Assembly: GCA_951406725.2 (NCBI GenBank)
Contig: OX597820.1
Coordinates: 62,620,001 to 62,684,000, forward strand
Direction: 5' to 3'
DNA: 64,000 nt
Source: Octopus vulgaris
Taxonomy: Eukaryota
Shown: positions 1-64,000 of the stretch, one piece after another
Position numbering within the stretch: position 1 is the first letter of the stretch
How the letters are laid out: every line of letters begins with the position of its first letter
The notes under the pieces: model-generated
Told to the model about the DNA's origin: nothing
The model's database searches: none
The model's input: the letters and a program-made list of their open reading frames with translations, nothing else
Program-made: the position numbers and the translations under genes

Positions 1-765
1 TATAATAAAGCTTTAAAAGATAGTGGTTTTAGCGAAAAAATAAAATATACACCTATCACCAGCCCAACAATAAGGAAAAGGAATAATAGAAATAGGAAGG
101 TCATCTGGTTTACGCCCCCTTACTCACCCGAGGTGGCCTTCAATATAGGTAAATATTTCCTAGCACTGATAGATAGACATTTTCCAGTTAACCATGCTTA
201 TAGGAAACTCTTCAATAGACACAATTTAAAAATTAGTTTTAGTTCAACTACCAATTTTAAAAACATAATCAATCATAACATACAAAAAACACAAGAAGAA
301 AACAGCTGTTCATGCAGGAATAAAGAATTGTGCCCGCTAAATGGAGCTTGCATGTCCAAGACCATCATATATGAAGCTACCGTAAACTCTATAACCACTA
401 AAGACACCGTTTCGACGAAGAAATACGTGGGCCTGACAGAGGGTAATTTCAAGGCCAGGTTCAATAACCACACTTTGAGCTTTAGGCACTGGAACAAAAG
501 AAAAGCGACACAATTATCCAATCATATTTGGTCTTTAAGAGATAAAGGTGTCGATTATAACATACAATGGAAGATTTTGGCCAGATGTAAGCCCTATACT
601 AACGGCAGCGGAAGGTGCGGTTTATGCGACATGGAGAGATGGCTTATCTGGAAAAGCAGCTTAGACCCTACCACATGTCTAAATACAAGGACAGAGCTTT
701 TCGGATCATGCCCACATGTGACTAAATTTCTGTTACGTTTTTGGTCCCCTAAAGAAAACGGATAG
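1..765 (+). CDS. C-terminal part of a Penelope-like retroelement ORF (linker plus GIY-YIG endonuclease), probably Neptune/Nematis-like; runs off the window start
   Basis: Frame 1 is open from base 1 (YNKALKDSGF...RNRKVIWFTPPYSPEVAFNIGKYFLALIDRHF). It has a Cys-rich linker (CSCRNKELCPLNGAC), a GIY-YIG motif (IIYEATV...KYVGLTEGNFKARFNNH) and a C-terminal CGLC...E...LNTRTELFGSCPH, all typical of PLE endonucleases. Stop at 763-765. Confidence 0.9.
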   Translation, partial: YNKALKDSGFSEKIKYTPITSPTIRKRNNRNRKVIWFTPPYSPEVAFNIGKYFLALIDRHFPVNHAYRKLFNRHNLKISFSSTTNFKNIINHNIQKTQEENSCSCRNKELCPLNGACMSKTIIYEATVNSITTKDTVSTKKYVGLTEGNFKARFNNHTLSFRHWNKRKATQLSNHIWSLRDKGVDYNIQWKILARCKPYTNGSGRCGLCDMERWLIWKSSLDPTTCLNTRTELFGSCPHVTKFLLRFWSPKENG

Positions 766-949
766 AACATGCTTTCTGTGTTATGTCCCAAGAAGATTTT
801 ATATATTTTTATATATTTTTATATATTTTTATGTATTTTTATATAATTTTTATGACGAAAAATGCGAGCGATGTATAAGTACGCAGGCAAAGCAGAGTTA
901 TAACAGAGTAATTTCCCTTCATTTTTAACGGTATTTTTTCATAACGTTT

Positions 950-1118
950 TCAAATAGCCAGATAACCGAAGAGATGGTGTTGTGGATTTCCACTTCGGCA
1001 TCTGAAACTCAGAGTTTTATCTTGACTACCGAGTAATGTAACATATTGTATAGATAAATTTCCTCTATTTACATAATATTGAGGTCTCTTTCTTTCTTTT
1101 GTTATCTTACCGTTTTAT

Positions 1119-1120
<2 letters not shown>
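950..1120 (+). mobile_element. Penelope pseudo-LTR (3' tail) with a degenerate hammerhead (961-1021), ending in (TA)n
   Basis: Lies downstream of the PLE ORF. Reads GATAA-CCGAAGA-GATG...CATC-T-GAAAC-TCAGAG-TT-TTATC, is homologous to the inverted copy at 1381-1556, and abuts the TA microsatellite. Confidence 0.8.
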
Positions 1121-1157
<37 letters not shown>

Positions 1158-1191
1158 TATACATGCATAAATATACATATATATATATATG

Positions 1192-1237
<46 letters not shown>

Positions 1238-1276
1238 CATACACACACCAATATATATATATATATATATATACAT

Positions 1277-1321
<45 letters not shown>

Positions 1322-1380
1322 AATACATATACATACACGCACATATACACACATACATGTATTCATATGTATATATATAT
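1121..1380. repeat. (TA)n/(CA)n microsatellite between two converging pLTR tails
   Basis: Read directly from the sequence. Confidence 0.95.
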
Positions 1381-1556
1381 TGTTAAAAATGTTAAGACAA
1401 CAAAAGAAAGAAAGATACCTCGATATTATGTAAATACAGGAATTTATCTGTAAATGCAATATGTGACAATTATTCGGCAGCCATGATAAAACTCCGAGTT
1501 TCGGATGCCGATGTGGAAATCCACGCCGCCATCTCTCTAGTTACCCGGCTATTTTT
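1381..1556 (-). mobile_element. Inverted Penelope pseudo-LTR copy with a degenerate hammerhead (1485-1545)
   Basis: The reverse complement aligns to 950-1120. The core reads GGTAA-CTAGAGA-GATG...CATC-C-GAAAC-TCGGAG-TT-TTATC, so the CUGANGA box is mutated. Confidence 0.8.
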
Positions 1557-1566
1557 TCGATGGCCG

Positions 1567-1627
1567 GATAACTGAAGAGATGGCAGCGTAGATTTCCACC
1601 TCGGTATCCGAAACTCGGAGTTTTATC
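1567..1627 (+). ncRNA. Type I minimal hammerhead ribozyme with intact catalytic core
   Basis: Stem I is GATAA(1567-71)/TTATC(1623-27). Core CTGAAGA is at 1572-78. Stem II is GATG/TATC around an internal hairpin, with one extra C. GAAA is at 1610-13. Stem III is quasi-palindromic (AACTCGGAGTT) and the cleavage triplet is GUU. Confidence 0.8.
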
Positions 1628-1630
1628 ACA

Positions 1631-1812
1631 GCTGTGTGGTAAGTAGCTTGCTTACCAACCACATGGTTCCAGGTTCATTCTCACTGCGTTGCACCTTGGG
1701 CAAGTGTCTTCTACTATAGCCTCGGGCCGACCAAAACCTTGTGAGTGGATTTGGTAAACGGAAACTGAAAGAAGCCCGTCGTATCTCTCTCTCTCTCTAT
1801 CTATCTATTTAT

Positions 1813-1845
<33 letters not shown>

Positions 1846-1862
1846 AATCTATCTATCTATTC

Positions 1863-1910
<48 letters not shown>

Positions 1911-2048
1911 GTGTGTGTGTATGTTTGTGTGTCTGTGTTTGTCCCCCCAACATCACTTGACAACCAAAGAATAAGTCCTGGGGTCGATTTCTTCGACTAA
2001 GAAAATGGTGGCTGCACTCAAATTACTGGAAGAAGTAAAAGAATAAAA
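1631..2048 (+). mobile_element. tRNA-derived SINE family 1 (CORE-like CCTTGGGCAAGT motif, internal microsatellite)
   Basis: Has an A-box-like GCTGTGTGGTAAG, a B-box-like GGTTCA and CACCTTGGGCAAGTGTCTT. Multiple homologues occur in the window. Confidence 0.8.
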
Positions 2049-2313
2049 CAATTTATACACGCAGGCGCGCGGACACACACACTCCCATACACACAGATAT
2101 ATAATGTGAGTATGCATCTATATGTGTACGTGTGAATGCATGTATGTGTGCGCGTATGTGTATGTATGTAAAAGCATATGAGAATATGTCGATGTTTCGA
2201 AAAATCATAGAACACATTCTGAACACCATTATTTGCTACTATACACAAACTTAACACATACACAGAAGCACACGCACGCACTTACACACAAACATATATA
2301 TATATATATGTTC

Positions 2314-2347
<34 letters not shown>

Positions 2348-2351
<4 letters not shown>

Positions 2352-2627
2352 TGTTGCTATCAGATGTTGCTAAACATCGCTGGTCACAATTCGCTTCGCA
2401 ATGTTTTAGCCTTCAAGTGTCGCCACCCCGCTGGAAAAGCGAGCAGGCCAACAATGAGAGAAAGCTGTGGCGAAAGAGTACAGCAGGGATCGCTACCATA
2501 CTATACCGGAGGATCGTGGAGCTTTAGGTGTTTTCGATCAATAAACTCTCACAAAGCCCGGTCTGGGAATCAAAACCGCGATCCTACCACTGCGAATCCG
2601 CTGCCCTAACCACGGGACCAATGTGCC

Positions 2628-2630
<3 letters not shown>
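2348..2630 (-). mobile_element. tRNA-derived SINE family 3
   Basis: The reverse complement begins GAGGCACATTGGTCCCGTGGTTAGGGCAGCGGATTCGCAG...GGTTTTGATTCCC (A/B-box-like). Homologous to 43376-43482. Confidence 0.75.
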
Positions 2631-2665
<35 letters not shown>

Positions 2666-2724
2666 TATATTACGAATGTGTGTATCTTTCTCTCGCTCTC
2701 TCCCTCCTTCTCGCTCTCCATCTC

Positions 2725-2801
<77 letters not shown>

Positions 2802-3185
2802 GCATCTAGACATGATTGTAGTGAATTATTACTTGAACCTTTCTCTAGATATACAGCTACTTGAAAGTGCTCGAATCGCAGACACTTAAAATACACGGAA
2901 TTTCTAACATATAATCATATACTTTGTTACTTATGCAGATGCTTCTCACAAGATATTAAACCGAAAGTCTATAAACAGTTATGTATTTGCATCCAGACCA
3001 CTTGTGTATATACATAGATGCATGTATGTATACATATATACATGCATACCAACATACATCCATACATACATAGATACATACATATATATATGCAACTATA
3101 CGTATATATATATAGATTTATCTACATCTATATCTCGCTCTCTCTCCGCACTATGTTTATCTATACCCCTCCGCATATATATATT

Positions 3186-3233
<48 letters not shown>

Positions 3234-3274
3234 CATATATATATATATATACATACGTATATATATATACATAC

Positions 3275-3323
<49 letters not shown>

Positions 3324-3475
3324 CATATACATACATATACATACGTATACTCTCCCCCTTTCACACACGCGGGCGGTTATATAAATTCAAGTTTCTTTAT
3401 GTATATGAAAAAAAGTTAGTGTTATAACGTAGTAATATCAATAATAATAATAACAACAACAACAACACCAATAAC

Positions 3476-3559
<84 letters not shown>

Positions 3560-4480
3560 GTTACAACAACCACAACAACAGGAATAATTTTGGTAATACT
3601 AATCAATACAACAAGAGGATTAATATAACATAAGCTGAAAAGAGCACAGTGAAATGTAATCCCTAAGCAATCACAATCCTGGTTTTTCACAGGAAAAAGC
3701 AAGGCCTATGAGTTGGGCCAACTCGTAAAAATCTCGTAAAATCTCGTAAGATATCGTGAAATATCAAATATCAGGAAAGCTTGTATTTGTAGTGTGTGTG
3801 CTTTTATAGTAATATCATTATATCACGTAAGTATGGATTTTATAGTCTTTTTGTTTTTTTACTCTAACATTTCTGAACGCAGCTGGATGTGTTACTTCTG
3901 CAGACTGTGGGATTTCATTTATCGAAAACGTAATTTGTGTGAAGATTATGGTTGGTGTTTATGCGCATCTGTGTATGTGTGTATGTGGTGTGTGCGTGTG
4001 ATTAGCGTCATACAGTCTATTTATTTTATGTTTTGATTCAAATTCGTATATCATTTATGGTAGATAATAAATTCAACGAAGAGAGAATAATAAAGAAACG
4101 CTATTTTTCTGCATGCCTACTCGCCTTCATATAATCTATGCAGTATATTCTTATTCGATACTCAATACTACATATGTATATAAGCCAAGTTCGAGCCTTC
4201 ATTAGTTTATCCTACACAGGCCTTAGAACTTCACGTTATCATGAATCATTACTGTTTTATGCATTTACGGGTGTGGTATCGTGGGTATCTTTAATATCAA
4301 AAACAGACGTTTTGGGTCCTTTGTTTAGATCCAGTAGCTAGAACTACCGTTGGACTTTGTATCAATAAGAAAATTTTGACATGGTTCCTCTACCTTCTGT
4401 GTATAGCAGAAAAAGACATTTTGAGCATGGGTCTATTCATTAACAGGAACAAAAGCTAAACCGTATATAAAATATATATA

Positions 4481-4710
4481 AAGGCGGCGAGTTGGCAGAA
4501 ACATTAGCACGCCGGGTGAAATGCTTATCGGTATTTCGTCTGCCGTTACGTTCTGGGTTCAAATTCCGCCGAGGTTGACTTTGCCTTTCATCCTTTCGAG
4601 GTCGATGAATTAAGTATCAGTTACGCACTGGGATCGATGTAATCGACTTAATCTCTTTATCCTTGTTTGTCCCCTCTATGTTTAGCCCCTTGTGGGCAAT
4701 AAAGAAATAA
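4481..4710 (+). mobile_element. SINE family 2 (AAGGCGGCGAG(C/T)TGGCAGAA head; GACTTTGCCTTTCATCCTTTC central domain)
   Basis: Has a B-box GTTCAAATTCC. The central domain resembles the Nin/Deu-type SINE core (from memory). The 14-bp sequence GGAACAAAAGCTAA is repeated on both sides (4446 and 4711). Confidence 0.8.
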
Positions 4711-5019
4711 GGAACAAAAGCTAAGCAATATGAGCAAAAACGATTTTTATTTCGTTCCTGAAGCTGCTAGAAACAGAAACCTAAATCTATATATATATAT
4801 ATATGAAGTGGGATCGTATCTTAAGTAAAAACACATTGGATCATACATTTAAATGCAATCCGAAAAAGATGAGTCGATCAAAGCAGTAGAATATTTTTGA
4901 CAAAATATTCACTTTATCGTGTGTTGTTACATGAACAAAACCTGAACATTAGCCAGAAAGGAGGCAATAGATAATGCGACGCTAAATAACGCTGAGCAGT
5001 GATAATTATTTCAAATGAT

Positions 5020-5222
5020 TTGCCACAAGGGCAACTCTGGGGAGGTGAGGATGATTTGATGACATCGACCCCAGAATTCAACTGGTACTTATTTTAGCGA
5101 CCCCGAAAGTATGTAAGGCAAGATCGATCTCGGCGGAATTCGAACTCAGAATGTAGCGAAGGGTAAAATACCGCTAAGCCTCTCGTCCGGCACCGCTAAT
5201 GATTCTGCCAGCTCGCCGCCTT
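5020..5222 (-). mobile_element. SINE family 2
   Basis: Reverse-complement match to 4481-4710. Confidence 0.75.
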
Positions 5223-5462
5223 CAGCGGCGAGAATGATGAGAGGCTGAATGCCTTTGAAGGTAAGGTTTCCCAGTCTTGCTACACCTGACTTTAATAATA
5301 GTAGTTTATTGACTTTCTATATTCCAGACTTTGCTTTGTACATTCATAAGTGAGAAACTTTCGTTCAAGTTACCTTAGACGTGTAATACAAATTTTGACT
5401 TCTATAAGAGTCTCCCTCTCGTAATTTCTCTTTATGTCTGTCTATATTTTTCTGTGTGTGTG

Positions 5463-5517
<55 letters not shown>

Positions 5518-6626
5518 TTTTATTCTCTTTATATGTTTCAGGCCAAAGTCTGTGGCCATGCTGGAGCATTGACTTTTGGTGAAGGGGCGAGTTCGATAAA
5601 ACTGCTCTCTTGAGTTTCTTGCCGTGATATAGGGTCATCAGGCAACTTGGACAGCAACGAAATAGTATTTTGTTTTGCTATTATACTATACTTCAATGTA
5701 GATTACAGTATTGCAAGTCAATATTGTCTCTCCCTTTCATTTGGTAGTGCAATGTTCTGTCTTTTAAGTTTACCTTTATACATTCTCTATTCAAATCAGA
5801 GCCAGCACTGCAAACTGCAACGTTGTGTAACCGAATGCGTCTATGTAAAGTGTGCGACCGAGAGGATAGCAAAAGCAGGTAATGGTTTTATACACATTAC
5901 ACCGAATTCTTGATGTTTTATCAACAACACAGAAAGACCATAAGCTACCCATTATATATATATGTGTGTATGTATGTATGTATGTATGTATGTATGTATG
6001 TATGTATGTATGTATGTATGTATGTATATATACACACACAGACGGACGATGATATACTCAGCAGAATTTATTCAATCATTTGCTTTTTTAATGGTATTAA
6101 TAATTGGTGTCTGGTTATTTTAAAACACCGCTTTCGTGTTGAGACATCGATCTCATTATACTCCGTTCTCCTTCCGGCGCTATGTATATTTATATGCAGA
6201 AACTAAGCTTTAAATATTTAAAGTATGATCTCTCAAAACGACACACCAATCTTTCTTGATCAAACGTTAACATTCTTCAAAAGTTTTTAACTAAACATTA
6301 TTTATAACATTTTCTAACCTCAACCTACATTTCAAACTACTTTAGAGTATGTTAGTGCTTATTAAAATTCAAACTTGAACCAGCCACATTCTGAGAAAAT
6401 TGTTAAAAGATTTTATATGCACAAAAACACACATATAGACCTGATTATACACAGCGGCAAAAATCCCACAAGCAGAATCACCTCGTTGATTAATGCACCT
6501 ACTCACATCTCAAGACGTACATACGCCGGCCAGCATATAATATATATATATAAGTGTAAGCATACTTACCTCTCTATACATATGCGCATATGTTGACGCA
6601 TGAAATGTTTAGATAGCCGTAGATTG

Positions 6627-6767
<141 letters not shown>

Positions 6768-7447
6768 CATATATATACATACATAACACATTCACATACA
6801 CACACACTTGTGCATTTATGAAAAATGTATGTGCGTACATACATATATATATATATGTATATATATTATTTTCTATCTTGATGTCTACGTATGTGTGTGT
6901 GTGTTTGCTTGTGTGTGCGCGTGCGTGCGTGCGTGTGTGTTTGTGTGTGTCTATGCACATTTATGTATTATATATCTATATTATAAAAATACATTTTATC
7001 AAAAGAAATTTCCAGATGAAAAGATATTGAAGTTTTCTTCAATGGTTTAGTTAGAAAATATTTTCTTTAGTATTCGTTATTTTAATAGAATTGTATTATT
7101 TTAATAAGCTTTAGCATTTATCAATAATAAAGCTACTACCTATTAATCAATCAACCTAACTTCATATAATGATAGAAATACACCATTCGCGTGTCACATG
7201 CTGGTACACACGACCACACACGCCCACATAATTCGAGTTTGAAATCCGAATGTGAGGAGCAAAAGAATGACTTAAGAAGTATATAAATACTATTTATCTC
7301 CAGTTAGGTATCGAGCAGTCTTTTTTTTTTTTCGACAGTCAAATACCACTCGTGTATATCAAATATACGAACGTAATCATGCATGCAGACAAACGCACAC
7401 ATTTTAATATAATAAACCCCATGTACAAAATAATAATAATAATAATG

Positions 7448-7485
<38 letters not shown>

Positions 7486-7498
7486 CATAATCATAATC

Positions 7499-8198
<700 letters not shown>

Positions 8199-8239
8199 AA
8201 CGATGATGAAAATAATAATAATAATAATAATAATAATAT

Positions 8240-8900
8240 CTCTCCCAAAGTAAGGAAATCTTATTAATGTCAGTTAGGAATGAGGGGGTATTGAAAGTAG
8301 AGGAAAAAGGACAAACAAAGAAAGAAGTACAAAAAGATCTGAAAAATCATTACGCAACGGGAGAAGACATAATCAATTCCATGTATCCACAATTGAAGTT
8401 TCCTGAAAATATAGCTGGGATTGGCTGAAGAAAGGGACACTGAACAAAGTGATTCAGAGCTGTATGCTGGCAGTGAAGACTAAGCTTTGGCCAAAAATTG
8501 GAGGGTCAACCTTTGGAATGAACAAGTGTCTCCGCTGTGCCGCCTCTATAACAGAGTGAAGGAAACCATTCCTATGTTGCAAACGAATGCCCTAAACGTG
8601 CCCCAAACCATTACAAGTTGTGGCGACACGATGAGGTTGCCAAAGTGTGCAAAAGGTGGAGGCTAGAAAGAGACAAGATGTGGTATGAGCACAAACCGCA
8701 GGGAGGGCGGAGTTGGAGACTTGCAAAATTCCCAATGGGATATCCCAATCAAAACAGATCAAGTGCTAGGGTATAACAGACAGGACCTAGTGGTTGATCG
8801 ACAAGACGCACAACATGTGCTATACAGTTCATGTAGCGTGCCTATTTGACTTACGAATAGTCAAGACGGAAGGCGAAAAAATAGATGCATACAATCCAAT
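8240..8900 (+). mobile_element. R4/Dong-like internal fragment (CCHC finger and RLE start), decayed
   Basis: Translates as WLKKGTL...CRL...ETI...ECPK.A...YK..RHDEVAK...WYEHKP...TDQVLGYNRQDLV and follows an (AAT)n tract. Confidence 0.8.
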
Positions 8901-9892
8901 ATTATATTTCTTGGTTGGTAAGTCGAAAATAAAGTTGTTATACATTGGGACTTAGATACAAATTTATGATGGGTTCATAAATAGGAAATAGAGTAGAATT
9001 CCTGTCTAGAAGAGAAGCAACTCTTAGTTTTCAATTGGAACAAGGATTTGAATGCACACGGAGCTCCGAAATATATTTCTGAGCTTGTGCGCCGGAAATC
9101 CGAAACTAAGAGAAAGGAAAACATTTTTTGTATTGAGTAGTTTTAATATCCATATTCCTACACATGTTTCATAGGGGTGGGGAAATAACAGAGGAAGTGA
9201 CATCCTTTCTATCTATGCTTGTAGAATACATTCGCACAAAAGCTCACTCATAATCCATACTTTAAATATACTCATCCATATATATATATAAATATAATAA
9301 ATTGTGTGTGAGGAGGAAGGGAGAACGAGGTGATAACTAATGGAGAAACAAACGGAGTGATGCTATAAACACGGAAAGATGCATGAGAAGGATCCTGAAA
9401 ACAAACTTGAAAATCCGGACCTCTTAGGAGAAACAGGTTGGAGAAACTACAATTGCACAACTCAAAGTTTAAAAAACATACGAATATTATGTCTAAGAAT
9501 AGGTTTTCAAAGAGTGTATTAGGTAATGATAAGACTTTAGAAGTGTTGAATTTGAGAATGGATTTTCTCTCGTATATGCAAAGAACGAAGTAATACATAA
9601 ATATCTTTTCAGCATGTTCCTTAGAGTTGGTCTTTAATCTATTATGCTTTGGTAGCATCCCTGCTAACCATTTCGGTATATTTTGGATTTTCGGAAGTGT
9701 TCTAATTGTTGTCAAACCATATCGACTTTCTAAGAACTTTTGCGCATGTTTTCAATATTTTAGAAAGGGGCATTGCATTTGTAGGAAATCCACTTGAAGT
9801 ATTCAATGTGAACATACACACATGCACGTGCACCCTTGTGCATGTATGCATATATATAAATCCATATCTGTATATAAATATAAATATATATG

Positions 9893-9942
<50 letters not shown>

Positions 9943-10128
9943 TGTATGTATGTATGTATGTATGTACACATATACATACACCAATATACTTACATACATA
10001 TGCACAGTGAGATTTATGCGTCACTAAATTTTGTTGCCACTTGCCCAACACATTTACAATAGAATTTGGTTGATGGAAACTGTAGGTGATCCGATTGTAT
10101 GTAAGTATGGGAATACTGAGAATATTGG

Positions 10129-10178
<50 letters not shown>

Positions 10179-11098
10179 GCACACACACATATAAAATATT
10201 AACATGCGTGTATGTATACATATATATTTATATTCATACATATATATGTATATAAATAAGTAGATGATGATGATGATGATGATGATAAGCAGAAAAATTT
10301 TAATAATATTACGTATATTTTTCAATGATGTTGACGTATATTTGTGATGCATAAAAAGTCATCAGGAAAACAGAAAAAAAAAATACATCACAACTTGCAT
10401 ATGACGTCGCTTTGTGATATTTCTTGTGCACACGAATTAGTTATATTTCCTTCCTACACTCCAGGTAAAAATTCAGTGAATGACTTAGTTTCCAGTTGTA
10501 ATGCTGAAACCATCGGCGCTCTCGTTACCCAATACAAATATTAACTTAATGCAGCACCTTCATAGCATAGACAATTCTGTTCTTGATATGTACACGGAAT
10601 CTGTGCCTGGGTTTTACACAATGACTTCACTGTATTTACAGAGTGTTTAAGTGTTTATATTTTCACAAACATTCGGACGACAGCAATCGTCTGCGCACAG
10701 AAAACCCCTTACCTTCTTATGTTGCTTATTAGTGAAGCAGTTCATGCTGTAATTTCTTCCTCAGGTACCCGTTTTTGTACTAATAAAATTTATACAAAAT
10801 TTTAATCTATCTATCTATCTGTCTGCCTGCCTGTCTGTCTCTCTATCTTTGTATGTATATAGATAGATAGATAAATAGAAAGGAAGATATACATGTATAT
10901 CTATATGTGTGTCAGTGTGTATCAATATTTGTCCCTCCACCACTGCTTGACAACCGGTGTTGGTGTGTTTGTGTACCCGTAACTTAGCAGTTTGGCAAAA
11001 GAGGACGATAGGAAATGTACGAAGATTAAAAAAAGCATAGCTGCATTCTCAAGACTAAAACATATAAGGGATAATATATATATATATATATATAGTCA

Positions 11099-11257
11099 CA
11101 GGCGTGGCTGTGTGGTAAGAAACTTGCTTCCCAATGACATAGTTCCAGGTTCAGTTCCACTGCGTGGCACCGTGGGTAGGAGGTCTCATCTATAGTCGCG
11201 GGCCGACCAAAGATTTGTGAGTAGATTTGGTAGGCGGACACTTAAAGAATCCTGTCG

Positions 11258-11288
<31 letters not shown>

Positions 11289-11519
11289 TTGTTTGTATAT
11301 ATATATATTTGTTTGTATGTGTGTGTGCGTGTGTGTTTGTGACACCCACCGCTTGACAACAGGTGTTGGTATATTTACGCTACCATAACTTAGAGGTTTG
11401 TCAAAAGAGACCGATAGAATAAGTACTTAGCTTTAAAAAAAGTCCTGCGGTCGATTTGTTCGACAAAATGCCGTGCTCCAGTATGGCCGCAGTCAAAAGA
11501 AATGAAACAGGTAAATGAA
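11099..11519 (+). mobile_element. SINE family 1, near full length (preceded by a partial copy at ~10925-11030)
   Basis: Homologous to 22780-23246 and 61279-61677. Confidence 0.8.
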
Positions 11520-11664
11520 TATCTGAAACGGAATCATTTATTTAGACACTGGAACTTCTAAAATATACCTACAATAAAACCGAACATCTAATTAAAAGGA
11601 ACATCTAATTATTTCTCATATTGAGTATTATACGTACGTGTTGTCAATCAAGATATACTATACT

Positions 11665-12095
11665 TAGGCGGTGAGCTGGCAGAAACGTTAGCACGCCGGG
11701 CGAAATGCTTAGCGGTATTTTGTCTGCCGCTACGTTCTGAGTTCAAATTCCGCCGAGGTCGACTTTGCCTTTCATCCTTTCGGAGTCGATAAATTAAGTA
11801 CCAGTTACGCACTGGATTCGATGTATTCAACTTAATCCCTTTATCTGTCCTTGTTAGCCCCTTCTATGTTTTTAGCCCCTTGTGGGCAATAAAGCAATAA
11901 GAAACGTTGGCACGCCAGCTGAATTGCTTGGCGGTATTTTGTGTCTTTATGCTCTCAGTTCAAACTCCATCGAGGTCGACTTTGCCTTTTCTCCTTTCGA
12001 GGTCGATAAAATAAATACCAGTTGAGCACTAGGGTAGATCTAATCGGCTGGCCCCCTCCCTCAAAATTTCGGGTCTTGTGCCTAGAGAAGAAAAG
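11665..12095 (+). mobile_element. Two tandem SINE family 2 copies (11665-11900 and 11900-12095)
   Basis: The head GAAACGTT(A/G)GCACGCC and the GAGGTCGACTTTGCCTT core are each repeated. Confidence 0.8.
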
Positions 12096-12536
12096 ATATA
12101 CTATGCTTGAACATAATGCTCTTTGAGGTTTGTTCAGTGGGTAAAGAAAAGCAAAGAATTCCTGAAGAATATTCAACACCAAGAAGAACAAGTTTTTGTA
12201 ATAAAACGGAATGAACTTCGTCCCAGACACGTCCCTAAATTGCTGAAATTTCTCAATTACTTGGAGTGAAAACAAATGAATTGTTGAACCAATGTATTTG
12301 CGATCAAGTGCGTGGAGGAATAAACAAGCATTCCGAATATATAAATGACATTGGAAACAAACAGAAAAATTGAACAAACAAATTCAATGGAAAATAGATT
12401 TCATATTATAAATATTTTTTTATCTGCAGTTAATCTCTCTTCATATATTTTCCACATTAAAAATTTACTCCTCGTTTAGACGTGTTTTTTGGTACACACA
12501 TACATACCTATATACATATGCATGTACATACATACA

Positions 12537-12641
<105 letters not shown>

Positions 12642-13772
12642 GTATATACACACAAACGCACATATATATTATATTATATATGCATATATAGATGTATATA
12701 TATGTGTATGTATGTACATAAATATATACGTATATGTATTCACAGATAAACACGCATATATACATATATACATACATATACACACACACTCACACACATA
12801 TATATACATATATATAAGTATGTATGAGTATGCATATATATACACACATTTATATTTATGTATGTATATGTATTTGTATATACACCTAAATAATACAAAC
12901 ACATACATTCATACTTCCACTCACATATTTCTATATGCACCTCTCTGTGTGTGCACACCAATACATACCCAAGTGTATACACTTTATATACTTTCCAACA
13001 GACGTATGATCACAGCCACATACACACACATACTCAAATATATATTAAAATTGTATATTTAATCTAAGTTTATCAGATATGTATAAACATAAACATAACT
13101 TTGTTTTGGCAATGTTTACCATAATAAAGTTTATTTGTTGGATTAGAATTTAATCTTGGTTTCAAATTGATGTTGAAGCAGGTTATATAAGTGTTGTTGC
13201 AGTCGCCGTCATCGTCATCGTTGCTGTAATTGGTTAGCACAAGGTCGTGCCAAAACAAGACAACTCCATGTGTTTGCTCAGAAATGTGCAAATAATTTAT
13301 TTTCTTAACATGGGAGGTTTTAGCCGCTAATTTCTGCTGGGACAGAGATAATACAAAAGCTCTAACACTTAATTTAATAGATCCCTTCCTGTCTTTTGTA
13401 AATGTTGTTTTTGTTGTTGTTAAATTCCGAAATTCATAAACGCATGCTTCGCAACTATGTTCTAGTGTCATTATCATAGAAGCATATATAGCAATACATT
13501 AGCCCTTATCTAGTTCAGATCATGTACTGTTTTCCAAGGATTACAAGGGTCGCTATAACAGAAAAACACTTCTCCTAAGAAGCGCCTGAGCCTTTCAGAT
13601 AATTGTAACGTGGAAAGAGACTACGGAATCTACGTAGCTTGCGTTGATATTCTGTTTGTCGTCACTGGCTCTCATGACTTCTGATCTTAACTGATTGGAA
13701 ATGTCATCATGCACATGTTATGTCTTGGTGTAAAAGATGGTCAACTGCAAATATTCTGCTCAATACCACAAT

Positions 13773-14326
13773 GCTCTGATGCAATACCAGGCGGTGGCTC
13801 TCATGGGTTCTAATCTTAACTGATTGGAAGTGTTATCATGTGTATGTTTTGTCTTGGTGTAAAAGATGGGCAACAGCAAATGTTCTGCTCAATACCACAG
13901 TTTTGCTTGTCAGTTGCTTGACGAACTTAACCATTTGAGTATGTCTCTTAGAGGGTGATGGTATGTGCATCTCTGAGCACGAGTATAAGTAGTGGGGGAG
14001 CATCATAGCCATGTTCTGAAAGGACTGCTATAGGATTTGAATTCACCTTTCGAAACATGGGTACTTTGTTCAACATCCTTAAACAATCCTTATTAGTGGA
14101 CCTTTTGAGCAAGATGGACTACTCGACGTGAAGAAAAATTCTAACTGGGCCCCACCTGCAAGGTCATGCGTTATTTGTCTTGATATGATATCACCATTTC
14201 GCGGACATATGTTTGTGATGCATGTGCCTGGTTTACTTTTATCAAACGGGTAGTCATGATGGCTATACTGGGGTTCGTATACTTTACCCCAGTGTCACTT
14301 TGATGGCATTCGCTACTCTCTCACTC
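13773..14326 (+). mobile_element. ~555-nt non-coding (TAA)n-associated element, copy 1 (most diverged), preceded by a duplicate of its 5' ~105 nt at 13666-13770
   Basis: Colinear with the copies at 15335, 39186 and 43951. Ends in CTCTCTCACTC-(AAT)n. Confidence 0.85.
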
Positions 14327-14399
<73 letters not shown>

Positions 14400-14450
14400 G
14401 TAGTAGTAATAATAATAGTAATAATAATAATAATAATAATTGTAATAGTA

Positions 14451-14526
<76 letters not shown>

Positions 14527-14606
14527 TGATGATAATAATAATAATAATAACAATAACCATTTGAGTATGTCTCTTAGAGGCTGAGGGTATGTTCATCTCT
14601 GAGCAC

Positions 14607-15035
14607 GTATCTGTCAAGACCTACCAAAAACTTAGCAAATATAAAGATCTTGAAATAGAAATCAGCAAAATGTAGAACCTGAAGACTAAAAGAATACCTC
14701 TTGTCATAGGTGCCTTGGGAATGATAGCAAAAGGGGCTGATTGCTACATAACTCAGATACCAGGAAACCCCAAAATGACAGAAATTCAAAAGATAGTGCT
14801 TATGGTAACTGTTCATATACTACGCAAAATACTTTCTATGTAACCTCAAGTTTTAAAACAAACATAATTTTAGTATGTTTTTTTTAGACATTCACTAGTA
14901 CAACACTAAATACAAAACCAAATATATGGCACACTAGGCATAACAACAACATGAACGTCCAATCTGTTGTCTCTTGAGGTCTCTGGGTGAGACTTGGAGC
15001 CAACTTGTACGAATGTAAAAAAAAGTCGAATATAG
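14607..15035 (+). mobile_element. R4/Dong-like 3' end (same subfamily as 15950-17095)
   Basis: Translates as KTYQKLSKYKDLEIEISKM*NLKT..IPLVIGALGMI...EIQKIVLM.TVHILRKILSM*, followed by a 3' UTR and (AAT)n. Confidence 0.85.
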
Positions 15036-15062
15036 AATAATAATAATAATAATAATAATAAT

Positions 15063-15101
<39 letters not shown>

Positions 15102-15117
15102 TGTAATAATAATAATA

Positions 15118-15158
<41 letters not shown>

Positions 15159-15202
15159 TGTAATAATAATAATAATAATTGTTATAATAATAATAATAAT
15201 TG

Positions 15203-15334
<132 letters not shown>

Positions 15335-15876
15335 TACCAGGCAGTGGCTCTCATGGCTTCTGGTCTTAACTGATTGGAAGTTTTATCATGTACATTGTTT
15401 TGTCTTGGTATAAAAGATGGGCTACAGCAAATATTCTGCTCAATACCACAGATTTGCTTGTCAGTTGTTTGACCTTAACCAGTTGAGCATGTCCCTTAGT
15501 GGCTGACGAAATGTGCATCTCTGATCACGAGCAGAAGTAGTGGGGGAGCATCATAGCCATGTGTTGAGAGGGATTCTTTGGGGTTTGAATAATTCACTTC
15601 TGGAAAGATGGGTGGTTCTTTCAACATCCTTAAGCAACCCTTATTCAGGGACCTTTTGAGCAGGATGGGCTACTCAACCTGAAGAAAATTCTAACTGGGC
15701 CCCACCTGCAAGGTCATGTGCTGTTTATCTTGATATGTGATCACCATGTCGCGCACATATGGTTGTGATGCATGTGCCTGGTGTACCCTTATCAGACGGG
15801 TAGTCATGATGGGTATATTGGGCTTCGTATATTTTACCCCAGTGTCACTTTGATGGCATGAACTGCTCTCTCACTC
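15335..15876 (+). mobile_element. ~555-nt (TAA)n-associated element, copy 2
   Basis: Near-identical to the copies at 39186-39739 and 43951-44497. (AAT)n lies on both sides. Confidence 0.9.
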
Positions 15877-15944
<68 letters not shown>

Positions 15945-15949
15945 TAATA

Positions 15950-17095
15950 ACCTGAGAAACTCTGAGGGCTGGATGTTAAAACTTGTCTCAAATCATGAAA
16001 ATAAGAAAGCATCATACTCTGGAACAAACCAAGTAAAGGAATATATAAGTGAATTCCAAATACAACAAATTCCAGAATTAGACGTACAAGAAACAAGCGC
16101 AGAAAAGCTAAGCGTATGAAAACCCGTGCTAAAACTGCTGCCTTACATATTCTTACTGATATATGGCACGAAAAACCCAAAGAGAGCTAATCATGCCGAT
16201 GTTGACAAATCCCTTACCCAACAATGGTTAATGACTTCTGGCTTAATATCAGAAACAGAAAGTTTTATCATAGCAGCCCAAGATCAATGCTTCCCTACAA
16301 GGAACTACCAGGCCAACATATTAAAGAACGGCAGCTTCCCAATGTGTCGTGTATGTCAACAGCAAAAGGAAACCATTGATCATGTTGTTTCCATGTGCAG
16401 TCTTCTTGCGCCTACAGAGTATATCAACAGGCATGATAGACCTGCACAATATATTCACTGCATAATTTGCAAAAGCCTGCCCCGTGATAAAAACTGGTGG
16501 GAACACAAACCATCTCCAGTGCTTGAAAATGATCACATCTCACTCCTCTGGAAGTTCACCATTCAAACTGACAGAAAGATAAATGTGAATGGGCCACACA
16601 TTATATTGAAAGACTTCAGACAAAATTATGCCTCCTCATTGATATGACTGTCCCAATCGATATAAATGTAACTGTCAAGGCCTACTAAAAACTGAGCAAG
16701 TATAAAGATCTTTAAATAGAAATTGACAAAATGTGGAACCTGAAGAATAAAACAATACCTGTTGTCATAGGTGCCCTGGGAATAATAGCAAAAGTGTCTG
16801 ATAGCTACCTCGCTCAGATACCAGGAAACCCCAAAATGGCAGAAATTCAAAAGATAGTGCTCATGGGAACTGCCCATATCCTACGTAAAATACGGTCTAT
16901 GTAATCTTAAATTTTAAAACAAACTCATAATTTTCTTATGATTTCTTAAAAATTCTCTAAAACAATACTATATCCAAAACCAAATATATAACACCCTAGG
17001 TATAATACCAACATGAACTTCTAACTTGTCTTTTGAGGTCTCTGGGTGAAACTTGTATCCATCTTGTACAAATACTAAGCAAAAGTTAAACATAT
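15950..17095 (+). mobile_element. R4/Dong-like RLE non-LTR retrotransposon, 3' ~1.1 kb, decayed
   Basis: The ORF at 16126-16647 reads WL...ETESFIIAAQDQCFPTRNY...CRVC...ETIDHVVSMCSLLAPTEYINRHD...WWEHKP...IQTDRKI..NGPHI. The C-terminus has stops and frameshifts, and (AAT)n flanks the element. Confidence 0.9.
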
Positions 17096-17119
17096 AATAA
17101 TAATGATAATGATAAAAAT

Positions 17120-17297
17120 GGTTTCAAATTTTGCCACAAGGGCAGCCATTTTGGGGAGGGGATAAGTCGATTGCATCGACCGCAGTGTTTCACTGGTACT
17201 TAATTTATCGACCCTGAGACGTTGAAAGGGAAATTCGAACTCAGAACGTAGCGGCAGACGAAATACCGTTAAACATTTTGCCCGGCGTACTAACGGC
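17120..17297 (-). mobile_element. SINE family 2
   Basis: Homologous to 5020-5222. Confidence 0.75.
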
Positions 17298-19681
17298 AGT
17301 AATTCTCATGTGTAAAGTAATGTTCAGTTTATGCTATATAATTTCTTACAGTTCTGTTATTAATCATTTGCACTTTAAACGATATAACATGACGTTCTTT
17401 AGGCGAATGGAGTTAAGGATTAATTATCTGTAATGGGCTTTAAAATTTAAATGATTTATTGAGCTCGTAAAATATACTATTCAAATTTGTTTTTAAATGC
17501 AAAATATATGTTGATATCTTCTGTAACATCCAGAATTCAAAAGTATCAAATTTATTTACTTTATAAATATGAATTTTGTCCGTTTATACTGATGACTGAA
17601 TTAAAGTATAATATTATTTTACGATTGATTTTGAATTATGGAAACATAAATAAAAGTTGTATATTTTACTTTATTGGTGTAATAGTTTTTACGAAGAGTG
17701 TCATCAGTTGCCACAGGTAATGTATGACGTATGAGAGATATATAATCTTCTCTGTCGTCTTTATGAAGATCACTGAAAATATTTTTTTAAATAAATTTCA
17801 GATTTACTCATATTTATCCCCTTAATAAAGACGACACAGTAGCATATTTCGCCATCACGCACACCATAAATTACTTCGAATCAACTCAAAATAAATTCTC
17901 ATGAAACATTAACTACACTTTAATCAACACCACCGAAACCAAATTAGGCAATGTGCAATCATATTTCAGTTTCAATTATGTTTAGGATAAGATGCGTAAT
18001 TCCTTTCTCAGTGTGGAACAATAGTATATCCGTAATATAATGATTTAATGGTATTAACGATATATAATACTTTAAATTAACTCTGCGTGATATTATTGAA
18101 TTTTATCCTACCATAACTAAATCTCTTAAAGCTTTAGTTTTCGCCAGCAGCGTCGAACAAATCAGTGAATTTTATATTAAGATAATTTTGCACAGAAAGA
18201 AAACCCTTTCGTTTTTTTGACAACTCATCCTCAGGGAAAAAAGAAACCTAGATGAATTGACTCGTATTTCTATGGGATAAAACATTGCAACGGAAATATG
18301 CAAAATTATTAGAATTTGTGTCTTGAACTATTTGCATAATATGATTTTTATGTTGGAAGATTGAAACAGAGATGCCCTTTTAGTTATGACGAATATATGA
18401 TTTCGAATTTCAAAGTAAGACATCCCACAAAATTAGATAGTGAATAAAAGAGAAAGAATTATTGCCTTAATACATTAATGTTTTGCGTATTACCTTAAGT
18501 TAACATAAGAGTATCTTCTGCATACACCGAAAAGCAAATGAAATACTGTTTAAATAAGAAAACTGATCATATACCACCTAACATTAGTAAACATATATCC
18601 TACATTATATTAGGATGAAGCGATATTCATTACTGTCTCTCGTTGTTGTAATAGCACTCTTCATATAAAATGCCTTTGCATATAAAATACAATTTATTAC
18701 ATACTTTATCTCAATCATTAAAATAGTACTACAAATATTTTATGGTCTCATCGCGGCTCCTGTTTAAAAACAGGAAAAGATAATGCCAACGACTTCCTTA
18801 ATTTAATATCTTTTGATGGGCTATATGATTATTTTTGCAGGACCGCATCATTTAAAATAAACTATGCTTGATGGACGAATTTTGTAATCTCAGTTAATAC
18901 GTTAATTTTCAAAAGACATTCCAATAGCAGTTATGAGTTTTCCTTTCCTACCAGTAATTACATAGCTTGAAATAATTACCCACATAAACATAATTGCCTC
19001 TCAGAAGCTGTAATATATTGTATCAAACTGCAATAAGATAGTAATTGTATGCCAAATACATATCGGATTCACCAAGAATTGCGCCTCTATCAACATATTC
19101 AGAATTAAGATTTTATATTATCATTTCCAAGAGGCGAATCAACAGAAACGTTAGAACACTATATGCAATACCTTGTGATGCCTATTCTAATTTCTCAGGT
19201 TCTCTGTTCAGATCTCATCCAGGTTAAATTTACGTTTCAGCGTTCCGGGTTCCATAAATGTAAAACACCATTATGGTGGTGGACTCTCAGAATCTTTAGA
19301 GAGTAGGACGGCATGTCATGGTGATATTTGCTCCACTTTGCGCTCAGAATCCAAATCTCGTCGTGAATTTGATATCCGTTAGAAGTATCCGTCTCTAGCA
19401 TAAATACCACCAACTTGTGTCTTCTTTGGTTCGCTATAGCTCAGCGAGCTCTTTTGCAAAACTTCGAGTTAGATGTCTAGTTTCAGAGTGCCCTGTTCCA
19501 TCTTGTGACGTTGGCCCTATAAAAGATTATGGACACTACTATTTTTTTAATAAGAAAACACCCTCGGCGATATTGCAAATGCTAAGTCGAACAAGAAGCT
19601 ACAAACTTGAAAGTCAACTTTCGTTTCGAATTGTTTCTGAAAATCATGTGTAAATTAAACATTAGTTTATTTTAAGACATA

Positions 19682-19821
19682 CTGTAATGCTTCACTATAC
19701 GAGTTAATTCATTCCCGCAGAACACTAGTAAAGCGAACACTCTTAAACAGAAAATAAAACTCGCAAAAGCGCGTAAACGCGTGGCCTCGTAAAGCAGATT
19801 TCGTAAAGTGAGGTATTACTG
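19682..19821. mobile_element. Tigger/pogo-like MITE (~140 bp)
   Basis: Imperfect TIRs CTGTAATGCTTCACTATACGA and TCGTAAAGTGAGGTATTACTG, with TA on both sides. Confidence 0.7.
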
Positions 19822-20436
19822 TACTTACAAAAGGACTAAACGAGAGATCTCGAATGTTTGAAAGTGGGTATACTTTAAATCAAATGAATTCTTCATATGT
19901 ATCTTCAAATGAAGCATTTAGCTGTCAGAATCTTTACAGAAAAGGGTAACTGCCCTTGGGGAATTCATCTTGGATCTCTCGTGCGTGCTCAAAATTAATT
20001 TTGTTTCCACAGTCACAAACTTAGAGGTAAAAAGAACTGGAGTTTATTCATGTTCTCTCGCTTGTCATTCTCCATTCCGCTCTCTATCAGAACGAAATCG
20101 ATTGTCTTCATCTCTGTAGAGAAGAGAGTATCACTAGAACTCCAGTGAGAGTCGAAGTTCGAAGACATAAATGGATGGCACTCCAAAATAGAGACCGAAT
20201 AGGTTTAAAACTATTTTTTAACTTATGTGTTATTCCCCATTAAATTTTAAATATCCTTTTAAAGTTAAATCATTTTCTCCTATTTTATTCGCATAGAGCT
20301 TGTGATGATATTCAAATATTTAAAACCAATGTACATTATATGCCAAATTTAATGTAACATTTTTCGTAATCGATCGAAAACGGCAATTACAATAATTAAA
20401 AGCGATGATTTGTATAGAATTGGCACCTGTAATATA

Positions 20437-20509
20437 CGAGGGTGTCTGAAAGTTTTTGAGCCTTGAAGTCTTGTTTTGTTGAGGCTTAAGACTTTTCATA
20501 CACCCCTCG
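20437..20509. mobile_element. Ultra-short mariner-type MITE (73 bp)
   Basis: TA-CGAGGGTGTCTGAAAGTTTTTGAGCCT ... AGGCTTAAGACTTTTCATACACCCCTCG-TA. Confidence 0.75.
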
Positions 20510-20600
20510 TATCATATAACTTTACTTTGGCTATCGAATACTCGCTTTTGTTCAACTTGCCGCTTAACTGTTCATACTTACACATGCATATGCTTATATA

Positions 20601-20833
20601 CAGAGTAGCCAAATATCACCCGACAGTATATCAACATTTCATAAATACTATCTGTAATACTATATTGATTCGAATGCAAAAATGTGTCGCTAGAGAAGAA
20701 TTTCTGTTTGAAGAATTTTCGCAATGTTTCTTATTTAGATGCTTTTATTAAATTCATACAGCTGTTAAACATTAAACATAAATATATCTTGGAATTAAAT
20801 GGTTTTAATTTACTAGCAGGTGAACTTTGGCCA

Positions 20834-20839
<6 letters not shown>
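20601..20839 (+). mobile_element. Tc1/mariner-derived MITE with a transposase C-terminal remnant
   Basis: Imperfect TIRs CAGAGTAGCCAAATATCACC and GGTGAACTTTGGCCAACCCTA, with TA flanks. The internal RMQKCVAREE..FE resembles Tc1 C-termini. Confidence 0.55.
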
Positions 20840-20892
<53 letters not shown>

Positions 20893-21063
20893 GTGCGCGT
20901 GTGTATGTGCGTGTGTTAAAACATATATATATATATATATATTGAAGCACAATAAAAGTTTAATTACCTATACAGAGAGTATTGAACATTATATCTAATA
21001 CTCAGCTGCAAGGTAACTACATAAACGGTGGTTTATATATATGTTATTTATTATAATGATAAA

Positions 21064-21405
21064 ATGAGAGAATAGAGAAGTAACTAATAAATTATTATTT
21101 ATTAATTTTAAAAAATGACAAACATCACTTAGAACTGTTTCAATTAAGGCTCTCAAAAAATGTATTAATCAAATTAAAAATTATTTGAAAGTCGAATCTC
21201 TTGTGGTATAAAAAATGGGTATTCAATTCCTTCATGCTGAGGAAACGGCTTTGTATACCTTTATCAGCACATGAAGAGATTCGATTTTAAATAACTTTTA
21301 ATTTAATCAATAAATTTTGTAAGACCCTGAATTGAAACAGCTGTAAGAGATATTTGACAATGTTTTTAAATAAATATTTTTTCAATTACCTCTCCATTCT
21401 CTCAT
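21064..21405. repeat. ~140-bp-arm inverted repeat carrying decayed hammerhead motifs (likely a PLE pLTR pair)
   Basis: Arms are 21064-21202 and 21274-21405. The right side reads ATGAAGA-GATTC...GAATT-GAAA-CAGCTG-TA. Confidence 0.7.
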
Positions 21406-22779
21406 CGTATATATATACACTCATATATGTACACATACATACACACATATATATTATTCAGATTATGATGCGGTTAATATAGCAATACGTCTCCATATAT
21501 TTACTACAATATGTCTTGCACAGGATGCGATCGTAACAAACTGGATAGATAACATTTTTTTGTGAATGTGTACATTCCCAAGTCATACAATTTAATTTAT
21601 AAAGCCCTCAGCTGGTGTACGGAATTCCATTGTGTATATCGAAAGATATACAAGCAGGGTTTCTTTTTATAAGGTATAATGGATTATAGTCATTTTATTT
21701 TACTTTTTGCAAATTGCGTCCTACAACCCATTAAAAGTCATTTTTAAAGAAACAAAAAAAGTCCTGTTTTGCTTACTCGTAGATTACAATATCACATAAG
21801 AGAAAATGAGAACGGAAGAAATAAATGAAGAGAAACCTTTGCATAATAACCAACGTACTCTAGACAAAAATTGCGAATCTAGCAACCTAGTGGAACACAC
21901 TATTTTCCCCACTAATGTTTTTCAGTCTTTTTATGTATACAAATTTCGTTATATGTTTTCTCATGTAATGAAATATTTGAAACCATAATATCATTTCGCT
22001 TCCATTTACATTGTATCTATTAGTTCACCTGACAAAAAGCATTTACGTGGTCGTACTACTTGCTATAAGTAAGTATTTTTTCAACCACACAGTGTATAGG
22101 ATAATGTACAATGAATGCCTTTGATTGTAGAATCTGATCAACTCGAATTGAAGCAGATGGAGTAGAACTAATATGCCAAACAGCAATGTGCCAGCAAGAG
22201 AGATAGTATATAAGTGGTGAGGAAGCACATTGGTAACTAATGTACAGCATATGCTAATGTTCCAGATGACCCCTCATTTTCATAAAACTCAATAGAAAGG
22301 AGTCTAGTAGGAAGGAAATTCAAACTTTACAATTATTTCAAGAGTATTAATTAAAATTTTGCTGCATTGAAACATCAGTAAAATGGTTTTAGATAATACA
22401 TAAAGATTAAACTTCTGATTTAAATGCTAGGTCTTGGCAGAAAGAACGCTGGGAATTGGAAATAATAAGGAAATTTCATATCGTCAAAGGTCACATACGA
22501 ATTCTATTATTGAATTCAACAACATTTCTTATATTCGGCCTCCTGTGGGAGTTTGAATTTGTACTTAACAGGAACTATCAGGTTTTATTTTGGGAATGTT
22601 TCGCTTTTGGAACGATTCGTTACACATCAAAACCATACAACATTTTACAATATCGATTCAGCTTGCCAAGAATATATATTCATAAACCTGCATAAACCAA
22701 TGCACGATCATCTATATAGTCACTTGAGCATCTAGAAACATGAGCAAACTCTCTTTCAAATCACATCCTACATTCTTCG

Positions 22780-22979
22780 TAGGAGTGGCTGTGTGGTAAG
22801 TAGCTTGCTTACCAACCAAATGGTTCTGGGTTCAGTCCCACTGCATGGCATCTTGGGCAAGTGTCTTCTACTACAGCCTCGGGCCGACCGAAGCCTTGTG
22901 AGTGAATATGGTAGACGGAAACTGAAAAAAGCGCGTCATATATATGTACATATATATATATATGCACACACACGCACAC

Positions 22980-23030
<51 letters not shown>

Positions 23031-23246
23031 CTTGTGTGTCTATGTTTGTTCCCCCAACTTCGCTTGACAACCGATGCTGGTTTGTTTACGTCCCCATAAC
23101 TTAGCGGTTCGGCAAAAGAGAACGATAGAATAAGTACCGGGCTTACAAAGAATAAGTCTTCCGGTCGGTTTGCTCGACTACAATCGGTGCTCCAGCATGG
23201 CCACAGTCAAATGACTGAAACAAGTAAAAGAGTAAAAGTAAAAGAA
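22780..23246 (+). mobile_element. SINE family 1, full length
   Basis: Has the head GGAGTGGCTGTGTGGTAAGTAGCTTGC, the CTTGGGCAAGT motif, an internal (TA)(TG) tract and the tail GCTCCAGCATGGCCACAGTC. Confidence 0.85.
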
Positions 23247-23640
23247 TAATGTTAGTGGGGAGTCTTTTGTACATCCGAAAAAGAGGAAATAATTGAAAGT
23301 ATGGCTAATTTGGTCATGAATCTCGACGATCATGATCCTGCAGGACAACATATTTCCTCCCTCGTTATTTATTGTTAAAAATTTTGGAAATATTTGTAAA
23401 CGAACAAATGACCGCAAATCTTTTAAACATGAAGAACATTGCATTGAAATCAATGAATATTCAAATGTCTTAGATAAATCCATTTATATTCCACAGGTAT
23501 AGACAGAGAGACAGACACACACGCACACATACACACACATACACACACAAACACATGTACGTACACACACACACGCAAGAACACCGCCAGACATCCATAA
23601 ATATGTATATGCATACATACGCACATACATATGCATATAC

Positions 23641-23697
<57 letters not shown>

Positions 23698-23699
23698 CA

Positions 23700-25420
23700 T
23701 CATTCTCGTCAAACCAGTCTTGGTCCTTCTTTCGAGCAATGCCGATCGATGGCAGCGGTCATGGCTTCATGAAGGCTGGTCCAACGAACCTCAATGGTTA
23801 TCTCTGAGAAGTCCATCAGGTGTCTCTCAATGGAGTCCTTGAAGTCTTGGGATGCTTGTGAGTTCCCGAGTTTGGCGCAGTCGAAGCCTCGGCAAGTGAT
23901 GTTTGCTGAGGCCCACTTTGGTGGGCAGCAGATCTTAATGTCAAGGCGAGAAATAAGAAGGCGGTGATCCGTCCAGTAGTCATCTGCACCAGCCATGAGG
24001 CATGGAGCGGGTCTGTGCCTGGATCTTGTCAGAACGTAGACGAGGATGTACCAGTGTTTAGACCGTGGGTGTTTCCATGTCGTTTTTTGTCGGGTAGGGA
24101 GACGAAACAGGGAGTTGTTGATGACGAGTTCGTGCTCGGTGCAAAGGCCTAGTAGGCGCTGTCCATTGGTATTGCATTTCCCAATGCCGTGATGACCAAG
24201 AATGCCATTCTACACACAATATGTCACTGCCGACTCTGCCGTTAAAGTCCTCCAAAACGACGAGTTTGTCATGCACGGAGATTTTTTTATGGTGCAGTCC
24301 AGCAGGTTGTAGAATGAATCCTTGACATCGTCTTCAGATGCTAGGGTAGGGGCGTAAACACAGATATTGGCGTAAGGAATCTGTCCCGAATACGTGGGAT
24401 CCGAACAGACATCAGACGCTTACTGAAGGCAGTTGGGATGAGTCTGTGTAGGTCCACGAGTTACATTTTAATAGCAAGGCCAACTCCATGGCTGCGTGAT
24501 TCATTAGGATTCTTCTCCTTCCAAAAGATCGTGTATTTGGAGCCAGCTTCTCTGATGCTGCCTGCTCCGGGGAGCTTAGTCTCGTTCAAAGCTGTCACTT
24601 TGAAGAGGGCAAGTTCATTGCAGACGCGGGCTGTACGTCGCTCTGATCAATTAATATCAGTCATGTCCTGGAGAGTACGGATGTTCCAAGCCCCGAAGGT
24701 GATAGGTTGTGAAACAGAGGATTTAGTAGAGTTCCGACCGCTAAGTGTGAGGTCCGCCAGCTGCGGTATGCTGGCCAGATCGAGTTACCATGTCCGATGT
24801 TTACCCACTTTTTCTAGGGGGCTTTCCCTCGAGGGATGGGTTGCGGTAATCCTAAAGATCCATCCTAGTCACCTGTCTAGCTGCCGAACTCCAATGTCAC
24901 AGCTTTTCATTGGAGAGCGACCATCTGAGATTCGCCGCCAGTGTGTGGTCATGGACGAGAAGCTTCCATCTTTCCAGACTTGCCTCCGGTTCCCACGATA
25001 CCATCGACATTGGGATTTTTGAGACAGATTAGAAAGACGAATCCATTCGCTGTGTAAATTGTTTGAGGTGATCATAGCTGCGCGACAACCGCGTGCACGC
25101 ACTTGGCCAGGAATTTCCCCACTGTGGCTCAAGAAATGAGACTGCAGTCTTGACGAGGCTGGTTGCAGCGAGCTACCGGAGTCTATTCGCTTTTGTCACG
25201 CCTGCCCGTCAGGCGTTACCTTCGTCTGCTGAAGTTTATCCTTGGGGGCTTGAGATACAATCCTCTGCTTGCTCCGTCGTTGGGGTCTTGATATTAGTGT
25301 TTGATCAAGTTTAGTCGACCGTGCCATCATGGGTGGCCCTATCAGGAGTCTAAGACTCGAGATAATATAGCTCCCGTTATCATTGGAACACACATGCTCT
25401 TCCACCAAGACAAGAGACGA
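23700..25420 (-). mobile_element. RTE-clade LINE, 5' portion (5' UTR plus APE endonuclease), decayed and lacking its 3' half
   Basis: The minus strand reads TFGAWNIRTLQD...RRTARVCNELA...ALNETKLPGAGSIREAG..YTIFW...HGVGLAIK...VYAPTL...LVVLEDFNGRVG...HWYILVYVL...WTDHRLL. The 5' end CTTGTCTTGGTGGAAGAGCATGTG...TAGGGCCACCCA resembles RTE 5' UTRs. Confidence 0.9.
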
Positions 25421-26180
25421 TCATATATATATAAGTAAATTAACAGAAATAGTTTGAAGCACCAATACAAATTTAAGAGAAAACGTTGAATTGTGAATGA
25501 AAACACGAGCCTAGTTGCAGTTAAATTAATTGGTACTTCAGATCCTTCGCAGAAAAGTTTTGTCCACAAGTATCTATGGAAATTTTGTATAGAAATACCG
25601 CGTATAGAGATTGCAAGTACCAGCATATAAAAATGAACACAAATTTGAAGCCAGATTGAGAGCAATGCTTTACATTCAGCGTTAGATGTTATCTATCTTT
25701 TGTGTTTCACCAGCTTTCGGTCAGTCATTATGAAAGCAGTAATCTGAAAAGCCAGTACAAATAAATCATGAGAACTTTCTCGATCATCGCCCGCCAAAAT
25801 CATAAGTAAGAAAACAACCTTAACACAAATAAAATAAAACAGCTGACACATTTGACAACATTCTCTTACAAAATGGATTCTACAATTCAAGGCAGTTTTT
25901 TCACCCCGCACAATACGTGCGTACGGTCAGATCAATGCTAATATTCCATACAAAATACAAATTAATATATATAATTCCTTTGCTTAGTTCTATGCGAATC
26001 TACTGACTTAGAGGTTAACCCAAAATATGTAGGATTTGTGTCCTAAGCACGAAAACTGTAGATGGGAGAGATGCTGAAATTAACTGCATTAAATGAAACA
26101 AATATAAGCAATATTCTTGATATAACAGCACGAGTTTTCATTTGTCTTTAATAGATCGTTTTTAATATTCGTCTCCATAT

Positions 26181-26385
26181 TAAGGCAGCGAACTGGCAGA
26201 ATAATTGGAACGCCTTAGCAGCATTTTGTCTGTCTTTACGTTTTGAATTTAAATGCCACCGTGGTCGTCTGTCGTTCATTGTTTCGGGATCGATGAAATA
26301 AACACCGGTAGAATATTGGGATCAATGTAATCGACTTGCCCCCACCCCTAAATTGCCATTCGTCTACGAGAATTTGGTACCAAGA
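26181..26385 (+). mobile_element. SINE family 2, diverged
   Basis: Has the head TAAGGCAGCGAACTGGCAGAA and a GATCAATGTAATCGAC segment. Confidence 0.65.
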
Positions 26386-26572
26386 TTAGGCAAATAGCGA
26401 TTATTAAAGACTTCCTTATTTAACTTCTTTTACTCAAGTGTTGATAGTTTAATTTGACGCAACTAAAATGCAAATTTGCATAGTTTTGTTGGGATTCAGA
26501 AATTCATTATGGTATTAACATAGTTTAAATCATCATAGATAAAGATCTATAAAACCTCAGTGTACATATTTT

Positions 26573-26722
26573 ACAGGCGCGGTTCTAGGAATTTTTCGAA
26601 GGGAGGACAAAAGGTCAGAAGGGAATTTCTAGGAAAAAATAGGCGTAGTAACATTATTTAGAAGGAGGCACTCCTTTCTTGAGTGGGACACGTGCCCCTC
26701 AGGCCCCCTCTTGGTGCCCCTG
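26573..26722. mobile_element. Short DNA-transposon-like MITE with CAGG(C/G)GC termini
   Basis: A GC-rich island bounded by CAGGCGCGG and GTGCCCCTG. Confidence 0.4.
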
Positions 26723-26781
26723 CTTTGTGATTACTGAAGCTAAAACAATTTAATAGAGGTTGATGCAATCTTCTGACTTAC

Positions 26782-26870
26782 CAGTACTTGTGATACCATC
26801 CGAACCATGACAGCCAGGTAAACGGATTAAATGGTGAAGATAATATATTTCCACATATTTATTTAAAATT
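26782..26870 (-). CDS. Candidate host exon (89 nt)
   Basis: Acceptor TATTTCAG and a perfect donor G|GTAAGT. One frame is open (ILNKYVEIYYLHHLIRLPGCHGSDGITST). Alternatively, one added T gives a signal-peptide-like MWKYIIFTILIRLPGCHGSDGITST. Confidence 0.4.
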
Positions 26871-27555
26871 CTGAAATATGTATAATGCAGCAATAAAATT
26901 CAATACTTAAATATACTCAAGCTTTCAGGCTCGGAAATGTCTATACTTCATCGTATATAACGTTTACGTCATGTAAATTTAACTCTCCCTCTTATATATG
27001 TTAACTTTGAACATTTAATAGATAGCAGACCAACCCCATTGAAATAATACCTTAACTTCTTCAAAAAGAGACATACATTAGATAATGAAATATTAGCTTG
27101 AAACTGCAGAAGAGATGTGCACGGCTGGAATCCATTTGATAATGTTACTATTACTATATTATTTTGGCTTCTTTCACATAGTTTCCTAGTTTTTTAACAA
27201 TCAGGAACGAGAAAAATTACACTATAAGAAGAATTACGAATGACGCATACCAATTTTTACTGTCTTTTTATAGTGACCAAATTCAATACTGTTTTAATTT
27301 CGTTTCGTTTATACAGTTTCCAAGTATCATTGTGGCAGGAAAAAAAAATTGAATTCTATCATCAAAAGAAATCTAAATGCTGCGCTGGGTATAACACACC
27401 AACATTTTACTGTCTGCTTATGGTGCCCAATAGCAATACTTTTCTATTCTATTTTATGTATGTCTGTAATCGATAAACCGATAAGAAATAAAATATTGGT
27501 AACCTGCAACAAAGCAATTTTGACTTTTACTAGAATTAAAATCTCTTTCCACTAC

Positions 27556-27606
<51 letters not shown>

Positions 27607-30600
27607 TAATGATAATAATGATAATAAAGTTACAAAAAAAGCCCCAAGGTGGTGTAGTGTGTACGTGAGTGAAGGATAATTTAAAGAAAAGTTTTTTTTC
27701 ATTGAAGATAATAGAAATTTAAACAAAATATAAAAAATATAATAAACATTAAAAAATCTAATGGAAATAAAGGAAGTTAATCAAAAATACATGAATCCAG
27801 TCGATTTATTTATCTATACATGTTCTTTGTTTAATCTTAGCAATCTAATCTTTTTATAGAAAAGATTAAAGAGCAGTATCAACAACTATAACAACTAAAA
27901 TAACAGCAAGGAAAACAACAATTGCAATATATATATACAACAGAAACAGCAACAAGTTTTCAGCCTAGAATGGAGACAACAGCAAAACAGTTTCTACATA
28001 CGAGAAAGAATATAAGAGAGCAACAACTATAACAGCAGTAATAGAAATAACAGCAAGAGTAATAACAACTAAACTATCGAGGATATGAACAGAGAAAATA
28101 GTGTGTATAGAATAAAGTAGAAAGGAAATAATCACCGATACTAATTTTAAAAGCAGTAGCAACAGTAAGGATACCAAAAAGAATATCAGTACTAAAATAA
28201 TAAATACAACAGGTACTTCGTATTTGTTTGATATGCTTTATATAACAGCCGATTTTTCTTCAGTCCTATATTGGTGTTTTAAAATTGATATTTCAGATTA
28301 AAATGGGTAACGCAGCATTAGAATCATGAGTGTGAGAAAAAAATTATAAATCTATGGTCATGGAGCACACATTTTGATAATTTTGCTTATTTGAGCAACA
28401 ATGAGTGCTAGAACGACGATGCAAGCGAAAACGAACATGACGAGAACGGTATTGGCTTATACAATAACATGAACAATATAATACAACACGTAACAAAAAC
28501 AACAAAAACAGACATGAAATACAAAGAAGGGATACGGGTGGAACCAACAATAACAAAATGTGCAAAAAAATCATCAACATAATAAAAATAAATGTTATTG
28601 TTGATGTAGATCCAGATAAATCTTGATTTACGAATTTATACTCAGAGGCGATCCAATCTCGATTACCGCTATCTTTCATTTGTTAGATAAATTTATTCAG
28701 CCTCGGAGGTAATGAAAATTTTAAATTCTTTTCATGCATTTACACTTTTGCATTCTCGAGGAAATTTTTTTGTTTTACAAATAGATATTTTTAATTCCTT
28801 GCTGAAACTAAATTCAATGTTTACATTACTGAAATCAAACAAAGATAATATACAGTTTAGTATTTAAATCTTTGTGAGATATGATTGATCGCAGAACACA
28901 ATCTAAAATGTATCTAATTCACTTTTAAGAAGGGTTATCAAGATATTATTACTAGCAGGTAATGTAGCTAGGCAGAGGTTCTCGCATAGTACCGTGATAG
29001 TTTTACGTTAGTAGAAGCTAAGAAAATTATTCGAAAGTAAGGACAGTTGACGTAGTTGAGCGTAGTATTTCACCGGAATTTATTTTAAGGACTACGGAAT
29101 ATAAAAATCAAATCAAATTAGACGTTCGGATTTAATTCAAAATGTAAATGGAAGAATCACTAGAATATATTTTATCCGGCTTTCTATGCATTAAGTTCAA
29201 TCCCTCCGCCCTACCAAGTTTACTTTGGCCTTCACCCTTCTCTAGCCCTAAAATACAAAACATATATTCAAGGTGATGGAATGGTGGAACTGATATGGTA
29301 TTTCTTCTGAATATTTCTATGGCAGACAATCTGACACATGCTTTACTGCCACAAATTGACCCATGTTTAACGTTAGCATCTCTTCTATATCTCTCGTTTG
29401 ACGATAAATTCGTCACTTTCTCGGCCAAATTCGTAAGTCCTGAAAACATTAAAGATTGGTGCACTTTACTTACGGACAAAATGGTCAAAGAAAAAGAACA
29501 GTAATTTTCGACTGATTCTGCCAACTTCAAATCTCAAAATACCATATATATATTCGCAAAATTAATTAAAAAGTAAATATAACACACATTCCCATTAATA
29601 TAAATTTCCAATCTATAAATTAAGAGACAGATATAGCATTGGGAAGATATGTTCGGGAAGAGATCACGCATGGTGATGAAAGGACCAGCTGATTGACCGA
29701 AGGACTAGTCTAACAGTCGATTACATAATCGGTTAAATGGCTAACTTGTGGACTAATGATAATGGAAGTAGGGAAAAGAAGCATTGTGTGTGTTTATTAT
29801 TGGCATAATAACGCTCCCAAGATACAACAAAAGTTACATATTGGGTTTTACATATAGTATCATGAACCCATGAAAATGGAGTGCGTGTACTGGAAAGTGT
29901 GGAAGTCAAATTGAATTCTGCTGGATTTGAAATCAGAAAGAAAAGGGGCATACGTAGATATGGCAAGGAGTCTCCCCCACCTAGTCTATAGATTACGCAA
30001 CCGATCTGCACTTTATTTTTTATGTAATAAACGTAATACGTTCTTTCATATATTTTTTTATTTATTATTTAGAGACGAAGGCAAGAGTATGGATAAGGAA
30101 AGGCGTGAGATTTATTCTAGTTCTAACGGCATTACTAGTAGTACAGGAATTGAATTTGGTTGATAAAACATATTACGGATTTCATGTGAAAGAAGCATAC
30201 ATGCTATTACGTAAAGAGATAAAGAGTGAAAGAGGGAGAGAGAGGAGGCAATGAGAGTAGCGACATATATCAATGTGACAGAAAATATTTACTGCGTATA
30301 TAGTACGTAAGTGTATTTTAAAAAATAATGGAAGATGAAAATTTTATTATAACAAGTTCGAAGACAAAAACAGAACAACTGAGTACATTTCTTCTTGATC
30401 ATCACTTGTTCATTCATCATTGATTCGCAATGCTAAGGTACAGCCAATGTGAACCAGGCTACGTTTATCACGAGTTGATCAGTGATAAGACAGTTCAGTG
30501 ATCGATCAATGATTCTGCTTGTACCGCAAAGCACGCCCCAGCGATTATCCAGATTGCTCAGGGCGACCTGAGGGCCCGGTACGAAGACTTTTCTTCCCCA

Positions 30601-31887
30601 TGTTTTGCCTATATGTTCTAGTCTACACTGATGATTTAACAGGGTGTTTTGCTTTTGGAAACAAACACCCGTGATAAACGATGAAATATATTTAGGAATA
30701 CTTTCGAGACAATGTCGAAAATTGAATTTTCCAGGTTTCCGATTGTTAGAAATATTTATGTATTAAATAAAAATGAAAGTGACAACATTTTCGCTGCGCT
30801 AGAGTTCCAGTCATGCATTAGTTTTAGTAGAAAGTAGAAACAGAGCTACAAATATGGTCGTTTCAATATAATGCAGCTCATTAAAATTTCATCCTATATC
30901 GGTATTGGTGATTGGATCACAGGTAAATGTCAAATCACAACTTTCTGCTTAGTTTTATCAACAGTTGTAACTTCTTGTGCGCATCCAATGGATTAGGTCT
31001 GCTCACACCACCGTTCTTATTCGCCATAGAATTTTCATTAGAGAGAATGAAAAACGTGGCCCCTTTAAAAGATGTATGCCTGTATGTATTCTTATGCATA
31101 TACTTGCATATCTAGACATGCTCATATATACTTAAATAATGTAGTTCTGGAAGGATTTATCAGATTTTTACAGTTCCAGTGATGGCTTGGATCTGTAGTC
31201 TTTAAATCAGGGGTCAGGCAAAAGAAAGAAAAAAATTGTGAAAGAGCCAAATTGGTGGATGGAACTGCTTAACCACGTGAAATATGCAACTATCAAATGG
31301 AAAAGCTTCATATAAAATTCTGACACAAACCACCAAGGGAAATAAAAATGATGAAACAAAGAGAAAAATTCCGAAAACTTATTTTTATTAATTATGTCGG
31401 CAGATCAGACTGGCTTTAATGTTTCCGAGATTTGAGGCAGATCTTATCAATCTATTAATAAATTAGTCTTTAAAATATTGAAGACAAGTTCGTTTTCTAC
31501 ATCTTTATGATTTTTAAAAACGTAATCGACGTGTGTGTGCGTGGGTGTGTGTGTATGCATGTATGTAGTACGTACAGGTATATGGATCTATACATATATA
31601 TATACACAAATGCCACGATATATGTGGAAATTATATTTCCGCCATATATGTGCAAATATAATTCTTTTAAATTATATATAATATATGATCTGTAATCTCA
31701 AGAGGCAGGCAATTTGAGATTATACAAACACACATATTATATACATAATTATGCATACAAATATAATTCCATATTTAATTTGAAATATATGAAATATTTA
31801 TAGAAATAATATTATAGCGTATTTAAATAATTACACACAATACCATATGTACCTGCATATACATGTATATGTATACACGTGCATGTA

Positions 31888-32412
31888 TACGTGGTCTGAT
31901 CAGTAAGTAGCTGGACTGTTACCATAGTAATGAAGCTAAAGCATGCAGACTAAAACCGCTTGGTACAGATTCACCTTCAAAGTTGTTGTGCATGCGCATT
32001 AAGATTTAACGTTGTAACTCACTTCCGCTGTTTACAGCAGTGCTTGGAAGGAAAGTGTGTAGTATGTGACTATAACAGAGAAAGTTGAGCAAAGAATCTG
32101 CATAAAATTTTGCTAACTTCTTGGCGATACCTGTTCAGAGGCCTACGTAAAATTTTCAAAAATTTTTCATCATATTTTTGACACAATCAAGTTCTTGTGC
32201 AACTGAAACACAGGTGTCTCTTTGGTCAAGCTGAAAGCATTTATGACACAAATTTGGGAGACACGCATCTCATACCCAAATCTTTAGTTATGATGGACTG
32301 AACTGAATCGTAGTGGAAGTGAGCAGGAACGTTATAACTTAGTGCACATGCACAGCGGATTTCAATGTCAACCTTTGCCAAGTGGCTTCATTCTGCGTGC
32401 TTTAGCTTCGGA
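31888..32412. mobile_element. Two mariner fragments in opposite orientation
   Basis: The plus strand has TA-CGTGGTCTGATCA, the 5' region and TEKVEQRICIKFC..LGDTCSEAY. The minus strand has the same 5' region (32322-32410 is inverted against 31934-32025) and SVQSIITKDLGMRCVSPKFV, both mariner transposase motifs. Confidence 0.75.
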
Positions 32413-33770
32413 TAATGGGTTTAACTTTATTGTTTAGCTTGATAATTAAACAATTAAGTATGGCATATACAGATAAGATAGTACCCCTGGAGTGGAATTC
32501 ATCACTGAAAGACATACCTATCCTACCAAAAAAAGAATTCAAGATTAAACTGATAAATAATATAAAGGTTTTCATGAATAGACTTATAGAAAGCATACTA
32601 CTATAATAATGAAAATACTATAGACGTTAATAATACAGACAATAATAAATTTATTAGGAATGTATTTAAATCTAGGGAAGAACCACCGTACAATAAAGAA
32701 ATGCAAAACTTGAAAGACAAAATTTGGGGAATAGTAAAAAAATCCAGAATTTTCTAAATACCCGAACATGCATTATAATTATCTTAAAAACCTAGCTATC
32801 AAGATAAAAGAACTGAGAAATACCGAATGAATCTTTGTACAATCTGACAAAACCAGAAACGTATATAGATTAGATATAGAAATATATAATAGTTTACTAG
32901 AGAAAGAAATCAATAAAAAATATAAAATAGTTCAAAATAATACTTCAGAGAAAATAAATAAGTGTTATAAAGAAATTATGACGAATTATGAACTAGATAA
33001 AAAAACAGAACCCTACGTGCCATTGCACCCAAGGATAACGCTAAAAGACAATAAAGATAATTTCTATGCAGACCCTAAAGTCCGACTAATATGCCCATGT
33101 AAGTCAGACCTAGGAAAACTGAGTAAATTAATTTTAGATAAATATATAAACAAATTAAATAATTTAGGTCACCTAAAGTTATGAGGCAGTAGAATGAAAA
33201 CTTTACAATGGTTTAAAAATATAAAAAACAATAAGGAATATAAGTTCATACAAATAGATATTGATAATTATTATGCTTCCATAAATGAAATAGTGTTGAA
33301 TAAAGCCTTGATATATGCTAAAAATATAAAAAGAATGACGATGGAAGAAATTTAGTCTAAATGGCAAGAACAACGCTCATTAAATACAAAAATAATGGGC
33401 GAGAAAGGACACAAGGGATTATTTTGATGTACTTATGGGAGCGCCAGATTTAGCAGAGGTAACCGACCTAGTTGGAATATATTTGCTTTCTGAATTAGAA
33501 ATAGTAAATTTAAATATAGAGGGGAGGGCTTATATAGGGATGATGTACTTTTAATAGCAAAAAATTGAACAAACAGAACTCTTGAAAATTATTAAAAGAA
33601 ATTATACAGGTTTTTAAAAAATTATGGGTTAGAAACTACTATATATAATGAACATTATAATGTAAATTTTGTAGATGCAAATTTGAATATTGCTACAGGG
33701 TTAATATAGCCTTTCCATAAACTTAATGAAAACCTAAAATACATAAATGCAGATAGTAATCACCCCACGT
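32413..33770 (+). pseudogene. Decayed Penelope-like reverse transcriptase (Neptune/Nematis-like)
   Basis: Contains RITLKDNKDNF..PKVRLICPCKSDLGKLSKLILD, FIQIDIDNYYASI, FDVLMGAPDLAEVTDLVGIYLL, LYRDDVL, VNFVDANLN and YINADSNHPP, with stops and frameshifts. Confidence 0.85.
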
Positions 33771-35178
33771 ACTTACGTATGTATGTTTGTATGCATATAT
33801 ATAGGTGTGGGTGTATGTACGTACGTATGTATGTATGTATGTATTTATGTATGTATGGTCATTATTCAGTTTTATTTCAAGCTTTCTTGCCAACAAAGAA
33901 AGAGCCGGTTTCATTGGAATTTCAACATCAACAACAGCGTATATTTGTATGCATGTATGTATGCATGATATACTCAAGACTAATATACTCAATATCGAAC
34001 TGAATAAATCAGATGAATGCGAATAAAAATTGGTTGTTGAATAAGATGGAGTGTTGCAAAAGTAGATATAATGAGCTACAGGGAAAAGAGAGAATATATT
34101 ATTAAGGAAAAAGAGAATATATCATTAAGAGAAGACAAAAAGACAGGTCAGTGATACTGTTAAGAATTCAATTGCAACCAGATTCAGTTTGATAACGTTG
34201 ATCATAAATGATAACATTAAAATGTACTCATTAAAATATGGGCAGCTGTTTATTGGCTCACTGTTTGCATTTGAGCCGAACTGTTACAAGATCTGTAGAT
34301 TAAGGCTTGCCTCATCTGCAAGATAATGTCTGCATTCTCCTCAATTCTCGTTCTTTATTGCATTCTATAATTTTCTCATCAATTCCACTCTCTCTTTCTC
34401 TCTCTCTCTATCTATCTATATATCTCTATATTATATATTTGTGCGAATGTGTGTACATATATAATTAAGAATGTTATTGAATTACCTCCTAAATAAACAA
34501 GAACCAATCTACAAGCAATTCTTATTCCTAAATGTTTGTGTACACGTGTAACAGACAAAGTATCATTCCTCTAAGTACGCGAGTGTAATTTGTTTAGGGC
34601 AGTAATATAAACGTCTTTTCAGGAAACTCGAAATTGAAAAAAATTAAAGAGCCAGCACTTGCTGAGAAACCAAGAAAACGAAACACAACTTATTGTTCCG
34701 CCTTCTACCGATTCTGGCTATATCTGGCATTAGATATATCACCTTACTCAGTCAATGCAAGCTTGATTCTTACTAAAGCCGTCAATAAAGACCTAGATGG
34801 AGCATATGCTTAGCTTCACAGAACAGCAACATTTATCTCAATCCACTATGCAGATTCCTTTTATTCCAAATTAGCACAGATCTAAACTCGGAGTACAGCC
34901 CAGTAGAAGATCCTGAAATGCGATAGCTGAAGTAAAAAGATATGTGCTTTTATGGCAAATGAACAATGAAGAGACCGCCTACGACGCGTGATATTTAAAT
35001 GTTTACACGTCTTTCATTACCAGTTAGCTACTACCTGCAGTAGGATTCTGGGACTACAGGAGGCTCATTGTCAGTGTGGCTTCACCAAATCGAGCCTTGT
35101 TGATGATGATGATGGTAGTGGTGGTGGTGGTGGTGGTAATGAAAATGTTTATATGTATATATTTACATATGTTTGTGC

Positions 35179-35221
<43 letters not shown>

Positions 35222-35817
35222 TATAATATATATATATATGCATATAATATATATATATACATGCATAAATAAAAAGATATAGCCATATGAATCTATAAAG
35301 ATATCCATGAATAAATTTAGAACTCACCTTTGTACAAATAAATATCAATCTATACAATTATATACATAGCTACACGCATTCATACATTCAATCAAAAATT
35401 TATAAAGAGAAATTATATAGAAAGCAAAAACACCCATAATACTTTTTCAGTAAATAGGCAAGAGTCTGCCTCGAACAATACATACACAGTCAGATGCACG
35501 CACAAACGCACGTACGCACACACAAACACACGCACATACACACACAGACACATACATACATACATAATACACACATACAAACACACACGCACATGCATAT
35601 ATAATATGCAGAAATATATTTTCACTTCCATTATTTGTATTGGTATAAATGTACATACATATGTATACATATACACAAATTTACGTAAATTTATGAATTG
35701 TATATATATATATATATATATATACATTTACATTGGTGCCTACACACACACACATATATATATATATCAGGTATATATCATATAAATGCATACACAGAAA
35801 CAAGCATATACACACAC

Positions 35818-35863
<46 letters not shown>

Positions 35864-36324
35864 ACCGGGAAATGCACGTACAAAACTATGAAACGACTAA
35901 AGAAATGTAAGCAACTTTAATTTTGGTCAAACAAAAAACAATAAGCAAGTTAAATATATAGAAAAATGTAGTTCAATCGCACAAGAGCATTAATAATTCT
36001 TAGTTCATAACGAATACAAAAAGATATTATAGCTAAATGAATATTTATCTTAAGTAAGCAACACATTTAAAGAAATAGATTTTTTATGAATAAATATAGC
36101 GGAAATCAGCTGAGGGTAAATATTTCTTTCATTGCAAAATCAGTCACTGATATTTTTGTTAATATTATGCTCTTATTAAGACATTATATACTTATGTGGT
36201 GTGTTTGTGTTTATGTATGTGTCCACGTGTGCGTGTACGTATGCGTGTGCGCGCACATGTGTATGGTTCTCTCTCTCTCTCTACATATATATATATGTCG
36301 CTCTGTGTGTGTGTATGTACAATG

Positions 36325-36500
36325 AGGTGCTTCGCGTTGTTGCGCCATTGTATTCTGTGTTCAAATTCCATCGAGTTCCACTTTGCCTTCCTGCATTCCG
36401 GAGCTGCTAAAATGAAAGAATAGTTGGATATGGAACTCTATGATATCGACTTATTATCAACGCTCAAAATTGCTGATTCTGCGCCGAAATCAGAAGCAAC
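36325..36500 (+). mobile_element. SINE family 2, diverged
   Basis: Contains GTTCAAATTCCATCGAGTTCCACTTTGCCTT. Confidence 0.55.
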
Positions 36501-36536
36501 ACACATTCACACATTTCTCTCTCTTTTTCTCTATGC

Positions 36537-36588
<52 letters not shown>

Positions 36589-36736
36589 GCATATATATAT
36601 ATATATGTGTATGTGTGTGTGTGTGTGTGTGTGTCATGAATAAGTATATCTTTCTCTTGCTCTAAGTACTTTCCTCTGCTGTCGTAAAAATAAAACTGTG
36701 GGTGCATGCATGCATGCATTTATACAAATATTTCTG

Positions 36737-36767
<31 letters not shown>

Positions 36768-36816
36768 ATATATATATAGATATGCATATATAAATATATA
36801 TATATATATATGTATA

Positions 36817-36855
<39 letters not shown>

Positions 36856-36933
36856 GTATGTATGTATATATATGTATATATATATATATCTATATACGTA
36901 TGTATGTATGTATATATATAGAGAGAGATATGC

Positions 36934-36982
<49 letters not shown>

Positions 36983-37232
36983 ATATAAAATATAAATTAG
37001 AGATGAAACCACTATTATGCAACTCAAAACATAAATAACAAATAATATATATTTTTATAAAACATATAACTAGGTTTCAAAAAGTATAAAAATGAATGAT
37101 CAATATATAATAAGTAAAAAAAGTAGTTATATGTTTTATAAAAATATATATTATTTGTTATTTATGTTTTGGTTTATGTCTATCACTGAGTTGCATGATG
37201 GAGGTTTTATCTCTAATTCATATTTTATATAT
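36983..37232. repeat. AT-rich inverted repeat (~90-bp arms) next to (TA)n
   Basis: 36983-37071 matches the reverse complement of 37123-37232 apart from an indel of about 15 nt. Confidence 0.85.
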
Positions 37233-37758
37233 TTATATTGTGAAAATTGATTTAATACTAAATTGAATTTCTCCCTGTAAGTTTGGAGTTATACTCCACA
37301 TTACACAGATAATGTTCGAATCTCTTTTAAAGGCAAAATAAAGAGAATAGTGTATAACTGTATTCTCATATACAGAACGACTTACACAAACATTCATACA
37401 TATATGTACACTCGTATGTGCAACCAGATTACATGCACATAAACATGCAAGAAATATACAAGAGTGTGGACCACAAATATATATACTCACGCAAACCTGT
37501 TCTCTATACTCCAGACGCACAAAAATAATCTATCGCTACACGCGTTTCTATACATCATGTTTCTTCAGATCATAGTCTGTGTTCTTTAGATCAGGAATCC
37601 TTTTCAGCGTTAGTTAGGCACTTTCCCAAATCTTATCTCGAAATATTCAACAGGCATAATGTACAAATAAATATATGTGACCTTTCGCAATCTAGAATGC
37701 TACATACTCAAACTAAATAATACAAAACAAAATACAATAAACTTAGAGGCGACATATT

Positions 37759-37957
37759 ACTTATTCTATCGGTCTCTTTTGCCGAACCGCTAACCCGCTA
37801 AGTTACGGGGACATAAACACACCAGCATCGATTGTCAAGCGATGTTGGGGGGACAAACACAGACACACAAAGCACACACATACACACACATACACTTATA
37901 TATACACATATATACGACGGGCTTCATTCAGTTACCATCTACCACATCCACTCACAA
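37759..37957 (-). mobile_element. SINE family 1, partial
   Basis: Homologous to 61380-61555. Confidence 0.75.
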
Positions 37958-37964
37958 TCCCATG

Positions 37965-38793
37965 GCAAAGCATTTTGGATAAGTGTCTTCCACTTATTGT
38001 TATCAGCTGGGCATGCTATATCTATGATCCAGCATCGTTTGCTTTCTCTCTCGATTAAGACTTATGTCTGGCTTCCTATTCTCTATCTCATAGTCGCGCT
38101 AAATCATAGAATCCTACAGGAACTAAGTATTATCATTTTCGATGATGCCTTCGGGTTTGTGGTCGTACCAATTTTTTTCTCTGTCAAGCCCATACTTGTT
38201 GCAAAGTGTCCAATGGAGAAGCCTGGCTATATTGTCGTGGCGTTTCTTATATTGCTTCTGGGCTAGTGGCATACATTGGCTGGTAATATGCCATACGGTT
38301 TCACCGTTTTGTCCACAGATTCTGCACTTATTATTTTCTGTTATGTTGTCTATTCTGTATTTTATGTAGTTTGTTCTTAGTGCTTGCTCTTGGGCAGCAC
38401 AGATTAGAGCCTCCGTTTCCGGTTTTAAATTACTTTCAATCCTCCACAGCCATCTTTTTTCTCTGTCTGTCTTATCTTCAACATTCCTATGATATTGACC
38501 ATGCATTCTTTTCTTTACCCACCTATTTTCAGTTTCATTCGTTTTCAATTTCTTGTACAGTTCTTTATCTTTGCAATCTTTCATCCTACACAAGCCTGCT
38601 CTTCTTACTTCTAATAATAGCAGTTTTGTGGCATTTTTTACGTTCTATGCTATGTTGTTTTCTTCTGCTCTAATGCTGTGTTCGCATCCAATGAGTCCTC
38701 TTCTCCCTCTTTTTCTTGGTGCATACAGCCTGACAGTGTCACTTTTTGAGTGGGGTGCCCCATATCTAGTTAGCAACTTCCTTGTTTTTCTGC

Positions 38794-38795
<2 letters not shown>
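37965..38795 (-). mobile_element. R4/Dong-like fragment (post-RT region, CCHC finger, RLE start)
   Basis: The ORF at 38123-38593 reads WVKKRMHGQY...WL...LKPETEALICAAQEQALRTNY...CRICGQNGETVWHITSQC..LAQKQYKKRHD...LHW...WYDHKP. It abuts (TTA)n. Confidence 0.9.
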
Positions 38796-38860
<65 letters not shown>

Positions 38861-38897
38861 GTCATCCTTATTATTATTATTATTATTATTGTCATCG

Positions 38898-38968
<71 letters not shown>

Positions 38969-39000
38969 TTTATTATCATCATTATTATTATTATTATTAT

Positions 39001-39129
39001 TCAGTAGTTTTATTTTTATAGCGTGCTTTCACTTCACTTACCGAGCGCAGCTCTGTGTGCCTTGGGTATGTGCTGTGATTTGTTGTGATGCTCTGATGGT
39101 TATTGTATGGAAAGTGTTCTGCGTAGGAT

Positions 39130-39131
<2 letters not shown>
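39001..39131 (-). mobile_element. ~130-nt 3' terminus of an R4/Dong-like element
   Basis: The reverse complement reads ILRRTLSIQ* followed by a UTR and (AAT)n. A near-identical copy lies at 39957-40085. Confidence 0.7.
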
Positions 39132-39163
<32 letters not shown>

Positions 39164-39185
39164 TACTACTACTATTATTATTATT

Positions 39186-39739
39186 GAGTGAGAGAGCAGT
39201 TCATGCCATCAAAGTGACACTGGGGTAAAATATACGAAGCCCAATATACCCATCATGACTACCCGTCTGATAAAGGTACACCAGGCACATGCATCACAAC
39301 CATATGTGCGCGACATGGTGATCTCATATCAAGATAAACAGCACTTGACCTTGCAGGTGGAGCCCAGTTAGAATTTTCTTCAGGTTGAGTAGCCCATCCT
39401 GCTCAAAAGGTCCCTGAATAAGGGTTGCTTTAGGATGTTGAACGAAACACCTATGTTTCCAGAGGTGAATTATTCAAACCCCAAAGAATCCCTCTCAACA
39501 CATGGCCATGATGCTCCCCCTCTACTTCTGCTCGTGATCAGAGATGCACATATCGTCAGTCACTAAGGGACATGCTCAACTGGTTAAGGCCAAACAACTG
39601 ACAAGCAAATCTGTGGTATTGAGCAGAATATTTGCTGTAGCCCATCTTTTATACCAAGACAAAACAATGTACATGATAACACTTCCAATCAGTTAAGATC
39701 AGAAGCCATGAGAGCCACTGCCTGGTACTGCATCAGGGC
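39186..39739 (-). mobile_element. ~555-nt (TAA)n-associated element, copy 3 (longest 5' end, GCCCTGATGCAGTACCAGG)
   Basis: Reverse-complement match to the other copies. It sits in (TTA)n, so polarity relative to the repeat is the same. Confidence 0.9.
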
Positions 39740-39812
<73 letters not shown>

Positions 39813-39855
39813 GTTATTGTCATCCTTATTATTATTATTATTATTATTATTATTG

Positions 39856-39925
<70 letters not shown>

Positions 39926-39956
39926 CATCATCATCATTATTATTATTATTATTATT

Positions 39957-40085
39957 CAGTAGTTTTATTTTTATAGCGTGCTTTCACTTCACTTCCGAGC
40001 GCAGCTCTGTGTGCCTTGGGTATGTGCTGTGATTTGTTGTGATGCTCTGATGGTTATTGTATGGAAAGTGTTCTGCGTAGGATGT
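39957..40085 (-). mobile_element. Duplicate of the ~130-nt R4/Dong-like 3' terminus
   Basis: Nearly identical to 39001-39131. Confidence 0.7.
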
Positions 40086-40139
40086 ATTATTATTATTATT
40101 ATTATTATTACTTATTATTATTATTATTATTAATATTAT

Positions 40140-40395
40140 TGCCTTTGCACAGCTTCTAACGCTGGGGATGTACTACAGTCAGATGTTCACTACCAGTGAA
40201 CTAAGGTAGCACCTTCCAGGATGTTCGAGCAGTTCCAAACTGCTGTTTTCTGCAAGTGCTCCGCCCTTATTGCAGCCCGTTTGTTCCACGTACTTCTTGA
40301 GATTTTTGCTCACTGTTCCCAGGGCTCCGAGAATTATTTGTACTACTGCTACCTTTTTCATCGACCACAACTGCTTAACTTCTCAAGCTAACCTA
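40140..40395 (-). mobile_element. R4/Dong-like 3' end
   Basis: Translates as EVKQLWSMKKVAVVQIILGALGTVSKNLKKYV...LQKTA, with an (AAT)n tail on the sense strand. Confidence 0.75.
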
Positions 40396-40450
40396 GTAGT
40401 AGTCGTAGTAATAGTAGTAGTAGCAGCAAGAGTATAGTAGTATTAGTAGC

Positions 40451-40495
<45 letters not shown>

Positions 40496-40777
40496 TTTTG
40501 TTGTAGTTGTAATAATAATACAAGTAGTAATTGTTGTTTTAGCTGTAACAGTAGTAGTGTTGCTAATTTTATGTGTTTTGGTTGTTTTTATTCTTGTTTC
40601 TCATGTTACTCTTTCCAGGTTACGGATCAGCAGATACCCTGGCCATATTCATCCGCTTGATATAGAAATAACCAAAACATACGCAGGCATCGTTAGTATT
40701 GTTGTTGCTATACCTGTCAATATGACCATCTATATATCTATACCATTTCTCTAACTATACCATCTATATATCTATAC

Positions 40778-41013
40778 CAGTGGTTCTCAGACAGGGCCCA
40801 CATGACCCTTGGGTGGAGGGCCATATAAGATTTTGTTGTTAAAATCTATGTACAATAAATTGTTTATACTTCTTCAACCAACAAAATATTAGAATAATTT
40901 TTTTAATACAATTCCTAATAATATTTAATTACCAAAAATATATTAGGATTCCTTAAACATCAAATGGCTATGACGGGTCACTCAAGTAAAATAAGAATCG
41001 ACAGGGACCACTG
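40778..41013. mobile_element. hAT-Charlie-type MITE, old
   Basis: Termini CAGTGGTTCTC and GGGACCACTG. The 8-bp flanks are degenerate (ATCTATAC/ATCCTAAC). Confidence 0.6.
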
Positions 41014-41229
41014 ATCCTAACCATCTATATATCTATGAGGTCTATATCCCCATGTATATATCTATACCATCTATGACCATCTATATATCTATATCATATC
41101 AATGCTATCTATACTATACTATACTATATCTATACCACCTATATCTATACTATATGACCATCACCGCTAACCCACACTCCATGTACACCACTCAATAAAA
41201 GTCTGTTCAACATTGGTCTTTGTTGTGAT

Positions 41230-41260
<31 letters not shown>

Positions 41261-41280
41261 TTTGACTTTGAGTTAAAGAG

Positions 41281-41323
<43 letters not shown>

Positions 41324-41334
41324 TGTATACATAC

Positions 41335-41540
41335 CGATTGTTCCTCCTAGTCAGAAGAGTGCCGTCCCTTTCTTCGAACCTTGCACAAACCATGTGCATA
41401 CAGAGGTGGTTCCTCAGCCCAGCTTCCGTTCTGCAAAACTCGTTCACAAATATAACTCTTGAATTGTCTGTCTCATGACATCGCTGGCTGCTGCATCGTC
41501 GTGACCTCATATATTTTACCATGCATGGTTAGGCCGCCAG
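41335..41540 (-). mobile_element. RTE LINE 3' end remnant
   Basis: EFCRTEAGLRNHLCMH resembles the terminal zinc-finger-like motif of RTE ORFs. It is followed by a short UTR and repeats. Confidence 0.5.
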
Positions 41541-41696
41541 ATGACTTGTGTGTACACCTATATACCTATATTTCTCATTCACACATACTTTCTCATATAT
41601 ATGAATGCGAACTTTTGTGGTTTGTGTGTGCGATTGTGAAGATACGCACAAAGTTTCCCTCCCGCATATTTTTATGTATTTACTTATTGATGTTCG

Positions 41697-41746
<50 letters not shown>

Positions 41747-41997
41747 AATATAGGATAAAATTTTTCGAAAAAAATTTTATCAATGGCCAGCATGTTAAAA
41801 AATACCTTTCAATGTTAAATTTATAAACACCTTATAAACAAGGGCAAAAGAAAAAAATTTCTAATGCCAAATATGCCGAAACTAGACACATCGACCATGA
41901 CCATATAATTCATCACAATAAGCAGGCGTCTCGAAGAAAGCCGACAGAAATTTCTAAACAATTCCGTTATTATCAAACAGATAATAAGTTGTATATA

Positions 41998-42054
<57 letters not shown>

Positions 42055-42397
42055 GTGTGTATCAAAATAAGCAACAGGATATCCAGAGGTAATGCAGTAA
42101 GATCGATTCAAGCGATTTCGTTTAATGGAACAATGCAACCATTAAATCAATTTAAATGCAGTGGAATCCTCTGTATGTGTGTGTGTGTGTGTGTGTGTGA
42201 GTGCATCATTCTCAGCTTTTTCTGATTGATGTTATAAGATGACGAAAGGGAAATCGATTCTCCTGAATGATTAACGTGACAGGTTTTTGCCAGATATCTT
42301 TTCGCACCCACACACAGATACAAACATGCACATACACATACAGGGTTCCTAGGAGGCCCAGGTTCAATTCCCGACATTCGAACACAATTACAGACTT

Positions 42398-42565
42398 AGG
42401 CATGGCTGCGTGGTTAAGAAGGTCGCTTTCTTAGCAGTCACTTTGTTTCTGGTTCTTTCCCACTCCGTGGCACTCTAATTAAGCACCTTGTAATATAGCC
42501 CCGGGTCGACCAGTGTCGTGTGAATGTATTTGATTGTGAGTAACTGTGGGTCAGCTTATCGTGTA
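42398..42565 (+). mobile_element. SINE family 1 head, diverged
   Basis: GGCATGGCTGCGTGGTTAAGAAG...ATAGCCCCGGGTCGACCA. Confidence 0.55.
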
Positions 42566-43293
42566 AATGGATTGGGTTAATCTTATTTACTCATCCTGTA
42601 TGAATGAGAAAATGCGATTAAGACAATCCATGTTAACAACATCCGGATTATCCAGTCGGATCATTCCGTTAGATAGAAAAGTGTGAGCAGATATCCATCC
42701 AGATCCCATTTCTTACCTAAGATCACATTGCAGTCACCCTCTAAGACTAATGAATGGGATGTACCCTCACCTCGATGTGCTTGGCTTAACTCAGCAACCC
42801 TTCCACTTTAAATAAAACATGACAACTAAAAGATGCTAACATCTCATAATCGATTATTTGAATTACGGTTGACTGAGTGTGAGAACCTATAGAGCTGCAT
42901 TCATAAGCCTTGCTATTGTTCCAACGAGAAGACAAAGTTACAATCACATACACCGCATACAAAGATACAACGGGATTCCACACAATCTCCGTCTACTGAA
43001 TTCACTGACGAAGTATTTAAAGGCTTGCTACAATAGTGGAAGACAAATGTGGGATTAAATCCAGTTGTTGAGATATCAACAATAAAACCAATGGACGCAA
43101 ACGTGTGTTATTATAGACTCGAATATTTGTTATGAAATTGTTATCGTTCTATAATGACACAATGTCTGTTGAGAAATTGGGGTTGGATTACCGTTTTCGC
43201 AACAGAAGGAAAGTGGTTCTCCTGGCCAGTCCTTTGAATGTGTGTATATGTATATGTATATATATATATACATATACATAGATACATACATAC

Positions 43294-43375
<82 letters not shown>

Positions 43376-43377
<2 letters not shown>

Positions 43378-43482
43378 AAGCGCAATGGCCCAGTGGCTAG
43401 GTAAGTCGTAGGATCGCGGTTTCGATTCCCAGACCAGGCATTGTGAGTGTTTATTGAGTGAAGACACCTAACGCTCCACGAG
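43376..43482 (+). mobile_element. SINE family 3 head
   Basis: TGGCCCAGTGG (A box) and GGTTTCGATTCCC (B box). Matches 2510-2630 in reverse. Confidence 0.75.
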
Positions 43483-43776
43483 AAAGAAGAGTGCCATTGT
43501 CATCAAGTGATGACAATGGCACGTTTCTTTTTGCTTCTATATCTTGAGGAATTACCCCAATCCTATAAATATTAGCCAAAATGAAGTAGATGGACATTTT
43601 ATTTCTTGAACCTGTGGATGTCACACGAGATGTCGAAATATCGTTCACTTGATAACAATGGGACACTTCCTCTCCCCCCAGGCTTTCAGTCATACTATAA
43701 CGTCTCTTATCCTTCACTCACCCTAGGATGCTGGGTGTGCCTCGACAAGTGATCGTAACAAACAAGCAGATTAAAA

Positions 43777-43921
<145 letters not shown>

Positions 43922-43950
43922 TAATAATAATAATAATGATAATAATAATA

Positions 43951-44497
43951 ATGCAGTACCAGGCAGTGGCTCTCATGGCTTCTGATCTTAACTGATTGGC
44001 AGGTTTATCATGTACATTGTTTTGTCTTGGTATAAAAGATGGGCTACAGCAAATATTCTGCTCAATACCACAGATTTGCTTGTCAGTTGTTTGACCTTAA
44101 CCAGTTGAGCATGTCCCTTAGTGGCTGACGATATGTGCATCACTGATCACGAGCAGAAGTAGTGGGGGAGCATCATAGCCATGTGTTGAGAGGGATTCTT
44201 TGGGGTTTGAATAATTCACCTCTGGAAACATGGGTGGTTCTTTGAACATCCTTAAACAACCCTTATTCAGGGACCTTTTGAGCAGGATGGGCTACTCAAC
44301 CTGAAGTAAATTCTTACAGGCCCCACCTGCAAGGTCATGTGCTGTTTATCTTGATATGAGATCACCATGTCGCGCACATATGGTTGTGATGCATGTGCCT
44401 GGTGTACCCGTATCAGACGGGTAGTCATGATGGGTATATTGGGCTTCGTATATTTTACCCCAGTTTCACTTTGATGGCATACACTGCTCTCTCACTC
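43951..44497 (+). mobile_element. ~555-nt (TAA)n-associated element, copy 4
   Basis: Near-identical to copies 2 and 3. (AAT)n lies on both sides. Confidence 0.9.
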
Positions 44498-44563
<66 letters not shown>

Positions 44564-44567
44564 CATA

Positions 44568-44624
<57 letters not shown>

Positions 44625-44644
44625 GTAATAATAATAATAATAAT

Positions 44645-45115
44645 CCTGCTATCATGTAAAACTGCATGGGTTGTGGAGACTTGACGTAGGATATAATGAG
44701 GTTTCATTTTAGCATAATTACACTCAGGTCATACTTGGTCAAGTTGTAGCACCTGTAAGTCCACTCAGAGATCATTGAATATCAGGTTGATGTCTGGCAG
44801 GATTTAGGTCTGTTCCATGAGGTAGGATTGCTGCTTTAGCCTTGATCGTCACCCCCTCTAGAGATGGTGTTTCAATAAAGATACCGGTGGTTGTGTCACC
44901 TCATCACTGCAGAGCGAAAATGTCAAATACAAATGCTTTGAACAACGGTGTCAATGAGATTGGAAGCGTTAATGTTGAAGACTCGCCTGGCAGTGTAAGC
45001 CCGGTCGTCATCTAGAAACTGCAGTACGGAGGAAAGACGGAATGCAACTGTGGTGGAATGTTACATCCGAAGTGAAAGCAGTGACATGGAGGTTCAACGG
45101 CCGCAGGAGCACCAG
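44645..45115 (+). mobile_element. Probable 5' end (UTR plus N-terminus) of an R4/Dong-like element
   Basis: Starts right after (AAT)n. MSNTNALNN... followed by NATVVECYIRSE resembles the Myb-like N-terminal N..VMECY..S motif of R4/Dong ORFs. Confidence 0.5.
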
Positions 45116-45289
45116 TAGCAGCAACAACAACAATAACAAATATCAACAGCAACAAAAACAACAGTGCTGGTTTCAAATTTTAGCACAAGGCCAGCAGTTT
45201 CATGGGGAGATGGAAAATGTTTGCGTGTGAGAGGAAGGATGTTTAGAAGAGAAAACGCAAAAGGAATAATGTACTTAATTTAGAATAGA

Positions 45290-45610
45290 AGAAAATCTCG
45301 TTGCTGTCATTCGTGCTGACGACTGTCATTATATCTTTCGGTGAGTAATTCTTACAAACACGGCTGACTTTGTTGTAAGTGAAAAATTGCGATTGGCTCC
45401 TGAGAGACAGCGCGGTACAGTCGAGTAGATTTCGTGTTGAGAAGAATTGTTCTGTTGGAGATGTCTGAAGGTAAGCATATGTATAACCAGAACCCAAAGA
45501 TTTGTAATAAGCCTCCTGATCTGAGGTAACAACCAGAAATGTTTTAATGGTTAGCAGCAGCACTGTTGTCACAGCTGCATGAAATCGACATTCTTAGCTC
45601 TATGATCGCC
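45290..45610 (-). pseudogene. Disrupted exon of a secreted PAN/apple-domain-like protein
   Basis: Has a polypyrimidine acceptor TTTTCCCATCTGTCTCACTCAG. ATG at 45580 is out of frame by 1 nt with a hydrophobic leader (TTVLLLTIKTFLVVTS). This is followed by ...TRNLLDCTALSLRSQSQFFTYNKVSRVCKNYS, a PAN-like C...F.Y.....C pattern with the second Cys missing. No GT donor is present at the apparent end. Confidence 0.6.
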
Positions 45611-47068
45611 TGAGTGAGACAGATGGGAAAAGAAATGGAATAAAAAATAGAGTTGGAGGGAGAGAGAGAGAGAGAGAGCGACTCGGGGAAGAGACAGAAG
45701 GAAATTTAATATACGAAGATAGAATGAGTACCATTGAGGATGGGAAAATGTTAGAGATTAACAAGGAGAAATTCTGAAAAAGAGAGAGATACAATGAGGA
45801 GATGGAAAATGTTTGCGTGTGAGAGGAAGGATGTTTAGAAGAGAAAACGCAAAAGGAATAATGTATAATTTAGAATAGAAAAATTAAAATAGATTAGGGC
45901 TATTAGTAAATATGTAGGTTCTGGGTATGATTTTTAAACTGCTTCCAGTAGTGGACCCTAGTTGGGTATTTCCAGGACTTTTACGAATTTGGAATCACTT
46001 CTTATCCAGTGTTGTTCTAATGTCTTCATTAACCCGGAGTAGAAATACTCGTTGGGATCCCACGTATGGGTTAATTAGTAAGTGTTCTACGACACCTTTG
46101 ATGTGCCAACACTGCATGAAATCGAACTTAAGCGTAGCATCACAAGAAAGAGGAAACAAACAGAGCGGTTGGAATAGTGCCTAAAGGGAAGGAATATCAA
46201 ATTTCCCTAGGAGGAAAATATCAAAACGGGAGGTGTGATGAAAGAAAAATAAATAAATATAAATAATAATATTAACTTCCAACGGAAGTCAATCTCAAAT
46301 GGAGAGATGTTGTGGCGAGAGTCATTGACATCTCTGGGGAATTGGAATAATGGACTAGCCGAACTCTTGCAAAGAGCAGCGTATTGGTTGAGATGTAAGG
46401 AGTTGGTAGATGTCGTTGAGAAAGCGATTTGGAATCTCGCGAAGTACGCCGTGTGACCACATTGATTTTCCCTCCGCTTCGTTAAATATAACATCTAGTA
46501 ACAGTAATGAGAAATTTAGTAACAGTAATGAAAAATAACATTTAGTAGTAGTAATGAGAAATTATTAATAATAGAAATATATCCAGTGATAATCTGGTGT
46601 GGTTTCGCCTAGGAAAGAAAATTTTTAAAAGAATTTTTCATCTTATATAAATATATTTTTCACATAAATTTTGATAGAAATCTTTCTATAAAATATAGTT
46701 TCATTGCCTTTCGGCATTTTGAGTTATCCATCGGGCATTTGTAGACAGGGAAAACCTTGAATCTGCTGTTTCCGCATATATACAGACCTTTGCTCAGGTG
46801 TAATTATTTTTGGGAGATGTGCTGTCTATGGATTGTTGCACATTGGCAAAGGGAATTTTTGGTTTTGGCAACTCTAATTATCTTTGCAATTTGGGAATGT
46901 GATGCAGTATATGAGATTCTGTCTCTTAGAGTTCATATTCGCATTGAAGGATCCACTTTTAAATTATATATAAAACCTTTATTGTTGTTATTACACATTC
47001 CACATCTATTGTCTCTAAAATCCTTCACGAAAATTCTAAATTATCTTCTATGCGATTTTTGCAGACGT

Positions 47069-47124
47069 ACTCATATCACGTAATTTCGGACCCTGTGATA
47101 AACATTTTGTCTTCGTCAGTGAGT
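47069..47124 (-). ncRNA. Type I minimal hammerhead ribozyme with intact core
   Basis: The reverse complement is ACTCA-CTGACGA-AGAC-[17 nt]-GTCC-GAAA-TTACGTGA-TA-TGAGT. Stem I is ACTCA/TGAGT, stem III is near-palindromic and the cleavage triplet is AUA. Confidence 0.8.
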
Positions 47125-47180
47125 GTTGCTGCTCAGGGCTAAATACTCGCGTCACAATGTGTGTATAGATCAACCAGTAA

Positions 47181-47238
47181 TACTCACTAATGAAGACTAA
47201 GTGTTTATCACAAGGTCTGAAATAACGTAATATGAGTA
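47181..47238 (+). ncRNA. Hammerhead ribozyme copy with a G5->A core mutation (inverted partner of 47069-47124)
   Basis: TACTCA-CTAATGA-AGAC-[17 nt]-GTCT-GAAA-TAACGTAA-TA-TGAGTA. Confidence 0.7.
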
Positions 47239-47374
47239 CCTCTGCAAAAATCATTTGCGATTTTTCCTCGCTGTTATCTCGAATTCACCAGTGTGTATAA
47301 GTGACTTATTGTGGTTGCTGAGCCATTTGAATCCTATTTCTAGCAATGATGTGTACTATATCGTACCCTGATTT

Positions 47375-47440
<66 letters not shown>

Positions 47441-47755
47441 AATACAAACAAACATATACATATACATGTATCTACATATATGCCTACATTATATGCCTTC
47501 ACACACACACATATATATATATAATGTATGTGTGTGTGTGTGTTTGTGTGTGTATACATATGTATTTGATATAATATAGATTCATTTCTGTACTACAGTT
47601 GGTTGATTTTCCGCTGCACTAGGAAACGCAACCCTTGTGTGTAAAGCAAAAATATATCAGTAATCAATTTGGAAAACAACAACATTAGAAAGCCAAGATT
47701 ATGGTTTTTATCGACCTGTTGTTCACTTTTAAGCCACTTTCAACTGAACGTTTAA

Positions 47756-47974
47756 CCCTTTAGTATTTACACCGGCCATATCCGCCCAAAATATTTAATC
47801 TGTTTTATGTTCAAACTGACCAGATCCAGACCCTCACACCTACCCTACAATGTTATTCTACATTAGGTAATTACACCATCAATATCTTGAAGATATGAGA
47901 TAATGCATGATTAATTCAAATCAATGTGAATCAATAAGCATTATGTTTGATAGAATAATCAGAACACTAAAGGG
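47756..47974. mobile_element. piggyBac-type (TTAA) MITE, 219 bp
   Basis: TTAA-CCCTTTAGT ... ACTAAAGGG-TTAA. Confidence 0.85.
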
Positions 47975-48351
47975 TTAAAAGCTAGTATCTCTGCTGAACG
48001 ATTTGTAATACTGCACTGAATGTAATAGTACGTTGGCACGCGAAAGATGTATGAAGGCAATATAGAGAATTGAAAATGTTAGAGTAAATATTCAGTTCAG
48101 TTAATTGATTTAGTTGAAGCTTACAATATTACAGCTAAGAACTCGCGGGAACTGCTTATATCCTACGTAATATATTGTCTATGTAATCCCCAAAATATTT
48201 TATTCCGTGAGCAGTGTCAAAATAATTTTAAACGTACATAATAGCAAACACCTTTTACTGCAACCTTAACATCAGACTATCATCTTATAAACAAATTAAT
48301 TTTGAAAAAAAACTTCTAATTTACTTGTCTTTTGACAGACATTCTCTAGAT

Positions 48352-48552
48352 CAGTGCTTTTCAAACTTTTTGCTGGAGCGGAACCCCAAGGAAACATTCC
48401 ACTGGCTCGGGGAACCCCTGTGCAATAATTTAATAGTCTTATGCACACATATCTGCACAGGAGAATTAAAAATTACTGCCGATTTTATCAGTTTTGTAAC
48501 TTCTTGCGGAACCCCTGGACTGTACTGGCGGAACCCTGGTTGAAAACCACTG
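48352..48552. mobile_element. hAT-Charlie-type MITE, 201 bp, with a perfect 8-bp TSD
   Basis: TIRs CAGTGCTTTTCAA and TTGAAAACCACTG. The TSD CTCTAGAT is at 48344-48351 and 48553-48560. Confidence 0.92.
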
Positions 48553-48564
48553 CTCTAGATCAAT

Positions 48565-48852
48565 ACCCTGTGAGAAACACTGCATTGCCATAACTTGTCC
48601 TCCATACCATACAGCCTAAGCGTGGGTCATATCCAACATCCTATAATGGAGAGACAGAAGCGAGCAACAGAGAGACAAAAGCAGAAAGGAAGAACATAAA
48701 GACTCAGATAGAACCGAGACAGCTCACGGCTGTGGCTTGTGTAATAGAGACTGCCATTTGCACATAGGACTGTTCCGACATAGACAATACTGTCCCAGTT
48801 GAGCGGACAAATAAGAGCCTCATCCATGGACATACATGATAGAAAGGAGCCA
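48565..48852 (+). mobile_element. RTE LINE 3' end
   Basis: HGCGLCNRDCHLHIGLFRHRQYC is the typical RTE terminal motif, followed by a short UTR. Confidence 0.7.
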
Positions 48853-48861
48853 TGGAATATA

Positions 48862-49030
48862 GGCACAGGCTGTGGGATTAAGAAGCTTGGAATGCAAACA
48901 AGTGGTTTGGTTTTAGTCGTACTGCATGGTACAGTTGGCAAGTGTCTTCTAAAACAGCCGCAGACCGATCATTGCTTTGGAGGGAATTTGCTTTACGGAA
49001 AGTTTGTGGAAGACCGAACTCTGTGTGTGC
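48862..49030 (+). mobile_element. SINE family 1 head, diverged
   Basis: GGCTGTGGGATTAAGAAGCTTG...TTGGCAAGTGTCTTCTA. Confidence 0.6.
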
Positions 49031-52000
49031 AGTTTTTTGTGCATTATAATGAAAACATTTAGTCAATGTATCCTCGCATTTAGAAATGAAACGCATTAAA
49101 AGTATGCAAAGTTCAAGGAAAAGAAAGCTGCAGATATTAATATTGCTTTAAATGTCCAACTGTAATTGAGTTTGTCTTTCGAAAGGCAGGCATTGTTTGC
49201 CATCGACGGTTATATAAACCAAAGCAAGTCAATAACAGACCATTACTAACTGAAAGAATTTGTGTTTACCATTCATTTATCAAATGCGTTTCTATTCGTG
49301 ATCTGAAGAACCATATCTCTTTGCACAATACCAATTGTCACGTTTCTGCACTGCATTTAACTAAGAACGTTTATGTAATAGTTGTTGTAAAAGCTATAAA
49401 TTATCAGCAAATCTAAGAAGACATTTTCGTTTTGCTGCTCATTAAGAAGCAATGATCTTGCTCGTTATTGTGTCAGTTGCCTCACACACACACAACGCAC
49501 AAACACATACATGCATTCGTGCACGTATACATACACATGCAAGCACATACACAAACGTATACTATCACTCACACGTATGTATAATAGTAATATCAGTCGA
49601 ATTAGTTTTCATCTTTATCTTCATCTTAATCTCATTTCCAATCTACCTTATTTTCAATACCTTCATCCTCCGCCACACCTCCTCGTCCATATGTTCCGTA
49701 TTACCATGAATTTTACATTTTCTCTTTCTTCAACTCTTAACATAGCGTTGCCTCTCTTCCTCAAACTCGTTTTCCTTTATTACGTGTCTGTGCATGATGT
49801 GGAACGTGGACTGAAACTTAAAAATACCCAGTTCCTTCAATCATTATATTAGTGAAGTTTATTTTGATTCATTCAGTGGGAACGGTAACTCTAAAGGATA
49901 TTAATGAAACAAATGGTATCCTAGAGTTGTGTTGCTTCTTCATTTCCTCCCCCACCTGTCTCCGAAGCCTTACTAAAAGCGAATGTTTACACCATTAAAA
50001 ATCATTCTTGTTAATGTCAACCTTTTGACTTCACGACTAGCAATACTATTACCCTGTTAACTGAATTTATAGTGTTAATCCTTCAATAGGTTGACGTTTA
50101 AGACGTTTCAATAGACCCACCAAATGCTGCCTGAATCTTCCTTTGAATACGTACGGTGAACCGATTAGGAGAATGTAAGAACACTGAAAGATCATGAAAC
50201 AACAGCCCCAAAGCTTGAAAAGAATTTCCTTTGCAGCCGCTGCACTCGAACATGCCTGCATTATATTAATTTCATCTGCCATCAAGGAACCTGCAGGTAA
50301 CGTGGACAACTCCAATTATATTACTGTGATCACGATGCCAAGTACTGTTGATGCATATTTTTCACGCAATACCAAGCGTAATTCTGTGTAGCTTATGCTC
50401 GCATGTTACGGTTTATATATTTTTTTTTTGTATTTTTCCATTGCATAAAATATACTGAAATACGTGAGTAATAATTTAGTAGCGCTATGATACTTATGTA
50501 GGAACATTATTCGGTGTTGTTTGTTGTTGTAGTTATATTTGTTGTTGTTATCGTAGTTAATATTGTTATTGGCATTTACACGTATATCATTTCTGACCTG
50601 GCAGAATTATTATCAGAGTCATGTCTACTATATTCATACAACCATTTATATATTCAGAACAATATTGACTTAATGTATAATGAAAGAATTTTTGACATGA
50701 ATGCAATGTTACACAATTTCTAAAAGATCGAGTAACTAATAGAGGCATAATCTAATCTGGACCATGTACGACAGACTTAATTCCTCCTTAATTCGTCTCC
50801 ATGTTTAACATTACCATGTGTCCTTTAGGAAATTTCACTTGCGTCCATTCTCTTTCAAGTCTTTGCATAATGTTTCGTTAGAAAAAAAACTATCTCCACA
50901 CTATACGAGTCTTGGATACTTTAAAAGGGTCCTGACCATTTGCATTCTTCCTTAGAGTAAGCACATTAAAAAGTAAAAGAAAATATTGGAAGAGTGGAAT
51001 GTGGTTGATATTTTACAGACAACAAAGTAAATTTCAAACGTTGTAAAGTTGTAAGAACAATCGAAGATTGGGCATTTAACATTATAAGATGAGGGAAAGA
51101 AAAAAAATAGAAAAGGTTTCCAGCAGTAGATACCGGCTCGGAGTTCTAAAATTAAGGTAAACGGCTTCTGATAATAACTGTCCCCGATTTTAATGGTAAC
51201 TTGTTGCTTTTCGAATGTGAGAAGTCAAAGCATGTGCTCACCTAGGTAAGTGATATTTAGTTACTTTTAGAGGTATTTTGGATCTCAACAATTGTAAGCA
51301 ACAAGAACGATTATACTTTTCGTGTTAACAGAAGACGTTTGGGTAAATAAGTAAGGATTCCTCTACGTAACTGCTGGAACAGTTAGAAGTAGGAAACGCG
51401 ACTGAAATCACAAAACACCATCATAAAAAAAATTTGAGAAGGCACTTCAGACTGTGTATTGCTTCATACATTTGTCCGAAGAAAGAAAAGAAATAGATGG
51501 TAACTGGGAATCCATTGTCAATGTATCTAACTAATCAGAGATAATAAAAGCAAGACGTTTTCGTATAGTTAATACATATAAATGAACTTATGAAATAATA
51601 AAAAAAACAACATAGCTCTATGTTTGTGATTTAAACCATTTTGATTAAGTGAAAATATCTCTGCAATTAGAAGATAAATACTTCCTAGGGGTAGGTTTTA
51701 AAGTATCAAAACAACAAGCAAGGGATTGCAATAATACCGGCTTATCCAACTAAAAGATGATATTGTTAGCAGCGGATATTTATTTATACAGCCAGTTGCT
51801 CAAAGTAATGTACGTATTTTGAGAACGTTGGATTTCTCCATCATCGAAGTTTAGTTGACTTGTCACTACATAGTAACAGTAAGTATGTATAGGAATAGGT
51901 GGAAAGTCGTGATACTGATTACTCAGGTTATTTTGTAGCGACATTTTATGCTAAACTTTTCACAAATTGCTTAGCTTAAAAAAAAAATAAATGTTTTCTA

Positions 52001-52276
52001 GGAATTTTGTGGACAAGTATTGATTGAGGATAGGGTATGATTATCTATCTATGTACTGTCAATGTTTTAGAATATCAATTAGCGTAATTAGTGTTCGAAA
52101 CGAAAGCGAATTACAGAATAAAGTCCTACATAAATACATACACACCTATATATGCATATTCGTGAAATAATATGTAAATATATATTTACATATAATTACA
52201 TACATGTATACATCTCTCTCTCTCTCACTCTCTCTCTCTATATATATACATATATATATGTATATATGCATGTATG

Positions 52277-52309
<33 letters not shown>

Positions 52310-52395
52310 GCGTGTGTGTGTGTAAATTACATGTATATATATACATGTATGTATACACACATATATATACACATATATACACAATATATACACAC

Positions 52396-52444
<49 letters not shown>

Positions 52445-52482
52445 CATACGCATATATACATATATATATACACAGACGCACG

Positions 52483-52540
<58 letters not shown>

Positions 52541-53820
52541 CACACATATATATGCAAATCAATGGACACAGAAATAGGATACAAGATTTCAATCAATCTA
52601 CAGTGGTTGTTATGTTTTAGAGTTAACAAGGTTTCTGTTGATTCTTGATTGTCTTATAGTAATGACGATCGTCTCGTTTGCTAATTTTCGTATTCACAGC
52701 CAGTTTGCCACGCTGAAAATTTACAAAAATTGTTCACGTCTAAAATGATTTAACAATTTTACGTTTACATCATTTACGTAGATCTTTGTTTTTTTTTGTT
52801 TGTTTTTCATTGACCCCACTGGCGTCAAAACGGGCTATGAACTATACGTCTGTGTGTTACTAATTTTTCATGGTGTTCTTTTTTTTCCCCCTTCATCTTC
52901 CAAATGTTTATCTGCCAGGATTTGCTACAGGAAGAAAAACGTTGCATATTCGGGATAAACTTTAAGGACACAGCCATATTGGAAATATCGGCAAGGAAAC
53001 TTGTCTAAGATGAGTGCACAATGATGACTCACTCATTCTTATCCATGCGTTACTGGGTTTTGTAGTGATATAAAACAGCTTTTATCACATGTGGAACTGG
53101 TACGGTTACCAGTAGATTCTATAATGAAAATCCAGTTACTGTCTTCTTTTGACAAGGAACAATGGTTATTATTCTTCCGCAGGCATAAGGATGTCATGCG
53201 CTATAGGTAACTGAAATATTTGGGAAGAGGACACTTTTCTCCATCAAACTTCATTAGATATATCAAATGAGACTTGAGCAGAGAGGTGGCGGCAGAGGAA
53301 CTTATTCCCCTTAGTCTACTTTGTGATATACGCAGGTATATTTGGCGTAGCTAAACGGGTCTACTCTAAATATGCATCTATAAATAGCTGGCAAGAATCG
53401 AGGGATGGCACATTTATGTGTCAGAGTAGTGAGAACATTGTGTGATAAGTCGAGAATAATTACTTCTTTTGGGAACATTTTCTTATAAGCATCTTGGCCT
53501 CGTACGTTTTGGCTCGATTTAACAGAAATTGTTTTATAGATTTTACTGTCTTTTTTTTTTACTTTTCCCAAAATTTTGCGCCTTACGTATTGTAAAGGAA
53601 GTCATTAGCAATATCCAAATAATTATTGAATCGAACAATTAAAGCTTCGTTGTATTTGCAGTTACTTGACATTCCAGAGATATCTGCGAAATCCCCTTCA
53701 GTTGATCTTCTACCGTCTCAAAGTGTCAAATATTGTACATATTCGATAATGTAGGTCTAAATATTCTATGCAATCAAGCACGATATATGTATGTATGTAG
53801 ATAGGTAGATAGGTGTGTGC

Positions 53821-53859
<39 letters not shown>

Positions 53860-53994
53860 CATACACATATAATTATAGTGATTACAAATAAATGTCCAAC
53901 AGCATTCCTTATTGACTCCAACTTATTCAGTTATCCTCTTACACACTTCGGAAGCCCCCGTAAAAATATATGTTCTGAACACAATAACCTCTCT

Positions 53995-54059
<65 letters not shown>

Positions 54060-54484
54060 CCCTTGTTTATATATATATATATGCGTGTGTTTGTGTGTGT
54101 GTGTCTGTGTGTGTGTGAGTGTGTGTGTATGGTGTGTATGAAGTGAAAGCCTTAAGGCAGGAACATAAATGGACATAAGAGGTATTTGCGGTCGGTAGTC
54201 AGGCCAAGAAAGAAAGTTGATGGCTGGCTGGACACCGGTCACGTGGAATGAAGAGAGAGGGATAGGGGGCAGCAGGATTAAAAAAAGTCGAAGAGACAGA
54301 GGGAAAGATATAGCGGAGATATACGAGGAGGAATAAGTGGGAATTAAAGAAAGACAAGGCCAAAGAAAGTTGCCGATTCTACGAACAGCATTACTCTATT
54401 ATCTTACTGAAATATATGAGTGTATATAGAGGAGTATATATATGTGTGTGTGTGCTTATATACATACATGTATGTATATGTCTG

Positions 54485-54565
<81 letters not shown>

Positions 54566-56376
54566 ATAATGGGTCATCCCATAAATAATACGGTATACAA
54601 AGGGAGATATACATTAATTGTTAGCGCTAGAAGCAGCATTAATACGAAAGAATAGTATTTATATCCAATTTAACATGGATGTCTTGTTAGAATTCAGAAT
54701 ACTGCATTTTTAAGCCATAGATCATAGCAGACAAGAATTATCTGTCATGGGTGCTGGAATTCCTATATGAGGTGCTTTCATTCTGCTGGAAATAATCAGT
54801 GGAAAGCGTCTGGTCACTGCACGCCAGTGAAATCTAGCTGTTACGATATATAGAATATCATCCTCTTTTCAGACACTAATGTCGCAGATTGCCAACAGGC
54901 TTACTAAAATTTAATTATTAACAACAGGAGTTAATGACAAGTCATCCATATTAAGTTAGATATAAAGATAACCTCGTGCTATTAATACAGCCAAACCAGC
55001 ATCAAACAATACTTTAACATGAAAAAAATATAGGTTAAGATCACATTGAAAATAACACGGAATGACTATTGCTTGAATAGGACTGCTCAGTCAGAGCCAC
55101 ATTTAGTCTCAACTGGTTGAAGAACAGCACTACTGAGAAAATTGTAAAGTATTCAAGAAGCGTTTAGATATATGGTTGAATATATTGATTTCCATAGTTA
55201 ATTTCGCAGCTATTAAGTTGAAGTTTACTACTTTATCTATTTTCTTCAACAGCCCCCGGTTACGCGTCTACGTCACATCTCCAGACCTATTGTTCGCTCT
55301 TAATCGTAAGTCAAAATGTTGACTATCTTTATTTATCAGTAGCAATACTTGGTTTAGATTAACTTTCGCTGCAAGATTTCTTACATACAAGCTTTAAATC
55401 ATAATATTGGAAAAATACTTACTATGTATTAATCATGAGCATGAATTTTGTTGTCTCGCTAAGAAATCAGACGTCTATCTTATCAATCAACTGTTATTTG
55501 ACTCAATAAACCTGTCATCTGCATTATCATTGAATGTTTGATCTTGATTAAAATATGACAAAAATAAGTATAATAAAGAAAACTGGAAGAAACGAAGTTT
55601 GCATTATCCATCAAATGTTATGTCGTCTGTATTATAATTCCACAGCTTATTGGCTCGCAAGTAAAACTGTTCTCTGTATGATATTTATCAATAGAGATTT
55701 AGCGTCGGTAACACTTTCGTTGAAACTTGTAATCGGAGAGATGTAGAATATGTAAGGAACGTAAGATTAAGCAATCTTGTTAAACTTTGAGTGTGACGAA
55801 AGGAACTATGCAAATCCCCCCCACTCTAGCCCATCTGCTTGACCGCATCCTTAAATTGTAACGAATGCAGGTTTCTTCAAGGCGTAATTCTAGAAGAAAT
55901 TCTAACCGCACCCAAGCCTTGATAGAACTAGTCAATTTCATCGTAAAATGGCGCCAGATCCTTTTATAAGTGGGGCTGTATCGTAAACAAAAGCAAACAA
56001 AACGTAAGAAATACACAGGCATTCAAATAACTTAACAGGAACGTAGAGAGCAACACATGCACACACATATTAGACATGTACAAACACACATACATATTAA
56101 CAATGATATTGTCAGTCAGATTGCCAAAGAAACAGAAATGAAAAAGAATTGCCATTTTCTACATACTTTCTTAAATAGCATTCTTTTACATGTTCCATTT
56201 ATTTTAAGTGGTGGGGCTCTATTCAAGGCAGCGTTTCTTCAATAGGTTATCCCATTCACTTTGCCTCTCATCTTCTGTTTATTTATTTCCCTTTCTATTT
56301 TAGAATATCATCATATTTTCTTTCTTTCTAATAACATACTTATATTTCTAATGTCTGACTGCCTCTCTTTATAAAC

Positions 56377-56417
<41 letters not shown>

Positions 56418-56494
56418 TATATGTGTATATATCTATCTATATATATAAATATATATGTATATATGTACATATATATCCATACACATACATATGA

Positions 56495-56550
<56 letters not shown>

Positions 56551-57356
56551 TATATATATATATGCATATATATATGTATATATGTACATATATATACATT
56601 TATACATATATATATATATATATATCTGTATGTACGCAGGAAGACACCGATATATCTCTTAAAATTTATGCATAATAGCATAATAGATGAGTATGTGTGT
56701 ATGCATGTTTGTATGTGTGTGTATGTATGCTCATATTTCCAACTATATAATGATTTATTGCCATAAATACATAATAGGTAAGAAACTAATTCGCACAAAT
56801 ACATATATGCATACATGTATGTGTGTGTGTGTGGGTTTATATTTTATGTATGCAACACGCATACACAAAAGCACACACACGCACCACATATCTACACACA
56901 CACACACACGCGCACTCACACATACACACACACACACATGCACATATATATTCATATGATTGTGCGTTTATGTACAGAGATGTGTGTTTATGTTAACGTT
57001 TGAGTGACTTTATCAGTCTTCTGCTTTCCCAAGTGAGCCACAAATTGAAATTAGTTTCAAGCAAGCAGCAAGCAAAAGTATATATATATATATATTATCT
57101 TCATATCAAATTAAAGCAGGAGCTCTGTGTCATGCTGTACAAGACAAGAAATTAACACAAACAAATTTATCAAATTAAAAGCAATATGCTAAATATTATA
57201 TTTCGAAGCAGAAAATAGCCTATGACACAAACGAGTGAAATATTTTTATATCCTGTTGTTCTGCTTGTTATAGAGGTTTGTTCAAAATTTATTGATTCGA
57301 GGAAACTGACGTATCACAAATGTTCAGGGATGCATTATCGACTTTGTGCATGTAAG

Positions 57357-57395
<39 letters not shown>

Positions 57396-57552
57396 ATACA
57401 TACATATATACATACATACGCACGTACGTACGTACATACGTACCTACATCTGTATATATATATATATATAAATATACATAAATATATTCACATACATACT
57501 TAGGTATATACGATTAAATACTTATGCACGCACACACACATGCCTCTGCACG

Positions 57553-57604
<52 letters not shown>

Positions 57605-57670
57605 CATATACATATATACAAACACACTCGATACGAACACTCACACTCAGACATACGCACATACACAGAC

Positions 57671-57710
<40 letters not shown>

Positions 57711-58123
57711 CATAAATATGCATACATACACGCATAAACGCGCGCGCGGGCACAACAAATATGGGCGAATAAACACGCGAACCTTTAATGCTGTATACTG
57801 TTTCTGATTGAAAACGGAAGAAGATAGTATTCCCTAATTGCTGATAGGTTTATGTTTATTCATATTTTCACTTAATTATTGAATCTGATATTTAGTCATT
57901 TAGTTTCTTTATATCCACACATATATATCATATATCGTGATGAATTTTGTACATCCATATGCATATGGCGTATATATATATATATACATCCGCACATATG
58001 TATTGTAACATATATCGTGATGTATTTTGTACATTTATGTACAATTGTTATATATATATATGTATGTATATATACATACACAGATATATACATACGTATA
58101 CATACATACATACATATGTATAT

Positions 58124-58168
<45 letters not shown>

Positions 58169-58644
58169 AACATACATACATGTACATATATTGGTGTGTG
58201 TGTGTATATATATATATATATTATATACACCTATTTGTAAATATATGCTTACATACACATATGTATGTAAATACATATTTCTCCACACATTTCACACCCA
58301 GATGACTTAGAAGAACAGCTCATGCCTATTTAATTAAATTGAAACTGTAGACCACCACTCTATTCCTCATCATATACTTGATTATCAGTCTATATACTGC
58401 TCTGCATTCCTTATTTTCTTCGATTCTAAATTCACCACTTACGTGGATTCCTTATGACTACATATTCCATAATACTGTATTTCATTGTACGTTCTCATCG
58501 CAATTCAAATATAACGATTAAACTAAATGTTATTTTCTAACCACCATATACTATACACTTATGTTTGGACACTTATAGCTAATATTTAAAATTTTCAGAT
58601 TTTTCTCTTTACTTCTACACTACTCTTACACTCTTACATGTGAA

Positions 58645-58953
58645 TGCGTGGCTTGGGCACTGGTCTTTTGACCGTGAGGTTCCAAATTCGATTCCCGGTG
58701 ATGTGTTGTGCCCTAGCGCAAGACAATTTATGTTACGTCGTCCTGTTCACTAAGCTGCCAGAAATTGAGTAGTACCTGTATTGGAAAGGGCCACCCTTGC
58801 GACATTCTGTATCACACTGAATTTCTCTGAGAACTAATTTAATGATACGCGTGTCCCTGGAGTGTTCAGCTACTTTTCACGTAATTTTCACGAGCAGGTT
58901 ATTCCGTTGATCGGATCAACTGAAACACTCATCGTTGTAACCGACGGAGTGCC
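58645..58953 (+). mobile_element. tRNA-derived SINE family 4 (V-SINE-like segment), diverged
   Basis: GCGTGGCT...TTCGATTCCCGG (B box) followed by TGTTGTGCCCTAGCGCAAGACA. Confidence 0.55.
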
Positions 58954-59130
58954 AGGTTGGTACTCTTTATCCACATTCATATATTTCATCGAACCTACGT
59001 TTTTAAATGTCAATTCCTTATTGTTACAATAAATAAATGATTTATCCTGGTATCAACAAACACAAGTATCAAAAGCACACTCATTGCCCTCTTACCTATC
59101 TTTTAAATCCGAATCACACCGAAGTCAGCC

Positions 59131-60101
59131 GTTTCAAGAGTATAGCTAGCAAGTACTCGATTAGAGGTCAGTTGAAAAATTATCATAATGCTTATGGTAT
59201 ATGCCAGTATCCTCCCAGGACAGTTACACGGTAATATGAATTATTAGAATTAAGTAAAGTTGGTCATCGACCAACTTCTCAACCTTCTTACTTCTTTACT
59301 TCTCAACCTTCTCACCTCTCCTGTCCTCTACTTAGGAATATCTTTCTTTTCCCAACACACTGCATTAACCACCATACCACAATGCTTGGTAAAGATACAT
59401 TTTCTTGTACGTTACCCCAACCTTGAAACTCTAGACACCTCTTCACATATGACCACTTCGTTGGCTAGTTTTGCTAACTGATAATTCTAATTCACTTACT
59501 GCTGTTATTCTACACATGGTCTTCTTCACACCATCCCTTTCAGAACACCCTCCCTTAACAATATAGGACTGGCCACTTCTTTGTACACATCTTCCTCTAA
59601 TTATCGAAATTTCTATACATATGTATGCGTGCCTGTGTGCGTGCGCGCGTGTTCGTGTGCGTGTGCAAGTATCGCATGTCATGTTTGTTAGCTACTATCT
59701 TTCCTTTATTGTGACTTTTTATTCTCTACACCATAACTTTTAACCTCACCTCAGTATCCACCCCGCCCAGCTACTAGTAGATAATTACTTCCTGTCAAAT
59801 CTCTATATCATGCCTCCTCCGATGTTAGAATAAACCATAACTGTAATATTAGTTGCTGATTGTTTACAAGCAAATGCACCTTCTGCGATCTATTCTCGAA
59901 ACAGCTGTAAGACTTTCAAGACTTTCGTCCTTCCTTCTCATCCAGCTTCCGATTCTACATTTCGATGACCAACTTTACTTAATTCTAATAATTCAGAATA
60001 CCGTGTAACTGTCCTGAGAGAATACTGGCATATACCATAAGCATTATGATAAATTTTCAACTGACTGCTAATCGAGTACTTGCTATCTATACTCTTGAAA
60101 C
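59131..60101. repeat. 140-bp inverted repeat arms (59131-59270 and 59962-60101) separated by ~690 bp
   Basis: Direct reverse-complement match with scattered mismatches. Confidence 0.9.
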
Positions 60102-60144
60102 AGTTCAAAGGTCGTGTTTAATCATTTAAATGTCCGGTTCTCGG

Positions 60145-60447
<303 letters not shown>

Positions 60448-61147
60448 GACGAAATGCCACTAAGCAGTATGATCAATTTTCAACTGACCTCTAATAGACT
60501 ACTTGCTATCTGTACTCTTGAAACAGTTAAAAGGTCGTGTTTAATTATATAAATGTCCTGTTCTGACCTGATACCAGCTGTTCTTCTGTTTATCCCTTCA
60601 TTCTGTAATGCATGTACCTGTTCAACTGAGACACTGGCTATATCTGAAGTTAATTAGGCAGCTATAAAAACTCTACTTTTATTTCTTTCAACTTAAGTTC
60701 AAGTTATCACTTAGACAGCAAGTCAACTTCAGCACTAGGTCTATGTACCTATTTACCTTACGTCATTAGACTAATATGTTTGTGTATCTGTGTGCACCAT
60801 GTGCATCAATATGCATAAACATGTGTCACAACATATTTTTCTAGTAAAGCACATTTTATGTAAAAGTTACACGCAGTATTTACATTTGACTTCGGTGAGC
60901 AACTACACATAATAATTAACTTCAAGATCTATACGAGTGACTAATGCATGCCACTCATTAGGATGGCACGCTTTTGGCCACTGTCTAGAATGACCATGTA
61001 TGAAGCAGCAACACAGATCCAAAGACTGGAACCGCACAAAATACTGAATTTCATCTACGCGGTGTGCAGTAGTTGTGGTTCAAGTACTTCGTCACGTTCA
61101 CACATAGCATTTATGGCACCCTTGAGTTTACTTGTTTCCTTGTCATG

Positions 61148-61207
<60 letters not shown>

Positions 61208-61278
61208 AGTGTGTGTGTGTGTGCGCGTGCGTGTGTGTGTGTGTGTAATTAATAATATATGTATGTATGTCTCCATAC

Positions 61279-61677
61279 TCTTTACTCTTTTACTCTTTTA
61301 CTGTTGACTGTGGCCATGCTGGAGCACCGGCTTTTATTCGAGCAAATCGACCCCAGGACTTATTCTTTGTAAGCCTAGTACTTATCCTATCGGTCTCTTT
61401 TTCCGAACCGCTAGATTACGGGGACGCAGACACACCAGCATCGGTTGTCCGGCGATGTTGAGGGGAGAAACACACAAACGTATACACGCACACACACACA
61501 TGTATATACTTATATACAGCGGGCTTCTTTCAGTTTCCGTCTACCAAATCCACTCCCAAGTCTTTGGTCGGCCCGAGGTTATAGTAGAAAATACTTGACC
61601 AAGGTGCCACGCAGTGGGACTGAACCCGGAACCATGTGGTTGGGTAAGCAAACTACTTACCACACAGCCACTCCTAC
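61279..61677 (-). mobile_element. SINE family 1, full length
   Basis: Reverse-complement match to 22780-23246. Confidence 0.85.
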
Positions 61678-61747
61678 ACCCATAAACATCTACTTATTCT
61701 GTATCTCTCTCACTCTCCATGTATGGATATTTATATATACCCCACTA

Positions 61748-61830
<83 letters not shown>

Positions 61831-62648
61831 TGTACCAAAGTAAGCGTATATATGTGTAACAAGGTTGGAAACAATAGTACTTCAATACCGGAGGTAGAGT
61901 AGTTTGATTTATTATTTTTAAAGCTGCAAAAATATCGCAATCTAAACCGTCCGACAAACGGAACCGCGAAACTATGAGCAGCGGTTTATTGTGATATTTT
62001 TGCGATGATTTTTACTGCTTTAATAACAATATTAATAATAAAGTATGTATGTTTGTATGTGTGTGTGCATATAAATATATATACGCACACATACGCACAT
62101 ACACACGCACACGCGCACACATACATATGCATGCACGTATGTATATGAGCTTTGGCAGGTGTGCACATGTATCCATTTATTTAATTATGTCTTCTTTTTT
62201 TTAAATTTTAGTCTTTCCATTCTCATTGAATGTAGAAGATAGTTCCAGGCTGCTTTCAAAAGAAGTGACGAAGTTCAGTCATTGTTAGTTAGATCACAAT
62301 GATTGTAAAAACTTAGATTTATCAATGCTCCGATTGCTAATTTAGTTTACACATTTTCTTATATATATATATATATATAATCACTTTCTTTGAAAGAATG
62401 CATTAAATGTTCAAGATCTTTAACTTAAACACTTAAATCCAAGCAGGCTAATAATTACATTTACAGATGTATATATTATCTTCCAGGCAGAAGTTGCAGA
62501 TTTGAAATTTGTTGTTCATCGATGTTCTTGTTCTTATTGATTTTTTAATTAAATGTTCACATCAACTGTAGAACTGACATCCATAATATGTTTCTTATTT
62601 TCAGTCTCAACTGGAAACTGGACTGCCGTGGTTGTTATTGCATTTTGT

Positions 62649-62862
62649 AAGGCGGTGAACTGGCAGAATCGTTAGTACTCTGGACAAAACGCTACCCGGC
62701 ATTTCGCCCGTCTTTATATTCAGAGATCGAATTCCACCACGGCCGTGTTTGCCTTTTCTATTTTGGGGATCAATAATATAAGCATCATTTGAGAACCGGG
62801 GTCGATGTAATCGTCTAGCCCCACTCCTAGAAAAATTTAGGCCTTGTATATTTACTAGAAAA
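62649..62862 (+). mobile_element. SINE family 2
   Basis: Has the head AAGGCGGTGAACTGGCAGAATCGTTAG, TTTGCCTTTTC and GGGGTCGATGTAATCG. Confidence 0.75.
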
Positions 62863-64000
62863 GATTGTTGCATTTTGTGGTGTTTTTATCTGGGGTAAAG
62901 TTAAACATGACTCCTTTTACAGTTGATCAAAGACATACCATTAACGATCCATTTATAATTTTGAGCATCGTACATGTATGTCTTTATGCTCATTATATCC
63001 CAATGTGTTTTTAGTTTTCTTTGCAGTCATGGGGTCAGTGGGTCATTTCTATTGTTTCGGATCGACCAATATTTTCTGGAAGAAATTGAATCGAACGAAA
63101 CTGATTGGGAAATTCTTTTGGGTGTAGGTATTTGTAACTCATAATGTTCAACCTTGTCATACACACATGCATGCAAAGAGGCACGCATATACATACACTC
63201 AAATACCAACGCTCGCGCGAAATGTGTAACGCTGAATCTCACTGAAAATTACATTTAGGTTATAATTGTCTATGCGATGCAGGGTCACACGTAAATTCAG
63301 AAGCAGTTTATTCAGTTGACAGAACAACTGAATCCTCGTCGGCACACGATAGAGATCCGCCATCATGTATCACTGCATTATCAAATTCTCCAGTTGATTT
63401 TCATGTTAACAGTTTTTTTTTTATGAGAATGATCTGCCAAAATTGTTTGAGATAAAATGTTTTAAATGACTGAACATAAGGTTATTTGAAATTGTTTTAT
63501 GCATGTGCAGACCTGCTTATGCATAGCTTCGAATATTGTTTTAACACGTTTGTGATGTCGCAAAGTAAGTAGTATCTTATGGCGTTTTGAAACATATGCT
63601 CTTGATCATATTTGTGATAATATCTGCTGATTTTTCACACAATCGACTGACAGGTTACAATTTAAGTGTTGTAGTTTATTATTCTTTCATTGAGTATTAT
63701 GTTACTAACTTGGTCGCCTTGGTTTTGCTAGGGAATATAATTCGAGGTAACATGTAGTATTGTCCATGCATGTTACGCATACTCCATGCACACACACACA
63801 CGCACGCACACACATGCACACATACACCCACCCACATGTAGACACACGCGTATGCATCTGTGCATATACACAGATATCTAGAAATACTTGTGTATGTATG
63901 AATGTGAGTATATATTGTTTGTCCGTATGCTTTTGTATATGTAGGTGTCAAAGGTAGGACTAAAAGAACGTCACAAGCGGAAATCAAACAAAACACAAGA

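What the first reader, a model, noticed from the sequence alone, without database searches (positions are those of the whole stretch)
950..1627. Three hammerhead ribozyme copies after a Penelope ORF: a converging pair across (TA)n, then a fold-back pair with one intact core
Seen: one hammerhead motif occurs at 961-1021 (+, U4->C), 1485-1545 (-, CTAGAGA) and 1567-1627 (+, intact CTGAAGA/GAAA, stem I GATAA/TTATC, GUU site). The last two are adjacent and divergent, forming a hairpin with ~70-bp arms. The first two pLTR tails run into the same TA microsatellite from opposite sides. All three have one extra nucleotide between stem II and GAAA, and a stem III with a loop too short to fold alone. Established: PLE pseudo-LTRs carry minimal hammerheads with palindromic stem III that can act as dimers, and PLEs often leave inverted pLTRs. 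Inference: these are repeated (TA)n-targeted insertions, and copy 3 may still self-cleave.
Basis: partly seen in the sequence, partly recalled or inferred. Interest (0 to 1): 0.7.

Follow-up and report, generated by a model that had tools for sequence, protein, structure and literature searches.

The report
Penelope retrotransposon ends, copied twice
The three self-cutting-RNA motifs are the ends of two Penelope-type jumping-gene insertions, a known layout; across the genome the two arms of such insertions almost always have one long and one short end and share the same mutations, so both arms are likely copied from one uncut RNA.

Summary
The three hammerhead motifs are real, at the stated coordinates. 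They belong to Hydra-clade Penelope-like elements that insert into (TA)n. Copy 1 is not decayed: U4C is the fixed state of a very young family (1,325 exact long-end junctions genome-wide). Copies 2 and 3 are one head-to-head insertion of an older sister subfamily, not separate insertions. Copy 3 is the least likely to cleave: it folds worst and is masked by a 75-bp hairpin. Inverted ends, a one-sided tail and (TA)n targeting are published. Added here: in 69 of 69 resolved two-armed young insertions one arm ends about 107 nt past the ribozyme cut site and the other about 36-40 nt past it. Arms share subfamily variants (39 shared, 6 discordant; shuffled 5.5 and 79). Long arms often stop at the short start site, and both arms of stubs often stop together just upstream of the ribozyme. 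Simple fold-back of one arm is excluded. Likely mechanism: both cut DNA strands prime on one uncleaved RNA. Earlier unchecked scan notes on other DNA reached a similar idea. Cleavage and transcript ends are untested.

The parts
1..765 (+). 3' part of the ORF (thumb, linker, GIY-YIG endonuclease) of a 5'-truncated copy of a very young Hydra-clade PLE; the copy begins about 85 nt upstream of the window
   Evidence: GIY-YIG E 0.014, below Pfam cut-off; 150 of 150 scored hits 100% identical over 168 aa
766..951 (+). 3' UTR / upstream part of the pLTR, with a short AT-rich 10-mer array
952..952 (+). Position u-64, where arms of the family most often stop at their 5' side; likely transcription start (inferred)
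   Evidence: 10 of 95 stops, from 8 loci
954..1029 (+). Hammerhead copy 1 with extended stem I; U4C core, native to the young family; predicted cut after 1016
1017..1123 (+). Tail of copy 1 ending at the long end (u107); the family's short end maps to 1052-1056 (u36-40)
1121..1379 (.). Degenerate (TA)n tract, target of both insertions
1379..1552 (-). Long arm of the older two-armed insertion: hammerhead copy 2 (1485-1545, core broken) plus long tail
1553..1634 (+). Second arm of the same insertion: hammerhead copy 3 (1567-1627, core intact, stems weakened); tail lost
1631..1785 (+). 5'-clipped SINE-like repeat joined to copy 3 over about 5 nt of shared sequence; likely a later deletion removed copy 3's tail and the TA tract
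   Evidence: the label SINE is recalled, from no call

Best explanation
The region holds the 3' end of a young Hydra-clade Penelope-like element and, across a TA tract, a two-armed stub of an older sister subfamily, and such two-armed insertions are likely made when both cut DNA strands prime reverse transcription on one uncleaved element RNA. Shown from sequence: family, two fixed 3' ends (about 107 and 36-40 nt past the ribozyme cut site), one of each per insertion, 3-4 nt of TA-like match to the target at both ends, shared variants between arms, microhomology at the head-to-head joint. Inferred: the endonuclease cuts both strands of (TA)n; one end primes at the short site and the other at the long site about 70 nt behind it; the trailing copy either stops at the short site or displaces the first copy; the two cDNA ends are then joined by microhomology or end joining. 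Priming in the 5' pLTR would give stubs such as copies 2 and 3, both arms running off the RNA's 5' end just upstream of the ribozyme; priming in the 3' pLTR would give arms that carry ORF. The ribozyme must be uncut or religated in the template, and copy 3 itself is likely inert.
For: Long+short in 69 of 69 insertions with both ends resolved and in 49 of 49 outward-facing pairs from position-ordered lists on contig C1 (overlaps the first set). Same pattern in older subfamilies. Arms share minor alleles 39 times, differ 6 times; shuffled 5.5 (max 19) and 78.7 (min 51). 15 variants private to one insertion lie in both arms. Long arms stop at u41-60 in 10 of 68 at risk (7 after removing 3 artefacts) against 3 and 2 in the flanking bins. 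5' stops of paired arms correlate (rho 0.51, p 0.003, n 31; within 3 nt 9 against 2.3 expected). Long stubs u50-110 beside short-ended main arms hold sequence absent from the partner (L105, L118, L129). Microhomology of 3 nt or more in 17 of 46 flush joints, 6% by chance. Of 43 distinct stops between u97 and u-320, 3 lie at u1-10 and 29 lie past the cut site. In vitro an anole PLE cuts and extends both strands, starts at two internal sites and does not need ribozyme cleavage (PMC11167929).
Against: Shared variants show the same source locus, not the same molecule. 5 of 28 informative pairs have at least one discordant site, two or three matching different known haplotypes; in one array the arms differ at a site throughout. 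In the ORF-selected set near-equal arm lengths were not significantly enriched (5 against 2.3, p 0.075). About a fifth of young loci show one arm only (24 of 109). One possible short+short case among older copies (L284). In vitro no difference in start site was seen between strands, and priming there needed no homology (PMC11167929). The transcription start is inferred from DNA ends only.
Confidence: 0.62

Rival explanations
1. Two RNAs, one asymmetric complex: each strand primes on its own RNA molecule, usually from the same active locus, and the long/short rule comes from two unequal protein sites or an ordered first and second step.
For: Discordant variants in 5 of 28 informative pairs; arms differing throughout one array; earlier unchecked notes report arms from two parents or families. 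Explains the 69 of 69 rule equally well.
Against: Does not by itself explain long arms stopping at the short start site or arms stopping within about 12 nt of each other away from the common stop (-182/-194, -395/-407).
Confidence: 0.25
2. Self-priming or fold-back: one arm is made from RNA, folds back and is recopied into the second arm (close to the proposal in PMC3846280).
For: Explains shared variants and near-equal 5' stops; some joints are near-palindromic.
Against: The recopied arm must be contained in the first. The short-ended arm reaches further 5' in 28 of 69 and by more than 5 nt in 16 of 31, while the long arm holds 70 nt that the short arm lacks.
Confidence: 0.07
3. Ribozyme-dependent circle: dimer cleavage and religation make a unit-length circular RNA, which is the template for both arms and for tandem arrays.
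For: Core and stem III palindrome are kept across subfamilies while free positions vary; arrays of up to 4 units exist; units of one arm in the C3 array are alike. A religated junction cannot be told from an uncut one in DNA.
Against: Units within one arm of the C1 array differ in nested fashion; the sharp stop at u-64 points to a linear 5' end that a circle lacks; the youngest family carries U4C, which lowers activity in vitro (PMC3088659, passage).
Confidence: 0.12
4. One reading: three separate targeted insertions, with copy 3 still an active ribozyme.
For: Copy 3 has an intact core and GUU site.
Against: Two-armed stubs are the family's commonest form (31 of 51 loci of this subfamily); copy 3 folds worst and is masked by the hairpin.
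Confidence: 0.05

Closest known systems
Hydra clade of C-terminal EN+ Penelope-like elements, e.g. Hydra-1_Obim, Penelope-13_HM (PMC8557442, section 11 and supplement files S1, S2)
   Same: Unit under 3 kb (2,589 nt), RWK, DKT, CxCX5C, CxxC and CxH motifs, (TA)n targets, type I hammerhead. Several listed members share the ACTC-N-GAGT stem III; Penelope-13_HM is listed with an inverted 5'-truncated copy and a hammerhead on each strand.
   Different: Distinct family: by eye 28 of the first 44 residues match Hydra-1_Obim and the ribozyme differs. Stem II is longer, with an unpaired C/U on its 3' side that none of the listed Hydra rows shows; the young subfamily has U4C.
Inverted pLTR plus optional one-sided tail of EN+ PLEs (PMC3846280, PMC8557442 Fig. 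2 legend)
   Same: [quoted passage not shown]
   Different: Described there as optional or 'often', 30-40 bp; here about 70 nt and strict in all resolved young two-armed insertions. The self-priming model proposed there does not fit.
Poseidon element of Anolis carolinensis in vitro (PMC11167929)
   Same: Two internal start sites that bound the tail; both strands cut and extended; ribozyme cleavage not needed.
   Different: No coupling of start site to strand was seen in vitro and no homology was needed; here the sites are paired one each per insertion and match the target over 3-4 nt.
Metazoan PLE minimal hammerheads (PMC4209133)
   Same: Type I, long helix II, palindromic helix III, G10.1-C11.1; opposite-strand pairs 100-700 bp apart already noted.
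   Different: Their extra nucleotide lies between 9 and 10.1 (5' side); here it lies on the 3' side, before G12.
L1 twin priming (recalled; PMC2837659 seen as search listing only)
   Same: Both target strands prime on one RNA, giving an inversion.
   Different: L1 arms cover different parts of the RNA; here both arms start 70 nt apart and usually overlap, which needs displacement or a second RNA.

Membership tests
Hydra-clade PLE | Single ORF, RT followed by C-terminal GIY-YIG, unit under 3 kb | tested here: met
   Unit 2,589 nt, one long frame; model pLDDT 93.8 with telomerase RTs among top fold matches; weak GIY-YIG hit. Pfam found nothing for the full protein at E<=0.1.
Hydra-clade PLE | RWK and DKT motifs | tested here: met
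   MRWKAF at 36, SDKTKNL at 113, conserved in 118 aligned proteins
Hydra-clade PLE | CxCX5C linker; CxxC and CxH around the conserved E and N | tested here: met
   CSCRNKELC at 557, CGLC near 660, CPH near 691
Hydra-clade PLE | Absence of the CCHH motif | tested here: inconclusive
   Not seen by eye inside the GIY-YIG core; not aligned to CCHH-bearing references
Hydra-clade PLE | Insertion into (TA)n | tested here: met
   Nearly all terminal arms run into TA-type repeats; 1,325 and 1,029 exact junctions
Hydra-clade PLE | Phylogenetic placement with named references | not tested
   Only a by-eye comparison with Hydra-1_Obim as printed
Type I hammerhead ribozyme | Core C3 U4 G5 A6 N7 G8 A9 / G12 A13 A14 A15.1 / U16.1 H17 | tested here: inconclusive
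   Met in copy 3 and in 81 of 81 and 35 of 35 older copies at position 4 (selected by a fuzzy core pattern); copy 1 has U4C; copy 2 is broken at G5 and A6
Type I hammerhead ribozyme | Three stems supported by covariation | tested here: inconclusive
   Stem I and the first 4 pairs of stem II are invariant across three subfamily groups; one two-sided change and several one-sided or breaking changes further out
Type I hammerhead ribozyme | Self-cleavage after H17 | not testable with these tools
   Only contigs were available

The most novel reading that the evidence does not exclude
Penelope-like elements insert by a twin-priming step of their own: two reverse transcriptases start 70 nt apart on one capped, uncleaved RNA, one from each strand of a double cut in (TA)n, and the trailing one stalls at or displaces the leading cDNA. 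This one rule would explain the one-sided tail, the inverted pLTR and the solo fold-back stubs, and would make the hammerhead a separate off-switch at the transcript's 5' end that the most active family has weakened (U4C).
Probability: 0.5. Interest if true: 0.72.

Novelty: new member of a known kind. Interest (0 to 1): 0.5.

Why it matters
The locus itself is ordinary debris. The family is useful: how PLEs form their tandem and inverted structures is named as an open task in PMC8557442, and a very young family with over a thousand near-identical insertions turns a qualitative remark ('tail often at one end') into a strict rule with two mapped start sites, a candidate transcript start and a short intact ORF. 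That makes the one-RNA versus two-RNA question directly testable in vitro. It also offers a natural test of whether a PLE needs an efficient ribozyme.

Tried and rejected
Rfam: no hammerhead model matched. DNA search with copy 1 returned nothing because its words are too common. Copy 1 as a decayed copy: rejected. A helix pairing the two start sites at the base of the tail: not supported, 11 of 43 tails have a mismatch there and only 1 a compensatory pair. Pile-up of 5' ends at the ribozyme cut site: not seen (one search held duplicates, one search removed them). Fold-back of the long arm: rejected. Cap-derived extra G at the u-64 stops: seen in several, but some could be templated; unresolved. 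RNA evidence: no RNA holder listed on record; presumed-RNA contigs cover the ORF and one bridges 1551-1655, but contigs show no ends, strand or level. Homodimer prediction for residues 1-490 gave no answer. The 2017 paper on small PLE hammerhead variants and the 2004 paper on Penelope enzymes were not held, so precedent for the 3'-side extra nucleotide or for this mechanism there is unchecked.

Full report
Coordinates. u counts from the predicted ribozyme cut site (u1 is the first base after it; for copy 1, u0 is window 1016). G000 is the window's own genome. The host is probably an octopus, inferred from the protein's likeness to Hydra-1_Obim and from earlier notes; I did not identify the assembly.

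1. Observation. The three motifs are at the stated places with the stated cores. Copies 2 and 3 match at 65 of 75 positions and fold as one hairpin of about -121 kcal/mol. Stem I continues for 5-6 pairs after a bulge, stem II has about 13 pairs with mismatches, and stem III is a palindrome with a free centre whose self-duplex is -7.4 (copy 1) or -9.7 kcal/mol. Rfam missed the motif.

2. The element. The ORF at 1-765 found 150 hits among 150 scored, all 100% identical over 168 aa, from 22,404 candidates. A full unit is 2,589 nt from cut site to cut site, with one long frame of about 708 aa from the first Met. It carries the motifs that PMC8557442 (section 11, read whole) gives for the Hydra clade, and they are conserved among 117 unnamed homologues. 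The predicted fold is confident and its best matches include telomerase RTs. The window's copy is 5'-truncated at u1489, about 85 nt upstream of the window.

3. Copy 1 is native. Its 76 nt are identical to the commonest form among fetched loci (215 of 340 motif hits, which include repeated fetches). Position 4 is C in 87 of 89 copies of this group; the only common variant inside the motif is at the free position N7. Older subfamilies have U4. U4C lowers activity in vitro yet is tolerated in a viroid (PMC3088659, passage). Across the three groups the core, stem I and the first four pairs of stem II do not vary, while N7, the palindrome centre, the extra nucleotide and upper stem II do; there is one two-sided change at majority level, and the young family has lost one pair in the stem I extension and one in stem II. 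This fits selection on a ribozyme in the lineage with some weakening in the youngest branch, but it is not strong covariation, and the copies were picked with a fuzzy core pattern.

4. Two fixed 3' ends. Terminal arms end at u104-110 (long) or u29-40 (short), then run into TA repeats; both ends match the target over 3-4 nt. Genome-wide there are 1,325 exact long junctions, 1,029 exact short junctions and 148 read-through copies, with no hits for the reversed controls.

5. One long, one short. I fetched all but about 13 of the 150 ORF hits and mapped 109 loci. 85 have a head-to-head joint; in 69 both ends were resolved, and all are long+short (39 and 30 by side). The 16 unresolved ones are cut by the fetched edge, mutated or lack a terminal second end; none was called long+long or short+short. 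Using only the listed coordinates on contig C1 (100 long, 68 short), 51 neighbours lie within 15 kb; 49 face outward and all 49 are long+short, where independence would give about 35% long+long and 16% short+short (partly the same loci). In 98 loci of older subfamilies (11 duplicates left out) the script called 57 two-armed: 39 long+short, 13 long+unclear, 1 short+unclear, 3 long+long, 1 short+short. On inspection the three long+long calls chain in neighbouring pieces (one is the window itself), 12 of the unclear ends are alignment overrun into TA, one ends at u4, and L284 stays a possible exception.

6. Same source. At 25 polymorphic sites, 71 arm pairs share the minor allele 39 times and differ 6 times; 1,000 shuffles gave 5.5 and 78.7. 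23 of 28 informative pairs agree fully. Over 53,889 nt of overlap, 15 variants private to one insertion lie in both arms and 91 in one arm, so wholesale conversion between arms is unlikely. The discordant cases show that templates sometimes differ.

7. Both arms come from RNA. The long arm reaches further 5' in 41 of 69 and the short arm in 28. Since the long arm holds 70 nt missing from the short one, neither can be a plain recopy of the other in those 28. Three long stubs cover only u50-110 or less beside short-ended main arms. This contradicts simple fold-back, the nearest published proposal (PMC3846280, passages). Joints show 2 nt or more of microhomology in 30 of 46 flush cases (17% by chance), and 29 of 75 have inserted bases.

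8. Where arms stop. In 71 long arms from 70 loci taken from the first 100 C1 junctions, stops cluster at u41-60 (10 of 68 at risk; 3 are artefacts of subfamily divergence) and at u-40 to -99, where several more are such artefacts. With diverged continuations filtered, 39 of 95 stops fall at u-55 to -73 and 10 at exactly u-64, an A after TTC that resembles an initiator (motif recalled). In 31 pairs with a partner found, the two stops correlate and 9 lie within 3 nt (2.3 expected). The same test on the ORF-selected set was not significant. There is no excess of stops at the cut site. Because both start sites lie downstream of the cut site and cDNA crosses it, the template was uncut or religated.

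9. The window. Copies 2 and 3 stop at about u-62 and u-70, so they are a stub of this class from the older subfamily, in which 31 of 51 loci are two-armed. Copy 2 is the long arm. Copy 3 should have had a short tail; it is joined to a clipped SINE-like repeat over about 5 shared bases, and other loci show the intact order tail, TA, repeat, so a later deletion is likely. The young element then inserted into the TA tract on the other side, with one visible arm.

10. What is known. Inverted truncated copies, a tail at one end, and (TA)n targeting: PMC8557442 (passages, section 11, supplement files S1 and S2) and PMC3846280. Opposite-strand hammerhead pairs and low dimer activity: PMC4209133 (parts 1-2 of 4). 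Two internal start sites, both strands extended, ribozyme dispensable: PMC11167929 (parts 1-2 of 4 and passages). Also seen: bioRxiv 10.64898/2026.07.22.740005 (part 1 of 5), PMC6765202 and PMC13282606 (passages). Searches listed no paper whose title or abstract states a strict long+short rule or priming of both arms on one RNA for PLEs; the library lacks most subscription papers, and the supplements of PMC11167929 were not read. Earlier unchecked notes of this scan propose the one-RNA idea and stops in front of the ribozyme on other DNA; my reading was recorded before I saw them, and they are not independent support.

11. Verdict. A new family of a known clade with a mildly variant ribozyme; the locus is inert debris. 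The family-wide rule is well supported. One RNA versus two RNAs from one locus remains open at about 0.6 to 0.25.

Noticed in passing
G000:C1:57208775-57222588 (L144-L148): A four-unit arm whose units differ in nested fashion (more variants toward the 3' units); the 3' haplotype recurs at C2:70.54 Mb. It may be a source array and argues against one circular template for that arm.
   Followed up: partly
G000:C3:37225756-37236108 (L163-L167): Multi-unit array in which the plus-arm units carry a variant that the minus arm lacks.
   Followed up: partly
G000:C2:102041899-102046118: Four old-subfamily hammerheads on one strand at 1.37-1.43 kb spacing, shorter than the 2.59-kb unit; possibly a deleted tandem derivative.
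   Followed up: no
L097, L018: Arms that end only 4 nt after the cut site, directly in TA repeats: a rare third start site.
   Followed up: no
window 32843-33766 and 18014-18328: Two more distant PLE ORF remnants, about 33-35% identical to the family protein.
   Followed up: no
window 11111-11260, 22792-22941, 61514-61664: Further copies of the SINE-like repeat found at 1631-1785; in other loci it sits in the TA tracts beside PLE ends.
   Followed up: no
L031:9873-9915, just upstream of the window: About 43 nt of unmatched sequence between the TA tract and the 5' end of the young copy.
   Followed up: no
window 1585 and 1590: A-to-G differences in presumed-RNA contigs inside the hairpin; they also match the subfamily's usual bases and appear in a run of unknown kind, so editing cannot be told from other copies.
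   Followed up: no

What the first reader, a model, noticed from the sequence alone, without database searches (positions are those of the whole stretch)
47051..47265. Stand-alone ~200-nt hairpin with one hammerhead on each strand and no retroelement ORF nearby
Seen: ~78-bp inverted arms (47054-47131 and 47175-47252) surround a ~43-nt spacer. Each arm is a type I hammerhead, unrelated in sequence to the one at 1.5 kb. The consensus is ACTCA-CTGAYGA-AGAC...GTCY-GAAA-TTACGTAA-TA-TGAGT, with a perfect stem III palindrome ATTACGTAAT. The minus copy has an intact core and the plus copy has G5A. TGCGATTTTT occurs at both ends (47051 and 47256). Inference: this is either the minimal footprint of a PLE insertion (inverted pLTR only) or a non-autonomous ribozyme retroelement. 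The layout (rod-like fold, one ribozyme per polarity) parallels viroid-like RNAs and would also yield dsRNA.
Basis: partly seen in the sequence, partly recalled or inferred. Interest (0 to 1): 0.75.

Follow-up and report, generated by a model that had tools for sequence, protein, structure and literature searches.

The report
Decayed head-to-head hammerhead retrozyme insertion
The hairpin is the mirror-image junction of one aged copy of a 408-base non-coding repeat with a hammerhead ribozyme motif, likely pasted by a Penelope-type retrotransposon; about half of the family's sampled copies have such a junction, so it is an ordinary member of a known kind and likely not a viroid-like two-ribozyme RNA.

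Summary
The arms and both hammerhead motifs are real, but the proposed 215-nt unit is not. They belong to a dispersed ~408-nt tandem-unit family. The plus copy runs on to 47376 and into (CA)n. The 'spacer' is the upstream part of the minus copy. The TGCGATTTTT 'ends' are family sequence (right) and target sequence (left). A decayed Penelope-like ORF fragment abuts the left arm, against 'no ORF nearby'. Head-to-head inversions occur at 27 of 51 sampled loci, nearly all with different breakpoints; this junction recurs only in a segmental duplicate. 3' ends cluster at two unit sites, run into microsatellites and pair short with long (12 of 14, p 0.012), as expected for Penelope-type priming from both target strands. 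The short left arm likely reflects a later deletion (423 nt present in a paralog). On either strand the hammerhead follows its own antisense and is predicted to be trapped (>60 kcal/mol). Verdict: old non-LTR retrozyme insertion, new member of a known kind. Earlier notes of this scan report the same kind in other families of this genome. Cleavage and expression are untested.

The parts
47054..47172 (-).
   Evidence: 87% to family majority, blast range 47058-47172; arm edge 47054
47069..47124 (-). Type I hammerhead motif, core CUGACGA / GAAA / UA, pair 10.1-11.1 an A.C mismatch; predicted cleavage between 47074 and 47073
47175..47376 (+). Direct, 5'-truncated copy of the unit (u351-578) with a ~26-nt internal deletion; ends at the family's 'short' 3' site (u170)
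   Evidence: 177 identities in 230 columns, 30 gaps
47182..47237 (+). Type I hammerhead motif with G5A in the core; predicted cleavage site between 47232 and 47233
47256..47265 (+). TGCGATTTTT = internal unit positions 23-32, not a terminal repeat
47051..47062 (.). Left junction: target (PLE ORF) sequence overlapping the element by a TTTTGC microhomology; likely deletion breakpoint
   Evidence: paralogs L060/L061 align up to 47062 and then continue with 423 nt absent from the window
47377..47560 (+). (CA)n / (TA)n / (TG)n microsatellite tract at the 3' end, the likely target
   Evidence: paralogs resume at 47512
46609..47062 (-). Decayed Penelope-like ORF fragment (linker Cys motif and GIY-YIG endonuclease) next to the element; separate family, the host site
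   Evidence: tblastn 47037-46666 vs 775-aa ORF, E 1.8e-8; that ORF hits RVT_1 and GIY-YIG above cut-off; DNA homology to paralogs 46609-47062

Best explanation
The hairpin is the head-to-head junction of an aged copy of an ORF-less, 408-nt hammerhead repeat family (a non-LTR retrozyme), likely inserted by a Penelope-like RT/GIY-YIG enzyme working in trans, and its short left arm likely results from a later deletion. Shown: the family, the tandem unit, the real boundaries, the frequency and variety of inversions, clustered 3' ends at microsatellites, and 423 nt of target present in a paralog but absent here. Inferred: the enzyme nicked both strands of the AT/CA microsatellite beside an older PLE fragment and primed cDNA from each strand at the family's two preferred sites (about u170 and u260); both cDNAs stopped early (u351 and u308) and were joined head to head; because both stops lie just upstream of the hammerhead, each arm holds one. 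A microhomology (TTTTGC) deletion then removed the outer ~245 nt of the inverted arm and ~420 nt of the PLE fragment. The locus is predicted to be inactive as a ribozyme: one core has G5A, the other lacks the 10.1-11.1 pair, and a read-through transcript of either strand makes the antisense arm first.
For: Unit recurs at a 408-nt period, with a 1.8-unit tandem at L004 and several copies longer than one unit. Head-to-head inversion at 27 of 51 loci, tail-to-tail at 1; hammerheads on both arms at 5 of 51, each with a different spacer. This junction: 2 matches in the genome, here and C28, which shares both flanks. 46 of 74 3' ends fall in u163-184 or u253-274 (bins chosen after looking); 49 of 74 run into microsatellite-like tracts against 31.5% of random positions. 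In the 14 inverted loci with both ends at those sites, 12 pair short with long, 2 short/short, 0 long/long (permutation p 0.012). These match PLE traits in print: inverted 5'-truncated copy, optional tail at one end, microsatellite bias (PMC8557442, passages); cleavage and extension of both target strands, internal RT start sites, hammerhead cleavage dispensable in vitro (PMC11167929, main text). PLEs with intact 775-aa ORFs exist in this genome. Hammerhead fold costs 61-63 kcal/mol inside the full hairpin. The 5 differences between the C7 and C28 arms each hit one arm only.
Against: The mobilising PLE family was not identified: no unit match in 30 endonuclease loci or 4 intact-PLE loci. 13 of 27 inverted loci, this one included, have at least one end outside the two preferred sites. 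No undeleted version of this insertion was found, so a deletion made during insertion is not excluded. Rfam hammerhead models do not score these motifs (best RAGATH-1 E 5.2 on copy L010), so the ribozyme call rests on motif and pairing. The 51 loci are best-scoring hits, biased to hammerhead-bearing copies; L037/L116 share 800 nt of flank and L104/L105 share a junction, so these may not be independent.
Confidence: 0.85

Rival explanations
1. The unit is simply the pLTR of an ORF-bearing Penelope-like element whose full-length copies have decayed or were not sampled; the locus is a doubly truncated inverted-pLTR insertion.
For: Same insertion architecture as PLEs; retrozymes are proposed to derive from pLTRs (bioRxiv 10.64898/2026.07.22.740005, abstract, introduction and passages). 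Only part of the family was mapped (166 first-look candidates, 40 scored).
Against: Sequence upstream of the hammerhead is the unit's own downstream sequence (408-nt period; L004 hammerhead to hammerhead without ORF). 0 of 51 loci have a PLE ORF directly upstream in the same orientation; ORF hits at L001/L002, L037, L049 and L116 lie downstream or tail to tail.
Confidence: 0.08
2. The double-hammerhead hairpin is a distinct mobile or functional unit, viroid-like with one ribozyme per polarity, or a kept source of dsRNA.
For: Very stable hairpin; 5 of 51 loci have a hammerhead on both arms; L104 and L105, 10 kb apart with no shared flank found, have the same inversion junction; 5' ends cluster at the base of stem I (12 of 74 in u338-352); the junction is kept in a run with another organism label.
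Against: Junction occurs only here and in a duplicate; spacers differ between the dual loci; arms have drifted 14% apart without compensation in the C7/C28 comparison; one ribozyme per strand cannot release a unit-length RNA from a linear locus (established hammerhead logic); both motifs are damaged and predicted to be trapped.
Confidence: 0.05
3. The inversion arose after insertion, by a DNA-level fold-back or break repair, not by two-ended priming.
For: The left end lies at a microhomology and target DNA is missing, so DNA repair did act here. Self-priming on an antisense template has been suggested for PLE palindromes (PMC3846280, passages).
Against: 53% of sampled loci are inverted, almost all head to head, with outer ends at two fixed unit sites; random repair would not give this.
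Confidence: 0.02

Closest known systems
Metazoan non-LTR retrozymes (Cervera and de la Pena 2020, PMC7229834, passages seen; Li, Clavereau and Pollet 2026, bioRxiv 10.64898/2026.07.22.740005, first fifth of the text and passages seen)
   Same: ORF-less, low-GC, tandem-type unit with one type I hammerhead; dispersed copies; co-occurs with PLEs.
   Different: 408 nt is at the top of the reported ~170-400 nt; the family is old and mostly under two units long (one locus with two tandem hammerheads among 51); circular RNA and cleavage not shown; inverted insertions were not met in the passages I saw.
Penelope-like elements with inverted 5'-truncated copies and tails (Craig et al. 2021, PMC8557442; Arkhipova et al. 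2013, PMC3846280; passages seen. Frangieh et al. 2024, PMC11167929, main-text section read; author names of this paper recalled)
   Same: Head-to-head inverted copy, variable 5' truncation, two preferred 3' ends, microsatellite/AT-rich targets, microhomology junctions, hammerhead in the repeat.
   Different: No ORF belongs to the unit; the two 3' sites are ~90 nt apart, not the 30-40 nt tail.
Metazoan type I hammerheads with short palindromic stem III (Cervera and de la Pena 2014, PMC4209133, passages seen)
   Same: Palindromic stem/loop III (family majority ATCACGTGAT), which suits cleavage as a tandem dimer.
   Different: Here the two motifs are on opposite strands, so they cannot form that dimer within one transcript.
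Avsunviroid-type and HDV-like circular RNAs with ribozymes in both polarities (recalled; only search listings seen)
   Same: One hammerhead per polarity and a highly paired fold.
   Different: The two motifs are copies of one sequence and each other's perfect antisense; the locus is linear chromosomal DNA; no circle or multimer is indicated.

Membership tests
Non-LTR retrozyme | Type I hammerhead in each unit | tested here: met
   Motif and stems in the family majority; core intact in 13 of 47 hammerhead-covering pieces. Rfam models do not score it.
Non-LTR retrozyme | Tandem-repeat unit of about 170-400 nt, low GC | tested here: met
   408-nt period; L004 holds 1.8 units with two hammerheads.
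Non-LTR retrozyme | No protein-coding capacity (non-autonomous) | tested here: met
   Unit closes on itself; 0 of 51 loci have an ORF directly upstream in sense.
Non-LTR retrozyme | 'Active' by Li et al.: two consecutive units with complete hammerheads | tested here: not met
   This locus has one damaged motif per strand; at L004 one of two cores has GAUA for GAAA. Fits a decayed copy.
Non-LTR retrozyme | Self-cleavage and circular monomer RNA | not testable with these tools
   Needs a cleavage assay and RNase R data.
PLE-type insertion | Inverted 5'-truncated copy at the 5' end, head to head | tested here: met
   27 of 51 loci.
PLE-type insertion | Preferred 3' ends with an optional extension at one end; microsatellite or AT-rich target | tested here: met
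   46 of 74 ends in two bins; 12 of 14 short/long pairs; 49 of 74 at microsatellites. This locus has only the short end left.
Autonomous PLE (pLTR of an RT-EN ORF) | Repeat follows an RT + GIY-YIG ORF in the same orientation | tested here: not met
   the adjacent ORF fragment is unbroken across the junction in paralogs without the unit.
Viroid-like dual-polarity RNA | A fixed unit with a working ribozyme in each polarity | tested here: not met
   No fixed unit; G5A and A.C 10.1-11.1; fold trapped by >60 kcal/mol.
Viroid-like dual-polarity RNA | Circular RNA replicating through multimers | not testable with these tools
   Only assembled contigs of runs were available.
MITE / DNA transposon | Terminal inverted repeats and a target-site duplication | tested here: not met
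   The inverted repeat is not terminal (right copy runs 124 nt further) and the two TGCGATTTTT have different origins.

The most novel reading that the evidence does not exclude
The family's template RNA has a defined 5' end at the base of hammerhead stem I (12 of 74 5' ends in u338-352, including this locus at u351), so two-ended Penelope-type priming repeatedly builds compact double-hammerhead hairpins (L001, L005, L104, L105); such hairpins could be re-copied as a unit (L104/L105 share a junction) or act as dsRNA triggers that silenced the family.
Probability: 0.12. Interest if true: 0.55.

Novelty: new member of a known kind. Interest (0 to 1): 0.2.

Why it matters
As a single locus it matters little: it is a decayed copy. 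As a family it adds one more case in which an ORF-less hammerhead repeat carries the full Penelope-type insertion signature (inversions, two fixed 3' ends paired short with long, microsatellite targets), which supports mobilisation of animal retrozymes by PLE enzymes from both target strands. It is also a caution: a hammerhead on each strand of a genomic hairpin arises routinely from this mechanism and is not by itself a sign of a viroid-like RNA. Younger families in this genome, noted earlier by the scan, would be better test material.

Tried and rejected
Rfam: whole window gave only sub-threshold miRNA-like hairpin matches among the 150 of 249 rows shown; no hammerhead family for the locus; E 5.2 on L010. 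Pfam on six short stretches and one read-through of the decayed ORF: no relevant family; the PLE call rests on tblastn to an intact ORF. TSD/MITE reading rejected. Assembly artefact rejected; of the three DNA-like runs only X2 bridges the inversion junction with 31 or more letters on each side, and none bridges the left junction by that rule (my notebook entry naming X1 as well is too generous). Search for the unit beside endonuclease ORFs: 0 of 30 loci and 0 of 4 intact-PLE loci. Expression: no RNA holder listed; run X4 has no cover over the element; four RNA-guess runs gave only 28-39-nt pieces on L004; none of this is evidence either way. snRNA-type promoter upstream of the u338-352 cluster: only AT-rich 13-15 of 20 matches to 14 U2 upstream regions, none at the expected distance; not supported, not excluded. 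~400-nt sequences shared by flanks of many loci look like abundant unrelated repeats; not followed. Literature searches listed no paper on this family or on genomic head-to-head hammerhead pairs as a separate class; listings only, supplements of the papers read were not opened and may hold relevant consensus lists. Look-up of earlier findings by sequence returned nothing.

Full report
Observation. The window (C7 of G000, a 2.8-Gb animal genome; earlier AI notes call it an octopus, not checked here) has 78-nt arms at 47054-47131 and 47175-47252, 86% complementary and 43 nt apart. The region folds at -113.5 kcal/mol, z -14.9. A motif scan finds a type I hammerhead layout on each strand: + 47182-47237 with core CUAAUGA (G5A) and - 47124-47069 with core CUGACGA, GAAA and a UA site. 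The structure is real DNA: a duplicate on C28 has it and one contig of run X2 crosses the inversion junction with 9 differences in 284 nt.

The real unit. A genome search with 47054-47252 gave 75 matches from 40 scored candidates; most cover the left arm plus the 'spacer' in one orientation. Aligning copies shows that sequence upstream of the hammerhead equals sequence downstream of it: a 408-nt period. L004 holds 1.8 units with two hammerheads 400 nt apart and no ORF. With u1 as the first base after the predicted cleavage site, the window is a minus copy u308-424 (47058-47172) joined head to head to a plus copy u351-578 (47175-47376) that runs into (CA)n. So the element is about 320 nt, the spacer is part of the minus copy, and the right TGCGATTTTT is u23-32.

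The left flank. 46609-47062 is itself a repeat (309 candidates, 40 scored). On the minus strand 47037-46666 matches residues 639-773 of a 775-aa ORF (36%, E 1.8e-8) that hits RVT_1 and GIY-YIG above cut-off: a decayed Penelope-like element. Older paralogs L060 and L061 share both flanks with the window, lack the hammerhead unit, and carry the ORF unbroken across the junction, with 423 nt more before the shared right flank resumes. At the junction L060 reads TGCGAATTTTGC, so the left TGCGATTTTT is mostly target, overlapping the element by TTTTGC. The ORF fragment is the neighbour the element landed beside, not its coding partner.

Does the hairpin recur as a unit? I mapped 52 loci (those returned or listed that I fetched; one listed place on C18 was not fetched), dropping L002 as the duplicate. 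27 of 51 have a head-to-head inversion, 1 has a tail-to-tail join, and 5 of 51 have a hammerhead on both arms, each with a different spacer. Breakpoints are shared only by L007/L026 (approximately) and L104/L105. A pattern over this junction, 2 mismatches allowed, matches only C7 and the C28 duplicate. The sample is biased to hammerhead-bearing, best-scoring copies and is a lower bound on the family (166 candidates). L037 and L116 share 800 nt of flank and may be one event.

Insertion signature. Of 74 pieces of at least 80 nt and 75% identity, 46 end in u163-184 or u253-274 (bins set after looking) and 49 run into microsatellite-like tracts, against 3279 of 10400 random positions. In the 14 inverted loci with both outer ends at those sites, 12 pair a short with a long end, 2 are short/short, none long/long (permutation p 0.012); the other 13 have an end elsewhere. 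PLE insertions are described with an adjacent inverted 5'-truncated copy, an optional tail at one end and microsatellite bias (PMC8557442, passages; PMC3846280, passages). A purified PLE protein cleaves and extends both target strands, starts RT at internal sites that match the tail, and does not need hammerhead cleavage (PMC11167929, main-text section). Non-LTR retrozymes are 170-400-nt tandem units with type I hammerheads (PMC7229834, passages), proposed to derive from PLE pLTRs (bioRxiv 10.64898/2026.07.22.740005, first fifth and passages).

Mechanism. Inferred: a PLE protein acting in trans nicked both strands of the microsatellite beside the old PLE fragment and primed cDNA from each at the two preferred sites; both products stopped just upstream of a hammerhead and were joined head to head. 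The plus copy keeps the short end (u170). The minus copy would be expected to reach the long end (about u260) but stops at u16 at a microhomology where 423 nt of target are missing, which is best read as a later deletion; a deletion during insertion is not excluded. The mobilising PLE was not found: no unit match in 30 endonuclease loci or 4 intact-PLE loci, and 0 of 51 unit loci follow an ORF in sense.

Ribozyme state. Core, GAAA and site are intact in 13 of 47 hammerhead-covering pieces, both C28 rows included: an old, decaying family. Here the + motif has G5A and the - motif an A.C mismatch at 10.1-11.1, a variant shared by many copies. Alone, the hammerhead fold lies 3.4 (+) and 6.7 (-) kcal/mol above the free ensemble; inside the hairpin it lies 61-63 above (secondary structure only). 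On either strand the antisense arm is transcribed before the ribozyme, so read-through RNA is predicted to trap it; the palindromic stem III suits tandem dimers (PMC4209133, passages), which opposite-strand motifs cannot form. The arms differ at 11 of 78 positions, and the 5 differences between C7 and C28 each affect one arm only. Rfam does not score these motifs as hammerheads. Cleavage and expression were not testable.

Unexplained. 12 of 74 5' ends fall in u338-352 at the base of stem I (Poisson p 3e-5 for that bin, chosen after looking), which is why compact double-hammerhead hairpins recur. A comparison with 14 U2 upstream regions gave no promoter match there. L104 and L105 share one junction without a shared flank.

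Verdict. An aged, head-to-head, PLE-style insertion of a non-LTR retrozyme: new member of a known kind. Eight earlier notes of this scan describe the same kind in other families of this genome (unchecked except where stated), and none matched this family by sequence. Interest 0.2.

Noticed in passing
window 1478-1634: The other hammerhead family (1567-1627, +) is also in a head-to-head inverted pair (83% over 157 nt); the same family forms an inverted pair with two intact cores at L069 2029-2239, downstream of a PLE endonuclease match.
   Followed up: partly
L096 3-1445 and 1358-3682; L097-L099: Young PLE family with many equal-scoring copies: a 775-aa RT + GIY-YIG ORF, preceded in L096 and L097 by an overlapping open frame of 480-495 codons with no Pfam hit (L096 tested); L099 has a 1.6-kb inverted 5' copy. 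A two-ORF layout in an endonuclease-bearing PLE may merit a look.
   Followed up: partly
L104 2257-2675 and L105 2442-2678 (C4, 10 kb apart): Same inversion junction at nucleotide level and shared variants, but different outer ends and no shared flank found.
   Followed up: partly
window ~45378-48761: Segmental duplication shared with C28 (92-97% identical), with older paralogs on C28 (L060-L062) that lack the hammerhead insertion.
   Followed up: partly
window 45202-45293 / 45794-45883: Direct repeat of 72-92 nt at 592-nt spacing.
   Followed up: no
window 46484-46563: Three imperfect 21-26-nt tandem repeats just downstream of the decayed PLE ORF.
   Followed up: no
window 5467-5529: Weak match (78% over 63 nt, E 4e-5) to the AT-rich part of the 408-nt unit; may be low-complexity chance.
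   Followed up: no
window 47732-47800: Start of an extremely abundant repeat (summed contig depth up to 4.6e5 in run X1).
   Followed up: no
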